Below are positions 1 through 64,000 of a DNA stretch of 64,000 nt, piece by piece. A program made the translations under genes and the position numbers. The DNA comes from an uncultured Hormoscilla sp. GTDB taxonomy: Bacteria; Cyanobacteriota; Cyanobacteriia; Cyanobacteriales; Desertifilaceae. Location: contig OZ001293.3 in assembly GCA_963921275.4 (NCBI GenBank), forward strand, positions 5,504,001 to 5,568,000. The letters are read 5' to 3'. Under the pieces are notes generated by a model. That model made no database searches and had not been told where the DNA came from. It saw nothing but the letters and a program-made list of their open reading frames with translations. The stretch's first letter is position 1. Every line of letters starts with the position of its first letter.

Positions 1-535
1 GGACATCCATCCTCTCGTTGGTCTTCCCAAAGTAGCCATCAACCTTGAGACCTATCGCCGGTCATTAAGCAATCAGAGCCTCATAACAGACCGGCACCGA
101 ACCAAAGCGTCAGCAATCACTGGCTGTACTAGAAAGATCGCCCCGATAGCGATCGCCCAAAAAAATTCCCCAAACTGCATAAACTCCCCGCGCCCCAGCA
201 TCGCTTTAAGTCCCACCTAAAGCCCACCGATATCCCACCTATATCCCCTAAAAGGGGTCAGAAGCGCCATTTTTAAACCAGATACTTCAAGAACATACCT
301 ATACGTAAATAACCGGAAAAGCCTTCCATTAGCACCGGTCATATCGCGTCTCATCAAAATCCGGGGGTAACCCCTTGAGATCAAAAAATGTCATAATCGT
401 AGGACGGCAAATCTTCAAATTAGTCATGCAGGCAATAGTGCTGATGACTTGTAACAAATGACAGTAAGTCGTCCGATGTTTTTTCGCTTCTTGAGCCCTT
501 GACGACCTCGGTCCCAGGCTCACGCCCTGCCAGAG

Positions 536-1094
536 TTAACTGGTCTGAAAGTTGTTACCATTGCCAGTATCGCCGTGACTGGCTTGTTGCTGGGGGTGCG
601 ACAGATGGGTTGGCTACAGCCGTTAGAACTGGCGGCTTTTGACCAAATGGTGCGTCTGGATCCTGAAGAGGAACCCGATCCGCGCCTGCCGATCGTGGAG
701 ATTACAGAGGGCGGTGGCCTGTGGATTAGCTCTGGGCAAGGCCCTGGAACTGCTTAACCAGAGCTGGTCGGTTCGCAATTTTCCCGAAGTTAAAATGCGG
801 GTAGGGATTTTTACAGGCCCGATGCTGCTGCGCACCCAGCGCAGCGCTTACGTGGCTGGCAGTTTGGGGGGCAAAGACCGTTTAGAATATGGAGTGATTG
901 GTGATAGCGTCAATATTGCCTCCCGGCTGGAAAGCTGCCAGAAAGACAGGCAACCAGGTATTTGTCGGGTGCTGATTGCTCGGGAAACGCTAGTTCTTTG
1001 CCAAGATAAGTTTGAGGTAGAGCCTTGGGGTCCGCTGGCCTTGAAGGGAAAAGAGCAAACTGTTGAGGTTTACCGGGTCGTAGGATATCGATAG
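536..1094 (+). pseudogene. CHASE2-adenylate/guanylate cyclase collapsed by an internal deletion
   Basis: The CHASE2 N-terminus (LLLGVRQMGWLQPLELAAFDQMVRL..EPDPRL.IVEITE) is joined out of frame at about 709 to a class III cyclase C-terminus (MRVGIFTGP..VAGSLGG..EYGVIGDSVNIASRLES). The start is approximate. Confidence 0.85.
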
Positions 1095-1189
1095 TCAGCG
1101 GTCAGTAGTCAGCGGTCAGTTAATAACCCACAACTAACAACTGACAACTAACAACTGACAAATTAGATTTCTAGCAAAGGATTAAGATA

Positions 1190-2813
<1,624 letters not shown>

Positions 2814-2883
2814 TCAAGGTGGTAAGATTGTTGATTGTTGATTGTTGATTGTTGATGGCAATTAACAATTAGCAATTGGCAAT

Positions 2884-3206
2884 TCACAAATCATCTTGTT
2901 GCTGACGTTCCCGCAGTTGGAGCAAGATTTCGGCATGGACTTCGCGGGTAATGGGATAAAAATAGGCGAGTACAATTCCCCCTAGCAAACAGATAGCTGG
3001 CAGGACGGCGACCGACAGACGAATGGCAAGCAATGCCGAATCGGGCTGGACTGGGATGGGCTCTCCTGCTACAGTTTCTATATATCCAGACCAATCTAAG
3101 GCTTGCCCTACCAAAAATAATCCAATTGCCAAACCTAATTTTTGCAGCAGTACCATAAAGGCATAGAAAACCCCTTCACGACGCTGACCTGTACGGAGTT
3201 CGTCTA
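2884..3206 (-). pseudogene. C-terminal part of a GPH/MelB-family MFS sugar transporter
   Basis: LDELRTGQRREGVFYAFMVLLQKLG...YFYPITREVH. Cut at CTAG by the IS end. Confidence 0.85.
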
Positions 3207-4078
3207 GGGCGTGTCATCAGTTAGAGAAAGAAAGGATAGAATAGATAAACCGAAGAGAGAGAAACACAGAGAAAAATGCGTAGATATGCACTTAGAGATG
3301 ACCAGTGGGAAAAAATCAAGGATTTGCTACCTGGGAGAGACGGCCATGTAGGAGGAACGGCCAAAAATAATCGACTGTTTGTTGAAGCAGTGTTGTATCG
3401 ATATAGAGCGGGAATCCCGTGGAGAGACCTACCTGAAAGGTTTGGAGATTTTCGAGTAGTACATACAAGATTTAGCCGATGGAATAAAAGTGGAGTGTGG
3501 GAAAGGATATTCAAGCTGTTGGCGCAAGACGCAGATAACGAGTATGGCATGATTGATTCGACAATCGTGCGAGCGCATCGACACAGTGCTGGGGCGCAAA
3601 AAAAAGAGTCCGGGGAGGACAGAGAGGACAATGAGTGGAGAGAGTAACGCTCAAGCCATTGGTAGAAGTCGAGGAGGATTAAGTACAAAGATTCATGCCA
3701 CTTGTGACGCTCTGGGGAATCCCACAGGCTTCTTTTTGACGGGAGGACAAGCCCACGATCAAGATGGCGCAGATGTCCTCCTTGAAAACCTTGAAGCTGA
3801 GGCAATCCTGGCAGATAAAGCTTATGATGCTGATGAGCGGGTCCGTCAAAAACTCCAAGCTCAAGGTTGCACAGCGGTCATTCCCTCCAAGGTGAATCGC
3901 CAAGTTCCTTATCCTTATGACAAGCACCTCTACAAGGCTCGCCATCTAATTGAAAACTTTTTTGCCAAACTCAAGCAGTATCGCGCTATTGCTACCCGTT
4001 ATGATAAAACAGCCCGTAACTTTTTAGGGGCGATTTATCTGGCTGCTTCTGTCGTCTGGCTTAACTGATGACACGCCC
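3207..4078 (+). mobile_element. IS5-family (IS427-group-like) insertion sequence, 872 bp
   Basis: Perfect 17-bp terminal IRs GGGCGTGTCATCAGTTA, flanked by TA in a CTAG context. Two-ORF transposase (3276-3647 and to 4068) with an A8 slippery run at about 3598-3606. Motifs [18 protein letters not shown] and IENFFAKLKQYRAIATRYDK. Confidence 0.92.
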
Positions 4079-4080
4079 TA

Positions 4081-4900
4081 GTTCCTGGGCGATCGTTTCT
4101 AATTCTATTGGCACAGCTGGCAAGGGATTGATCTCGGTAAATTCTGATGCTCCCATCGCCAGCACCGGTGATTTTTTAATCGGGTCATAGTCCGTCTCAA
4201 TCAGGTTGAAAGCGGGGATGCGCGAGATGCTGTACTTTTCCACCAGAAAATGCTCCCCATCATGCAATACTGCCAGTGGTAGCGTGCGCAGACCATCTCC
4301 CAGGCAAAACAGTAGCGTGTCGATGTTTTCAGCTTCCAGTTTGTCGGCGATCGGGGCCACCATCCATTGATATAGTTGCTGGGCTGGTTGCAGGTAGGCG
4401 TTAGTGTTGATCTTTCTGGGATTGGCGACTGCACGGCGCAACCTGTTAACTTCCCGTAGTAGAGCTCGGGGATTAGCGCGTGGGATGTTCCAGGCAGCTG
4501 GTTTGCTGCCAGGGGTGCTTAACATGAGTCTCAGCTGTTCGGGTTGGGGAAATACCCAGATGACTGCTGGCTTTTTGCCGGTCTGGATACCTAGAAGCGA
4601 CAGCTTGACGGCCATCTGGTCGGGGGTCATGGATCTCTCTGCCAGGTTGGTCCCAAGGTAATTCTCGTACTGTCCTTCAAATTTTGGCTCGACTTCTTCT
4701 GCTATACACTTAACAGCAGTTTCCGGACTGAGTCTGATTCTAGATGGGAGTTCCCGGGGGGTGCCGCCCGATATACTCTCTGGGGTAATAGAGTGGGCGA
4801 TCGGGCTCGATAATACCGCCGCCAATGGCAAAGAGGCATATTTGCCTCTTTGCCATCTTCTGGGCTTCGCTGGAAAAGCTTTTACCTTCCGAACATCTGC
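4081..4900 (-). pseudogene. CHAT-domain protein fragment bounded by IS ends
   Basis: YLQPAQQLYQWMVAPI..DTLLFCL..GLRTLPLAVLHDGEHFLVEKYS..VLAMGASEF..LPAVPIEL. Both ends stop at CTAG/IS termini. Confidence 0.85.
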
Positions 4901-4902
4901 TA

Positions 4903-5151
4903 GGGTGTGTCATCAATCAAATTGCTTGACAGAAGTAGATGGATACGGTATGGAGTCCTTATCCAGCAATAACAATCAAGAGGGCATGATATGAGACGCT
5001 ATGGCTTGCGAGACGACCAGTGGGAACGGATCGAACACCTTTTACCTGGTAAAGAGGGTGACCCAGGCGCTACAGCCAAGAACAATAGATTATTCGTGTT
5101 CTGCCGTGTTATATCGATATCGTGCTGGCATTCCCTGGCGGGATTTACCGG
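4903..5151 (+). mobile_element. Truncated second IS5-family element (left end plus transposase 5' part)
   Basis: Left [35 protein letters not shown]...[11 protein letters not shown], frameshifted, then fused to MFS sequence. Confidence 0.85.
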
Positions 5152-5970
5152 CCACAAAATATTTCATCACACTTCCTATTACCTGTACTGCCAACCAGGA
5201 ACACAGGTAAATTCCAATCACAAAGAGGAAGGTCGATTGCTGAAAGCGACGCGCAGTTGTTCTGGCAAGGATAGGGAAGCCTCTGAGTCTTCTGGATCCT
5301 CAACTCTAAGCCTTTGTACAGCGGCAACTCGCTTTCGCGTTCCCCAGACACAGAGATACAGGGGTAGGACAGAAATAACAGTACAGACGATTCCTAAGAC
5401 TAAATACCGTTGCCCAGCATCTTGGACTTGGGAGAAAATGAATGTAGCCAGAAGTAAGGAGAGGATGCTGCCGCCGATGGAGAAGGCAAACCGAAAGCTA
5501 TTCAGGTTGGTGCGTTCGTTGTAGTCTTTGGTTAGTTCTGGGGTGAGGGCGGTATAGGGTAAGTTGACGACAGTGTAGGCGATGTTGAATAATATCCCAA
5601 TGGCGACATAGTAGCAAAATAGCCCCCATTCGCTGAAGCCCGGTACTATCCATTGTAAGAAGAAGATAATCCCAAAGGGAATGCCGCCAAAAACGATCCA
5701 GGGATACCTACGTCCCCAGGGATGACGGGTGCGATCGCTGAGAAATCCAACTACTGGGTCATTCAGGGCATCTGCGATCTTACCTACCATCAGAATGCTG
5801 CCTGCTAACCCGGCGCTAATCCCAGCGACATCGGTGAAGAAAGGCAACAGGAAAAATACTAGGACATTGGCAGTGATGGCTGGTCCCATGTCACCAGCGC
5901 CATAGGCTAGTTTGGTGAGGAAGCTGAGTTTTTCGCTTTCCGGCGATATTTGAGATAGGTCAGTGGTCAT
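5152..5970 (-). pseudogene. N-terminal part of the GPH/MelB-family MFS transporter
   Basis: KLAYGAGDMG...DRTRHPWGRRYPW...LPYTALTPELT.DYNERT.LNSFR. Frameshift at about 5230, continuing [16 protein letters not shown]. Confidence 0.88.
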
Positions 5971-6697
5971 TTGTCAGTTGGTAGGGTGGGCATTGCCAGC
6001 CCTTTCAACGTTAACTTTAAAACTCTAGCTAGTCCCTTATCATTTGTGTCAACTAAAGGGAGGTCATCTAGCGGCTGAAATTCTTGTCTGGTAATGCTTT
6101 CAGCCTCAAAAATTAGTGGCGCTACTTGGCAGCGACTATCATGTATGCGTCTACGCCATTCCCGGTGATGCGAATGCACTACGCGCACGCTGCGCGATCG
6201 CACCTTTTTCTCTAGATTGTGAAGCCCAAATCAAAGAATCCAACCATCAGATGGGTGGTCTTTCTAATGATTATCATGTTTCCAACCCAAGTCAATAGAC
6301 GTGGCTCAGCCTCGTGCTAAACAAGGGCAATAAGGAGTGGACCTTTCAACGCTAATAAAAATTCAGAGAGCCCCAAAAGCCATGGCTGCGCCACGCTGCG
6401 CGATCGGTTATGTCCGTTAACTCTGCTCTCCCGAAGAGTGCAACATGGCGGCTAAGGCGATCGCGCCGGCAGGATATAGAGCACTAATACTGAAAGGCGA
6501 TGTACAATAACTCAGGATAAACACGTATATGCTTCCATGATCGATGCATCGTCGCTCGGTTCTTGAGCAGCAATTACACGAGAGGTTACTATTCAAATAC
6601 TATTCAAACGCTCATCAGATTTCGCCAAATATTTTTGGGGTAGGGTATTGAGGAATCATCCAAGCACCTATAACTGACATGCTGCCGTACTTTCGTA

Positions 6698-6769
6698 AGC
6701 GGACGATCGGACTCGAACCGACGACGTTCAGCTTGGGAAGCTGACATTCTACCACTGAATTACGCCCGC
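6698..6769 (-). tRNA. tRNA-Gly(CCC)
   Basis: GCGGGCGTAATTCAGTGGTAGAATGTCAGCTTCCCAAGCTGAACGTCGTCGGTTCGAGTCCGATCGTCCGCT folds as a cloverleaf with anticodon CCC. Confidence 0.96.
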
Positions 6770-6830
6770 ATTGTTGGTAGTAAGCACTTTAGTGCTTCAA
6801 GGAGCACCTGACTACCAAGGCACTCTATCT

Positions 6831-6948
6831 ATTCTATACAACTATTTCCCCACTGTCAACCTATTTGATCCAGATTCTGATTTTAGCAAGGAGCACCTGA
6901 CTACCAAGGCACTCTACCTATTCTATACAACTATTTTCCAACTGTCAA
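6831..6948 (-). promoter_or_regulatory. Two tandem sigma70-type promoters upstream of tRNA-Gly
   Basis: TTGACA-17bp-TAGAAT at 6859-6831 and at 6948-6920, within an approximately 89-bp tandem duplication. Confidence 0.7.
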
Positions 6949-9900
6949 CCTATTATTTGCTCCAGATTCTGATTTTAGCATGGGACGCTTGCGGTTCCCA
7001 CCTCTGAACAACCTGAGCAACCAGCGCTGAAAACTATCCACGTAGGTGAATAAGGTGGGCACCACCACCAGGGTCAACATGGTGGATGTCGCGATGCCGC
7101 CAATAACAGAGATCGCCATGGGACTGCGGATATGACCGCCGGCCCCTAGTTCCAGGGCGATCGGGGTCATGCCAGCGATCGTGGAGAAGGTGGTCATCAG
7201 AATTGGTCGCAGGCGATCGACACCAGCATCTTTAATTGCCTGGCGCTGACGCAGACCTTCTCTCATATTCGCCAAAGAACAGTCTAGCAGCAAGATCGCG
7301 TTTTTCGTCACCAATCCCATCAACAGCACGATCCCGATCACCGCAAACAACCCCAACTCCTTCTGGGTAATCATCAGGGCCAGCAACGCCCCGCCCAGGG
7401 ACAGGGGCAAAGCCGCCATAATGGTGAAGGGATAGATAAAGTTATTGTACAGCAAGACCAGGATGGCATAAATTGACAGCACTCCCAACCCCAGAGCGGA
7501 ACCAAGGCGAGTGAAAATATCCCTCATAATCCTGGCATCCCCAGAGGGTTCTTGCTCTACTTCTTCTGGGGGTATATTTTTTTCCAGCCAGACATTCACC
7601 TGGTCTAAAGCTTGTCCTAGAGAAATACCTTGCAAGTTTCCTTCCACCGATACCTTACGTGCCCGATCGAACCTTTCGATTTCCGCTGGTCCGCTGCCAA
7701 GACTGACATCAGCGACGGCTAGCAATGGGACTACTCCACCATTTTGACTGGGAACCCGAATATTTTTTAAGGTTTCCAGGTCATTGCGAAAGCGTTCTGC
7801 TAGCTGGACGCGAATAGGAATTTGTCGATCGGACAGATCGAACTTCGCCAGAGAAGAATCATTATCCCCAATGGTAGCCAGAGAAGCAGTACGGGCGATC
7901 GCCTGCACGGAAACCCCCAGATCTGCCGCCCGGGCCGGGTCTGGTGCAATCAAGATTTCCGGCTTCACCAAAGAAGCACTAGAAGTTACCTCCACTAAAC
8001 CAGAAATTGAGCGCATGTGGCGTTCTAAAGCATCAGCTGTCTGGCGAAGGAGTTGGGGATTTTCACTTTTGAGCACGATCTGCAAGTCCTTATCCGTCCC
8101 AGCAGCACCCTGGGCCTGAAAGGCGATCCGCGCCCCCGGAATTTCACCAAACCCCGGTCGCATCTGCTGTTCGAACTGCTTCTGGGATATTTCCCGTTCT
8201 TCCCTGGGTGTCAGGTTGACATAGACGATCGCCTCATTTATCTTTTCTCCCCCAGCAATCGCCAGTATATTTTCTACTACTGGGTGCTGCTGTAAGAGAG
8301 AAGTCGTCTGTTGCATCACCCGATCGGTATTGTTCAGAGTAGCCCCCGGAGGCAATTCTATCGATACTGTACTCAAACCCCGATCGTAGCCACTGAATAA
8401 CCCCTTGGGAATTAGAGGCACCAATTGCAAACTACCGATAAAGAACGCAACAGCCAACAGTAGAGTAGCGCTCCGATGCCGTAGGGCCCAACTCAACAAA
8501 CTGAGATAGGGTTGTCTCTTACCCTGTTTGCCATTTTTTATCTGTAAAGATTCTACCTTGCCTTTGAGCAAATAGGCTGCTAACATGGGCGTCAGCGTCG
8601 TGGCTACCAGAGTCGAAAACATCGTCGATATCGCCACAGTCAGCCCAAAGGGTTGAAAATATTGACCCGGGATACCGCACATAAATGCCACGGGAACAAA
8701 CACTGCCACAATTGTCCCTGTAGTTGCCAATACAGCCAAACCAATTTCCGCCGACGCATCCAGCGCCGCCTGAAAAGGCTTCTTCCCCCTCCCCAGATGT
8801 TGAGCTATATTCTCAATCATGCAAATGGCATCATCCACCAAGTTTCCCATTGCCAGGGCTAAAGCAAGTAGGGTCATGCTATTGAGAGTGTAACCCAACA
8901 TTCTCATCACCATAAAGGTAGGGACGATCGACAGGGGTAAGGCCAAGGCCGTTATCAAAGTGGCTCGCCAATCTCGCAAAAATAATCCTACCGTAATTAC
9001 CGTCAATATCGACCCAATTACCAAAGCATCTATCGAAGCCTGATACGATTCCCTAATATCATCACCTCTGGTAAAAATTAGATTCATGGAGATGTCTGAA
9101 GGTAAAGTTCTTTCTAATTCCTTTACCGCTGCACGCACCCCTTCTTCTACAGTTACCAGAGTGCTGCCCGTACTGCGCAGCACTGAGAAACCAACAACTG
9201 TTTCTTGTTGAACTTTAGCGTCATCTTTAATCGTGAAACGCGCTCGCTGACGGGGTTCGGCGGAGCTATCTGTTACTTCTCCCAAACTGCTCAGGACTGC
9301 GTCACCCCCATTGGGAAGCACTATGCGATAGTTACGCAAAGCTTCTACAGTTTTTGCACTTCCCAGAGTGCGAATACTTTTTTCCGTTCCCGATAGTTCC
9401 GATCGCCCTCCTGGCAAGTTGATATTAAACGCTCGGATCTGATCGTTGATTTCTGTGGCAGTTATTCCCAAGGCTTCCAGGCGTTGGGGGTTAAGGTCTA
9501 CTCTAATTTCTCGATCTACCCCACCGATGCGATTAATTTGGGATACCCCTGGAACCCTAAGCAGGTAACGACTAATTCTTTTGTCCACTAAATCACTTAA
9601 TTCTTCAACTGACCTTTGAGGAGAACTTACCACGTAACCCATAATTGCGCCCCCGATAAATTCCACTCGTTGGACCACCGGTTCTTCTACATCTGAGGGC
9701 AAGTCTTGGCGAATTTGAGCGATCGCATTGCGCACGTCATTTGTCGCCCGATCGCTATCTGTTCCCAGAACGAAGTCGATCCTCGTCGTGGAAACACCGT
9801 CTTTAACAGTAGATCTGAGTTCTTCAATATTTCCCAAACTCGCCACCGCATCTTCTACTTTTTTCGTTACCTGTGTTTCCAGCTCCACGGGGCCCGCACC

Positions 9901-10062
9901 TTGCTGAGTTACTGTGACGGATACGATCGGTACGTCTATATTGGGATATTCGTCAATTCCCAACGTCATAAATGACATGAATCCCACAGTTGCTAAAGTC
10001 ATGAACAGCACCAATGTGGGTATTGGTTTGCGTATTGACCTGGCTGATATATTAAATGTCAT
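6931..10062 (-). CDS. RND efflux transporter permease (AcrB/AcrD/AcrF family)
   Basis: 1043 aa with GNLVDDAICMIENI, GLVTKNAILL and RLRPILMTT motifs. Confidence 0.95.
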   Translation of the reverse strand: MTFNISARSIRKPIPTLVLFMTLATVGFMSFMTLGIDEYPNIDVPIVSVTVTQQGAGPVELETQVTKKVEDAVASLGNIEELRSTVKDGVSTTRIDFVLGTDSDRATNDVRNAIAQIRQDLPSDVEEPVVQRVEFIGGAIMGYVVSSPQRSVEELSDLVDKRISRYLLRVPGVSQINRIGGVDREIRVDLNPQRLEALGITATEINDQIRAFNINLPGGRSELSGTEKSIRTLGSAKTVEALRNYRIVLPNGGDAVLSSLGEVTDSSAEPRQRARFTIKDDAKVQQETVVGFSVLRSTGSTLVTVEEGVRAAVKELERTLPSDISMNLIFTRGDDIRESYQASIDALVIGSILTVITVGLFLRDWRATLITALALPLSIVPTFMVMRMLGYTLNSMTLLALALAMGNLVDDAICMIENIAQHLGRGKKPFQAALDASAEIGLAVLATTGTIVAVFVPVAFMCGIPGQYFQPFGLTVAISTMFSTLVATTLTPMLAAYLLKGKVESLQIKNGKQGKRQPYLSLLSWALRHRSATLLLAVAFFIGSLQLVPLIPKGLFSGYDRGLSTVSIELPPGATLNNTDRVMQQTTSLLQQHPVVENILAIAGGEKINEAIVYVNLTPREEREISQKQFEQQMRPGFGEIPGARIAFQAQGAAGTDKDLQIVLKSENPQLLRQTADALERHMRSISGLVEVTSSASLVKPEILIAPDPARAADLGVSVQAIARTASLATIGDNDSSLAKFDLSDRQIPIRVQLAERFRNDLETLKNIRVPSQNGGVVPLLAVADVSLGSGPAEIERFDRARKVSVEGNLQGISLGQALDQVNVWLEKNIPPEEVEQEPSGDARIMRDIFTRLGSALGLGVLSIYAILVLLYNNFIYPFTIMAALPLSLGGALLALMITQKELGLFAVIGIVLLMGLVTKNAILLLDCSLANMREGLRQRQAIKDAGVDRLRPILMTTFSTIAGMTPIALELGAGGHIRSPMAISVIGGIATSTMLTLVVVPTLFTYVDSFQRWLLRLFRGGNRKRPMLKSESGANNRLTVGK

Positions 10063-10140
10063 GGCTATTGCTAATTGCTTATTTTACTTGCTTAATTGTT
10101 CGTTTATGGCTATAGGGACAATTAAGCAATTATACCGGGG

Positions 10141-11691
10141 TTATTTGCTTTGATTGATGGTGGCTTCCGGGACGACTTTTACTCGATCGCCTTCTTTGAC
10201 AAATCCTGCGCCAGCCACAATTACTCGATCGCCCTTTTTCAGTCCCTGCTTAATTTCAATTCTGCTCTTTTGGCCGCCGGTGCTATTACCTACTTCTACT
10301 GGTCGCGCCCGAGCTATGTTATCGCCTTCCAACAGATAGATGATCGCCCCTCCGTCGGCTTGCCACTGCACCGCTTCATAGGGAACGGTCAAACTCTCAA
10401 CGGTTTGGGAGGTAATGGCCGCTTGTAAAAACATCCCTGGCCGCAGTAATGGATCTGAGGGCAGGTCGATTTTCAGCGTTGCTTGACGAGTTGTGGCATC
10501 TACCAGAGGAGCTATGCTGCGGACAATTCCGCTTGGCAGTGTTATCCGCGCGTCGGCGTCGGATGTAATTTCTACGGGCATTCCTACTTGCACCCTCGAT
10601 AGCTGAGTTTCTGGTATCTGCACCTGAAGTTCCAAAGCATTATCAGCAATGATCGAAAACAGTTTTTGACTGCCATTAGTGACATCTCCCCGCCGAGCAA
10701 TTCTTTCGGCTACAATGCCACGCGCCGGAGCCCTTACTTCTGTTTGTGCCAGCTGAGTTCGCAACTGTTGCACGGAAGCCTGGGCGCTGCGCACGTTAGC
10801 CTCCGCACTACTTACCGCTGCTTTGGCACTTCTGAGTCGGGCTTTGGCGCTGCCGACGTTAGCTTGAGCACTTTGAATTTTTGCTTGGGCGCTGCTGATC
10901 TTGGCCCGAGCAACTCGCACGGCCTCAGCAGCACTGCTAGCTGTAGTGCGGCGAATTTCTAACTCTTGCAGACTAATAGCCCCATCAGTTTCCAACTTTT
11001 CATATCTTGCTAGTTCTCTGTCCGCTTGGGCCAGATTTACCCGCGCTTGAGCCAAAGACGCGATCTCCTGTTCCTTTTCCGCTTCCTCCTCAGCTAGAGC
11101 CGATAGAGCTTGGGCCACAGACGCTTCTGCTTGGGTGACGGCAGCTTGTCTTTCTAGTAAAGTAGCCTTTGCCGACTCCAAAGCAGCGATCTCTTGGCTT
11201 TGTTGGGCCTGCAATACATCATCATCCAGAACCGCCATTACTTGTCCCGCCACCACCACGTCCCCTTCATCCACCAAAACTCGTTCGATCTGCAAGCCAT
11301 TAGCCTGGGGCAACAGTGGCAGTAAGTCATAAGCCGCCACTGTGCCAGTAGCGCTGATGGTGCGGGCGATCGCTCCTGTCTCTACTGGTGCTGTGGTAAC
11401 CGTTTGGTTGAGTGCTATCGTTATAGCCGCTGGCTGCGCTGCCGAACTCTCGGGACTGGCTGGAGGAGGAGTCCTGCCAGCAAATATACCAATTGCCAGA
11501 CCAATTGCCAACCCGATCGCAATTTTCCCTATCCCTCCCTTACCACCGCTGGAGGTTTTCCGGTCCTCCTTATCTAGATCTACATTTTCCCAAGTCTCGC
11601 CCTGTTCCGACCGTGGCGTGACGGCTGTTGGAGCTTCTGAGTATGCTTGTCCTGTCACTGCTGTCTCCCTCTTGGTATTCCAGCCAAGCAT
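10141..11691 (-). CDS. RND periplasmic adaptor (HlyD/AcrA-like MFP)
   Basis: TM segment, lipoyl half-motifs (LVDEGDVVVAGQV; VRAPARGIV), long coiled coil and LRPGMF. The start could be 11745. Confidence 0.92.
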   Translation of the reverse strand: MLGWNTKRETAVTGQAYSEAPTAVTPRSEQGETWENVDLDKEDRKTSSGGKGGIGKIAIGLAIGLAIGIFAGRTPPPASPESSAAQPAAITIALNQTVTTAPVETGAIARTISATGTVAAYDLLPLLPQANGLQIERVLVDEGDVVVAGQVMAVLDDDVLQAQQSQEIAALESAKATLLERQAAVTQAEASVAQALSALAEEEAEKEQEIASLAQARVNLAQADRELARYEKLETDGAISLQELEIRRTTASSAAEAVRVARAKISSAQAKIQSAQANVGSAKARLRSAKAAVSSAEANVRSAQASVQQLRTQLAQTEVRAPARGIVAERIARRGDVTNGSQKLFSIIADNALELQVQIPETQLSRVQVGMPVEITSDADARITLPSGIVRSIAPLVDATTRQATLKIDLPSDPLLRPGMFLQAAITSQTVESLTVPYEAVQWQADGGAIIYLLEGDNIARARPVEVGNSTGGQKSRIEIKQGLKKGDRVIVAGAGFVKEGDRVKVVPEATINQSK

Positions 11692-12102
11692 CGTTGGCTG
11701 TCTTTGTTTATAAAACTTAATAATTCTTTTTTTATTATGACGCAACTCAAACAGTCTTGACTAGATTCTGGGCGATCTCATAGGAATCGTCTCAATACAG
11801 GCATTTATATTTGCCAATAGTACGAGGCTAATTGCAAATGACTAATGGCCGAGCCATTTTCAATTAGCCATTCTCAATTAGCAATTTTCAATTTTCAATT
11901 GTTCGAGCAAGCAAATCCCAGATGCAGCCGTAAATATTTCACTATAGCCATGGAAACCTTATGTATAATCACGTATTATAAGTATAATTACTTAAGAGGA
12001 TAGATCGAGCACAATTGACTCAGAAATGTATATACTAATAAAAATAAGAATCACGCCAAGAAGCTCTGGAGAAGGCAACAGCGTAAAAGCGAGTAAATAA
12101 AG

Positions 12103-12974
12103 ATGTTTAACGCCACCAAAATCCTAATCAACAACTTTGTCAAAAATATCCGGGAAGGCTACAGCCGTACCGACGGGGGGTGGAAAGCTGACTACGCAGA
12201 CATCATCGGCTGGGCGGGGAGTATGGCCCTGGAAAACATCGCCAACAGCGACGCCCTCTATCACAATGTCGCATAGCCATCTTAGTGGGCTTAGTAGGGC
12301 AAGAGATTTTACGAGGCAAGCATATCCGCGAGGGTGGTGTATCCTGTGAAGACTGGTTGCGCTATGTCATCTCTCTGGTCTGCCATGATATTGGCTATGT
12401 GAAAGGGGTATGTCGCCAAGATGGCAATGGATTATATGCCACAGGCCAAGACGGGGCAATGGTTTCTTTGCCCCCAGGTGCTTCTGATGCTAGCTTAACT
12501 CCTTACCATGTGGACAGGGCCAAATTGTTCATAGATGAGCGGTTTGGCGGTCACAAGCTAATTGATGCTGAGGTGATTAAGCACAATATAGAATTGACTC
12601 GCTTCCCGGTGCCCAAGGCAGAAGACCATCAAGATACTGTCTACTATCCAGGTCTAGTACGGGCTGCGGATTTGATCGGTCAGCTGTCTGACCCCCGATA
12701 CTTGAATAAGATTACGTCTTTGTTCTACGAGTTTGAAGAAACGGGCACGAACAAGGCCCTAGGCTATCGACATCCCGGAGACCTGCGCAAGAACTATTCC
12801 AAGTTCTACTGGAATGGAGTTTATCCCTACGTGAAAGATGCTCTCCATTACCTGTCCCTGACCCAGGAAGGGAAACAAATTGTGGCTAATCTCTACTGTA
12901 ATGTGTTTGTGGTGGAACACGAACAGGTAGCTGAGAACTCGGACAAGCTGAGACTGGCTGAAGCTGCGGCTTAG
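12103..12974 (+). pseudogene. HD-domain metalloprotein (Npun_R2479-like), frameshifted
   Basis: MFNATKILI...ALENIANSDALYHNV, frameshift at about 12272, then LVGQEILRGKH..CHDIGY..RAADLIGQL. Confidence 0.8.
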
Positions 12975-12983
12975 GAGTAGACT

Positions 12984-14051
12984 GTGGACTGGTGGAAGAA
13001 ACTGAAAAATAATCCTTTGGCCCGCTCGGGAGCCTCGCTGCTGCTGGTTTTCTATATAACTGTGATGGCAGCAGGCTTCGTCGCCCCTTATGACCCCTAT
13101 GTGGGACAGCAGGATGGGGCGCTGTTGCCGCCAACGAGGATTTACTGGCGCAATCAAGCAGGAGAGTTTATTGGCCCTCATGTTTATCCGACGACCCAGG
13201 GATCGGTGAGCCTGGAAACGGGCGATCGGGCTCTGATCGTAGATCGCACTCAGCCCTCACCTTTGGGTTTGTTTGTCAAGGGAGACCCCTATAAACTGTT
13301 TGGGGTGTTCCCGACAGACATTCACCTATTCGGCGCTAAGGGTGAAGGAAAGCTGAATATTCTGGGCACGGACGAGCAAGCACGAGACCAGTTCAGTCGC
13401 ATAGTCTATGGCGGTCAAATTAGCCTCAGTATCGGTTTGGTGGGAATTGCAATTTCCTTTCCCTTGGGCATGCTGATCGGAGGCATATCTGGCTATTTTG
13501 GCGGCTGGGCGGACGCAGTTTTGATGCGGATGGTGGAAGTGCTGATGACCATTCCCGGGATATATCTGTTGGTGGCCCTAGCTGCCGTGCTGCCCCCAGG
13601 CTTGACAAGTACCCAGCGGTTTCTGATGATTGTGGCGATCACTTCTTTTATTAGCTGGGCCGGGTTGGCACGGGTGATCCGCGGACAGGTACTCTCGATT
13701 AAGGAGCGGGAATTTGTCCAAGCGGCAAAGGTGATGGGGGCTAATCCGCTCTCTATTATTGTCCGTCATGTCTTGCCCCAAACGGCGACTTATGCGATCA
13801 TTTCGGCGACGCTATCGATTCCGAGCTTTATTGTGGCAGAATCAGTGCTGAGTCTGATCGGCCTGGGAATTCAGCAACCAGATCCTTCTTGGGGAAATTT
13901 GCTTTCATCTGCAAGTAATGCTTCAATTTTGGTGTTGCAGCCTTGGTTAGTATGGCCGCCAGCTTTGTTGATTATCTTGACGGTGTTGGCGTTTAATTTA
14001 TTAGGGGATGGATTAAGGGATGCATTGGATCCGAGAAGTTTACAGGGTTAG
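12984..14051 (+). CDS. Peptide ABC transporter permease (DppC/OppC-like)
   Basis: LGTDEQARDQFSR, EAA loop (REFVQAAKVMGA) and FNLLGDGLRDALDP. Confidence 0.93.
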   Translation: MDWWKKLKNNPLARSGASLLLVFYITVMAAGFVAPYDPYVGQQDGALLPPTRIYWRNQAGEFIGPHVYPTTQGSVSLETGDRALIVDRTQPSPLGLFVKGDPYKLFGVFPTDIHLFGAKGEGKLNILGTDEQARDQFSRIVYGGQISLSIGLVGIAISFPLGMLIGGISGYFGGWADAVLMRMVEVLMTIPGIYLLVALAAVLPPGLTSTQRFLMIVAITSFISWAGLARVIRGQVLSIKEREFVQAAKVMGANPLSIIVRHVLPQTATYAIISATLSIPSFIVAESVLSLIGLGIQQPDPSWGNLLSSASNASILVLQPWLVWPPALLIILTVLAFNLLGDGLRDALDPRSLQG

Positions 14052-14135
14052 GATTCACTCCTGTACTGACACTCGCTGGCAGCGACGGTATGAAGACTTG
14101 GGTTTGGGATTCATGGAAATTATTAGTAAATTGGC

Positions 14136-14777
14136 TTATGTAGCTGAGTCGGTTTTCACGGGATGCTGTCCGTAGAAGGGCAGGGCCTGTTGCCAACTAG
14201 GACGTTTTCCAAGTTGCCAGTCGAGATGGGCAAGTTCTAGGACGCTGAACGCGGAAGCACCAAGATCTGCTGGGGCAACAATAAGTTGGTAGGGAGTCTC
14301 CCAACTATCGAGGGTTTGTTGCCAGATATCGGGGGCCCGTGCCCCATCTGGTAACAAGGGGGTAACTCCTTGGCCATTGACTTCGTAGATGGCGGTGAAT
14401 AACTGACCCCGCTGGGCAGGCATTTGTATGGCAATATTACTAAATTCTACAGAACTGTGCGATCGGGCGATCGCGGCCAGAGAGGAGACTGGGAACAGGG
14501 GAATATCCAGCTGCTGTGCCAAGGTCCGGGCGGTTACGACGCCCATGCGGGTGCCAGTGAAGCTGCCTGGACCGGTTGCTACAGCGATGAAGGCTAAGTC
14601 TGTCCAAGTTTGGGGTCCGATAAATTCAGCTAGTAGCAGGTGTAGCTGGGCGGACAGTTCCCGCCCCAAGTCCCAGGTTTGATAGCGGCTATCAGAGGAA
14701 AAGTTGGCTAAGGCTAAACCTAGTTGAGGGCTGCTAGTATGGAGGGCTAAACCGTATAAGTGGCGATCGGATGTCAC
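14136..14777 (-). CDS. tsaB: t6A biosynthesis protein TsaB
   Basis: LALHTSS...IAVATGPGSFTGTRMG. Confidence 0.92.
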   Translation of the reverse strand: MTSDRHLYGLALHTSSPQLGLALANFSSDSRYQTWDLGRELSAQLHLLLAEFIGPQTWTDLAFIAVATGPGSFTGTRMGVVTARTLAQQLDIPLFPVSSLAAIARSHSSVEFSNIAIQMPAQRGQLFTAIYEVNGQGVTPLLPDGARAPDIWQQTLDSWETPYQLIVAPADLGASAFSVLELAHLDWQLGKRPSWQQALPFYGQHPVKTDSAT

Positions 14778-14797
14778 GGCAAGATATATTAGGTTGA

Positions 14798-15037
14798 TTA
14801 TCGTTTACTAGCGTGGAGAATGGTGATGCCAATAATCTCTTCGCGCCTATCGTAGCGGATAATGACATCATCATCGGTGAGTTCGCTATCATCAGCTGGT
14901 AACGCTGGTTCGTGAAAACTGATGTAAAACACATCTGCTTCTGAGTCGTAAGCAGTCCAGAAATCACGCTTCGGTAATTTGTTCGTTACTTTTGCTAGTT
15001 GTAAATATTGCTGTATATCAATACTGACTACGGCCAT
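14798..15037 (-). CDS. DUF2283 small protein (putative antitoxin)
   Basis: YDSEADVFYISF...EIIGITIL. Confidence 0.75.
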   Translation of the reverse strand: MAVVSIDIQQYLQLAKVTNKLPKRDFWTAYDSEADVFYISFHEPALPADDSELTDDDVIIRYDRREEIIGITILHASKR

Positions 15038-15190
15038 AATTGTCTCCTTCTGTTCAAAGAACGAATTTTGCGGGTCAGATAAGCAGTGATGATAAATCCA
15101 TCATCTTCAAATTCTCGATAGGCAACAACCAGCCATTTCCCGGGGGTGAACTCACTAATAGCTAATATTTCTTGTTCGCTGCCTTCAAGA
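15028..15190 (-). pseudogene. C-terminal half of a DUF4258/BrnT-like toxin
   Basis: GKWLVVAYREFEDDGFIITAYLT, overlapping the DUF2283 start. The N-terminus is replaced by WD40 sequence. Confidence 0.6.
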
Positions 15191-15616
15191 ATCCGGTTTG
15201 TATGTCCTGTCAGACGGTTAATCCGTTTACCAGTTATCATATTCCAGATTTTGATGGTTTTGTCTTTGCTGCCACTCACCAGTCGCCTTGCTTCTTTGGC
15301 AAATAACTCCGCTGCTTTCGATGTCTAAAGGGCCCACTATTCGTACTGCACCGTTCCGGCGTCTTCCGCGGAAGACACCGCCGGAAAAATCGGAGTACAT
15401 CGCTCAGTCATATCTGGGTATTAGTGTTGCGGTAAAAACTGCTTGATTACGCAACTGGGATGAGATGGCTTATATTCATCTACTGCTAAGCATGCTCAGG
15501 GGACGATAGCGATCGCACAACAGTAACTTTGACCGACAGTTGGCGCAGTTGGCGCAACTCGGCGCATTTCTGGTATTTTGCAGATTCTGGCAATTGGGAT
15601 TTAGACAGTAATTCAT
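15191..15616 (-). pseudogene. Ser/Thr kinase-WD40 gene collapsed by deletions
   Basis: Consecutive pieces MNYCLNPNCQ..CANCRSKLLLCDRYR / AVDEYKPSHPSCVIKQFLP / KAAELFAKEARRL / VSGSKDKTIKIWN..LTGH in about 430 bp. Confidence 0.75.
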
Positions 15617-15643
15617 CCGATCTCCTTTGAGAAGTTAATACAA

Positions 15644-17317
15644 CTATTCTCCTGGATTGCCCTGAACATAAAACAATGGTAAACCTATCAACAAGCAAGC
15701 TAACAGGATGCTAAATCCTCCTTTGAGCAACCAACTGACATGAACTAACCCTAGGATTATACATCCTAGGATAACTGAATTCACTAATTTCTCTTCTTGA
15801 AAGTTTTCGTCTCTGCGCATCCGATTTTTCACGACCATGAACCCACCTGCGGCCATCGTTGCTACGAGCGGATGCCACAGCACTATACGGAAATTTAACA
15901 CAAAGCTTAGCATGGCAAAGGTTAATAAATCCAGCCAAAATTTTCTATCCTGCAATTGTGCCAACCAGAATCTTTGGGTTTGATATTCAGCTAGCTTTAC
16001 TTTGGCTGACTTAAATAACGATGAATTTTCGGGCTTGACTTGATAATCATGCTTCCACTCCGTAATTCGCTGCACTTGCCCAAACACTTTAATGGTTTCT
16101 ACTGATGCTGGTAATTCATGCTCGCCGATCGTCTTGACAATTTCTTTACCTAAATAGGAGTAATTGATTGGCGTCCCTTTCTCCCGCTGGAGGACGATAG
16201 TTACATATTTTTTCCCCCAAGTTAGCTTGACCTTTACCCAGTATTTAGTCAAGCTTGCCTGCAAAGCTTGTTCTATTTTCGTAGCCTTTCTCTTTTCGGG
16301 ATGCAGTGACACAACTTTGGGGTTTTGGGGTTGCGGTTTGGGGAGTTTCTCAGAAACAACTAGCGGTGGTGGCGGTGGTGGCGGCGCAACTAGGGGTGGT
16401 AATGGGACAGATGAGCTTTTCTGTACCGGGTTTAAGTCAGAGAGTATATAGGACGCTGATGAATAGCGACGTTTGAGGGCATTACAGAGCATTTTATCGA
16501 GAATTTGCCCTAGATGATTGGTAATTGGCGTTCTTAAAAAATCCCGCCACACCCATCTACCTTCTGTGCTATCATATAAGTCAAAGGGAGGAATCATCGT
16601 CAGTAGATGAATGCAGGTGACGCCTAAGCTATAGATGTCGCTGGCAAATACTGCTTTCCCTAAAAGTTGTTCTGGGGCTGTGTAAGCTGCACTACCTATG
16701 ACTGTACCTGTCTTGGGCCCAGGGGGTGTTACTTTGGCCGCACCAAAATCAACTAGAATCAGTTCACCCGATCCTGTACTCCGACGGATGATATTCTCAG
16801 GCTTGATGTCCCGGTGAATTACTTGCCGATCGTGAATATATTCTAAGACCGGTAACAGTTCCTTCAGTAGCTGGCGAATCTTCAGTTCGCTAAAGGCCCC
16901 CTGGTTTTCCAGTTCTTGGGCTAAATTTTGCCCCTCAATGAACTCTTGCACTAGATACTGCTGATAGCGCTGCGCTGGGCGCGTAGCGCTATCGTCCTGG
17001 GTGAAGTATGCTAGCAGATGGGGAATCTGGGCATGAACTCCCAGCTGTTCTAGCCGTACTGCTTCTTGGTAAAATCTTTCCGTACTAGAGGCGTAAGAGG
17101 TTTGCTGTTCTCTCAAAAGCTGCTTGATCGCACAAAGTGGTTGAGATGGTTTGTACTCGTCCACCGCTAAGAAGGTTCTGCCGAAACCACCAGACCCTAG
17201 GAGTTTGATGCCATGGTAGCGATCGCCCAAAAGTAAATTGGCCCCACAACCCAAGCAAACCTGGACATCATCTGGGTTCTGGGGGTTCTGGCAAGCGGGA
17301 TTAAAACAATAACTCAT
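15644..17317 (-). CDS. Ser/Thr protein kinase with 4-Cys prefix and C-terminal TM segments
   Basis: MSYCFNPAC, LGSGGFGRT, HRDIKPEN, DFG, APE, Pro-rich linker. Confidence 0.93.
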   Translation of the reverse strand: MSYCFNPACQNPQNPDDVQVCLGCGANLLLGDRYHGIKLLGSGGFGRTFLAVDEYKPSQPLCAIKQLLREQQTSYASSTERFYQEAVRLEQLGVHAQIPHLLAYFTQDDSATRPAQRYQQYLVQEFIEGQNLAQELENQGAFSELKIRQLLKELLPVLEYIHDRQVIHRDIKPENIIRRSTGSGELILVDFGAAKVTPPGPKTGTVIGSAAYTAPEQLLGKAVFASDIYSLGVTCIHLLTMIPPFDLYDSTEGRWVWRDFLRTPITNHLGQILDKMLCNALKRRYSSASYILSDLNPVQKSSSVPLPPLVAPPPPPPPLVVSEKLPKPQPQNPKVVSLHPEKRKATKIEQALQASLTKYWVKVKLTWGKKYVTIVLQREKGTPINYSYLGKEIVKTIGEHELPASVETIKVFGQVQRITEWKHDYQVKPENSSLFKSAKVKLAEYQTQRFWLAQLQDRKFWLDLLTFAMLSFVLNFRIVLWHPLVATMAAGGFMVVKNRMRRDENFQEEKLVNSVILGCIILGLVHVSWLLKGGFSILLACLLIGLPLFYVQGNPGE

Positions 17318-17327
17318 TGACGCGCCT

Positions 17328-17576
17328 TTAGGTAGGAATTAGTTCTCCGGGACGCAACAGCGCCCATTTACCAGTCTCCTGCTTAAAGCTGAGACAACCG
17401 ACAACGTCCCATTCCATCTCAATAATATCTTCTCTTTGGCGGATATTCACATTGATGGAGGGTTCAGTGGCTTCAAAATCTGGGGCCTCAGTTAGGTGCG
17501 GCTGCTGGTGTTGCGTTTCCACCGCATGATAGGTGGTGCAATGATCGACATAATGGCAGTTCACGCAAATACACAT
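17328..17576 (-). CDS. ycf34: Ycf34 family protein
   Basis: MCICVNCHYVDHCTTYHAVETQH...EWDVVGC. Confidence 0.9.
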   Translation of the reverse strand: MCICVNCHYVDHCTTYHAVETQHQQPHLTEAPDFEATEPSINVNIRQREDIIEMEWDVVGCLSFKQETGKWALLRPGELIPT

Positions 17577-17824
17577 TTTCCCATGGCTTCCATTACAGGC
17601 TTTCTGTTAATCTAGCTTAAACTTGGGGCGATCGGGAGTATTCCTTTTTTCTAAATGATCGCGCGGTGTCTGGAGTGTGTCGAGTCCTTCAGGACAAGAG
17701 CACGCGGAAGACGCCGCCCACAACCCCGGCTGCGCCCGACCCACCTCACTCACCCCCAGGCTAAAGCCTGGGGCTACACAAGCAAAGCCCGCCTGCGCGG
17801 GCTTGATGGTCAATTAGGATGGGA

Positions 17825-17930
17825 CCGGTGATTTTGGTCTCGGTTGAGGTAATTTTGTTCTCGCTTGAGCAAATTTTGTTCAACGGTGAGGTAATTTTGC
17901 TCTCGCTTGAGGCACTGGATGCTCAACTGT
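17825..17930. repeat. Degenerate 21-bp tandem array
   Basis: Units like GAGGTAATTTTGTTCTCGCTT start at 17846, 17867, 17888 and 17909. Confidence 0.7.
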
Positions 17931-17972
17931 CAGATAATTTTGCAACCGTAATGGTCCATTTGTAGTAGTTTT

Positions 17973-19313
17973 ATGGCTATGCTCGATACTGCTGCGCACC
18001 CAGCGCAGCGCTTACGGACTCTGAATGCCCTATCTCCGGAAACCTGGCCCTTTAGCCTAGAGTGGTTGCCCGCTGATGCTTATCTGGTAGGCGGTGCGGT
18101 GCGGGATGCCTTGCTGTCAAGTCGATGCCTGAGGGGTTTTTGCGTCAGCGCAGCGCAGCCGCGGCTGCATGCATCCCGAAGGCATCGAAGACGGGAGTAC
18201 CTGGATCTGGATTTTGTCATGCCCGCTGATGCTGTGGAAACGGCCAAACAGATCGCCAGTCACTATCAAGCTGGGTTTGTGGTCCTGGATGCGGACAGGC
18301 AAATTGCTAGAGTGGTGTTCTCATGCCTAACAATTGACTTTGCCCAGCAGGAGGGGGAAACCCTGGCCGCTGACTTGGGACGCCGAGACTTTACTATAAA
18401 TGCGATCGCCTACCATCTACAAAGGGGGGAACTGGTAGATCCCCTGGGAGGTTGTGCGGACTTGGAAGCAAAAATTATCCGTATGGTATCGCGCCAAAAC
18501 CTTCAAGATGACCCATTACGATTATTACGAGCATACCGCCAAGCTGCCCAGTTGGGTTTTGTCATCGAACCGGAAACGAGTTCTACTATTGGGGAACTCG
18601 CGCCCCATTTGTCAAGGGTAGCAGCGGAACGGGTACGAGTCGAGGTGGAGTTTATGCTGGATAATGCTTGTGGCACGATCGAATTGCAAGCTGCTTTTGA
18701 AAATAGTTTACTCGCCCCTTGGTTTCCGAGTGCTACAGCAGCGGGGTTGGCAAGAGTCGCAGCAGTCGATCAGGTCTTTGTCTTGTTGGCAGAATGTTGG
18801 CCAGACCTAGGAGTAAAACTGCAAGCATCCCTGTTGGAGACGCAAAAAACTTCTTGGTTGAGTATTGCTAAATTGGCGAGTCTGTTAAACCCCGATCCTC
18901 AGAAAGCTGAAGCCGAGTTATTACACTTAAAATACTCTCGTGTGGGATTGCGGGCAACCCTTGCGACCCTGAAGAGTTTACCCCAACTGCAAGCAGGCCC
19001 AATGTCTTTGCGAGAACAATATTTCTTCTTTCGGGAAGTCGGCGAGGCGTTTCCTGCTGCTTGCGTACTGACGGTGGCCAGTGGAGTGGACAAACAGGCG
19101 ATCGCCCCAATGATCGATCGCTATCTAGATCCGCAAGATCCTGCTGCTCATCCTACGGCCCTCGTGACGGGAACAGATTTGATGTCAGCACTCAATTTAC
19201 CGAGGGGAAGACAAATTGGCAAGTTACTGACAGAAATTCAGATCGCCCAGGTTGAGGGAAAGGTCTCGACAGCAGCAGAAACTTTAGAATTCGCCGCCCA
19301 ACTACTGAATTAA
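17973..19313 (+). CDS. tRNA nucleotidyltransferase (class II, CCA/CC-adding type)
   Basis: LVGGAVRD..DLDF, DLGRRDFTINAIA, DDPLRLLRAYR and ERV motifs. Carries two in-frame palindromic insertions. Confidence 0.9.
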   Translation: MAMLDTAAHPAQRLRTLNALSPETWPFSLEWLPADAYLVGGAVRDALLSSRCLRGFCVSAAQPRLHASRRHRRREYLDLDFVMPADAVETAKQIASHYQAGFVVLDADRQIARVVFSCLTIDFAQQEGETLAADLGRRDFTINAIAYHLQRGELVDPLGGCADLEAKIIRMVSRQNLQDDPLRLLRAYRQAAQLGFVIEPETSSTIGELAPHLSRVAAERVRVEVEFMLDNACGTIELQAAFENSLLAPWFPSATAAGLARVAAVDQVFVLLAECWPDLGVKLQASLLETQKTSWLSIAKLASLLNPDPQKAEAELLHLKYSRVGLRATLATLKSLPQLQAGPMSLREQYFFFREVGEAFPAACVLTVASGVDKQAIAPMIDRYLDPQDPAAHPTALVTGTDLMSALNLPRGRQIGKLLTEIQIAQVEGKVSTAAETLEFAAQLLN

Positions 19314-19339
19314 GAAACCCGGTTTTGACAAAAAACCGG
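19314..19339. repeat. Dispersed hairpin or terminator-like repeat
   Basis: GAAACCCGGTTTT..AAAACCGGG. Similar copies occur at about 45392-45424 and 53981-54011, each just after a stop codon. Confidence 0.65.
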
Positions 19340-19421
19340 GCTAGAGGGCTAGGTTTCTGGGTAGTGGTCAAGATGTAGTGGTTTGACTACGGGGATCTCA
19401 GGGTTTCAGGCGCTAAAATCA

Positions 19422-20261
19422 CTACTTGTGACCCACTACCCCCTCCAATCGTGCTACCTGCTCGTCCCAGAAAGTGACCCACAAATCGCAATACTGCATG
19501 CAGAGCTGAGCAATCTTTTCACGCTCCTCTGGCAAGAGAGACCCCTGCAGAATGTACCAAAGGTCATCCTCGTGGGTATCATCGTCTGCTTCTGCTTCAC
19601 TATCGTCGCTCGTACCGTGGCACATGTAATAGCCAGATTGAACGTTAACTCCAATGGCTTTGGTGTTCTCCCGTAGAGGTGCGCTGAAAAGGACAACGAC
19701 TTCTTCCCCAACTGCCATCAGGCTGACAACCTGACTTAAGCTGTCATAGGTAGACTCTAGATGCTGAACAATTTTTTGGGAGATCTCGCTGAGAACGTAT
19801 TTGTTTCGCTCCGTTCGACTAATCCCCATTGCGTCGATCACATCCTCAAACATGGGATAGTGTGCAGCGAAAGAGTTGCCTCGATAGTAACCATTTGCAT
19901 CGACCCCAGGGCGGAATCCGAATTCGTCGAGCACATTCAGGGTGAGCAAAAATCTGGCATGCATTTTTGAACCGGACGTTAAGCGTGGTTCTAGCTGCCG
20001 ACATTGGAATTGCGCCATCAAGAGTGCGTCGGTAAAGATCTGGACCATGGCGTGACGATACTCAAGATGGATTTTTTTTATCGCTTCTTTGCTGAACGCC
20101 GCTTCCCGGAGGAGTCTGATGGCTGGGTGGTTTGTAATCGCGTGATTGCCTATTTCCTTACGTAGACGGGTGATAAATACGCTGTTCTGTTGCCAATCGA
20201 CATCGGAAACCGAGCCTCGAATGGCTTTTCTGGCGCTATCACGAGGGTTATCCCATTGCAT
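19422..20261 (-). CDS. Heme-oxygenase-like diiron (HDO) superfamily protein of unknown function
   Basis: All-helical 279 aa with a ligand pattern NVLDE..AAHY / AVGEE / YYMCHG..DDTHE and C-terminal LWVTFWD. Confidence 0.7.
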   Translation of the reverse strand: MQWDNPRDSARKAIRGSVSDVDWQQNSVFITRLRKEIGNHAITNHPAIRLLREAAFSKEAIKKIHLEYRHAMVQIFTDALLMAQFQCRQLEPRLTSGSKMHARFLLTLNVLDEFGFRPGVDANGYYRGNSFAAHYPMFEDVIDAMGISRTERNKYVLSEISQKIVQHLESTYDSLSQVVSLMAVGEEVVVLFSAPLRENTKAIGVNVQSGYYMCHGTSDDSEAEADDDTHEDDLWYILQGSLLPEEREKIAQLCMQYCDLWVTFWDEQVARLEGVVGHK

Positions 20262-20610
20262 GATTCCACTCCTTCATGACTGGAGAGTACTCCGTTCTCA
20301 CAGAATACGACCTAGCCTAAAAGCTGAGACCCTTGCTGAGAGCAGCTTACAGCCCGTAGAAGCCAGCTTTATGCCCGGCTGTAAGTCTCTCGGGCTGAAA
20401 CCCGCTTATGACAGGCAGTTATCCAAAGAACTTCCCACTGTCCAGTTCATGAATTATAAATTTTATCCTGGACTATTATAGCCCATATTTTGCTCTACAG
20501 TATTTATCATCAATACTTCGGACAGTTTTTCAGTGGCAATCGACTTGCGCTTTTTGCGGCTATTGAATGTGTCATTGCGAGAGGGGGCCCTTGCCGAGAT
20601 TACCGAAACT

Positions 20611-21753
20611 GGTAGTAATAAACATGTAGTGACATGACATACCATCCCTCTCTTAATCTGCATTTTTTAAGAGGACAATATAACATTTTGACTCTTATAT
20701 TAAGAAATCTTATCTAAGTTATAAGCTATTTAAATATCTCGCTTCTTGGGAAAATGCTATATTGTTATTAGTTTTATAATTTCATGAAAAGATGAGCATA
20801 TCGTTAGATTTGTGTTGGCGACCAGATTGTCCTAAGTGTAATAGTGCGCGAATCGTGAAAAATGGCAGCACTCATAATAAGAAGCAAAAATATAAGTGTA
20901 AAGATTGTGGCAGGCAATTTGTTTAAAACCATATAAAAAAGCAGATATCACCAGAAAATAAAAAGAGCATAGATGTTCTATTACTTGAAATAATTGCCTT
21001 GACTGGAATTGCTCGTATAACTAAAGTTTCCCAAACATTGCTTCAAAATTAAGTTAATAAAAAATCTGCTGAAACTCCCCGGTAAATAAAGGTTTCAGAC
21101 AAGCAAAAAGGCAAATTATGTATTGAATGTGACGAAATGTGGTCTTTCGTAGGGAATAAAGAAAATTAACAATGGATAAGGTTGGTACTCGATACAAAAA
21201 CAAGAGAAATTGTGGGACTTTATGTGGGCGATCGCAGTCGGTAATCGGCAAGACAATTGTGTAAATATTTACCTCCTGTTGCTCGACAATGGGCGGTTTG
21301 TTACACAGACTATTGGGAAGCGTAGGCTCTTCGGTACTTAGTATGGTATTTTGTTAAAAAAATAACGTTGTAAGCCTTGCTGCACAAGGCTGAGAGCCAC
21401 TTAGCATACAAAATGAAGGTAAAATGGCTTAATAAATTTGCAAAAGCCTTACACTGCAATGCTTTTGGCTATTTTTTACTATCAATTTAGCAAACCAAGT
21501 ACCGAAGACCCGAAGCGTATAACACAGTAATTCCGAAAAAGCGTCATCAAGCAGTGGGAAAAAAACTGGAAAAAATAATCATATTGAAAGTTTAAATAAC
21601 ACTTTAATACAAATAATTAGTCGATTAGTTCGTAAAAGATTATCATTTGACAAAAAGCTGGAAAATCAGATTGGATAAATTTGGAATTTTGTGCATGATT
21701 ACAATAAATGTTTGTCGGGATAGATGATGCATCACCACATGTTTATTACTACC
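20611..21753 (+). mobile_element. Degenerate IS1-family element
   Basis: IRs GGTAGTAATAAACATGT(A/G)GTGA. InsA zinc finger CPKCNS..KQKYKCKDCGRQF and InsB ECDEMWSFVGNK / TDYWEAY, with many stops. Confidence 0.85.
21325..21511. mobile_element. 187-bp MITE with ISL3-like ends
   Basis: IRs GGCTCTTCGGTACTT / AAGTACCGAAGACCC and an 8-bp TSD GAAGCGTA (21317-21324 and 21512-21519). Confidence 0.85.
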
Positions 21754-21766
21754 GGTTTCTGGGCTA

Positions 21767-22558
21767 CTATGATAAATCGCCAAAGCGTTCCTTGTATTGA
21801 GCTAGTAAAGCTGCCATCTCTGCTATCTGCTGCTGTGTTAAGGCATTAGTTGCCTCTAGTTCATGGTACGCTGTCTTTAGTTCCAGGGAAGTTTGCAGGC
21901 GATCGCCTGTTTGGGCGTCTTCCATGACGATGCGGCCCGAGCGCAAGCTCATGAACAACCCTACTGTTTCGCACAGGATCCGCCCTTCTTCATCGGGGGT
22001 TATGGGTTGGTAATTTTCGCCCACGAGGCGATAACCCAATACTTCTTCTGATACTGTACGTCGCTCAATGATGACGTACTCCTGCACTTTCCCTTCCGCA
22101 TATTCGACTACTTTGATCTCGCGATCTTCTTTGCGATAGCGGGGAGAGACAACTTCAATTATCAAGGCCGGGCGAGTTCCCTCGTTCTCTACCACAAATT
22201 TGCTGCGATTTTGTTCCGGGTTGCGCACATTGAAGGCCAGGAATACATCGGGACAGTTATCTGGCTTATTGGGGATGTCCCACCCGATCAATAAGTCTCG
22301 GAAGATGCCAACGGTGCAAGCGTTGGCGTAGCGACGCTTGAGCATATCTTTGGCATCGTCAGCTACGGTATCGTAAAATGTACTGTTAGGCAAGCGATCT
22401 CCTAGTTGAGGGTGCAGAAATTGTTCGGAAGTCAGGGGAATGCGCTGATAGATAATGGTCCCATCTGGTTGGGATGATTCTACCACTCGCCAGCCCCGTT
22501 CGGCTAATTCTGTCGCGCGATCGCCAGTTTTTTATGGTTTAATTTGTAAGCTGACCAT
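21767..22558 (-). pseudogene. Uma2 (DUF820) family endonuclease with an early in-frame stop
   Basis: CPDVF, LIIEVVSP..DREIK..YA. TAA at codon 9. A restart at 22486 is possible. Confidence 0.8.
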
Positions 22559-22980
22559 CCTTCATTTCTCTGCTACTAAAGGAATAATTAACTAATTGAA
22601 AATAGATAAGAGCTAATTGCTATTAGCCATTCTCAATTTACCATTTGACATTAACAACAATCATCATAGCCTCCCAAGAGGCTATCGAGGGAAATCAGTT
22701 TGCGATCGCCAAAGCTAAAAAAATTGCTCGTCCGTGAGTTGCAGTTCTAATTCCAGAGGCGATTGTAAATATACCATGAGTGCAAAAATTAGGAGTTTAG
22801 TTCTAGTCTAACACAGGTCGAGCGATCCGGGGTACATCATATCGGAAACGCTGATGCGATCGCTGCGCTTCCGATCGGAGATATTACTCTAGCGGAAATT
22901 ATAGAGTCAGCACGAGAAGCCATCTACAGTCCGAAACACCGGTAATATCTACAACCAATCTACCCACAATTATCATAGAA

Positions 22981-23085
22981 ACGGAATAGTCGTGCTCAGG
23001 CACGGAATAGTCGTGCTCAGGCACGGAATAGTCGTGCTCAGGCACGGAATAGTCGTGCTCAGGCACGGAATAGTCGTGCTCAGGC
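22981..23085. repeat. Five exact copies of a 21-bp tandem repeat
   Basis: ACGGAATAGTCGTGCTCAGGC x5. Confidence 0.95.
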
Positions 23086-23299
23086 GTCGTGTAGGGCCGG
23101 TAGATATAAAAGACCGCTTTTCAGCAAGTGATTCATTTTGTATACGAATCGTAGACGAAGAAAGCCAGCGTCGGAGGAAACCTGCTGGGGTATGAGGTTG
23201 CGAAATATGGGTTAAATTGAGAGACACCCAACTTTGACAGTATAGTGGCAAAAAAAATTATGATATGATAATTTCCGGAGTGATGGACCGAGATGTATG

Positions 23300-24020
23300 G
23301 CATGACAAGTATAAAGAGCGACTATCTGAGATAGTGCGTAGCCATAGATCAGCGCCACAGGAGGCAGTGATAGCGAAACTGAACCCTATAATTAGAGGAT
23401 GGTGTAACTATTACAGAACGGTGGTGAGTAAGGAAATCTTCACTGACATGGACGAATACTTATGGAAGATACTATGGCATCGGGCGACTAGAAGGCATCC
23501 GAATAAAACGGGCAAATGGATTGCTAGAAAATATTGGGCCATGACCGGAGAACGCCGGTGGAGGTTCTCTAGCAAGTCGAAAGAAGGCAATGAGATAGAG
23601 CTAAACCGACACTGTGAAACTAAGATAATCAGACACGTTAAGGTGAAGGGGACAGCTAGCCCGTTCAATCGAGAGATAGTATACTGGAGTCAGAGATTGG
23701 GTAAAAGCCCGGATGTGAGTAGAAGAATCTCAAAACTAATCAAAAAGCAAAAAGGGAAGTGCTTGCATTGCGGGTTAAAATTTAAGCATGGTGACAGATG
23801 GGAGGTTGACCATATAAAACCAGTTTCAAAAGGAGGTAAAGACTGGTACGAAAACCTACAACTGTTACACGATTATTGCCATGACTACAAATCTGCCAGA
23901 GATGGTAGTAAAAGCCGTATCCATGACAAGGATGGCGAAACTGAGGAGCCGGATGAGGTGAAAGTCTCACGTCCGGTTCTGAAGACGAGTCGTCGGGGTG
24001 ACCCGATGGCTTAGTTTAAT
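23300..24020 (+). mobile_element. 3' remnant of a group II intron (maturase X + HNH domains, DV, DVI)
   Basis: LNPIIRGWCNYY, CLHCG..WEVDHI..NLQLLH..CH. DV GAGCCGGATGAGGTGAAAGTCTCACGTCCGGTTC and end TTTAAT. The RT domain and 5' RNA are missing. Confidence 0.9.
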
Positions 24021-24798
24021 TGTTACCAATGTTGCCAGTAACCAACACTTGAGTTATAATAGACAAAGGTGCGACTCGTTCCGGCGTAAGTCGGAAATAA
24101 GCAATTCTCTCATTATGAGGAACCAAAAAATGAAGCATAATACCAATGCCAACACCATGGTAGTAGTGGATGCCTCCCTAGAAAACTACCAGCAGCTTAT
24201 AGACGGTATCCGGCCTGGGGCCAAATCTTTCCTCTTAGACCCTCAGTCCGATGGCATCGAACAGATCGGCGAACTTCTCCGACAGCATCAAGAAACAGAG
24301 GTTCTGCACCTACTTTCCCACGGCAGCCCTGGCTGTCTGTATCTGGGGAACTCCCAACTGAGTTTAGATACTCTAGGAGATTACGCCTCTACCCTGCAGA
24401 AGTGGAAGGTAAAACAACTCCTACTCTACGGCTGTAACGTCGCCGCCGGAGATGCAGGAGAGGAGTTGATGACTAAGCTACAGGCCCTAACCGGGGCATC
24501 CCTCGCCGCCTCTACTACCCGGACAGGGACAGCAGCCCGGGGCGGAAATTGGAAGTTAGAGTGGCGAACTCCGGGGATGAAAACTCCCTTAGCATTGTCC
24601 GCAGAAGCTCAGATGGCCTATGGGGGCATATTGATCTCCCAGCAGGAGTATCAGGCCTTAAGGGCTCTATACCAAGGCACCAATGGGGCTTCTTGGAGGA
24701 ACAATACAGGCTGGGTTAGCTGGAATTTCAGCAGCTCAACTCCCCCCGATGCTTCTGTTGTTAATGGTTGGCGTGGAGTGACGGTAACTAACGACAGG

Positions 24799-25782
24799 GT
24801 GACGGGACTCCAGCTGTTCTCCAACCAACTGACTGGCAGCATCCCGACGGAGTTAGGGAATCTTTCCAATTTGGAGGATCTCCGGCTGAACTTCAACCAA
24901 CTGACTGGCAGCATCCCGACAGAGTTAGGGAATCTTTCCAATTTGATTCGTCTCCAGCTGAACGAAAACCAACTGACTGGCAGCATCCCGACGGAGTTAG
25001 GGAATCTTTCCAATTTGAATCGTCTCTTGCTGTACTCCAACCAACTGACTGGCAGCATCCCGACAGAGTTAGGGAATCTTTCCAATTTGAATCGTCTCCG
25101 GCTGGACTCCAATCAACTGACTGGCAGCATCCCGACAGAGTTAGGGAATCTTTCCAATTTGGTATCTCTCGAGCTGGACTCCAACCAACTGACTGGCAGC
25201 ATCCCGACAGAGTTAGGGAATCTTTCCAATTTGGTATCTCTCGAGCTGGACTTCAACCAACTGACTGGCAGCATCCCGACGGAGTTAGGGAATCTTTCCA
25301 ATTTGGTATCTCTCGAGCTGGACTTCAACCAACTGACTGGCAGCATCCCGACGGAGTTAGGGAATCTTTCCATTTTGACATCTCTCTGGCTGAGCTCCAA
25401 CCAACTGACTGGCAGCATCCCGACGGAGTTAGGGAATCTTTCCAATTTGAGATTTCTCTGGCTGCACTCCAACCAACTGACTGGCAGCATCCCGACGGAG
25501 TTAGGGAATCTTTCCAATTTGAGATTTCTCTGGCTGCACTCCAACCAACTGACTGGCAGCATCCCGACGGAGTTAGGGAATCTTTCCAATTTGACATCTC
25601 TCTTGCTGTACTCCAACCAACTGACTGGCAGCATCCCGACAGAGTTAGGGAATCTTTCCAATTTGATTCGTCTCCGGCTGCACTCCAACCAACTGACTGG
25701 CAGCATCCCGACGGAGTTAGGGAATCTTTCCAATTTGACATCTCTCTTGCTGTACTCCAACCAACTGACTGGCAGCATCCCC
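24799..25782 (+). repeat. 72-bp LRR tandem array (13 full periods, 14 LRR strands)
   Basis: Near-invariant AACCAACTGACTGGCAGCATCCCGACRGAGTTAGGGAATCTTTCCAATTTG followed by variable xxLxLxx codons. Confidence 0.97.
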
Positions 25783-26084
25783 CAAGAGGTCTTAGATTTG
25801 AGGGCTAGCAAGCAATTGGAAAACCCCCCTTATGTAAAAACCCAGATTCCCGACGTCTCGTTCTTGCTAGGTAATAACCTCAACATAGACATTAGCGACA
25901 ACTTCGGCGACATCAATAACAACATCAACAACTACACAGCTACCGGTTTACCAGGGGGCGTAACGATCAACAGTCGGGGAGTTATCAGCGGTACCCCTAC
26001 TACCGCAGACACCTTTACCGTGACGGTAACCGCCATCGACCAAGCGGGATCTGAAGTGACAGATATCTTTGACATTATTATAGA

Positions 26085-29000
26085 GAACTCCCCTCCTACC
26101 GACCTAGTCCTTAGCAACAGCAGCATTGATTCTAACTCCCCTGATAATGCAGTCGTAGGGACTTTCTCAACTACCGATCCTGACATTGGAATTGGAGATA
26201 CCTTTACCTACCAGTTAGTCACAGGCGACGGTGCCGATGATAACGACGCCTTCACCATAGAAGGGAACTCACGGGAACAGTTACTCAGAGGCCTTGACTA
26301 TTAGCGTCAACGATGTTCCCGAACCTTCGACCTCCATAGTCCTTAGCAACAGCAGCATTGATTCTAACTCCGCATCGGGTGCAGTCGTAGGGACTTTCTC
26401 AACTACCGATCCTGACATTGGAGATACCTTTACCTACCAGTTAGTCACAGGCGAGGGTGCCGATGATAACGCCGCCTTCACCATAGAAGGGAACTCACTG
26501 CAAATTAACAGTTCCCCTGACTTTGAGACCCAGTCCAGTTACAGCATCCGCGTCCAGACTACTGACTCGACCGGGAACAGTTACTCAGAGGCCTTGACTA
26601 TTAGCGTCAACGATGTTCCCTCACCTCCGACCTCCATAGTCCTTAGCAGCAGCAGCATTGATGAAAACTCCTCTGATAATGCAGTCGTAGGGACTTTCTC
26701 AACTACCGATCCTGACGCTGACGATACCTTTACCTATCAGTTAGTCACAGGCGAGGGTGCCGATGATAACGCCGCCTTCACCATAGAAGAGAACTCACTG
26801 CAAATTAACAGTTCCCCTGACTTTGGGACCCAGTCCAGTTACAGCATCCGCGTCCAGACTACTGATGCTGGTGGCTTAGTTACTCAGAAGCCTTGACTAT
26901 TAGCGTCAACGATGTTCCCTCACCTCCGACCTCCATAGTCCTTAGCAGCAGCAGCATTGATGAAAACTCCACATCGGGTGCAGTCGTAGGGACTTTCTCA
27001 ACTACCGATCCTGACTCTTCCGATCCCTTTACTTACCAGTTAGTCTCAGGCGAGGCTGCCGATAATAACGGAGACTTCACCATAGTAGGGAACTCACTGC
27101 AAATTAACAGTTCCCCTGACTTTGAGACCCAGTCCAGTTACAGCATCCGCGTCCAGACTACTGACTCGACCGGGAACAGTTACTCAGAGGCCTTGACTAT
27201 TAGCGTCAACGATATTCCCGAACCTCCGACCTCCATAGTCCTTAGCAGCAGCAGCATTGATAAAAACTCCCCTGATAATGCAGTCGTAGGGACTTTCTCA
27301 ACTACCGATCCTGACGCTGACGATACCTTTACCTACCAGTTAGTCACAGGCGAGGGTGCCGATGATAACGCCGCCTTCACCATAGAAGGGAACTCACTGC
27401 AAATTAACAGTTCCCCTGACTTTGAGACCCAGTCCAGTTACAGCATCCGCGTCCAGACTACTGATGCTGGTGGGCTTAGTTACTCAGAAGCCTTGACTAT
27501 TAGCGTCAACAATGTCAACGAACCTCCGACCTCCATAGTCCTTAGCAGCAGCAGCATTGATTCTAACTCCCCTGATAATGCAGTCGTAGGGACTTTCTCA
27601 ACTACCGATCCTGACTCTTCCGATCCCTTTACCTACCAGTTAGTCACAGGCGACGGTGCCGATGATAACGCCGCCTTCACCATAGAAGGGAACTCACTGC
27701 AAATTAACAGTTCCCCTGACTTTGAGACCCAGTCCAGTTACAGCATCCGCGTCCAGACTACTGACTCGACCGGGAACAGTTACTCAGAGGCCTTGACTAT
27801 TAGCGTCAACGATATTCCCGAACCTTCGACCTCCATAGTCCTTAGCAGCAGCAGCATTGATAAAAACTCCCCTGATAATGCAGTCGTAGGGACTTTCTCA
27901 ACTATCGATCCTGACTCTTCCGATACCTTTACCTACCAGTTAGTCATAGGCGACGGTGCCGATGATAACGCCGCCTTCACCATAGAAGGGAACTCACTGC
28001 AAATTAACAGTTCCCCTGACTTTGAGACCCAGTCCAGTTACAGCATCCGCGTCCAGACTACTGACTCTGCTAGTAATAGTTTTGAGGAGGTCTTGACTAT
28101 TAATGTTATTGATGAAGCAGAGAATTCTTCTCCTACCTCCATAGTCCTTAGCAACAATAGCATCAACGAAAACTCTCCATTGGGTGCAGTCGTAGGGACT
28201 TTGTCTACTAGCGATCCCGACGAGGGAGATAGCTTTACCTACATGCTTGTCTCCGGCAACAATGCCTTTACTATAGTAGGGGACCAACTGCTAACTAACA
28301 GTTCTTTGGACTTTGAGACTCAGTCCAGTTACAGCCTCCGCGTCCAGACTACTGACTCTGCTAGTAATAGTTTTGAGGAGGTCTTGACTATTAATGTTAT
28401 TGATGAAGCAGAGAATTATTCTCCTACTGATATAATTCTTAGCAGCAGCATCAATATCAACGAAAACTCCCCAGCCAATACTGTCGTGGGGACTTTCGGA
28501 ACTACTGACCCCGATAATGGAGATACCTTTACCTACCAGTTAATCTCCGGCTTTGGTGCCGATGATAACGCTGCCTTCACCATAGTAGGGAACCAACTGC
28601 GAATTAACAGTTCCCCTGACTTTGAGACTCAGTCGAGTTACAGCCTCCGCGTCCAGACTACTGACTCGACTGGGAACAGTTACTCGGAGGTCTTGATTAT
28701 TAACGTCAACGATGTCGGCGAGTCTCCTACCGACCTAGTCCTTAGTAGCAGCAGCATCAATGAAGATTCCCTATTGGGTGCAGTTGTAGGGACTTTCGGA
28801 ACTACTGACCCCGATAATGGAGATACCTTTACTTACCAGTTAATCTCGGGCTTTGGTGATGATGATAACGCTGCTTTCATCATAGTGGGGGACCAACTGC
28901 GAATTAACAGTTCTCCGGATTTTGAGACTCAGGAGATTTACAGGATATTCGTTCGGACTACCGACTCGACTGGGAACAGTTACTCGGAGGCTTTGATTAT

Positions 29001-29330
29001 TAATGTGAACAATGTTGCTGAGTCTCCTACTGATATAGTTCTTAGTAATGGCAGCATTAATTCTAATTCCCGTGTGGGTGCGATCGTGGGGACTTTCGGA
29101 ACTAGCGATCCGGACGGGGGAAATACTTTTACCTACGGGTTAATCTCGGGTTTTGGTGACGATGATAACGCTGCTTTCACTATAGTAGGGGACCAACTGC
29201 TAATTAATAGTTCTCCGGCTTTGGAGATGAGGTCGAGTTACAGTATCCGCGTTCAGACTATTGACGTTACTGGGGCCAGTTACTCGGAGGCTTTGATTAT
29301 TAATGTGAACAATGTTGCCGAGTCTCCTAC
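26085..29330 (+). repeat. About 300-bp cadherin-domain tandem repeats
   Basis: Recurrent GACTTTGAGACCCAGTCCAGTTACAGCATCCGCGTCCAGACTACTGA at 300-bp spacing. Confidence 0.93.
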
Positions 29331-29643
29331 TGACCTTAACTTCAGCAATACTCGTCAACCCCTAACTTTCAACCCCCAACCCCTAACTTTATCACTCTTT
29401 GAGAAGGAGGAGGAGGACACTCTGATCGGCCGGGAGGGAAGAGATCGCGTCTACGGAAACCATGGAAGCGATCGTCTCTACGAAGGATCAGAGGCCAATA
29501 TTTTTGTTCTGAAGTCGGACATGATGGGTACTATCATGGACTTTGAAGATTATACGCACGGGGCTGGACGCGATCGGGCTGGACGCGATTTTTCCGGAAC
29601 GGTAGATTTGGCGATCGTCTCTCAGGGCCTAGATGTTAAACTC

Positions 29644-29964
29644 GGAGTAAGTTTTTTTGCTCACCCCTGTTCTGTAGTAGTTAGCCCATTCCCGGATTAC
29701 TGGGTTTAACCTGCTTATTAGTGCCGCCTGTGGGGCTGCTTTGTGGTTGGTTACTATCCTTGCTAACTCTTTGTTGTGCCTATCTATGGATTTCTTACTG
29801 GGTTTGATGAGAGTTTTGTATCCTAGAAGTTTTCCATGTGCATTTTTGCCCGTATGGTATTTACCTACCTCATATTGCCTGACGTTGAATCCGAGAAAAT
29901 CAAATCCCGGGTTATCGCCGTTCAGCGTATGGGTTATTTTCGTTTTTTCGGGCTTGATATCCAT
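29644..29964 (-). mobile_element. Internal fragment of a group II intron RT/maturase
   Basis: IKPEKTKITH..GFDFLGFNVRQY..KTLIKPSK..LNPVIREWANYY. Fused by deletion to both neighbours. Confidence 0.88.
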
Positions 29965-30629
29965 AGCACATAGCCCACACCCCGCACGGTTTGGATTAGG
30001 CGCTTTTCTTGGTTGGCTTCTAGTTTCAGGCGCAGATAGCGGATGTATACTTCAATTATATTAGAATCTCCCATGAAGTCGTAACCCCAGACCTTGTCCA
30101 AGATTTGAGCGCGGGTGAGAACCTGCCAGGGATGGGCCATCAGATATTCTAGCAGATCGAATTCTTTCGCTGTCAGTTCGATTAATCTTTTGCCCCGATA
30201 CACTTCCCGCGATCGCCTATCTAATTTCAAATCTTCATATTCCCACATTTGCGGGTCTGCTTCTTGGGTGCGGCGGAGGTGGGCGCGGACTCTGGCTAGC
30301 AACTCTTCAATGCTGAAGGGTTTGACTACGTAGTCATCGGCACCGGTGTCTAATCCCGTCACCCGATCGAGCACTTCATCTTTAGCAGTTAAGATAATCA
30401 CGGGCACTTGATTGCCAGTACTGCGCAGGCGGCGGCAGATCTCCACACCGCTGATCCCCGGCAGCATCCAGTCGAGAATGACTAAATCAAGTTTAGCTTC
30501 CCGCACTGCTGTCAGTCCGCTTAAGCCGTCCTGGGCTACAGTGACTTGATAGCCTTCGTAGCCCAGTTCTAAGTCGATAAATTTTGCCAGTTTTGCTTCA
30601 TCTTCTACCACTAGGATATGTGATGTCAT
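29934..30629 (-). CDS. OmpR-family response regulator
   Basis: ILVVEDE, LDWMLP, GADDYVVKPF and IQTVRGVGY. The last codons come from the intron fragment. Confidence 0.92.
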   Translation of the reverse strand: MTSHILVVEDEAKLAKFIDLELGYEGYQVTVAQDGLSGLTAVREAKLDLVILDWMLPGISGVEICRRLRSTGNQVPVIILTAKDEVLDRVTGLDTGADDYVVKPFSIEELLARVRAHLRRTQEADPQMWEYEDLKLDRRSREVYRGKRLIELTAKEFDLLEYLMAHPWQVLTRAQILDKVWGYDFMGDSNIIEVYIRYLRLKLEANQEKRLIQTVRGVGYVLWISSPKKRK

Positions 30630-30699
30630 GGCATGAGGGAATGTATGAAGACTATCGATCGATCGCTTGCTGGAGATCCCCTCCAAACCCCCCTTAGTA

Positions 30700-30822
30700 G
30701 ATGCTGTGGGCGAATTACCAATTCATGGCGTTCATCAGGGGGGAGGGAGGGGAAAGTTAAGCGCCATCAGCATTTGAGGCTGATTTTGGGTCATACCTTT
30801 CAGTTAATTATCCCACAGTATC
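30700..30822. mobile_element. 123-bp MITE
   Basis: IRs GATGCTGTGGGCGAATTA / TAATTATCCCACAGTATC, flanked by a TTAGTA duplication. Confidence 0.75.
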
Positions 30823-31578
30823 TTAGTAAGGGGGGCTTTGAGAGTTCTCACTCTCGTTTCCTGGCTCGGCCAGGAAACGACGCTCTAGAGGATCTGTCTC
30901 CTGAGCGCGATATATTCTGGAGACAGAATATATTTGGTCCGATCCTGTTCTACTGATTATACCCTATTGCACAATCTTTTCATAGGAATATCGCCATGTC
31001 AAGCAGAGGTCCGGTGAATTTCAGACATAATAAGGGTTGAGCGCGATTTACCAGAGATCGCACTAATTTTAGAACTGCTATATTTTTTTCTATATTTTTC
31101 GCGGTAACGACTACCACGATCGCATCAGTCCCTTTAATCTGAGCCAACCCTGTTTCTGATCGCTTATATGTATTCTGCGCTACAGAAAATATCCTGATTC
31201 GGTGCTAAATTAACCTATAGTCTAGGGAACAAGTGCCTGACCGAATATTCTCATGGGTAAGCCCCTCATCGGACAAAGTGCGATCGCCCCCTATTCCGAG
31301 ACAGGCAATATTCTTGGACTGCGGGGGGCGAGGGTCAAACAACCTACAGTATTATGACTAATCATCTATGTCTCCTGTGTGCCGTATCCCTTGCGGGAGC
31401 GTAGTGTGCAGCCATGTACCCTGGGACAAGAGCTCTGGCAGAGACATCGAACGGACTTTATATTACATCTGGAAAGCAAAGATATCGCCTTCTGGTGATG
31501 CCTACTTGACTATCTCTGATTTTTCCGGAACGGTAGCAGGGCTTCTTAAGGACTAAAGTCCTTACTACGAACCTATCT

Positions 31579-31806
31579 TTAAGCCTCAACCACTCGTAAC
31601 CATCCTCGTTTCACTGCATGAAATAGACGGTTAACTAGCTTAGCTTCGCTCAGTGCTTGATTTACTCTTATCAATTCCCACTGTCGCAATTCATGCTTGC
31701 TAATTCTCCCGGAATCGTAAATATCAGAAAATTGCTCCGCCAGACTAGACTTGCAGAAAAAATATTTACTGTCCATCCCTTGCCAATAATCCTTTGCTAA
31801 CGCCAA
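31579..31806 (-). CDS. Small cyanobacterial hypothetical protein
   Basis: IYDSGRIS...LVNRLFHAVKRGWLRVV resembles small conserved cyanobacterial proteins. The start is uncertain. Confidence 0.5.
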   Translation of the reverse strand: MALAKDYWQGMDSKYFFCKSSLAEQFSDIYDSGRISKHELRQWELIRVNQALSEAKLVNRLFHAVKRGWLRVVEA

Positions 31807-32181
31807 AAAATAGAAGCGCTGTTTCTATCTTAATACGATCGATCCGATTCTAGTACAGAAAATATACTGATTTTTGCTCCCGTATATTCCGGTAACATTT
31901 GCCTCCTGCTCTGCTCAAACTGGTTTCCTAAAGCATCGTCTCGAAGGGCTAATTCCCACAACCGCACGGTCTCCCGGTGCGATGTCGAGACACCACGCAC
32001 AATTACAGTCTGAATGTAGTTGTTAATTGTTGATTTTTTATAGTTATTTTATAGCCATAAATAGTCATATATTATTGATTACCTTTTCAATTTTACATTC
32101 TCAATTGTTAAATTTTAACTATGCTGGTAACATCCCCAAACTATGACACAGCAATTGTTTGAGTTATCACTCCTGTGCTGA

Positions 32182-33680
32182 TTATGGGGCTGACTGTGCG
32201 GGTAACCAGACTGTAAAGGTGCTCCCTTCACCTAACTTGGATAGCACCGTGACGCGACCACCCATTCCTTCCACTAGGGTTTTGACGATCGACAAACCCA
32301 AACCGGTCCCGCCAGTTGCCCGGGCCCTGGTTTCATCTACCCGATAAAATCTCTCAAAGATGCGGGTTTGGTCTGGCAGGGGTATACCACATCCAGTGTC
32401 GCAGACGGCAATTGATGCCTGGGAACCTGGCGATCTAACTTAACCGTCACCGGTTTGTCCGGATCGGAATATTTTACCGCATTGTCAATCAGATTCAGCA
32501 GCACCTGTTTGAGACGATGGCAATCTGCTACTACCTCGTGAGCTCCTTTGTCTGCGGACAGGATAATTTGACGATTACTATATTGTCGTGCCATCCCCAC
32601 TACTTCTGACAATAAATCATTCAGCATGACTACCTCTAGCTGAAAGTGGATGTGACCGCTATCTGCCCTGACTAAGTCGAGTAAATCCTGCAATAATTGG
32701 ATGGTCCGATCGGCCTCTCCCGCCGCCGTTGCCAAGGCTTCTCGCTGAGGTTCTGTTAAGTTAGCACCCCGTCTGAGGGTACTTTGAACATATCCTGCCA
32801 CAATAGTCAAGGGCGTGCGCAACTCGTGGGAGACATTGCTGACAAATTGTCGCTGTTGTTCCCAAGATTCAGACAGGCGAGATAACATGATGTCCAGGGT
32901 ACTGGCTAATTCTCTCACCTCGCTGGGAGCCCTGTCTAGCTGTACCCGTGCCTTACCTAAATCAGCAGCGGAAATGGCCCCTGCATACTGAGATATCTGT
33001 CGCACCGGTTCTAGCGATCGCTTGACGTACAGGGCAATGGCCACAGTTATGAGGGCGATCCCCAATATTGTAGCAATCAACAAACTATCCACCATTGAAT
33101 TTAGCATCAGGCGATCTGAGGTAATATCCTGAGCGACATATAATTGACCTAGCTTTCTACCCTGTACCACCAATGTACCGCTACAAATTGCCATATATTG
33201 GTCATTGATGGCATATACTCGAGGGGCCATCTGTTGATTATCAATAGATATTAAAGCCGTATATTCCTGACGGTCAACTGCCAATATCGCTGATTTCGTG
33301 AGAATGTTGCCATCCGCAGTTTTTACCCACAGAAATATATCCTTTGTGTTACTCTCATCAATTGCATGTTGTAATCCTATCTCTAGCGGTAACTGTTGGC
33401 TATATGTTTCCACATCCCCGGGAAAGCGATCGGCAACATATTGGATATTCTGCTTGTGAGTGTAAATTAGCTGCTGATGCATTTTCATGCTAGTATAAAG
33501 GGAAAGGCTGCCCAGTCCCACCGCCGAAACCGCAGCAATACCTACTGTCAGGCGAAACTGTAGCGAATTTGGGTCGAGCGGCCCTGCCAACTTCTGGCGT
33601 ACAATTAGGGTGGAGCGGCCCTGGCTGCGCCCTACCCAGAGTTGAGAGATTTTTGGGTGCCAAATACTGAGAAATTTCAT
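32182..33680 (-). pseudogene. HAMP sensor histidine kinase, frameshifted in the ATPase domain
   Basis: SHELRTPL and NLIDNAVKYS. After a shift at about 32425 it reads VCDTGCGIP..IFERFYRVD..GGTGLGLSIV..GEGSTF. Confidence 0.88.
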
Positions 33681-33875
33681 AATATCAGTATTTCAGATCA
33701 ACTTTTGTTGCTTTCACTCTTTCAGTTTAACAAGCGATTCTGAGAAAAACATGATATAATTATGAGGATTTGGTATGAAGCAGGGAGAGGGAGAGGAGAG
33801 GCGGAGAAGCTAAAGGAGACAGCTTAGCAACTAACAACTAACAACTAACAACTGACAACAACAACTGACAATAAA

Positions 33876-34517
33876 ATGAATATTTTCCTGCAAGCTTATG
33901 AATATGCGGCTAATAATCCAGAGGATCTGATGAAAGCGCTACAGGAACATCTGCTACTGGTAGCAGTGCCACTGGCTATTAGCTTAGTTGTGGGTTTACC
34001 CTTGGGATGGCTTTCTTCGCGATCAGCCACTGTCTCGACTATTGTCATTAATACTTTCAACTCCCTGCGAGTAATTCCCAGTCTGGCAATTTTGTTCCTA
34101 GCTATCCCCTATTTTGGACTTAGCTTCCAATCAGCGGCGATCGCCCTGACGATTTTAGCCATGCCACCCATTTTGATTAGCACGGATGTCGCCTTCCGCA
34201 CGATCGATCCCGCCATTGTTGAAGCAGCCTATGGCATGGGAATGCTACCGGCACAAGTGCTGCGCCAGATTGAAATACCCTTAGCCCTGCCCGCGATCGT
34301 AGCTGGGATTAAAACAGCTACCGTGGAAGTCATTGCCAGTGCCACTCTAGCTGCTTTTATCGGTGCTGGCGGATTAGGATCCTCGATCGTTCTGGGCTTT
34401 GCCCTCTATGATAATTCCGTTCTACTGGTGGGTGCCATTCCCGTCGCCATCCTCGCACTGACTACTGAAGTCAGTCTCAGTGCTTTACAACGATTCTTAC
34501 AACCCCCCGTGACTTAA
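33876..34517 (+). CDS. Osmoprotectant (Opu/Osm-type) ABC permease
   Basis: IPSLA, EAAYGMGM, LAAFIGAGGLG. Confidence 0.9.
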   Translation: MNIFLQAYEYAANNPEDLMKALQEHLLLVAVPLAISLVVGLPLGWLSSRSATVSTIVINTFNSLRVIPSLAILFLAIPYFGLSFQSAAIALTILAMPPILISTDVAFRTIDPAIVEAAYGMGMLPAQVLRQIEIPLALPAIVAGIKTATVEVIASATLAAFIGAGGLGSSIVLGFALYDNSVLLVGAIPVAILALTTEVSLSALQRFLQPPVT

Positions 34518-34597
34518 GTAACGCTAAGACTGTAGTTGGTTATTGCAATTTGCGAATGGACATGAATAAATAAATCTACCTTTCTCAATTCTCAATT

Positions 34598-35221
34598 CTA
34601 AGTCTTGCTAACCCGCCTGCTGGGATTAGCTAACCGTTCTAGTGCCAACAAGCCGCCATTAATAGCAAAAGCCAGGAGAGAAACGGAGATCGTTCCAGTT
34701 GTAATTTTATCATTACGATTTTGAGCAATGCCATCAAACAGGAGAACACCCAGTCCTCCCGCACCAAACTTTGCCCCAACAGTAGCAATAGCAATACCGA
34801 CAATTGCTGCGATCCGCAACCCGGCGATAAAAATCGGCAATATCAGTGGCACCTGCACCCACCACCACCGCTGCCAAGGATTCATCCCCATGCCCCGCGC
34901 TGCTTCGCTAATTGTAGCAGGAATCGATTCTAGTCCTACTACCAGATTCCTTACCAGAATCACTTGGGCATAGATAACCATACCAGCAATCACTGAGGCC
35001 GGATTTAACCCAAAAATTGGCACTAGGAGAATAATTAGTGCTAGACTCGGGATGGTGTAGAAGACGCCCAGCAACCCGATCGCTAGTACTTTCAACCAGC
35101 GGTAGCGCGTGACTAGCAATCCTATAGGTAAAGCGATCGAGACGGCGATCGCCAGGGTCGTGCCAATTAATAGCAGATGTTCCAGCAGGAGACTCCCAAC
35201 ATTCTTAATTATATAGCTCAC
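34598..35221 (-). CDS. Osmoprotectant ABC permease
   Basis: YTIPSLAL, EAARGMGM, GAGGLG. Confidence 0.9.
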   Translation of the reverse strand: MSYIIKNVGSLLLEHLLLIGTTLAIAVSIALPIGLLVTRYRWLKVLAIGLLGVFYTIPSLALIILLVPIFGLNPASVIAGMVIYAQVILVRNLVVGLESIPATISEAARGMGMNPWQRWWWVQVPLILPIFIAGLRIAAIVGIAIATVGAKFGAGGLGVLLFDGIAQNRNDKITTGTISVSLLAFAINGGLLALERLANPSRRVSKT

Positions 35222-35318
35222 GGTAATTTGTCAATGGTTAATTGTTAATTGTAAATTTACATAATAATATATTCTTCGCATTATTTACCTTAATACCGTA
35301 GGTTTGGTTAAGGTAAGC

Positions 35319-35451
35319 GGATACTGTTGGCCAATTAATTGGGGGGTATGACCCAGTATCATCCTCAAATGCTGATACCGCTTGACTTTCCCCCCCTCAC
35401 CCCCTCACCCCCTCATAACACCGATAAATTGGTAATTCGCCAACAGTATCC
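35319..35451. mobile_element. 133-bp MITE, same family as 30700-30822, inverted
   Basis: IRs GGATACTGTTGGC / GCCAACAGTATCC, a GGTAAGC duplication, and shared internal blocks (GGTATGACCC, CTCAAATGCTGAT). Confidence 0.75.
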
Positions 35452-35550
35452 GGTAAGCGTTACCCAACGGAACTAGCTTATTGGGGTTCGTACCTCAACC
35501 AAACCTACATTTGCTTCGTCGCAATTTGCAATTCACAATTCACAACCAGG

Positions 35551-36531
35551 TTATTCTTTGTGTTGAGCTGCTACAGAATTACGAATATAATCGAGAGTTA
35601 AGACACCAACAGGGCGATCGCCATCTCGTACCGTCAGCGAACTAGCACCAGTCCCCAGCATCAGAGATAAAGCCTGACGGAGATTATCGTCGCGGGCGAT
35701 CGTCGGATTATCCTTAGATATATCACCTGCTCCTGGTCTGTCAGTTAGTTTCAGGTCAGTCATAGCAGTTTCCACCCGTAATAGACTCAGCTGACGGATT
35801 ATATCATCCGCCCCGACGAGGTCATGGACGAACTGATTAGCAGGCTGAGTCAGGATCTTAAAAGGCGTATCGTACTGTACAATTTTACCTCGATCGAGAA
35901 TCAGGATTTTATCAGCCAGCCGCAAAGCCTCCTCCACATCGTGGGAGACAAACAAAATAGTTTTATGCAGTTGCTGCTGGAGGTAGAGGATTTCATCTTG
36001 GAGAGTCTCCCGAGTGATAGCATCGATCGCCCCAAAAGGTTCATCCATCAACAGCACATCAGGGTCGCCAGCTAAAGCTCTGGCCAACCCCACCCGTTGC
36101 TGTTGTCCCCCAGAGAGTTGTCCCGGATAGCGGTTACGATATTCTTCAGGAGGCAATTCTATCAGCTTCAGCAACTCATCAATGCGGGACTGATATTTAG
36201 CCCGAGGCCACCCCAGCAACTTAGGCACCACAGCAATATTCTGAGCAACCGTCATGTGGGGAAACAAACCAGACTGCTGAATCACGTAGCCAATTTTACG
36301 TCGTAGCTTAGTCACCTCCATCTCACGGATAGCAATCTCGTGCAGATAAATGCTCCCAGATGTCGGTTCATATAAACGGTTGACCATCTTCAGCAGCGTC
36401 GTTTTCCCACAGCCCGAAGGTCCTAAAATCACTACCAGATCCCCTGCTGCTATCTCACAACTGCAATCATCCACCGCCCGACGGGTTGCACCGGGGAAGG
36501 TTAGGGATACGCGATCGAAACGAATAGTCAT
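35551..36531 (-). CDS. Osmoprotectant ABC ATP-binding protein with CBS tail
   Basis: GPSGCGKTT, LSGGQQQR, LLMDEPFGA. Confidence 0.93.
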   Translation of the reverse strand: MTIRFDRVSLTFPGATRRAVDDCSCEIAAGDLVVILGPSGCGKTTLLKMVNRLYEPTSGSIYLHEIAIREMEVTKLRRKIGYVIQQSGLFPHMTVAQNIAVVPKLLGWPRAKYQSRIDELLKLIELPPEEYRNRYPGQLSGGQQQRVGLARALAGDPDVLLMDEPFGAIDAITRETLQDEILYLQQQLHKTILFVSHDVEEALRLADKILILDRGKIVQYDTPFKILTQPANQFVHDLVGADDIIRQLSLLRVETAMTDLKLTDRPGAGDISKDNPTIARDDNLRQALSLMLGTGASSLTVRDGDRPVGVLTLDYIRNSVAAQHKE

Positions 36532-36543
36532 AATTGCTAATTG

Positions 36544-37455
36544 TTAATTGTTTATGAGTCCTTGTTGAATCAGAAATTCCCTCGCCACATCAGCCGGTTC
36601 GCCCTGCTTACCGCTCACTTCATAGTTGAGGCGCTGCATGACTTCATCTGTCAACAGAGGGGAGATAGAATTAAGAGCATCGCGAATACCTGGATATTTG
36701 TCCAATGTCTCCTGGCGCACCACCGGGGCAACTTGATAGACCGGGAAAAACTTTTTATCATCTTCTAGCACAACCAGATTAAAAACACTAATCTCCCCAT
36801 CCGTCCCAAAAGCTACCACCACATCTCCTTGGCCATCTAGCAGTCCTTTATATCTTAAACCTGGATCGACAACCTTAATTTGCTTAAATTCCAAATTACC
36901 ATATACTTGCTTGAGTCCAGGCAAACCATCTTCTCGCGCTCCGAACGTTGATGTTCCGATCAGCACCAACTCACTAGCTAAGCCAACTAGATCTGATATT
37001 TTCTTAATCCCCAATTTTTCCGCTTCTTCACCGGTCATCGCCAAAGCCCAAGTGTTATTCATCGGGGCCGGGGAAAGCCAAACCAAGTTATATTTTTCCT
37101 TGTAACCTTTGGCAACTGTATCGAACACCTGCTCTTGATTGCTACTAGGAGGCAGTTTGAGTACAGTTGTCAATGCTGTCCCAGTATACTCTGGATACAA
37201 ATCTATTTCACCGTTTTCTAAACCATTTTGTATTACTGGCGTACTACCTAAGCTCAGCTTCCGTTCCACCTTGAATCCCTGCTCTTCTAACATTAGAGCA
37301 TACATTTCTCCCAAAATCTACTGTTCTGTGAACTGTTTTGAAGCTACTTTGATCCTGCGGTCAGCACTACCATTACCACCATTACATGCTACCACGAAGA
37401 TCGCCGTGAGTAAAGCCAGCAAAGATAGAACAATTAAGCGACGAACTTGTTTCAT
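36544..37455 (-). pseudogene. Glycine betaine/choline-type substrate-binding lipoprotein with a nonsense codon
   Basis: Lipobox VVAC, then KQFTEQ*ILGEMY (TAG at 37318-37320) and YPEYTGT. Confidence 0.88.
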
Positions 37456-37489
37456 ACCACCTCCTTTGTCAGTTGTTAGTTGTTGGTTG

Positions 37490-38407
37490 TTAGTTGTTAG
37501 TTAACATTCCTGCTTGAATCAGAAATTCCCTAGCCACATCAGCCGGTTCCCGCTGCTTACCACTCACCTCATAGTTGAGGCGCTGCATGACTTCATCCGT
37601 CAACAGAGGGGCGATCGCATTGAGGGCGTCGCGAATACTCGGATATTTCTCCAGCGTCTCCTGACGCACCACCGGGGCCACTTGATAGATCGGGAACAAC
37701 TTTTTATCATCTTCTAGCACAACCAGATTAAAAGCACTAATTTCTCCATCCGTCCCAAAAGCCACCACCACATTCCCTTCACCATTCATTAGTCCTTTAT
37801 ATCGCAAACCAGAGTCGATCGGCTTAAATTCCTTCAATTCAAAATCACCATATACTCGCTTTAGCCCGGGCCAAGCATCTTCTCGCGTCTTGAAAGCTGG
37901 TGGTCCGAGGAGGACCAATTTATCTGCCTTAGCAACCATATCTGAGATATTTTTAATGCCCAATTTTTCCGCATCTTTTTTAGTCATCGCCAAAGCCGTG
38001 GTGTTATTCATCGGTGCCGGTTCCAGCCAAACCAAATTATATTTTTCCTTGTAGGCTTTAGCAACCGTATCGAACACCTGCTTCGCGTCGCTACTCGGAG
38101 GCCGTTTGAGTACAGCTACCAATGCTGTTCCCGTGTACTCTGGATACAAATCTATTTCTTCACTCTTCAAACCCGCTTGTAATACTGGCGTACTACCTAA
38201 ATTCAGCTTCCGTTCCACCTTAAATCCCTGTTCTTCTAATATTAGAGCATACATTTGACCCAAAATAAACTGTTCTGTGAAATCTTTGGAACCCACTTTA
38301 ATAGTCAGGTCAGCATTACTCTTACCATCATTATGACAGGCTACTACTATAATAGCCATGAGTAAAGCCAGTAAAGACAAGGTCATTAAGCGACGAAACT
38401 GTTTCAT
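37490..38407 (-). CDS. Glycine betaine/choline-type ABC substrate-binding lipoprotein
   Basis: VVAC lipobox, VGSKDFTEQFILG, DLYPEYTGT. Confidence 0.93.
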   Translation of the reverse strand: MKQFRRLMTLSLLALLMAIIVVACHNDGKSNADLTIKVGSKDFTEQFILGQMYALILEEQGFKVERKLNLGSTPVLQAGLKSEEIDLYPEYTGTALVAVLKRPPSSDAKQVFDTVAKAYKEKYNLVWLEPAPMNNTTALAMTKKDAEKLGIKNISDMVAKADKLVLLGPPAFKTREDAWPGLKRVYGDFELKEFKPIDSGLRYKGLMNGEGNVVVAFGTDGEISAFNLVVLEDDKKLFPIYQVAPVVRQETLEKYPSIRDALNAIAPLLTDEVMQRLNYEVSGKQREPADVAREFLIQAGMLTNN

Positions 38408-38516
38408 ATAACCTCCTTAGCTGCGCCTTCTACAGGGCCACGAGGCAGAACCTGCGGGGGCGATCTCCTCTTGTAGCCAATTGGATAAACAACCTGCTCT
38501 ATTATATAGCTTATAG

Positions 38517-38841
38517 TCAAAATCTGTGCAGAAATTCCCTAGCCACCTCAGCCGGTTCCCCCTGCTGACCACGTACCTCATATAGCAAGCCGTGCGGGAG
38601 TTGTGCAACTGGCTTTTGCTGAAATCATTACCATGCAATGGCTTCAGCGGCGATCCCCCAGAATGTTTACACAAATGATTTAGACTAGCTATAGTTTGTT
38701 GTATGACTTCATTTGTCAACAGAGAGGCGACAGCGTCTCCTGCATCGCGAATACCCGGATATTTCTCCAGCGTCTCCTGACGCACCATCAGGGCAACTTT
38801 ATAGATAGGGAACAACTTTTTATCATCTTCTAGCACACACC
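38517..38841 (-). pseudogene. 3' fragment of a third substrate-binding protein paralogue
   Basis: VLEDDKKLFPIYKVA..RQETLEKYPGIRD..GEPAEVAREFL. Interrupted by a MITE. Confidence 0.8.
38583..38691. mobile_element. About 109-bp MITE in a TA target (IS630-like ends)
   Basis: TA-TAGC...GCTA-TA boundaries. Removal rejoins the binding-protein sequence. Confidence 0.65.
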
Positions 38842-38873
38842 ACATCTGCTTCATTATTCATTTGAACGAAACC

Positions 38874-39836
38874 TTAATAAGGACCAAGAAATCGTTCTCC
38901 ATTAAAGTGAATCATGTGAATCGGTTCCTCTGCTACCCATACTTCTGTTTCCCAAGAGATTTGATGGATATATTTTGCCATGTCACTACGGGTCAGGAAA
39001 GCCGTCACGAATACAAGGCCAGCAGTTGAATTTTTAAATACTGCTTCCAGTTCATTTCGGCGCTTTGCATCTACAGGACCATGACTTGTTACAGCTTCAA
39101 TTAAAACCAACCAATTACGTTTTAGATAATGAACCGCAACATCCGGTATTTTCCCGTAAGTATTAAGGTTAACTCCTATATTTTCAAGGTACTCTTGATT
39201 ACATAGTTGCCACTTATTATCGGCATCACCTATTAAGATTACTTTTCCGCCCGGAGTGAACAGCTCACAAAAATCTTCAATAATAAGCTTTATCAGTTTG
39301 TTTTGCCCGCCAGGAGACAAAGATATTGTTTTCCCTGAAGCCAGCGTGACAGGAATTCGTTTCATTTCCCGCTCACGCGCATACCTTTTTTTCAGTGTCT
39401 CTATAGATGAAAAATATGTTTTTAAATTTGGCATCCATTCTTCTGTGCCATAAATACGCAGCAACTTCAGGATCCTTTCGTCAACACTATAAACTGTGTC
39501 CGGACTATTAGTTGGTCTTGTTGGCTTATCTGGGTTGATCTTAATAATACTAGCATCTAAAAACTGGTGTACGGTGTGGCGACGAATTGTTTCGCGAGTG
39601 TTAGGTGCATATTCTCTGCCATAATTTTGTTTGATGAATTGCATAATAGGCGTAATTCCCATGAGCGGATTACTTGCTTGAGACCAAAAACTATCTGACT
39701 TGAGAGCGAGGAGGGCAAGTAATGTCAGAGCCGATCTATCGTTTTGCTGTCGCTCCGGCAAACCAAGCGCTTTCAGGATAAATTTTGCCTCTTCTATTTT
39801 CTGTACTGTTTTGTCAGATTTCTGCTGCCCAGACAT
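38874..39836 (-). CDS. BsuBI/PstI-family type II restriction endonuclease
   Basis: YAPNTRETIRR, LSPGGQNKL, KIPDV, LIEAVTSHGP, ISWETEVW, IHFNGERFLGPY. Confidence 0.92.
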   Translation of the reverse strand: MSGQQKSDKTVQKIEEAKFILKALGLPERQQNDRSALTLLALLALKSDSFWSQASNPLMGITPIMQFIKQNYGREYAPNTRETIRRHTVHQFLDASIIKINPDKPTRPTNSPDTVYSVDERILKLLRIYGTEEWMPNLKTYFSSIETLKKRYAREREMKRIPVTLASGKTISLSPGGQNKLIKLIIEDFCELFTPGGKVILIGDADNKWQLCNQEYLENIGVNLNTYGKIPDVAVHYLKRNWLVLIEAVTSHGPVDAKRRNELEAVFKNSTAGLVFVTAFLTRSDMAKYIHQISWETEVWVAEEPIHMIHFNGERFLGPY

Positions 39837-39842
39837 GAAACT

Positions 39843-40898
39843 CTAATACTCCTTCATGAAGTCAAAAGATAGCTGTATTGGTTCTTGGGATGCTGCTGTG
39901 GGTGTTGGCTTACCCTCTAAATATTGTTTAACAGAATCAGCGATCGCTTTTGCCAACAAAGGCGGCACGGCATTGCCAATTTGATAGCACTGACTGTCAA
40001 AATTACCACAAAACTCAAACCAGTCAGGAAAACTTTGCAGGCGTGCTCCCTCCCTGACAGTTAACCGTCGCCTCCTGCCATCGGGCAAGCGAATGCGGAG
40101 CATATCTCCCGTAGCGGCGGCGAGGTTGCGACAGGTGACGGTTCTGGCGGGAGCATGCAAGTGCAAGTCTCTGGGGGTGACGCATTTGGAAGCACGCTCG
40201 TATTTTTGGATATATTTATCCATGCTGGGGGTGAGAAATTTGGCATCAGGAGGTACAGTAAAGGCTAGATCTCCGAGGGCTTCCCCGGCGGTGTAGGTCG
40301 AGTGAAAATGGGTTTTTGGTGGCCATTGCCAACCGCCTTTGTGGGCAATGCAAAACAGTCGCTCTCGTCGCTGGGGTACACCGTAATGAGCGGCCTTGAG
40401 TATTTCCCATTCTACATGATAACCGATATTTTTTAAGGCCGCGACAATTTCGGCAAAATATGTTTTATTTTTATACAGCATTCCCCGGACATTTTCAAAG
40501 ATGGCGATCGGGGGTTGATAGCGTTCTACGGCGCTGATAAAAATGGGGAAACCGTCGCGGCTGTCTTTGAGTCCCCGCTGGTGGCCGCTGACGCTAAAAG
40601 GTTGGCAAGGGGGTCCGCCGATAATAGCGGCGGCTTCTGTTTCTAAATCAGAGTTTGGTGATAGAGTGACTTGGTAGCAAATTCCCTGTAAGTTGTGACG
40701 GTATGTGGAGCTGGCATCCGGCAGCATTTCATAACCGACAGTTCTCAACCCAGCGGCTTCAAAGCCAAGTGCCATACCGCCGCATCCAGCAAATAAATCT
40801 ATAGTTAAAGGTGCTGATTTTGGCGGTGGATTGGGGGGCAGTTCTGCGGCTAATAATTCCTGGTAGGTTAGTTTGTTGGCCTCGTTAGTGGTTGTCAT
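39843..40898 (-). CDS. DNA cytosine-5 methyltransferase
   Basis: DLFAGCGG, GGPPCQPFS, FENV, PQRRER, RLQSFPD, QIGNAVPP. Confidence 0.95.
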   Translation of the reverse strand: MTTTNEANKLTYQELLAAELPPNPPPKSAPLTIDLFAGCGGMALGFEAAGLRTVGYEMLPDASSTYRHNLQGICYQVTLSPNSDLETEAAAIIGGPPCQPFSVSGHQRGLKDSRDGFPIFISAVERYQPPIAIFENVRGMLYKNKTYFAEIVAALKNIGYHVEWEILKAAHYGVPQRRERLFCIAHKGGWQWPPKTHFHSTYTAGEALGDLAFTVPPDAKFLTPSMDKYIQKYERASKCVTPRDLHLHAPARTVTCRNLAAATGDMLRIRLPDGRRRRLTVREGARLQSFPDWFEFCGNFDSQCYQIGNAVPPLLAKAIADSVKQYLEGKPTPTAASQEPIQLSFDFMKEY

Positions 40899-41452
40899 CG
40901 ATACCCGGGACGAATGTTCTCAGGTTTACTGCAATTTGTTCGATGATTTGTTATCTTTGATTTGTTATTTTTAATTTTTCATTGAGGAAACTAAGCTGTC
41001 GCGCATTTAAATTGCATAAGGACAAAAATTGCTTACCTTCTCTATTATCTAGCTTATAGTCAACAATCGCTAACCATTGTCTCACGCCTTAAACTGCTTA
41101 AATTAAAAATCACCAGAGTCCTACTTTAGACAGAGGCAGACCCTAGTCATTGACTTGACTCTGACTGCTATAGCCCAATACTGACCCTGGCTTTGGCGAC
41201 ATCTTCTGGCCCCCTATAGACTATCTTATACCAAGAAGCTCAAATCCTGCTACAAATTTTCTCCCACCGCTTTCCCGGCTCCCAGATCCCGGCTCATTCA
41301 TAGCCAACCTTCTCCACCAGCTGTCCAGAACGGATAAATCTCTTATATTTTATACATATATTTGCATATATTTACTGTAAAATTGGCTCGATATTATTAA
41401 TAATAGCTGAAGTTGATACAGTTGATAATATGAGGATAGCAGGAAAGAACAG

Positions 41453-41650
41453 ATGACTAAAATTTTAGTAATTGAAGACAAAGAGCCAGTCAGAGCCAAC
41501 ATTCTGGATATGTTGGAAGCGGAAGATATGATCGGCATTGGTGCCAAAGATGGTGCCATGGGCATCCAGATGGCGAGATCCCAGCTGCCAGACTTGATCC
41601 TGTGCGACATCATGATGCCCGGACTAGACGGCTACGGAGTGATCGAGGCG
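41453..41650 (+). pseudogene. Response-regulator receiver fragment
   Basis: MTKILVIED..PDLILCDIMMPGLDGY, then runs into palindromic repeats. Confidence 0.8.
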
Positions 41651-41820
41651 ATGTGCTCTGCGTAGTGCGAATAGCGCGCGCAGAGCACATCGGGAGTAGT
41701 GCGAGTTCGGTGTCCCCCCTTTTGTGCTCCTAGCGCTCCCGGGGGACACGGAAAGCTCTCCGGAGACATCGAAGGCAGTCGGGAACCGCGAGCATCACAA
41801 TAGAACAAATCAAACCCTAG

Positions 41821-43332
41821 CGGGACTTAAACAAAAATTCTGACTAAAGCAGCTCAAATCCATGTATAATTGGCATTATACGTCAACGCGCACGGTTTTA
41901 TGATATCATACAAATGTATGGAGTTTGTTGGCTCTTGTTTCTCCGGGTAACTACTGATAGTAATATTTTATTTGCTACCTGTTGTTGGACATTTACTTAA
42001 TGGACAAAAAAATGAAAGAAACAACTGCTCAGGCCATGCCACCTTGTTTTGACAGATGGTGCCGTCGCGAAAGACGATTTATTTACCCATAAAGCCCAAG
42101 GAAGAGAGTTCCGTCATTATTTAGCGGGACTATTAGGAGAAAGCGAGCGCAAAAATATTTCTCAAATAGCTAGAAATCCTGTCCGGGTTCAAGAGCACAA
42201 ATTGCATCACTTTATAACTGACTCTCCTTGGGATGCTGATTATGTAAATGAAAGGCGATTAGAGAGATAATGAATTCTTGTCGTCAAACCAAGCCATCTA
42301 ATAAGTATTTTAATTTAATAGTTGACGACACGGGTCATCGAAGAAGTGGAACATTAACTGAAGGAATTGGGCGACAATTGGGTAAATTGGCCAAGTACGG
42401 GATTGTTATGGTAACAACTCATCACATGCGTTGGAGTAAGAAGTTTACCATTAGATGTAGCTCAATAGCCGGTGTACACGCTGATTCTTTAGAGAAAGGA
42501 TGCATAAGCTCCAGAATTCAAGAAAAAAACCAGAATTAGCTTGAGAACTAATTGATAAATGTTTAAATAGAGGGTATCGTCCGGGAGTAACGTTAATAGA
42601 TGGAGGTTATGGAAATAATGGTCTTTTTTTAACAGAACTAGAAAAAAGAGGGTTAATTTATATTGTCTGCGAAAAATAGAAATGTAGAGGTAGAAATAGA
42701 AGCGGTCAAAAAAAAGTTCCGGAGATTAGATGAACTGGCAGCAATATTACCAGAAGAATCTTTTAGTTCTATTAATCTCGAATTACAAAAAACTCGGACA
42801 GTTTGGGTGGCAGCAATAAAAGTAGAAATTTACGTCAGGTCAACGTACAGTGCGTCACGAACTTAGAAACCTTGAATCGGCGACCTGTGTCCCCCGGGTA
42901 GTGCGAGTAGTGCTCCCGGGGGACACAGCGGGAATTGATTATTTAATCACTAATGCTCCTGCTGAAAAAGCAACAGCACAATGGATAGTTACTACCTATT
43001 GACAACTCAATTGGATTGAAGCTTTTTACCGAACAATCAAAGGTTGGTTGTATTTTTTAAAATACCAAATCCGAGGGGGAAAAAGCATTGAACGTCATTG
43101 GATATTGGTATTTTGTGCGGATACTTTTATTCTCTGGCATTGGTTAACCGGTGGTCTAGCACGAGAATGGGCTAATCGACCATTAAAAACATAAGTTGGG
43201 CGCGTTCTTAGCTTTTCGTACAGCCGTCTCAAGCGCGGTTTGTGCGTTGGCTAGGTAACAATGTTGATGTATTTGCCGCTCACTTGCGCGAGTCGGGCGC
43301 GATGTGTGGGCTTAGATTTTGTTTAAGTCCCG
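41821..43332 (+). mobile_element. Degenerate IS701-family element
   Basis: IRs CGGGACTTAAACAAAA with CTAG on both sides. Transposase remnants MKETTAQAMPPCFDRW, YLAGLLGESERKN and LIVDDTGH. Confidence 0.9.
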
Positions 43333-43462
43333 CTAGTGGACCGATTGTGGCGAGCAGTCAGCAGTGTAAAGGAGAAATAAAGATAAGGTAAATGGCAGGC
43401 TCAAAACGGTTAACTAAATGTAGCATATGTAAAATACAGACTCGTCAGAGAGAAGGAGATAG

Positions 43463-45337
43463 ATGAGCAAGCCAACAGCAGACAAGGCGATAGAGAACGC
43501 GATGCAGGTGACGACCAAGATGGCCCCAACCCGACAAACGGGGGCATTTGCCCTGATGGACAGTTTGAGACGTCATGGAGTCATGCATATATTTGGCTAT
43601 CCTGGCGGAGCGATCTTGCCGATATACGATGAGGTGTACCGAGCGGAAGAACGGGGCGATGTCCAACATATTATGGTCAGACATGAACAAGGGGCTTCCC
43701 ACGCGGCGGATGGCTATGCCCGGGCTACGGGTAAGGTGGGAGTCTGCTTTGCGACTTCAGGTCCGGGTGCTACGAATTTAGTAACGGGGATTGCGACGGC
43801 CCATATGGACTCAATACCGATGGTAGTGGTCACTGGTCAGGTGCCTCGCCCCGCCATTGGCTCTGATGCATTTCAGGAAACAGATATTTATGGTATTACT
43901 CTGCCTATTGTCAAGCATTCCTATGTAGTGCGTCACGCTAAGGATATGGCCCGAGTTGTAGCAGAAGCTTTTCACATTGCTAGCACCGGGCGTCCCGGGC
44001 CGGTATTGATTGATGTACCTAAAGATGTGGGGTTAGAAGAGTTTGACTATGTGCCTGTGGAACCGGGTGCGGTGAAGCTGCCCGGGTATCGTCCTACGGT
44101 TAAGGGCAACCTTCGGCAGATCAACCAAGCGTTAAATTTAATTGGGCAAGCCAACTGTCCTTTGCTGTATGTCGGTGGCGGAGCGATCTCTGCTGGCGCT
44201 CATGCAGAAGTTCTGGAACTGGCAGAGCATTTTGTAATACCTGTGAGTACGACATTGATGGGTAAGGGTGCTTTTGATGAGAACCATCCTCTGTCCGTGG
44301 GGATGTTGGGAATGCACGGCACGGCTTATGCTAACTTTGCTGTCAGTGAGTGCGACTTGCTGATCGCTGTGGGGGCAAGGTTTGACGATCGGGTGACGAG
44401 TAAGTTAGACGAGTTCGCTTCCCATGCCAAAGTAATTCACATCGATATCGATCCAGCAGAGGTGGGCAAAAACCGCCCCCCGCAAGTACCCATTGTGGGG
44501 GACGTGCGTCAGGTGTTAATTGATATGTTGCGTCGCTGTCAGGAGTTGGGTCTGTCAGGAAAACCGGATCGGACCACTGAGTGGTTGAAACGGATCGCTC
44601 GCTGGCGTTCAGATTATCCCTTAGTGGTGCCTCAATATGAGGATAGTCTATCTCCCCAAGAGGTAATTGTGGAACTGGGGCGGCAAGCACCTGATGCTTA
44701 TTACACTACAGATGTGGGTCAGCATCAGATGTGGGCAGCGCAATTTCTGAAGAATGGTCCCCGTCGGTGGATGTCCAGTTCTGGTTTAGGTACGATGGGT
44801 TACGGGATGCCAGCGGCGATGGGCGTGAAAGTGGCTTTGCCCGATAAAGAAGTCATCTGCGTGGCTGGGGATGCTAGCATCCAGATGAATATTCAGGAAT
44901 TGGCAACCCTGGCACAGTACGGCATCAATGTCAAAACCGTGATTATCAATAATGGTTGGCAGGGAATGGTGCGTCAGTGGCAGCAGACTTTCTTTGGAGA
45001 GCGTTATTCTGCTTCTAATATGGAAGCGGGAATGCCAGATTTTGTCATGCTGGCAAATGCTTTTGGTGTCAAAGGCATGGTGGTGCGGGAACGATCGGAG
45101 TTGCAAGGGGCGATCGCCGAAATGTTGGCCCACGACGGTCCCGTGTTGATGGATGTTCATGTCAGGAAGGATGAAAACTGCTATCCAATGGTAGCCCCGG
45201 GTAAGAACAATGCTCAAATGATAGGTTTGCCCGAACCTCCCCAGTCAGAAGCAGCGGATCTAATTTCTTGCCCCAGTTGCGGTGCCGAAAACCAGGTAAC
45301 TAATAAGTTCTGCCCCGAGTGCGGCACGAAGTTGTAG
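43463..45337 (+). CDS. ilvB: Acetolactate synthase large subunit
   Basis: [38 protein letters not shown] ThDP motif, C-terminal zinc ribbon. Confidence 0.96.
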
Positions 45338-45452
45338 ATAATTGTGAATTGCGAATTGCCAATGGCTAATGGCAATAAATCATTGTAGCCCAGAAACCAG
45401 GTTTTGACAAAAAACCTGGTTTCTTAATTTAAGCATTGCCCATCTCGATTAT

Positions 45453-47051
45453 TTATGCGCCTCGGACAATGCGGCTTTCCATTTGCGGACTGACAGGCGA
45501 TCGCTCGCGAATGTAGTCGCCCACGACATCGACTAGCAGATAACCGGTATTCAGTTGATTATTGCCCCGGGCAAACATGCTGTAACCATCGCCACCTTTG
45601 ATCAGAAAATCCTGAGTAACGACGCGGTAAGTAGCATCGGTTTGGAGAGGTTTAAATGAACCATCTTGCTGTTTAATTTGGATCTGGACGATGCGATCGC
45701 CCGCCGGTGCATGGGGGTTCCAGACAAAGCGCAACCCAGCAACTTGGGGAAAACTCCCCATACCTGATTCTACCTGACTGACTCCATGTTCTAAGGCTGC
45801 TTTGATTTGCTCTCCGATCAAGTCCAGTCGGGCGATCGTATTGCCAAAGGGTAGCATTTCCAATACTTGTCCGACTGTGACTGCACCTGGGGAAATGCTG
45901 GTGCGGATCCCGCCGCTGTTGACGATGGCGATTTGGCAACCGTCGGGGCGAGTTTTGGCCAGGATTGCATCGGCGACCAAATTGCCGAGATTTGTCTCAC
46001 CACTGCGGAGACGCGCCCGATCGCCTTCCAGCTTGACCAAGGTCTGGCCAATTACCTGCTGCTGAAGTTCTTGAAGGGGTTCTGCATAGGTTACCAACTT
46101 AGCTTGAAATGCTGGATCTGGGGGAATGGTAGCATCAACAATATGGGGTTTTCCCGCCCAGTCAGTTAGCGTCCCCGCCCGATCGAAGGTCAAATGTAAA
46201 TCGCTCAAATACTTGCCCCATTCCCAATCTGTTACTATCAATACCGGGCTACCATCGGGAGTTTTTGCCACCACTGGGTAAGGATTAGTAGCGCCAGAAA
46301 TATTGCCCAGAGGGGTATGGGAATGTCCGCCCACCACGACATCAATGCCATCTAGCTGACTGGCCAATTCTAAATCCCTGGGGAAACCGATATGAGTCAG
46401 GGCAATAATTTTATTCACTCCTTGGGAGGTTAATTCTCGGACAGCTTGTTTGGCGGCCTGGATATGGTTGGTGAAGCGAACACTCGCACCCGGGTTAGAG
46501 AGAATGGATGTTTCTTCAGTTGTCAGTCCGAAGATGCCGACTTTTTCACCCTTAAGCTTGAGGATAACCCAGGGTTTGATTTTCCCTGCCAGGGGCGAAC
46601 TTTCATCTACTTCAATATTAGCTGAGACCATGGGAAACTCAGCCCCGGCGATGAAATCAGCTAGCACTTGTTGTCCGCGATCGAATTCATGGTTGCCAAT
46701 AGTAGCAGCATTGTATTGCATGGCATTGTAGAAGTCCAGGTCTGCCTGACCCAGATAGTGGTTAAAATACAAAGTGCCTTGAAAGATGTCGCCAGCACTC
46801 AGCAGCAGTAGGGGTTCGTCAGCGCTAGCACTTTCCCGACGCAACTGGTTGACGAGGGTTTGCCGCTGGGCAATGCCACCCAGTTGGTGCGCACCCATTT
46901 TAACAGGTTGCAGATAAGCATGGTGGTCATTTGTGTGTAGCAGCCGCAGGGTAAACTGTCTGGACTGAAACAGGGTAGGACGAACTACAGCTAGCAGAAG
47001 GCCAGCAAACAACAGAATCAATATTAAACGCGATCGCCACAAATGTCGCAT
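45453..47051 (-). CDS. 5'-nucleotidase / UDP-sugar hydrolase
   Basis: LHTNDHH, AGDIFQG, GNHEFD, GGHSH, NSGGIR. Confidence 0.93.
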   Translation of the reverse strand: MRHLWRSRLILILLFAGLLLAVVRPTLFQSRQFTLRLLHTNDHHAYLQPVKMGAHQLGGIAQRQTLVNQLRRESASADEPLLLLSAGDIFQGTLYFNHYLGQADLDFYNAMQYNAATIGNHEFDRGQQVLADFIAGAEFPMVSANIEVDESSPLAGKIKPWVILKLKGEKVGIFGLTTEETSILSNPGASVRFTNHIQAAKQAVRELTSQGVNKIIALTHIGFPRDLELASQLDGIDVVVGGHSHTPLGNISGATNPYPVVAKTPDGSPVLIVTDWEWGKYLSDLHLTFDRAGTLTDWAGKPHIVDATIPPDPAFQAKLVTYAEPLQELQQQVIGQTLVKLEGDRARLRSGETNLGNLVADAILAKTRPDGCQIAIVNSGGIRTSISPGAVTVGQVLEMLPFGNTIARLDLIGEQIKAALEHGVSQVESGMGSFPQVAGLRFVWNPHAPAGDRIVQIQIKQQDGSFKPLQTDATYRVVTQDFLIKGGDGYSMFARGNNQLNTGYLLVDVVGDYIRERSPVSPQMESRIVRGA

Positions 47052-47219
47052 AGGATACTTTGATGAACTATGTTTTACAAATTGATAGTATTATATAACA
47101 GATTGAGAGGGACAGGCTCGATCGTGGCGGACTTTAGTCCTTCTCTGCTGGTTCGTAGTAAGGACTTTAGTCCTTCTCTGCTGGTTTTCTCCGGACAAGC
47201 TTCCGATAGCCCTACGTTT

Positions 47220-48110
47220 ATGAAAAATATGACTTTTTACATCGTGGATGTGTTTGCTATCGGCAAATATACTGGTAACCAACTGGCTGTGTTTCTGGAT
47301 GCGGGAGCAATATCTGATGCCGAAATGCAACAAATTGCTCTGGAAATGAATTATTCTGAAACTACATTTATCACCTCAAATGAACTGCGATCGGGGGGGG
47401 GATACGACGTGCGAATTTTCACCCCGAACAAGGAACTCCCGTTTGCGGGTCATCCCACTTTAGGTACTGCCTTCATTATACAGCAAGCCCTGATTAAAAA
47501 GCCAGTCATTCGAGTCAACTTGAATCTGAAGGTTGGGCAAATTCCCGTTACCTGGGAAGGGGAATTTCTCTGGATGCGGCAAAATCAGCCGACATTTCAC
47601 CGGGAATTGCCAGCAGAGGCGATCGCCCCCGTACTGAATATAGCGGTAGATGACATAGATACTCGGTTTCCAATTCAAGAAGTTGACACGGGAATTCCGT
47701 TTATTATTGTACCCTTGCGGACCCACAAAGCCCTGAAAGCTTGTCGGACCGATCGGGCGAAATACTTTGAATTAGTGGAGAAGACGGAAGCGAAGGAAAT
47801 GCTAGTATTTTGTCGGGAGACTTACTCGACTCAAAACAATCTGAGCGTGAGGGTATTTGCGGAATATTTGGGCATTCCTGAAGATCCAGCAACCGGGAGT
47901 GCCAATGGTTGTTTAGCGGGATATTTGGTAAAATATCAGTATTTTGGTGAATACTCAATTAACGTGCGAGTTAAACAGGGATATGAGATTAACCGACCGT
48001 CTTTACTGTTGCTCAAAGCGCAGAAAAACCAGTCAGAAATTGAGGTTAATGTGGGAGGTAAGGTAGTAATGGTTGCCAAGGGAGAATGGGCCAAGGGAGA
48101 ATGGGTTTAG
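47220..48110 (+). CDS. PhzF-family isomerase
   Basis: VDVF..GNQLAV, MNYSETTF, ELPFAGHPTLG, EDPATGSANG. Confidence 0.93.
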   Translation: MKNMTFYIVDVFAIGKYTGNQLAVFLDAGAISDAEMQQIALEMNYSETTFITSNELRSGGGYDVRIFTPNKELPFAGHPTLGTAFIIQQALIKKPVIRVNLNLKVGQIPVTWEGEFLWMRQNQPTFHRELPAEAIAPVLNIAVDDIDTRFPIQEVDTGIPFIIVPLRTHKALKACRTDRAKYFELVEKTEAKEMLVFCRETYSTQNNLSVRVFAEYLGIPEDPATGSANGCLAGYLVKYQYFGEYSINVRVKQGYEINRPSLLLLKAQKNQSEIEVNVGGKVVMVAKGEWAKGEWV

Positions 48111-48300
48111 TTATATCTGTAGGTTTGGTTAAGCGCAGTGCTACCCAACCTACAGATATGGTATTATAATAGTGGCGATATAACGCAGCCACAATCAGCT
48201 GCGTTATATCGCCAAGAATTTTTATCAACTGCACAAACTTTTTATGTTAGGCTATAATAGTATATAAAGAGAGAGATTGAGATTAACCAGAGGTGAAGTT

Positions 48301-48924
48301 ATGGTGGAGACAATTCAAGCCAAGAATCTGGAACTGCATGAAGTAGAAGAAAAATTTGGTCTGCAATTGGTGGATGACGATCGCTTCTTCCGGGAATGGC
48401 TGGACGATCTGCCGAAACTTACCGATATAGAAAGGCAACGGTTAGACCGGGTGAAAGCCTGCTATTTGCACATCTCCAAATATCTCATGTTGGAAGAAAG
48501 CGTAAAAATGGTCGTGCTTTCACCGTTGCTGGATTTAGCAGGATTTTATCTGCCGCCGTTTAGAATCACAACAGAAAAGCAGGTGCAAATTGCAGTCGAG
48601 GATGAAGAGATAATTATCAAGGGAGAACTTGATCTGCTGGTTCTACATAACAATTTTTGGGTTTTAGTTATCGAGTCGAAACGTAATAGCTTGTCTTTAG
48701 AACCAGGAATTCCCCAGGTGTTAGCTTATATGCTAGCTAATCCTCATTCTGAAAGACCGATGTTTGGCATGGTCACCAATGGAGTGAATTTTATTTTCCT
48801 CAAAGTGAAGAAACAAGGGACGCCGCAATATGCGAACTCTGATGAGTTTGTGATGCGACGCTGAGATGATTTGTATACTGTCCTGAAGATTTTGAAGCGC
48901 ATAGGTGAGTTGGCGTTCGGGTAG
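48301..48924 (+). pseudogene. HSDR_N-like PD-(D/E)XK protein with a late premature stop
   Basis: GELDLLV..VLVIESKR..PQVLAYM..GMVTNG. TGA at 48862-48864 with homology continuing (DDLYTVLKILK). Confidence 0.7.
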
Positions 48925-49015
48925 CAACTGTAAGTTGGGTTGAAGTACGAAACCCAACCGCCCTAAGGGCGATCGGGTATAAATCGGATTGCGGCGATAT
49001 CAATCAGTAATAATT

Positions 49016-49503
49016 ATGCTTCTCAAATCCATTAGTAAATCAGAGTTCAAGCAAATCCAGCGAGGCAGCTAATTGTCCACGACTACCCCCGTCAATTTGC
49101 TATGCTAGATTTGGGCGAACCTCTAGGGTGCTATGGACTCAGTTGGGAAAGTTCCTCCCATATTCAGCCAGTTATTGAGCGATCGACAGACCAGCGGACT
49201 CTCTGGATCGGAGTCGATCGACGCTTGGCCGCGATCGATCTACAGCAAGGTCACGTTTGCATCTCGTTATCCCTAATCATGCCAATTTTTCAAATCCTGA
49301 TTGTCGAGGACCTTACAGCTATCCTCACCGAACTGGAAGTTTTACTCTTCAGTGGAAATCGGACTCTCAAGTGTTTTGATCTTTTACCAGATTTAACGGC
49401 AAATATATCAAATATATCAGTGTATGGATCTGATTTTATGATTCAAATGTTCGATGGTTCCAGCGGTGGGAAGAAGATCGGGAGTCAGAAAAAGTGGACT
49501 TAA
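49016..49503 (+). pseudogene. Hypothetical protein, frameshifted
   Basis: Protein-like ORF 49102-49503 (LWIGVDRRLAAID) with an upstream ATG at 49016 out of frame. Confidence 0.4.
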
Positions 49504-50336
49504 AAGAACAGTTGCATACCCATTTGCTACATCTGGTGCGATCGCGGGATCCTTACTTGGCCACCGCCGGACATTTCTTCGTGCAGGAATACATCCGGGA
49601 ACAGCTATCAGAATGGGGAACTGTAGAAACAGATGAATTTCTAGTCAATGGCAGGACTCATCAAAATCTCATCCTCCACCTGGAAACTGCTACCAACAAG
49701 CACAAACCCCCCATCTTAATTGGCGCCCATTATGATACCGTACCGGGAACCCCTGAAGCTGATGATAATGCCACGGGAGTAGCAGTCCTATTATAATTGG
49801 CAAGAATATTCGCTGCGGAACCCGGGAAACATCCCCTGCAACTGGTGGCCTTCGACCTGGAAGAATTCGGTTTATTGGGTAGTAGCCATTATGCTACCCA
49901 ACTCCAGCAACAGCAGCAACCACTCCGTTTAATGATTTCTCTGGAAATGCTGGGTTATTGCGACCATTCTCCCAATTCCCAAGACTACCCAGTAGAGGTG
50001 TTAAAATACTTTTACCCCCATCAGGGGAACTTTATCGCCCTGATTGTCAATTTGCCCACATTGTTTGACACGATCCGCATTTCCCATATAATTAGTAAAG
50101 GGGGCATTAATTGTCGATGGTTGCCAGTACCCGATCGGGGTTTAATTCTGCCCGATACGCGACGCAGCGACCATTCCCCTTTCTGGGATGCGGGTTATCG
50201 ATCGATCATGGTGACTGATACAGCTAATTTGCGCAATCCCCATTATCATCAAGGCAGCGACAGTCTTGACACTTTGGATTTAGATTTCCTCACCGGTGTC
50301 TGTCGCGGTTTGGCAGCTAGCATCCGCTATCTCTGA
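49494..50336 (+). pseudogene. M28-family peptidase with an internal stop
   Basis: IGAHYD..ADDNATGVAVLL*LAR, FDLEE, RSDH, NPHYH. Confidence 0.88.
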
Positions 50337-50361
50337 GAACAATTATACTGCAAAAGGACAA

Positions 50362-53300
50362 ATGACGAATCAAAAATGGCAATTCTGGATTGACAGGGGC
50401 GGCACCTTTACTGATATCGTAGCTAAAGGTCCGGACGGTAAACTGGTAACTCATAAGTTGCTCTCAGAAAATCCCGATCGCTACCCCGATGCCCCCGTAC
50501 AAGGAATTCGCGATATCTTGGGGCTGAGTCCCGATTTTTCTGGAACGGTTCGCCCCATTCCCCGCGATCTGATAGAAGTGGTGAAAATGGGGACGACGGT
50601 GGCGACCAATGCTTTGCTGGAACGCAAGGGCGATCGCGCGGTTTTGCTAATCACCAAAGGTTTTCGAGACGCCCTCAGAATTGGCTATCAAAACCGTCCC
50701 GACCTCTTCGCCCGTCAGATTATTTTACCAGAAATGCTCTACGAACGAGTCATCGAAGTTGCCGAACGCTACAGCCCCCAGGGAGAAGAGTTAATTGATG
50801 TCAATATCGATGCGATCGCCCCAGCATTGCAAGCTGCTTACGATGACGGGATCCGCAGTTGCGCCATTGTCTTCATGCACGGTTATCGCTATCCCGAACA
50901 CGAGCAAAAAGTAGCTGACTTAGCACGGGCGATCGGGTTTACCCAGGTTTCCCCATCCCATGCAGTCAGTCCCTTGATGAAACTTGTCAGTCGGGGGGAT
51001 ACTACGGTAGTTGATGCCTATTTATCTCCAATTTTGCGCCGCTATGTCGATCTAGTTTATGGTCGCTTGGGGGAGGAAACAAACCTGATGTTCATGCAAT
51101 CGAATGGCGGGTTAGTAAACGCCCAATTGTTCCAGGGTAAAGACAGTATTTTATCAGGTCCAGCAGGGGGAATTGTCGGGGCAGTCCAGACCAGCGCGAT
51201 CGCGGGATTTGACAAAATTATCACCTTTGATATGGGGGGGACTTCTACCGATGTGGCCCATTACAATGGGGAATTGGAACGCAGCTTGGAAACGGAAATT
51301 GCTGGGGTCCGTTTGCGCACCCCCATGATGGCAATTCACACTGTCGCAGCGGGTGGCGGTTCCCTTCTCCAATTCGATAATGGGCGCTATCGCGTCGGTC
51401 CCGAATCAGCAGGGGCAAATCCCGGTCCTGCTTGCTATCGCCAGGGCGGTCCGCTAACAGTAACCGATGCCAACGTAATGCTGGGTAAGTTGCAACCGGA
51501 GTTTTTTCCCAAGGTGTTCGGTCCCCAGGGTAATTTGCCCTTAGATGGGGAAATAGTCAAGGAAAAATTTGCTCAGTTAGCAGCGGAAATAGGGGACGAG
51601 CGCCCGCCGGAACGAGTAGCAGCAGGATTTGTGGCGATCGCCGTCGAAAACATGGCCAACGCCATCAAGAAAATCTCCCTCCAGCGAGGATATGACGTTT
51701 CCAAATACACCCTCTGCTGCTTTGGGGGCGCGGGGGGACAACACGCCTGCTTAATTGCGGATGCCTTGAGAATGCAGCAAGTCTTTTTCCATCCTTTTGC
51801 GGGAGTATTGTCAGCTTATGGCATGGGTTTAGCGGATATTCGGGTATTGCGCGAACAGACAGTGGAAGCGCAATTAACCGCTGAATTAGTGCCAGACTTA
51901 GAACAGCAGTTGGAAAAATTAGCAGCGTCAGCTTTGGCCGAACTCGACTCAAAAAATGATATCTCCGTGCTGCGCAAGATTCACTTAAAATATCAAGGCA
52001 CGGATTCATCCTTGATGGTGGATTTCAGCAATGCAGCAGAGATGCGATCGCAGTTTGAGGTCCAGCATCGCCAGCGTTACGGCTTCGTCATGGAGAATAA
52101 ACAGTTGATTGTCGAAGCAGTTGCCGTCGAACTGGTGCAGTCCTCGGATATTCCCGAAGAACCGATCGTCCCACGGCGCACGGATGCAGCACCCCAACCA
52201 GTCGCCACTGTACCAATGTATAGTGGTAATAGCTGGCGGGAAACCCCCGTATTTCAGCGGTCGGACTTACAACCGGGAGACTGCATTACAGGTGCAGCTA
52301 TTATTATCGAACCCACGGGCACGAATATCATCGAACCGGGATGGCAAGCAGAATTAACCCCCCGCAATCATCTGATTTTGCAGAAGACTCAGAATTCAGC
52401 ATCTGTCAATTCCCCATCTGCCATCCAAAATCTCGCCTCCCCAGATCCAGTCATACTGGAAATTTTCAATAATCTATTTCGTTCGATCGCCGAACAAATG
52501 GGAACTACCCTGCAAAACACCAGCTATTCCGTAAATATCAAGGAAAGGTTAGATTTCTCTTGTGCCATCTTCGACCAAAAGGGACAATTAGTTGCCAATG
52601 CACCCCATATCCCCGTACATCTGGGTTCCATGAGTGAGAGTGTCAACAGTCTGATCTCGGAGTGCGGCGATCGCCTGAAACCGGGAGATGTTTACATTCT
52701 CAACAATCCTTATAATGGGGGTACCCATCTCCCCGACGTGACAGTAATTACTCCCATGTTCGATCTCGAAAATAAATCTTCTCCTCTCTTTTATGTGGTT
52801 TCCCGGGGACATCATGCCGATATTGGCGGTATCACTCCCGGTTCCATGCCACCTAATAGCAAGACAGTAGCAGAAGAAGGAGTGCTGTTGGACAATTTTC
52901 ACCTGGTGGATGGAGGAAAATTCCGGGAAAAGGAACTGCGAGAAATTCTCGGTGCTGGTAAATATCCGGTCCGCAACCCGGTCCAGAATCTCGCCGACTT
53001 GCAGGCCCAAATTGCTGCTAATGAAAAGGGTTTGCAGGAACTCGAACGGATGGTAGCATCCTATGGTAAGGCCACCGTGCAAGCTTATATGGCCTTCGTT
53101 CAGGATAATGCTGAAGAATCAGTGCGTAGGGCGATCGAGACCTTAAAGGATGGCAGTTTCACTCTTCTACTGGATAATGGCAGTCAGATTCAAGTTACAA
53201 TCGAGATCGATCGGGCGAGTCGCAGTGCCAAGATAGATTTTACCGGCACTTCGCCCCAACTGGAGAATAATTTTAATGCCCCATCTGCGGTCTGTAAAGC

Positions 53301-53976
53301 AGCAGTTCTCTACGTCTTCCGCACCCTAGTAAATGACGATATTCCCCTGAATGCGGGATGTCTGAAACCTTTACAAGTAATTATCCCGGCAGGATCGATT
53401 TTAAATCCCCGTTACCCAGCGGCGGTAGTAGCGGGAAATGTAGAAACTTCCCAAGCAATTACCGATGCTTTGTATGGGGCCCTGGGGGTAATGGCCGCCT
53501 CTCAAGGGACCATGAATAACTTCACCTTTGGGAACGATCGCTATCAATATTATGAAACAATTTGTGGAGGTGCGGGTGCGAGTGCCAACTTCCATGGCAC
53601 CGATGCAGTCCATACTCACATGACCAATTCTCGCCTGACAGATCCAGAAGTATTAGAATGGCGATTTCCCGTACTTTTGACCAGCTTTGCCATTCGTGAA
53701 AATAGTGGTGGGAAAGGGCGTCATGCTGGCGGGAATGGAGTGGTACGTCGCCTGCGTTTTCTGGAACCGATGACTGCTGGAATACTTTCCAGTCGGCGTG
53801 TAATTGCACCTTTTGGGTTGCAGGGTGGTGCAGCGGGTGCTTTGGGAAAGAATTACGTGCAGCGCAGTGATGGGACTGTGGTAGAATTGGGCAGTACCGC
53901 GACTGTAGAAATGGAAATTGGAGATGAATTTGTCATTGAAACCCCTGGTGGTGGTGGATATGGTATCCTAGAGTAA
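50362..53976 (+). CDS. ATP-dependent 5-oxoprolinase (hydantoinase A+B fusion)
   Basis: [47 protein letters not shown]. Confidence 0.95.
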
Positions 53977-54325
53977 ATTAAGAAACCCGGTTTTTACAGA
54001 AAACCCGGTTTACCCTCGTTCCCTGGCTCCGCCGGGGAACGATTTATGGAGGCTCCGCTTCTAGTTGCAAATGGTGCAAAATATGAGTTAAAACCGACTA
54101 ATTAGATTAAGTTGATACCAATTTATTTCACCGTGTTGACTGTGGAGGAGAGGTCATGACCGACAATTCTTTTTTCGACGAGTCGCAGATGACCGGTCTT
54201 TATGGGCGATCGCCAACCGTCGCAGATGACCGGTCCCTATGGGCGTCCGCGTAGCGTGCGCGCAGCGCATTCGTCTCCCAGCCCCTAAACATGATTAAAC
54301 ATGTGTTTATAAATCGCTATTGAAA

Positions 54326-54682
54326 TCCCAAACCTCAAAATTGACGTTTAAAACATGACTGCTGAGGTCCCAAACCTCAAAATTGACGTTTAAAACATGA
54401 CTGCTGAGGTCCCAAACCTCAAAATTGACGTTTAAAACATGACTGCTGAGGTCCCAAACATCAAAATTAACGTTTAAAACATGACTGCTGAGGTCCCAAA
54501 CCTCAAAATTGACGTTTAAAACATGACTGCTGAGGTCCCAAACCTCAAAATTAACGTTTAAAACATGACTGCTGAGGTCCCAAACCTCAAAATTGACGTT
54601 TAAAACATGGCTGCTGAGGTCCCAAACTTCAAAATTGACGTTTAAAACATGGCTGCTGAGGTCCCAAACCTCAAAATTGACG
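54326..54682. repeat. 42-bp (2x21) tandem array, 8.5 copies
   Basis: TCCCAAACCTCAAAATTGACGTTTAAAACATGACTGCTGAGG at 54326, 54368 ... 54662. No spacers. Confidence 0.95.
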
Positions 54683-55055
54683 AAAAATTAAACAATTTTT
54701 AAAGCAGTTCGAGGAAAGCAACCTTAGTCCCACGGAAACCGAGAGATCGCGCGATCGCCTGCATACCCAAATCTAGCGCCAGTCAATCAACCAAATAGCA
54801 CCGTCGGATAGCGGCTGAAGATTTGAGTAACTATCACTTCTCACGTTGCAACCATAGCGCCGTTGCCTGCAACCATAGCGCCGCTGCCTGCACAAACCAG
54901 ACGTAAGATTAGTAAGGCGGGTGAGGCGCACAATCATCTGGCAGGCGCGGGGGAGATAAATTATGATTTTTGGCGCCGTCACCCACCACAACTGCTAACT
55001 TGTCAAATATATTCTCAGAGTAAGTTCATACCAACTGTGGAGCATAGGAGAGGTA

Positions 55056-56183
55056 ATGACCAACAATTCTTTTTTCGAGAAGCCTACAGAACAGTCCCGC
55101 GTCAAAGCAGAAATAGTCGCTAAATACTTTTGGGCTTGGGCAAAGGTGATTATCCCGAAGGCAAAGAAAAAACGGACAAACATCGCCTATATCGATCTGT
55201 TTTCTGGTCCTGGTATTTATGAAGATGGTTCTCAGTCTACACCATTGCTGATTTTGAAGCGTGCTATTGCCGAGCCCGATATGCGAGATATGTTAGTAAC
55301 CATCTTTAACGATGTAGACTCGGGCCACACTCAGTCGCTTCAGCAAGCTATCAAATCTCTACCCGATATAAACAGCTTAAAACACAGACCAATAATTATC
55401 AACACTGAGATGGGAGAGGAAATTGCAGAAGAGTGGGATAAAGTTAAATTATATCCTACACTCTCTTTTCTAGATCCTTGGGGTTACAAGGGGTTGTCAC
55501 TAAGTCTGTTCGGAACATTAATCGAGAGTTGGGGTTGTGATTGTATATTTTTCTTCAACTACAACCGGATTAATATGGTATTACATAATCCATCTGAAGA
55601 GAAGCACATGAATTCTTTGTTCGGCAAAGAGCGAGCAGATACCCTTCGAGAAAAAATAAAACCCATGCAACCTGAAGAACGAGAGTCAACTATTGTAGAA
55701 GCTATTTGTCAGGGTTTGAAAGAAGTAGGTGGAACGCACGTTCAGGAGTTTAACTTTAAAAATGCTAGTGGTAGCCGCACTAGCCATTATTTAATTTTTG
55801 TCTCCAAGAATCGGCGTGGTCTCTCAATCATGAAAGATATCATGGCTAAAAAAAGCTCTACTTTCTTTCAGAATGTACCGTCTTATGACTACAATACCCA
55901 GTCCGGACTTCGTCAGCTTTCACTGTTTGACCCTAAACCACTTGACGAACTTGAAGATATGTTGTTGGATAAATTTGCGGGTAGAACCATGACTATGATC
56001 GATGTTTATAACGAGCACTACGTTGATACGTCCTATATCAAGAAAAACTACAAAGATGCTCTCCGGAAGCTAGAGGAGAAAGGCAAAATAATAGCCGATC
56101 CGTCTGCTAGCCAACGACCCAAAAGAGAAGGAAAAATCACATTTGCAGACGAGGTAAAAGTTACATTCCCAGCAAAGCAGTAG
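55056..56183 (+). CDS. tcmP: Three-Cys-motif partner protein (methyltransferase-like, C-terminal wHTH)
   Basis: QSRVKAEIVAKYFWAW, YIDLFSGPG, FLDPWGYKG, IFFFNYNRIN, HYLIFVSKN. Adjacent to DUF5131. Confidence 0.88.
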   Translation: MTNNSFFEKPTEQSRVKAEIVAKYFWAWAKVIIPKAKKKRTNIAYIDLFSGPGIYEDGSQSTPLLILKRAIAEPDMRDMLVTIFNDVDSGHTQSLQQAIKSLPDINSLKHRPIIINTEMGEEIAEEWDKVKLYPTLSFLDPWGYKGLSLSLFGTLIESWGCDCIFFFNYNRINMVLHNPSEEKHMNSLFGKERADTLREKIKPMQPEERESTIVEAICQGLKEVGGTHVQEFNFKNASGSRTSHYLIFVSKNRRGLSIMKDIMAKKSSTFFQNVPSYDYNTQSGLRQLSLFDPKPLDELEDMLLDKFAGRTMTMIDVYNEHYVDTSYIKKNYKDALRKLEEKGKIIADPSASQRPKREGKITFADEVKVTFPAKQ

Positions 56184-56949
56184 CACCTCTATTTATTGGT
56201 TTTCGGTTAGGTTTTGCTCGATACTTTTCCCATCGTTTCCGATGCTGTTCCCAGGCGGCTGGCATTTGGTCCCAAATTTGCCCATCCAAAAGCCGCCCTC
56301 CAGCTTTGGGGGTGATACCGCCAACCTGCTTGAAGAAAAATGCTACCCCAGCATCCTGACATCGATCGCGGATATCCTGGGCCCACTCTATTTCCATCGG
56401 ACGGTATTTTGGTCCCGACTCGCCACCAACAATCACCCAGTCAATTCCCGTTAGATCCAGTTGTAAAGGACTTAACAGAGGTTCGCATGAAAGAAAGCGC
56501 ACTGCAGAGAAAACTTGCCGCAGACAGTCAACGCGGTGAATGTAGTTTTGATTCTCCACAGACACCCCCATCCAAACATTTTTATGCCAGTCTAGTTCAG
56601 AAGCTAACTCAAGCAGACGATCGTGCCGTTTGGTAAGAATTTGATATATATGCCAAGGTGTTTCACCCATTACCTCAAAAACTTTCTTCAGGAACCACAC
56701 AGGTACTTCTTCGTGGAAGAGGTCACTCATCGAGTTAACAAATATTCGACTTGGTTTGCGCCACCGCTTTGGTTGTGCCAAACGGTCTTTATAGACTGTC
56801 AATGCAAACCCATTCGGAAAATTTGTATAGAACCGTTTGGTGAGTGCTTCTGCATAGCAGTGCGTACAACCAGGACTTACCTTGTCACAACCAGTCGTCG
56901 GGTTCCAGGTTCTGTCCGTCCATTCGATCCCAGTATTAGTGCTAGCCAT
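56161..56949 (-). CDS. DUF5131 / phage Gp37-Gp68 family radical-SAM-like protein
   Basis: IEWTDRTWNPTTGCDKVSPGCTHCYA (Cx6Cx2C), FVNSMSDLFH, FLSCEPLL, WVIVGGESG, FFFKQ. Confidence 0.93.
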   Translation of the reverse strand: MASTNTGIEWTDRTWNPTTGCDKVSPGCTHCYAEALTKRFYTNFPNGFALTVYKDRLAQPKRWRKPSRIFVNSMSDLFHEEVPVWFLKKVFEVMGETPWHIYQILTKRHDRLLELASELDWHKNVWMGVSVENQNYIHRVDCLRQVFSAVRFLSCEPLLSPLQLDLTGIDWVIVGGESGPKYRPMEIEWAQDIRDRCQDAGVAFFFKQVGGITPKAGGRLLDGQIWDQMPAAWEQHRKRWEKYRAKPNRKPINRGATALLGM

Positions 56950-57207
56950 ATGCAAATTTAACCACAATAAATTAATTAATGTATGTTAGTAAATATAACA
57001 CTAACTACTAAAATTATGTAAAGGTGAGACCATTTACTCAGACCGGTTGCTTATGGTACGGCCAGAACAACAGGTGCCCGATCGAGAGTACTGTGCAGAG
57101 GGTGGGGATGTATTTGTATACGAGACGAGCTGGTGGGGAGTCACATATAGCGGTAAGATGGATGGGAAGTGATTCCACCATCAGAACCGAAAACTAGGTG
57201 TAACACA

Positions 57208-60200
57208 ATGACAATATCTAAAGGTGAGACAAACCTCTCTGAGTTAGAGCGAGCGATCGCGCTTTATCAGACAGCACTAGAGACCATTGAGTCAGCAAAA
57301 CTAGGGCCGTCAAAAGCACAAGCAATGGAAGTGATCGCGGCCCGGGATGCAGTTCAGGCCGCCCTCAATGAAGAACCATTGGATGGGGTCGAGCCGGGAA
57401 TCGCTTCCCGACCCTCCCTTTCGGAACCGGATTTGCGATTTTCACCGCATCCGGCTACTGGGTACTAGGCCCTTTTCATAGGTAGACTTAATAGGAATTA
57501 CTTCCGTTAGCCCTTGCCGCCTGTCTTTTCTTCCCTTTCCTGGTTTAGCGAGTGGTTGTTCTGATAACCGTTAGTATCACCATTTTCAAGTCAGTTTTAC
57601 CAGTTATCCATACCTTATCCTCCACTTGCGTTTCGGATTAGTTCCGTGGCTTTTTAGGATTACTCATTCCAGCAGCTTCCTAGTATCACCGACCCACGTC
57701 AGCGCTGGCTACCCAGCATCATCTACATTACTGTAGATGTTATCCCAGGAATTACCCCGGGCATTCGCTTCTTGGGCCATCCCTCCCCCCGTGGCTTGCG
57801 CTTAACATCTAACTTGTCCTGATGGACAGCACACGAGAGGTTACTTCGTTCCCTAACAACATTTCGCGATACCTTTAGGTCCACACTATACCCCGGGAGC
57901 TATTTGAGTACTATATTAGCCAGAGTCTAAAACTAATACTAGCTACCATTTCCTTTTTAGGCCAGCGCATATAGCCTTATTTCGCTGGTTCCTTATAACG
58001 AGGCTTGCACATGTTTGCCTGCTCTAACCTTGGATATCTTTCCTAGCGGCGTCACCGGCTTAGGCTGCCAGTTATCCTACATTTGAGTCCTCGCTTAGCA
58101 CCACGATGATGTCGCTTCGTAGCACCGAGGACCGGTGTCACCCCCGTACCTGGGGGGAGGGGAATTTAACCCCCATGCGGTCAGAGTTCCCGGCTAATGA
58201 AACCGGGCTAGCGTTCCGTGTTTGACCACGTTAGGCTAGAACGAATCGCACAGACTCCGCCAAGAGTAGAGCAACTGTCTGTGAGTTGGATAGCAGGTTG
58301 AAAAAACAGGAAAAGGCGATCGCCAGCGCTGGTCCGTTGCCGGAATGGCGCGAGAGCTTGCAGCCACCAGAGTCAGCTTGGTGGTGGTTTTTCTAACCGC
58401 CGATCGACCGGTAGATGCGATTCGACTGGTTGTGGAATGCCTTGACGATTAGCGCCTTAGCATTGTCTGCTAGCTTGATCATGACTACTCTACAGTCTTT
58501 GGCGATCAAAGGATTGACCTGGCAACAGTCCTTTGGAGCCATTCTTCAGGGAGCCGGGTTGGCGGCGATCGGATCCAGCGCACTGACGTCAGAAGGACAG
58601 CAAAAGGTGAGGAACATTCTTAAGAAGACCGGCGTGCCCGAGCGTTTCCAGAGCGAGGCCACTCTGATTGTCTCATTAATGGTGTTGGGAGGTGTCTACA
58701 GCCTGTACAATTTCTTGCCCGGTCGTTTATACGAAAATGGGCTCTCAAGTTATCGGCAGGGGGAGTTGTCCGATGCAGAGGAAAATTTCTTACAGGCGCT
58801 CGAACTGAAACCCGATGATGAGAGGAGCAACATTGCTCTGGGAGAAGTTTACGAATCTATAGGCGATCTCGAAAAGGCGATCGCCCAGTACAAGCAGGCA
58901 TTATCATCGGGCAATCCCAAAGCCTTTAACAACCTGGGGCGCGTGTATATTGACAGAATTGACCCCATCCTAAGAAGGAAAACTTTCTCCTCGCTGAGAC
59001 CTACCTACGGATAGGCTTGCAGCGTGCCAAGGGCACCCGGGAGGAGCCAGATTTGAATGAGGATCCCGATTCCAATAATCCCAATAATATTAAATATGAA
59101 TTGTATAGGAACCTGGGCTGGGCGCTGTTGGAGCAAAAAAAATATCCAGAAGCAGAGTCGGCACTGAAAAAGGCAATTGAATTTGACAATCAGACCCCCG
59201 AATTGCAGCTCGGCTCGGCCATTTCTGAGTGTCTGCTAGCGAAGCTATACAAAATTCAGGGAGATAAGCAACAGCGACAGATGAACTTGAGAGAGTGCCG
59301 GATGCTAGCCCGTCCGGAAACCTTAAATGAATACAAACGGTTGGTTCAGGATGAAGGTATAATGGCAGACTGCATCGACACAACTTTGATCGTCACGGGT
59401 CTGGACAAACTGCCCGTGGAATTTAATGAGTATTGTCGGGCATTGGCTGTGAAGAAACCACTAACAGCACTGACCGATCCTGCTCAAATAGAAGCTTTGG
59501 GGCAGAAGCTGTCAGAAAAAATTCAGCATGCGCTCGTTCCTCATGACAAACGCGCCTTTATCAATGGCAATTTAGTCTACTGGGTAACTGTGGGCGCAGG
59601 AGGGGATGTCATCGCCTTGGAGCCGACGAATAAACTGGCATCTGATGGAGTCCAATATACTCCCCTATTTGCCTTGTTAGAGTCAAATGCTACCCAAGAT
59701 GCTCTGGCTATATTCCAAGTAGTGTTTTCTCCTGACGGTTCCTTTAATGTCAACCCCTTGTCAGAGGAGTCCAAATCTCTAGCAGAGCCCACCTACCATG
59801 CCCCCCGGACGCACGGCGAAAACCCGGGGGGCACGGCCGGAAAAATCGGAAACCCCTCAGGTAAAAACAATTACTGAAGATCCAGCTAAAATAGAAGCTT
59901 TGAGGGTAAAGCTTTTTGATGAAATTGACCGCGTTCGCGTAGCGTGCGCGCAGCGTGCGCGCAGCGCATACTTGGCGCATCGTCCCCAGTTTCAATCAAA
60001 ATTTAGTCTACCAGGTGAGGGTGGACGTACCGTTCCGGAAAAATCGGGGGGCGATCGTCTCCTACGAACCCAAAATTCAACTGGCCTCTGACTTTGTCGT
60101 TCGCGTAGCGTGCGCGCAGCGCATAGAAATTCCCCTCCCCCAATTAGTTTCCCAAAATGCCACCGCGATGTCTCCTGTGTGCTGTGCGCGCAGCGTGGCG

Positions 60201-60316
60201 CAGCCATGTCCCCTGGGACAAGAGCTCTGGCAGAGATATCGAATCGACATAAGGCTCAATTCAAGGTAGTGTTCTCGCCTTTTGGAGCCTTGGAGGTCAC
60301 TCCCTGGCAGCAGTAA
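57208..60316 (+). pseudogene. Membrane-anchored TPR protein, disrupted
   Basis: The N-terminus continues across the intron (EEPL/DSAK..WRESLQPPESAWWWFF*). TM helices, TPRs (ALGEVYE, AFNNLGRVY, RNLGWALL), stops, frameshifts and repeat insertions. Confidence 0.8.
57381..58251 (-). mobile_element. ORF-less group II intron (about 871 nt), antisense to its host gene
   Basis: The minus strand starts GTGCGATTCGTTCTAGCCTAACGTGG. DV TAGCCGGATGCGGTGAAAATCGCAAATCCGGTTC. Colinear with 1617-2451. Confidence 0.9.
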
Positions 60317-60550
60317 GCAGGTAGACCATTGTTCCTATGTTCGTAGTAAGGACTTTAGTCCTTGCCCTCCGGAAGCACGAAGCGTGCTTACTACAAACGG
60401 AAAGCACTTTCTTCCTTGCCCAAGGTAAGCACGAAGCGTGCTTACTACTATGTATACGAACTGCTACGCAGCAGCTAGTGCGCGTAGCGCTATTAACAAA
60501 TTGCGATGGCAAGCACGCTAGCGCTGACGCTGCTACGCGAAACGTGCTGA

Positions 60551-61702
60551 CTACGAACGGAGAGCAACCCTATTCCAGCGAAAATGTGACAGCAGAGGAT
60601 CTGACTTTTGCTGGCAAACAAAATCGGCAATTAAGTTTGCGGTCACGGGTGCGAGAAGAATGCCATTGCGGTAATGACCGACTGCAAGGGTTAAATTTTG
60701 CCAAGGACTGGGACCAAGAATTGGCAATTCATCTGGAGTTGCAGGTCGATATCCCCACCAAAACTCTTGGATCGGAAAATCTTTGATCGCTGGGTAAAGA
60801 CGAATTGCCCGCCCTAACAATGCTTGCATTCCCTCTGGGGTATTGTGGGGAGTGAAACCTACATCCTCAACAGTAGCACCAATTACAATCAAACCATCCC
60901 GGCGGGGCACGATACCAGTATTGGGACCAAATAACACCCGTTGCAGGGGCAGTTCTTCGATGCCGTCCGGGTGTCGCGCTATTCGCCGTACCCCTTGTCG
61001 CGCATCGTGGTATGATTCTGGGACTCGCACTGATAGCATTTGCCCCTTTTTGGGATACACTGGCACGGACAGTAACTGACCCGACCACGCACCCGTTGCC
61101 AGGATGTAGTGCGACCCGCGCATTTCTCCCATGTTGGTCTGGAGACTAATAACTTTTCCTTGCTGCTGCTGGATTTCTTTTACTTCTATTCCCTCGCGCA
61201 GTTCCACCCCCAATAATTGTGCCGCCACTTGCAGCACTTTAGCTAGCGCCCTGCGATTATCAACCTGTGCATCATTAGGGAACCACCAGCCACCGACCAC
61301 ATCTGCTCCTAAACCATCCTGATATTGATGAATCTCCTCGGAATCTAGCCATTTGCCATCCGATTTTTCCGGAACGGTGGTAGTAATGTCATCAGGAATC
61401 TCGTAGACTGGGGCGAGAATGCCGCAGGACCAGTAGCCAGTGTCTAAGCCAGTAATTGCTGTTAACTTGCTAGTCCAGTCGGGATACATAGCCCGGCTGC
61501 GCAAACAAAGGTCAAGCATGGGACCTGGAGGAATGCCTTCACCTTGGGCCGCAAGCATACCCGCTGCGACATGGGCGGCGGCTTCGGTGAAGTTGCGACT
61601 TAAGACTCGTACCTCGCGCATCCCACGCAATTTTAACTCGATCGCGATCGAGAGACCGATCCAGCCACCGCCGATAATTAGGATGTCAGTAGATGAACTC
61701 AT
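60551..61702 (-). CDS. thiO: Glycine oxidase
   Basis: IIGGGWIG, AAGMLA, ATGAWS, PKKGQM, GYRPATPD, GHYRNGILLAP. Confidence 0.92.
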   Translation of the reverse strand: MSSSTDILIIGGGWIGLSIAIELKLRGMREVRVLSRNFTEAAAHVAAGMLAAQGEGIPPGPMLDLCLRSRAMYPDWTSKLTAITGLDTGYWSCGILAPVYEIPDDITTTVPEKSDGKWLDSEEIHQYQDGLGADVVGGWWFPNDAQVDNRRALAKVLQVAAQLLGVELREGIEVKEIQQQQGKVISLQTNMGEMRGSHYILATGAWSGQLLSVPVYPKKGQMLSVRVPESYHDARQGVRRIARHPDGIEELPLQRVLFGPNTGIVPRRDGLIVIGATVEDVGFTPHNTPEGMQALLGRAIRLYPAIKDFPIQEFWWGYRPATPDELPILGPSPWQNLTLAVGHYRNGILLAPVTANLIADFVCQQKSDPLLSHFRWNRVALRS

Positions 61703-61974
61703 GGTTGGTGGTTTGTTATCATCTCTAAGGGTAATGTGGGCTGTGCCCACATTACTGTGAACAGCTTACCAGGATACAACAGGGTAAGCGCAAGAATCAT
61801 GCTTGGGGCATCTATTCTCAACTATCATGATAATGATTGCCATATTATTGCCAATATTGCACAAAGCGTGAGAATGATTTTGTGGTGGCTCGAACCACAT
61901 TTTGGCACAATTTTTCTTGCCTTTGCCCTGCAGGATACAATTATTAGCCATTAGCCATTATCTATGCTTAACTA

Positions 61975-63588
61975 GTGGAAGAACAACACCAAGCCAAACG
62001 TTCTCTGGTTTCCATTGCCAGTATTGTGGCTGCTGCCACGCTGATTAGTAAAATCTTTGGGTTGGTACGCCAGCAAGCGATCGCGGCTGCTTTTGGCGTC
62101 GGTCCCGCCGTGGATGCCTACACCTACGCTTATGTTATCCCTGGCTTTCTGTTAGTGTTGCTAGGAGGCATCAATGGACCCTTCCACAGCGCGATCGTCA
62201 GCGCCTTAGCCAAGCGCAAGCCTGTAGAAGCTGCCCCCCTGGTAGAAACCATCACTACCTTAGTTAGCTGTATTTTACTGCCCGTTACCATTGCTTTGAT
62301 CTTCTTTGCCCATCCCGCCATCGATCTGGTGGCACCAGGCTTAACTGAGACCCCAGAAGGGATGGAAATTCGGGCGATCGCGATCCAGCAATTCCGGATC
62401 ATGGCATCGCTGGCCCTACTTGCGGGTTTAATTGGCCTGGGTTTTGGCACTCTCACTGCCGCAGATCGATATTGGCTGCCCTCCATCAGTCCCTTATTTT
62501 CCAGTGTAGCATTAATTGCAGGCTTAGGGATCTTAGCCCTGCACCTGGGGGAGAAAATTATCCAGCCCGAATATGCCCTATTAGGGGGAGTTGTCTTAGC
62601 CTGGTCTACTCTGGCAGGTGCTATCTTACAATGGTTAATGCAGCTTATTGCCCAATGGAGATCGGGCTTAGGCAGCTTACGTCCCAGGTTTAATTTTCGC
62701 CAGCCTGGGGTCACCGAAGTGCTCAAGGTCATGGGGCCAGCCATCTTTTCCTCTGGCATGATGCAGATTAATGTCTGGATCGATTTATTCTTTGCTTCTT
62801 TCATTCCCCAAACTGCTGCTGGCTTAGCTTATGCTGGTTTATTAGTGCAAACGCCCTTGGGAATTCTTTCCAATACGATCTTGGTGCCATTGTTACCAAT
62901 GTTATCACGGTTAGCAGACCCCAATGACTGGCCAGAACTGAAATTGAGAATTCGCCAAGGGTTGATCGTCACAGCTTTAACTACCTTGCCCCTGGGGGCG
63001 ATGACGATCGTCCTGGCAGTCCCGATCGTGAGGGTAGTATACGAACGCGGTGCCTTCGATCTGGGTGCTTCCCAATTTGTCGCACCGATGCTGATGACTT
63101 ACGGCCTAGGAATGTTTGTCTATTTAGGGCGTGACGTTTTAGTGAGAGTGTTTTATGCCTTGGGTGACGGACAGACGCCCTTTAGAGTCAGTGTAATTAA
63201 TATAGCATTGAATGTCCTGCTAGATTATCTGCTGATTAATAGCTTCGGGGCACCCGGTTTAGTCCTCGCCACGGTCGGCGTGAATGTGATTTCAATAGTG
63301 GCCATGTTATGGTTACTACATCGCAAGCTGCATAGTTTGCCCTTATTGAAATGGAGTTTGCCGATCGCCTCTCTGATCGTCGGCAGCATATTAGCTGGTT
63401 TGGCCAGCTTCGCCACTTCTGAACATTGGGAGCAAATTTTCGGGATAGAAGGCTTGGTAACCCAAATTTTGCAACTGATTGTATCAGCAACTGTCGGCTT
63501 AGGGGTATTTGCCCTATTTGCCACCCAGTTAAAATTACCAGAAGTTGACATATTTATGTCCCGCCTGCGGCAGAAGTTCATTAAGTAG
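61975..63588 (+). CDS. murJ: Lipid II flippase MurJ (MviN)
   Basis: SKIFGLVRQQAIAAAFG, GGINGPFHSA, YERGAF, RVFYALGD. Confidence 0.95.
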   Translation: MEEQHQAKRSLVSIASIVAAATLISKIFGLVRQQAIAAAFGVGPAVDAYTYAYVIPGFLLVLLGGINGPFHSAIVSALAKRKPVEAAPLVETITTLVSCILLPVTIALIFFAHPAIDLVAPGLTETPEGMEIRAIAIQQFRIMASLALLAGLIGLGFGTLTAADRYWLPSISPLFSSVALIAGLGILALHLGEKIIQPEYALLGGVVLAWSTLAGAILQWLMQLIAQWRSGLGSLRPRFNFRQPGVTEVLKVMGPAIFSSGMMQINVWIDLFFASFIPQTAAGLAYAGLLVQTPLGILSNTILVPLLPMLSRLADPNDWPELKLRIRQGLIVTALTTLPLGAMTIVLAVPIVRVVYERGAFDLGASQFVAPMLMTYGLGMFVYLGRDVLVRVFYALGDGQTPFRVSVINIALNVLLDYLLINSFGAPGLVLATVGVNVISIVAMLWLLHRKLHSLPLLKWSLPIASLIVGSILAGLASFATSEHWEQIFGIEGLVTQILQLIVSATVGLGVFALFATQLKLPEVDIFMSRLRQKFIK

Positions 63589-63639
63589 CAGTCAATTACT
63601 AATGGCTAATCGCAATAATCAATTAGCCATTAGAATTAG

Positions 63640-63951
63640 CTACATCTGGCGCTGAAACTCTTCGAGTAGATCCATCAGATTCATTTGTGCCTGCATGGGA
63701 ATGAGTTCAGCTAGAGGGATTTCCCGTTTGCCGCCGCCTAGCTTAACAGGAATATTTTGCAGGATTTGTAGCACCTGGCCTTCCTGTAGAGTATTATCGG
63801 CAAGCATGGGATAGAATTGCTCTGCCAGGACGGTATGCAAATGGGCATCATTTAAGTAGAGATGCCATTTAGCGATGTCTATGTAGACTTTGTCGCCAAT
63901 TTCGGCGGCCAGTGATTCAATTGCTTCTGTCGTGTTCCAGTTAGCACACAT
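63640..63951 (-). CDS. DUF3181-family cyanobacterial protein
   Basis: LAAEIGDKVYIDIAKWHLYL..IPVKLGGG. Confidence 0.8.
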   Translation of the reverse strand: MCANWNTTEAIESLAAEIGDKVYIDIAKWHLYLNDAHLHTVLAEQFYPMLADNTLQEGQVLQILQNIPVKLGGGKREIPLAELIPMQAQMNLMDLLEEFQRQM

Positions 63952-64000
63952 AATTGCTCTAGTATGATATCCTAATTATAGGAGCAAATCCGCCCCTTAT

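Follow-up and report, generated by a model that had tools for sequence, protein, structure and literature searches.

A 64,000-nucleotide stretch of the genome of an uncultured Hormoscilla sp. (the window) carries a gene with an array of leucine-rich repeat (LRR) units that are almost uniform in their DNA except at five codons, and this locus raises the questions of what generates the variation and whether the gene can still produce a receptor. A first-pass annotation had read the array as a variable binding surface on a cadherin stalk, with an architecture like that of the lamprey variable lymphocyte receptors (VLRs). Our analysis indicates that the locus is a broken member of a dispersed DUF4347-LRR-Ig-cadherin family, in which ordinary recombination and selection at the five codons probably vary a predicted binding surface. 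The likely mechanism is recombination between units combined with diversifying selection, not a dedicated mutator. The parts of the locus, in window coordinates, are as follows.

23265–24020, plus strand: what remains of the 3′ part of a group II intron (maturase and HNH portion, domains V–VI; Pfam GIIM and HNH, Rfam RF00029 at 23944–24020)
24032–24060, plus strand: sigma-70-like promoter match, 11/12, a consensus match only
24115–26304, plus strand: first reading frame, 729 aa, with DUF4347, N-cap, LRR array, C-cap, He_PIG, and the start of the first cadherin-like repeat, ending in a premature stop
24157–24633, plus strand: DUF4347 domain (Pfam PF14252, E 3e-52)
24796–25803, plus strand: LRR array of 14 units of 72 nt, with 11 distinct variable segments
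25828–26079, plus strand: He_PIG Ig-like domain (Pfam PF05345)
26257–26304, plus strand: junction where 74 nt have been deleted from the first cadherin-like repeat, giving a frameshift and the stop at 26304; the junction occurs once in the chromosome
26273–29321, plus strand: stalk of approximately 10 cadherin-like repeats of 300 nt (TRF; Pfam PF00028), with which the array is out of frame
26865–26896, plus strand: 1-nt deletion near 26872, the second frameshift; the short form occurs once in the chromosome and the long form 22 times
29400–29634, plus strand: degenerate RTX-like C-terminal region that ends abruptly at 29634, the tail of the paralogues being absent
29642–29960, minus strand: antisense fragment of a group II intron reverse transcriptase (RT) gene, in place of the 3′ end of the gene

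The gene at this locus is broken three times, by two frameshifts and by the truncation of its C-terminus, and the C-terminal tail lost at 29634 is present in seven close paralogues. Because the gene is broken, a working receptor on a cadherin stalk, as proposed earlier, is not supported at this locus; that the stalk is out of frame with the array had escaped the first-pass annotation. The layout of an RTX or type I-secreted adhesin, with stalk, RTX nonapeptides, and export tail in one frame, is also absent from this copy. The longest product expected from it is one of 729 aa that lacks stalk and export tail, and its only role may be the passive donation of units. No NACHT or NB-ARC domain was found by Pfam in this gene or in two paralogues.

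The 3′ intron remnant adjoins the upstream region of the gene, and homology to the paralogues begins at 24018. Each 100-nt bin of the fragment at the other end has 53–55 matches in the genome, which fall at RT loci. In two congeners (G002 and G004), the flanking genes, encoding a CCA-adding enzyme and a response regulator, are adjacent with no LRR unit between them; the syntenic site is rearranged in G001 and falls at a contig end in G003. The absence of the block from G002 and G004 therefore indicates that this copy is lineage-specific at this site. The gene sits between two oppositely oriented group II intron pieces (23265–24020 and 29642–29960), and it is the whole intron-flanked block that is missing from these two genomes. 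Elsewhere in the window, a perfect 21-nt repeat in five copies precedes the intron remnant (22981–23085), a 42-nt repeat is present in 8.5 copies at 97% (54326–54682), and a histidine kinase on the minus strand (32337–33680), in which the ATPase domain match covers only positions 3–33 of 111, is probably truncated.

The plant-specific LRR class has the 24-residue consensus LxxLxLxxNxL(S/T)GxIPxxLGxLxx, and the 14 in-frame units of the array conform to it (TRF: period 72, 13.5 copies, 91% matches). Hypervariability is confined to codons 3, 4, 6, 8, and 9 of each unit, the x positions of LxxLxLxxN, and the remaining scaffold DNA is nearly invariant: in the 13 internal units it differs by ACA for ACG five times, AAT for AAC once, and AAT to ATT (N to I) once. 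On re-reading the sequence, these exceptions and the 13 sets of variable residues matched the first-pass annotation exactly. The third-base fixation that it also described holds in the array, where codon 4 ends in T, codon 6 in G, and codon 8 in C in 13/13 units and codon 9 in C in 12/13, but not family-wide, where the third bases are constant in only 133, 133, and 155 of 171 units. The third bases appear fixed in the array because the codon sets are joined by single steps, with 0–1 synonymous changes each. In an AlphaFold model built from the single sequence, pLDDT exceeds 90 across most of the array, and the predicted strands span codons 4–9 of every unit, with codon 3 just ahead, placing the variable codons on the β-strand (concave) side of the modelled solenoid. 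The concave β-strand face of LRRs is their ligand-binding side, and the five codons form the predicted binding face. The best solved relatives are plant receptor ectodomains, namely FLS2 by sequence (E 2e-163) and RGFR1 by fold (Foldseek E 3e-21). Of 7988 long proteins scored, 7928 matched this repeat class, the ESM Atlas yielded no hit of 0.9 or above, and a scan of genome contigs with the LRR protein gave no confirmed match. NCBIfam LRR effector families were rejected as an identity for the protein, as their matches lay far below the cut-off and reflected the repeats only.

The genome-wide BLASTN search of the scaffold suggested in the first-pass annotation revealed copies at 30 clusters and exchange that extends between loci. 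A 23-nt scaffold core has 251 chromosome matches, with 33 listed clusters, and a strict scaffold filter retained 171 units in the 30 clusters. These 171 units carry 127 distinct 21-nt variable segments, 10 of which are common to different clusters, and each variable site is occupied by 16–25 different codons. A “tight” set of 149 units in 22 clusters was chosen by eye from the 171; the eight clusters outside it comprise six with more divergent frameworks and two single units. With a looser protein pattern, 325 LRR units were found, and internal conservation was high, 156 of them lying within 3 nt of one framework. A second LRR subfamily of 54 units has a different framework and the same five variable sites, and where the two subfamilies coexist in one protein (P0069 and P0031), each retains its own framework. 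The family loci are dispersed over the chromosome, not gathered in one tandem cluster. Among the 23 loci checked, three have a single frame from DUF4347 to the C-terminal tail and look intact, and given this number, much of the family may be decaying. The intact paralogue P0069 contains FG-GAP and RTX repeats, and has the layout of an RTX adhesin at the level of sequence. The segment NRLRLDS is common to this locus and one 744 kb away. Segments are shared most often between loci with close flanks, and part of the sharing is therefore plain gene duplication.

Two further patterns were observed among the paralogues. In six of them (genome C1 near 2176086, 2456078, 4221634, 4605542, 4784930, and 6423491), DUF4347 is interrupted at an identical position by the 5′ end of one antisense group II intron, the first 18 nt of which occur in 159 chromosome copies, compared with 93 RT matches. 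At genome C1 2454168 and 3981190, another gene family contains a single in-frame LRR unit, ESLRLDG, of which an exact copy is found at 6388832. We did not score such single units in the other family (clusters 8 and 12) as captured cassettes, as they may be deletion remnants of chimeric genes.

Scaffold matches were present in 4/4 congeners (8–145 each) and in none of the DNA of one other genome tested. The congeners, whose housekeeping DNA differs by 17–22% at fourfold sites, vary at the same five positions; their frameworks are looser, the largest tight cluster comprising 48/375 units in G004. No variable segment was in common with the congeners among 85, 58, and 266 in the fetched loci, which represent part of their matches. 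Across 120 homologues with 3728 units, the same five positions are again the most variable, and scaffold identity in these 120 top homologues has a median of 76%, reaching at least 90% in two. One protein from Okeania sp. SIO3B3 (P0073), with a DUF4347-LRR-He_PIG-cadherin layout, has 21 units with 94% scaffold identity, and judging from this sequence the pattern is not confined to the genus Hormoscilla. MurJ encoded in the window shares 91–96% identity with four Hormoscilla records, and its identity to the remaining 21 of 25 loci does not exceed 75%. The literature describes this genus as living in symbiosis with sponges and as having LRR proteins (PMC6520454). One of the four Hormoscilla records is labelled as a sediment bin, so a sponge host is only putative for this genome.

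In pairwise comparisons of units, pN was 0.52 at the variable codons, compared with a pS of 0.035 and a pN of 0.012 in the scaffold. When 110 distinct units were joined in a minimum spanning tree, the steps at variable codons comprised 118 non-synonymous and 8 synonymous single changes and 55 multi-base changes. Counting steps in this way gives an omega of at least 4.1 at the variable codons versus 0.33 in the scaffold, values that are rough counts on related, recombining units of one genome rather than estimates from a codon model. The synonymous rates are alike, at 2.8 for the variable codons and 2.5 for the scaffold. Stop codons are absent from 171/171 units (neutral p ~0.001), and neither Pro nor Cys occurs at the variable codons of the tight set. 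The first-pass proposal of diversifying selection on the concave-face codons is thus borne out, amino-acid change being at least four times synonymous change with no stops.

Divergence at fourfold sites between this locus and 13 others is 12.4% in the downstream flank and 5.2% in the scaffold, and when the Thr18 codon is left out, the scaffold value is 0.000 in 12/13 comparisons. The contrast between approximately 12% in the flank and approximately 0% in the scaffold indicates that the units evolve in concert, and argues against plain duplication, which predicts equal divergence in both. Among the clusters tabulated, the synonymous ACA codon at Thr18 is private to this array, where 5/12 units have it after four different variable segments; its spread over four segments points to units having been exchanged within the array. 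The association between two codons weakens as they lie further apart, from z 9.4 and 5.9 for adjacent codons to z 0.1 for codons 3 and 9, and this trend (rho −0.67) was reached in 1/120 clonal simulations. Low linkage of distant codons alone does not separate the models, 40/120 clonal simulations being as low, and structural epistasis or multi-base mutation could account for the linkage of adjacent codons. The fourfold contrast, the private ACA, and the linkage decay together indicate that units are exchanged both inside loci and from one locus to another, in keeping with the exchange among units proposed at first.

Individual units support this picture to differing degrees. The segment TS-L-YS, noted earlier as a mosaic, can be assembled exactly from units 9 and 4 with one crossover, and the closest single unit differs from it by 3 nt. 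For IR-R-HS, an exact join was also found, between units 3 and 10 with the break inside codon 6 (CAG + TGG to CGG), a crossover that would make an Arg codon from Gln and Trp codons; two parents suffice here rather than the three first suggested, and just two point changes from unit 5 explain the segment as well. Family-wide, 30/72 isolated segments (0.42) are exact two-parent mosaics. Clonal simulations in three settings gave means of 0.24, 0.33, and 0.17 and maxima of 0.35, 0.56, and 0.28; the best-matched setting is that with mean 0.24 and maximum 0.35, and the setting with the lowest mutation rates (mean 0.33, maximum 0.56) has a maximum that exceeds the observed fraction. The mosaic excess over clonal expectation is therefore only moderate. 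Strict four-gamete quartets number only six, and recombination within the variable stretch is likely, but not proven.

A diversity-generating retroelement (DGR) or other targeted mutator that rewrites the five codons would account for third bases that look fixed in the array, for the 55 multi-base steps, and for the many RT genes of the genome, and the first-pass annotation had remarked on a resemblance to A-to-N mutagenesis of AAT, AAG, and AAC codons. This explanation is largely refuted, and we regard it as barely credible. Adenine bias is lacking: only 8–25% of units have A as the first base of any given variable codon, A is in the majority at none of the five, and 71/126 single steps involve A, compared with 72 that involve T. 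The scaffold codons CAA and TTA never take the silent A-to-G change (CAA to CAG 0/171, TTA to TTG 0/145), and a mutator acting on the variable codons is at odds with their having the same synonymous rate as the scaffold. Apart from two ordinary coding units, no A-rich template with four or fewer mismatches was found, and a non-coding, A-bearing copy near an RT gene, which the first-pass annotation had proposed to look for, did not emerge. The 93 RT matches are mostly of group II intron type; 46 of them were inspected by motif and are group II-like save one retron-like and one unclassified RT, for which the best models are retron and group II, below cut-off. A six-frame, genome-wide search found no DGR-type RT motif, and within 10 kb of the two odd RTs there was no credible A-biased repeat pair. 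Two A-biased pairs were seen (an 80-nt match at 85% and an 882-nt match at 99%), neither of them near an LRR array by sequence. One odd RT (L039:6212–7057, minus strand; genome C1 4242211–4243056) is truncated, with a YMDD motif and a best match, far below cut-off, to a group II RT model, and its neighbours look like phage tail-fibre or injection-system genes; the other (L040:5186–5905, minus strand; genome C1 1227185–1227904) is a retron-like fragment beside a glycosyltransferase-like frame. Misassembly of repeats, as a source of the array or its mosaics, is very improbable. Contigs of four public runs (X1–X4) break at repeats, none spanning the array, and disagree with the window at several positions in DUF4347, and the single-base frameshifts could be long-read errors. 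Against this, 11/14 variable segments are distinct and in frame, a contig of X2 agrees without mismatch over 24890–24993, an interval that takes in a unit junction and the private ACA, and the congeners that vary at the same positions were assembled separately.

Two further explanations accept the array as real and differ from ours in what drives it. Recent whole-gene duplication with tandem slippage, in a genome rich in mobile elements and with relaxed constraint on exposed residues, would involve no adaptive diversification and little exchange between loci. The brokenness of most loci, the abundance of group II-type RT matches, the frequent adjacent identical units and block repeats, the tracking of close flanks by segment sharing, and the variability of the same five positions in the 120 homologues all fit such a history, which we consider unlikely. 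Relaxed constraint cannot yield non-synonymous change at four times synonymous change, duplication alone predicts equal fourfold divergence of flank and scaffold, which is not what is observed, and stops, Pro, and Cys are absent at tight-set variable codons. Somewhat less likely again is a programmed system in which broken copies act as silent donors to a few intact, expressed genes, as in antigenic variation or the lamprey VLRs. Arrays in broken genes do mostly retain frame and scaffold, intact loci are few, and exact units such as NRLRLDS recur at distant loci; yet some arrays are frameshifted (spacings of 68, 71, and 73 nt), the lesions resemble random decay by deletions and introns, and no single expression locus, dedicated recombinase, or cassette ends were seen. 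A looser form of this idea, that broken loci are a reservoir of LRR units which recombination feeds, within one symbiont population, into the few intact secreted genes, providing a combinatorial, VLR-like repertoire that tracks the sponge host or phages, is a speculative reading that we hold to be doubtful; the 127 variable segments in one genome and the possibility of residue changes by crossover inside a codon would suit it.

Under recombination with selection at five codons, the process can be pictured as follows. Point mutations would arise in any of the approximately 150–170 units, and the near-identical scaffold would allow unequal crossing-over and gene conversion, by which units would be copied, lost, or spliced, at times with the break within the 21-nt variable stretch. 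Selection would retain new concave-face residues and purge scaffold changes. Judged from their sequence, intact members probably leave the cell by type I secretion and would act as binders that are secreted or sit on the surface; their putative ligands would most likely be host (sponge) molecules. Intron-mediated rearrangement may move these genes. The family is a clean case of concerted evolution and diversifying selection among dispersed bacterial LRR genes, encountered here in a copy that, being broken, contributes little to what the family as a whole shows. Eukaryote-like repeat proteins abound in sponge symbionts, and diversifying selection on a binding face points to a variable partner and offers a ready test set. 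In a reported sponge assay of five proteins, single ANK, TPR, or NHL proteins let a cyanobacterium survive phagocytosis and a cadherin protein did not; the accessible text of that report names no LRR protein among the five (PMC13747020). Protein engineers, too, may find interest in a natural library that keeps one scaffold and varies five positions.

The repeat class and fold of the array are those of plant LRR ectodomains (FLS2, GSO1, RGFR1, and MIK2). Bacterial plant-type LRR proteins, which are very common and include the eukaryote-like proteins of sponge symbionts, share the repeat class, but such uniform scaffolds are rare among them. The lamprey VLR is an LRR solenoid with a hypervariable concave face and interchangeable units, built in somatic cells by adding cassettes to an incomplete germline gene. 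The “VLR-like” label of the first-pass annotation holds for the hypervariable concave face only; no incomplete expression locus of the lamprey kind was seen here. No paper on this DUF4347-LRR family was found in a literature search outside most subscription journals and supplements. A Terpios symbiont preprint, in its accessible part, only mentions LRRs as eukaryote-like proteins (10.1101/2021.02.04.429686), and the LRR expansions reported for chlamydiae are attributed to birth-and-death evolution instead (PMC4209131).

Closer parallels come from systems in which LRR or other repeat units are recombined. Flavobacterium psychrophilum is reported to have one tandem cluster of up to 19 LRR genes, free of mobile elements, whose products have ~22-residue repeats and use type IX secretion, and an adhesion or phage-receptor role was proposed (PMC10392669). 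Its surface LRRs resemble the present ones in the hypervariability of one face, the many broken fragments, and recombination (PMC10392669), whereas here the loci are scattered among group II introns, with 24-residue units and with DUF4347, Ig, cadherin, and RTX parts; a single tandem LRR cluster with a type IX signal was not found in this genome, the loci being dispersed and the paralogues having RTX-type ends. The ROCO genes of Ectocarpus likewise have 72-nt, 24-residue LRR units shuffled among loci, with positively selected concave sites and high birth and death, but each unit is described as an exon of an intracellular eukaryotic GTPase and introns mediate the shuffling (PMC3341825). In the HNWD genes of Podospora anserina (het-d/het-e), WD40 units are reported to be exchanged within and between approximately 10 genes with a homogenised scaffold, four interaction-surface codons are under positive selection, and intact repeats persist at pseudogene loci of these fragile genes; repeat-number polymorphism and function have been demonstrated (PMC1805685, PMC4986451). 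The accessible text on fungal NLRs, in which other repeats of high internal conservation form a like case, reports that no LRR was found (PMC4986451). The present system is neither a DGR nor an NLR, and differs from HNWD in its bacterial plant-type LRRs, its secreted-looking proteins, and the lack of a NOD domain. It shares with HNWD the exchange of units, a homogenised scaffold, a few selected interface codons, and intact repeats in broken loci, and by this comparison its process appears to match that of the Podospora HNWD repeats closely, which would extend the concerted-plus-diversifying regime of these fungal genes to dispersed bacterial LRR genes.
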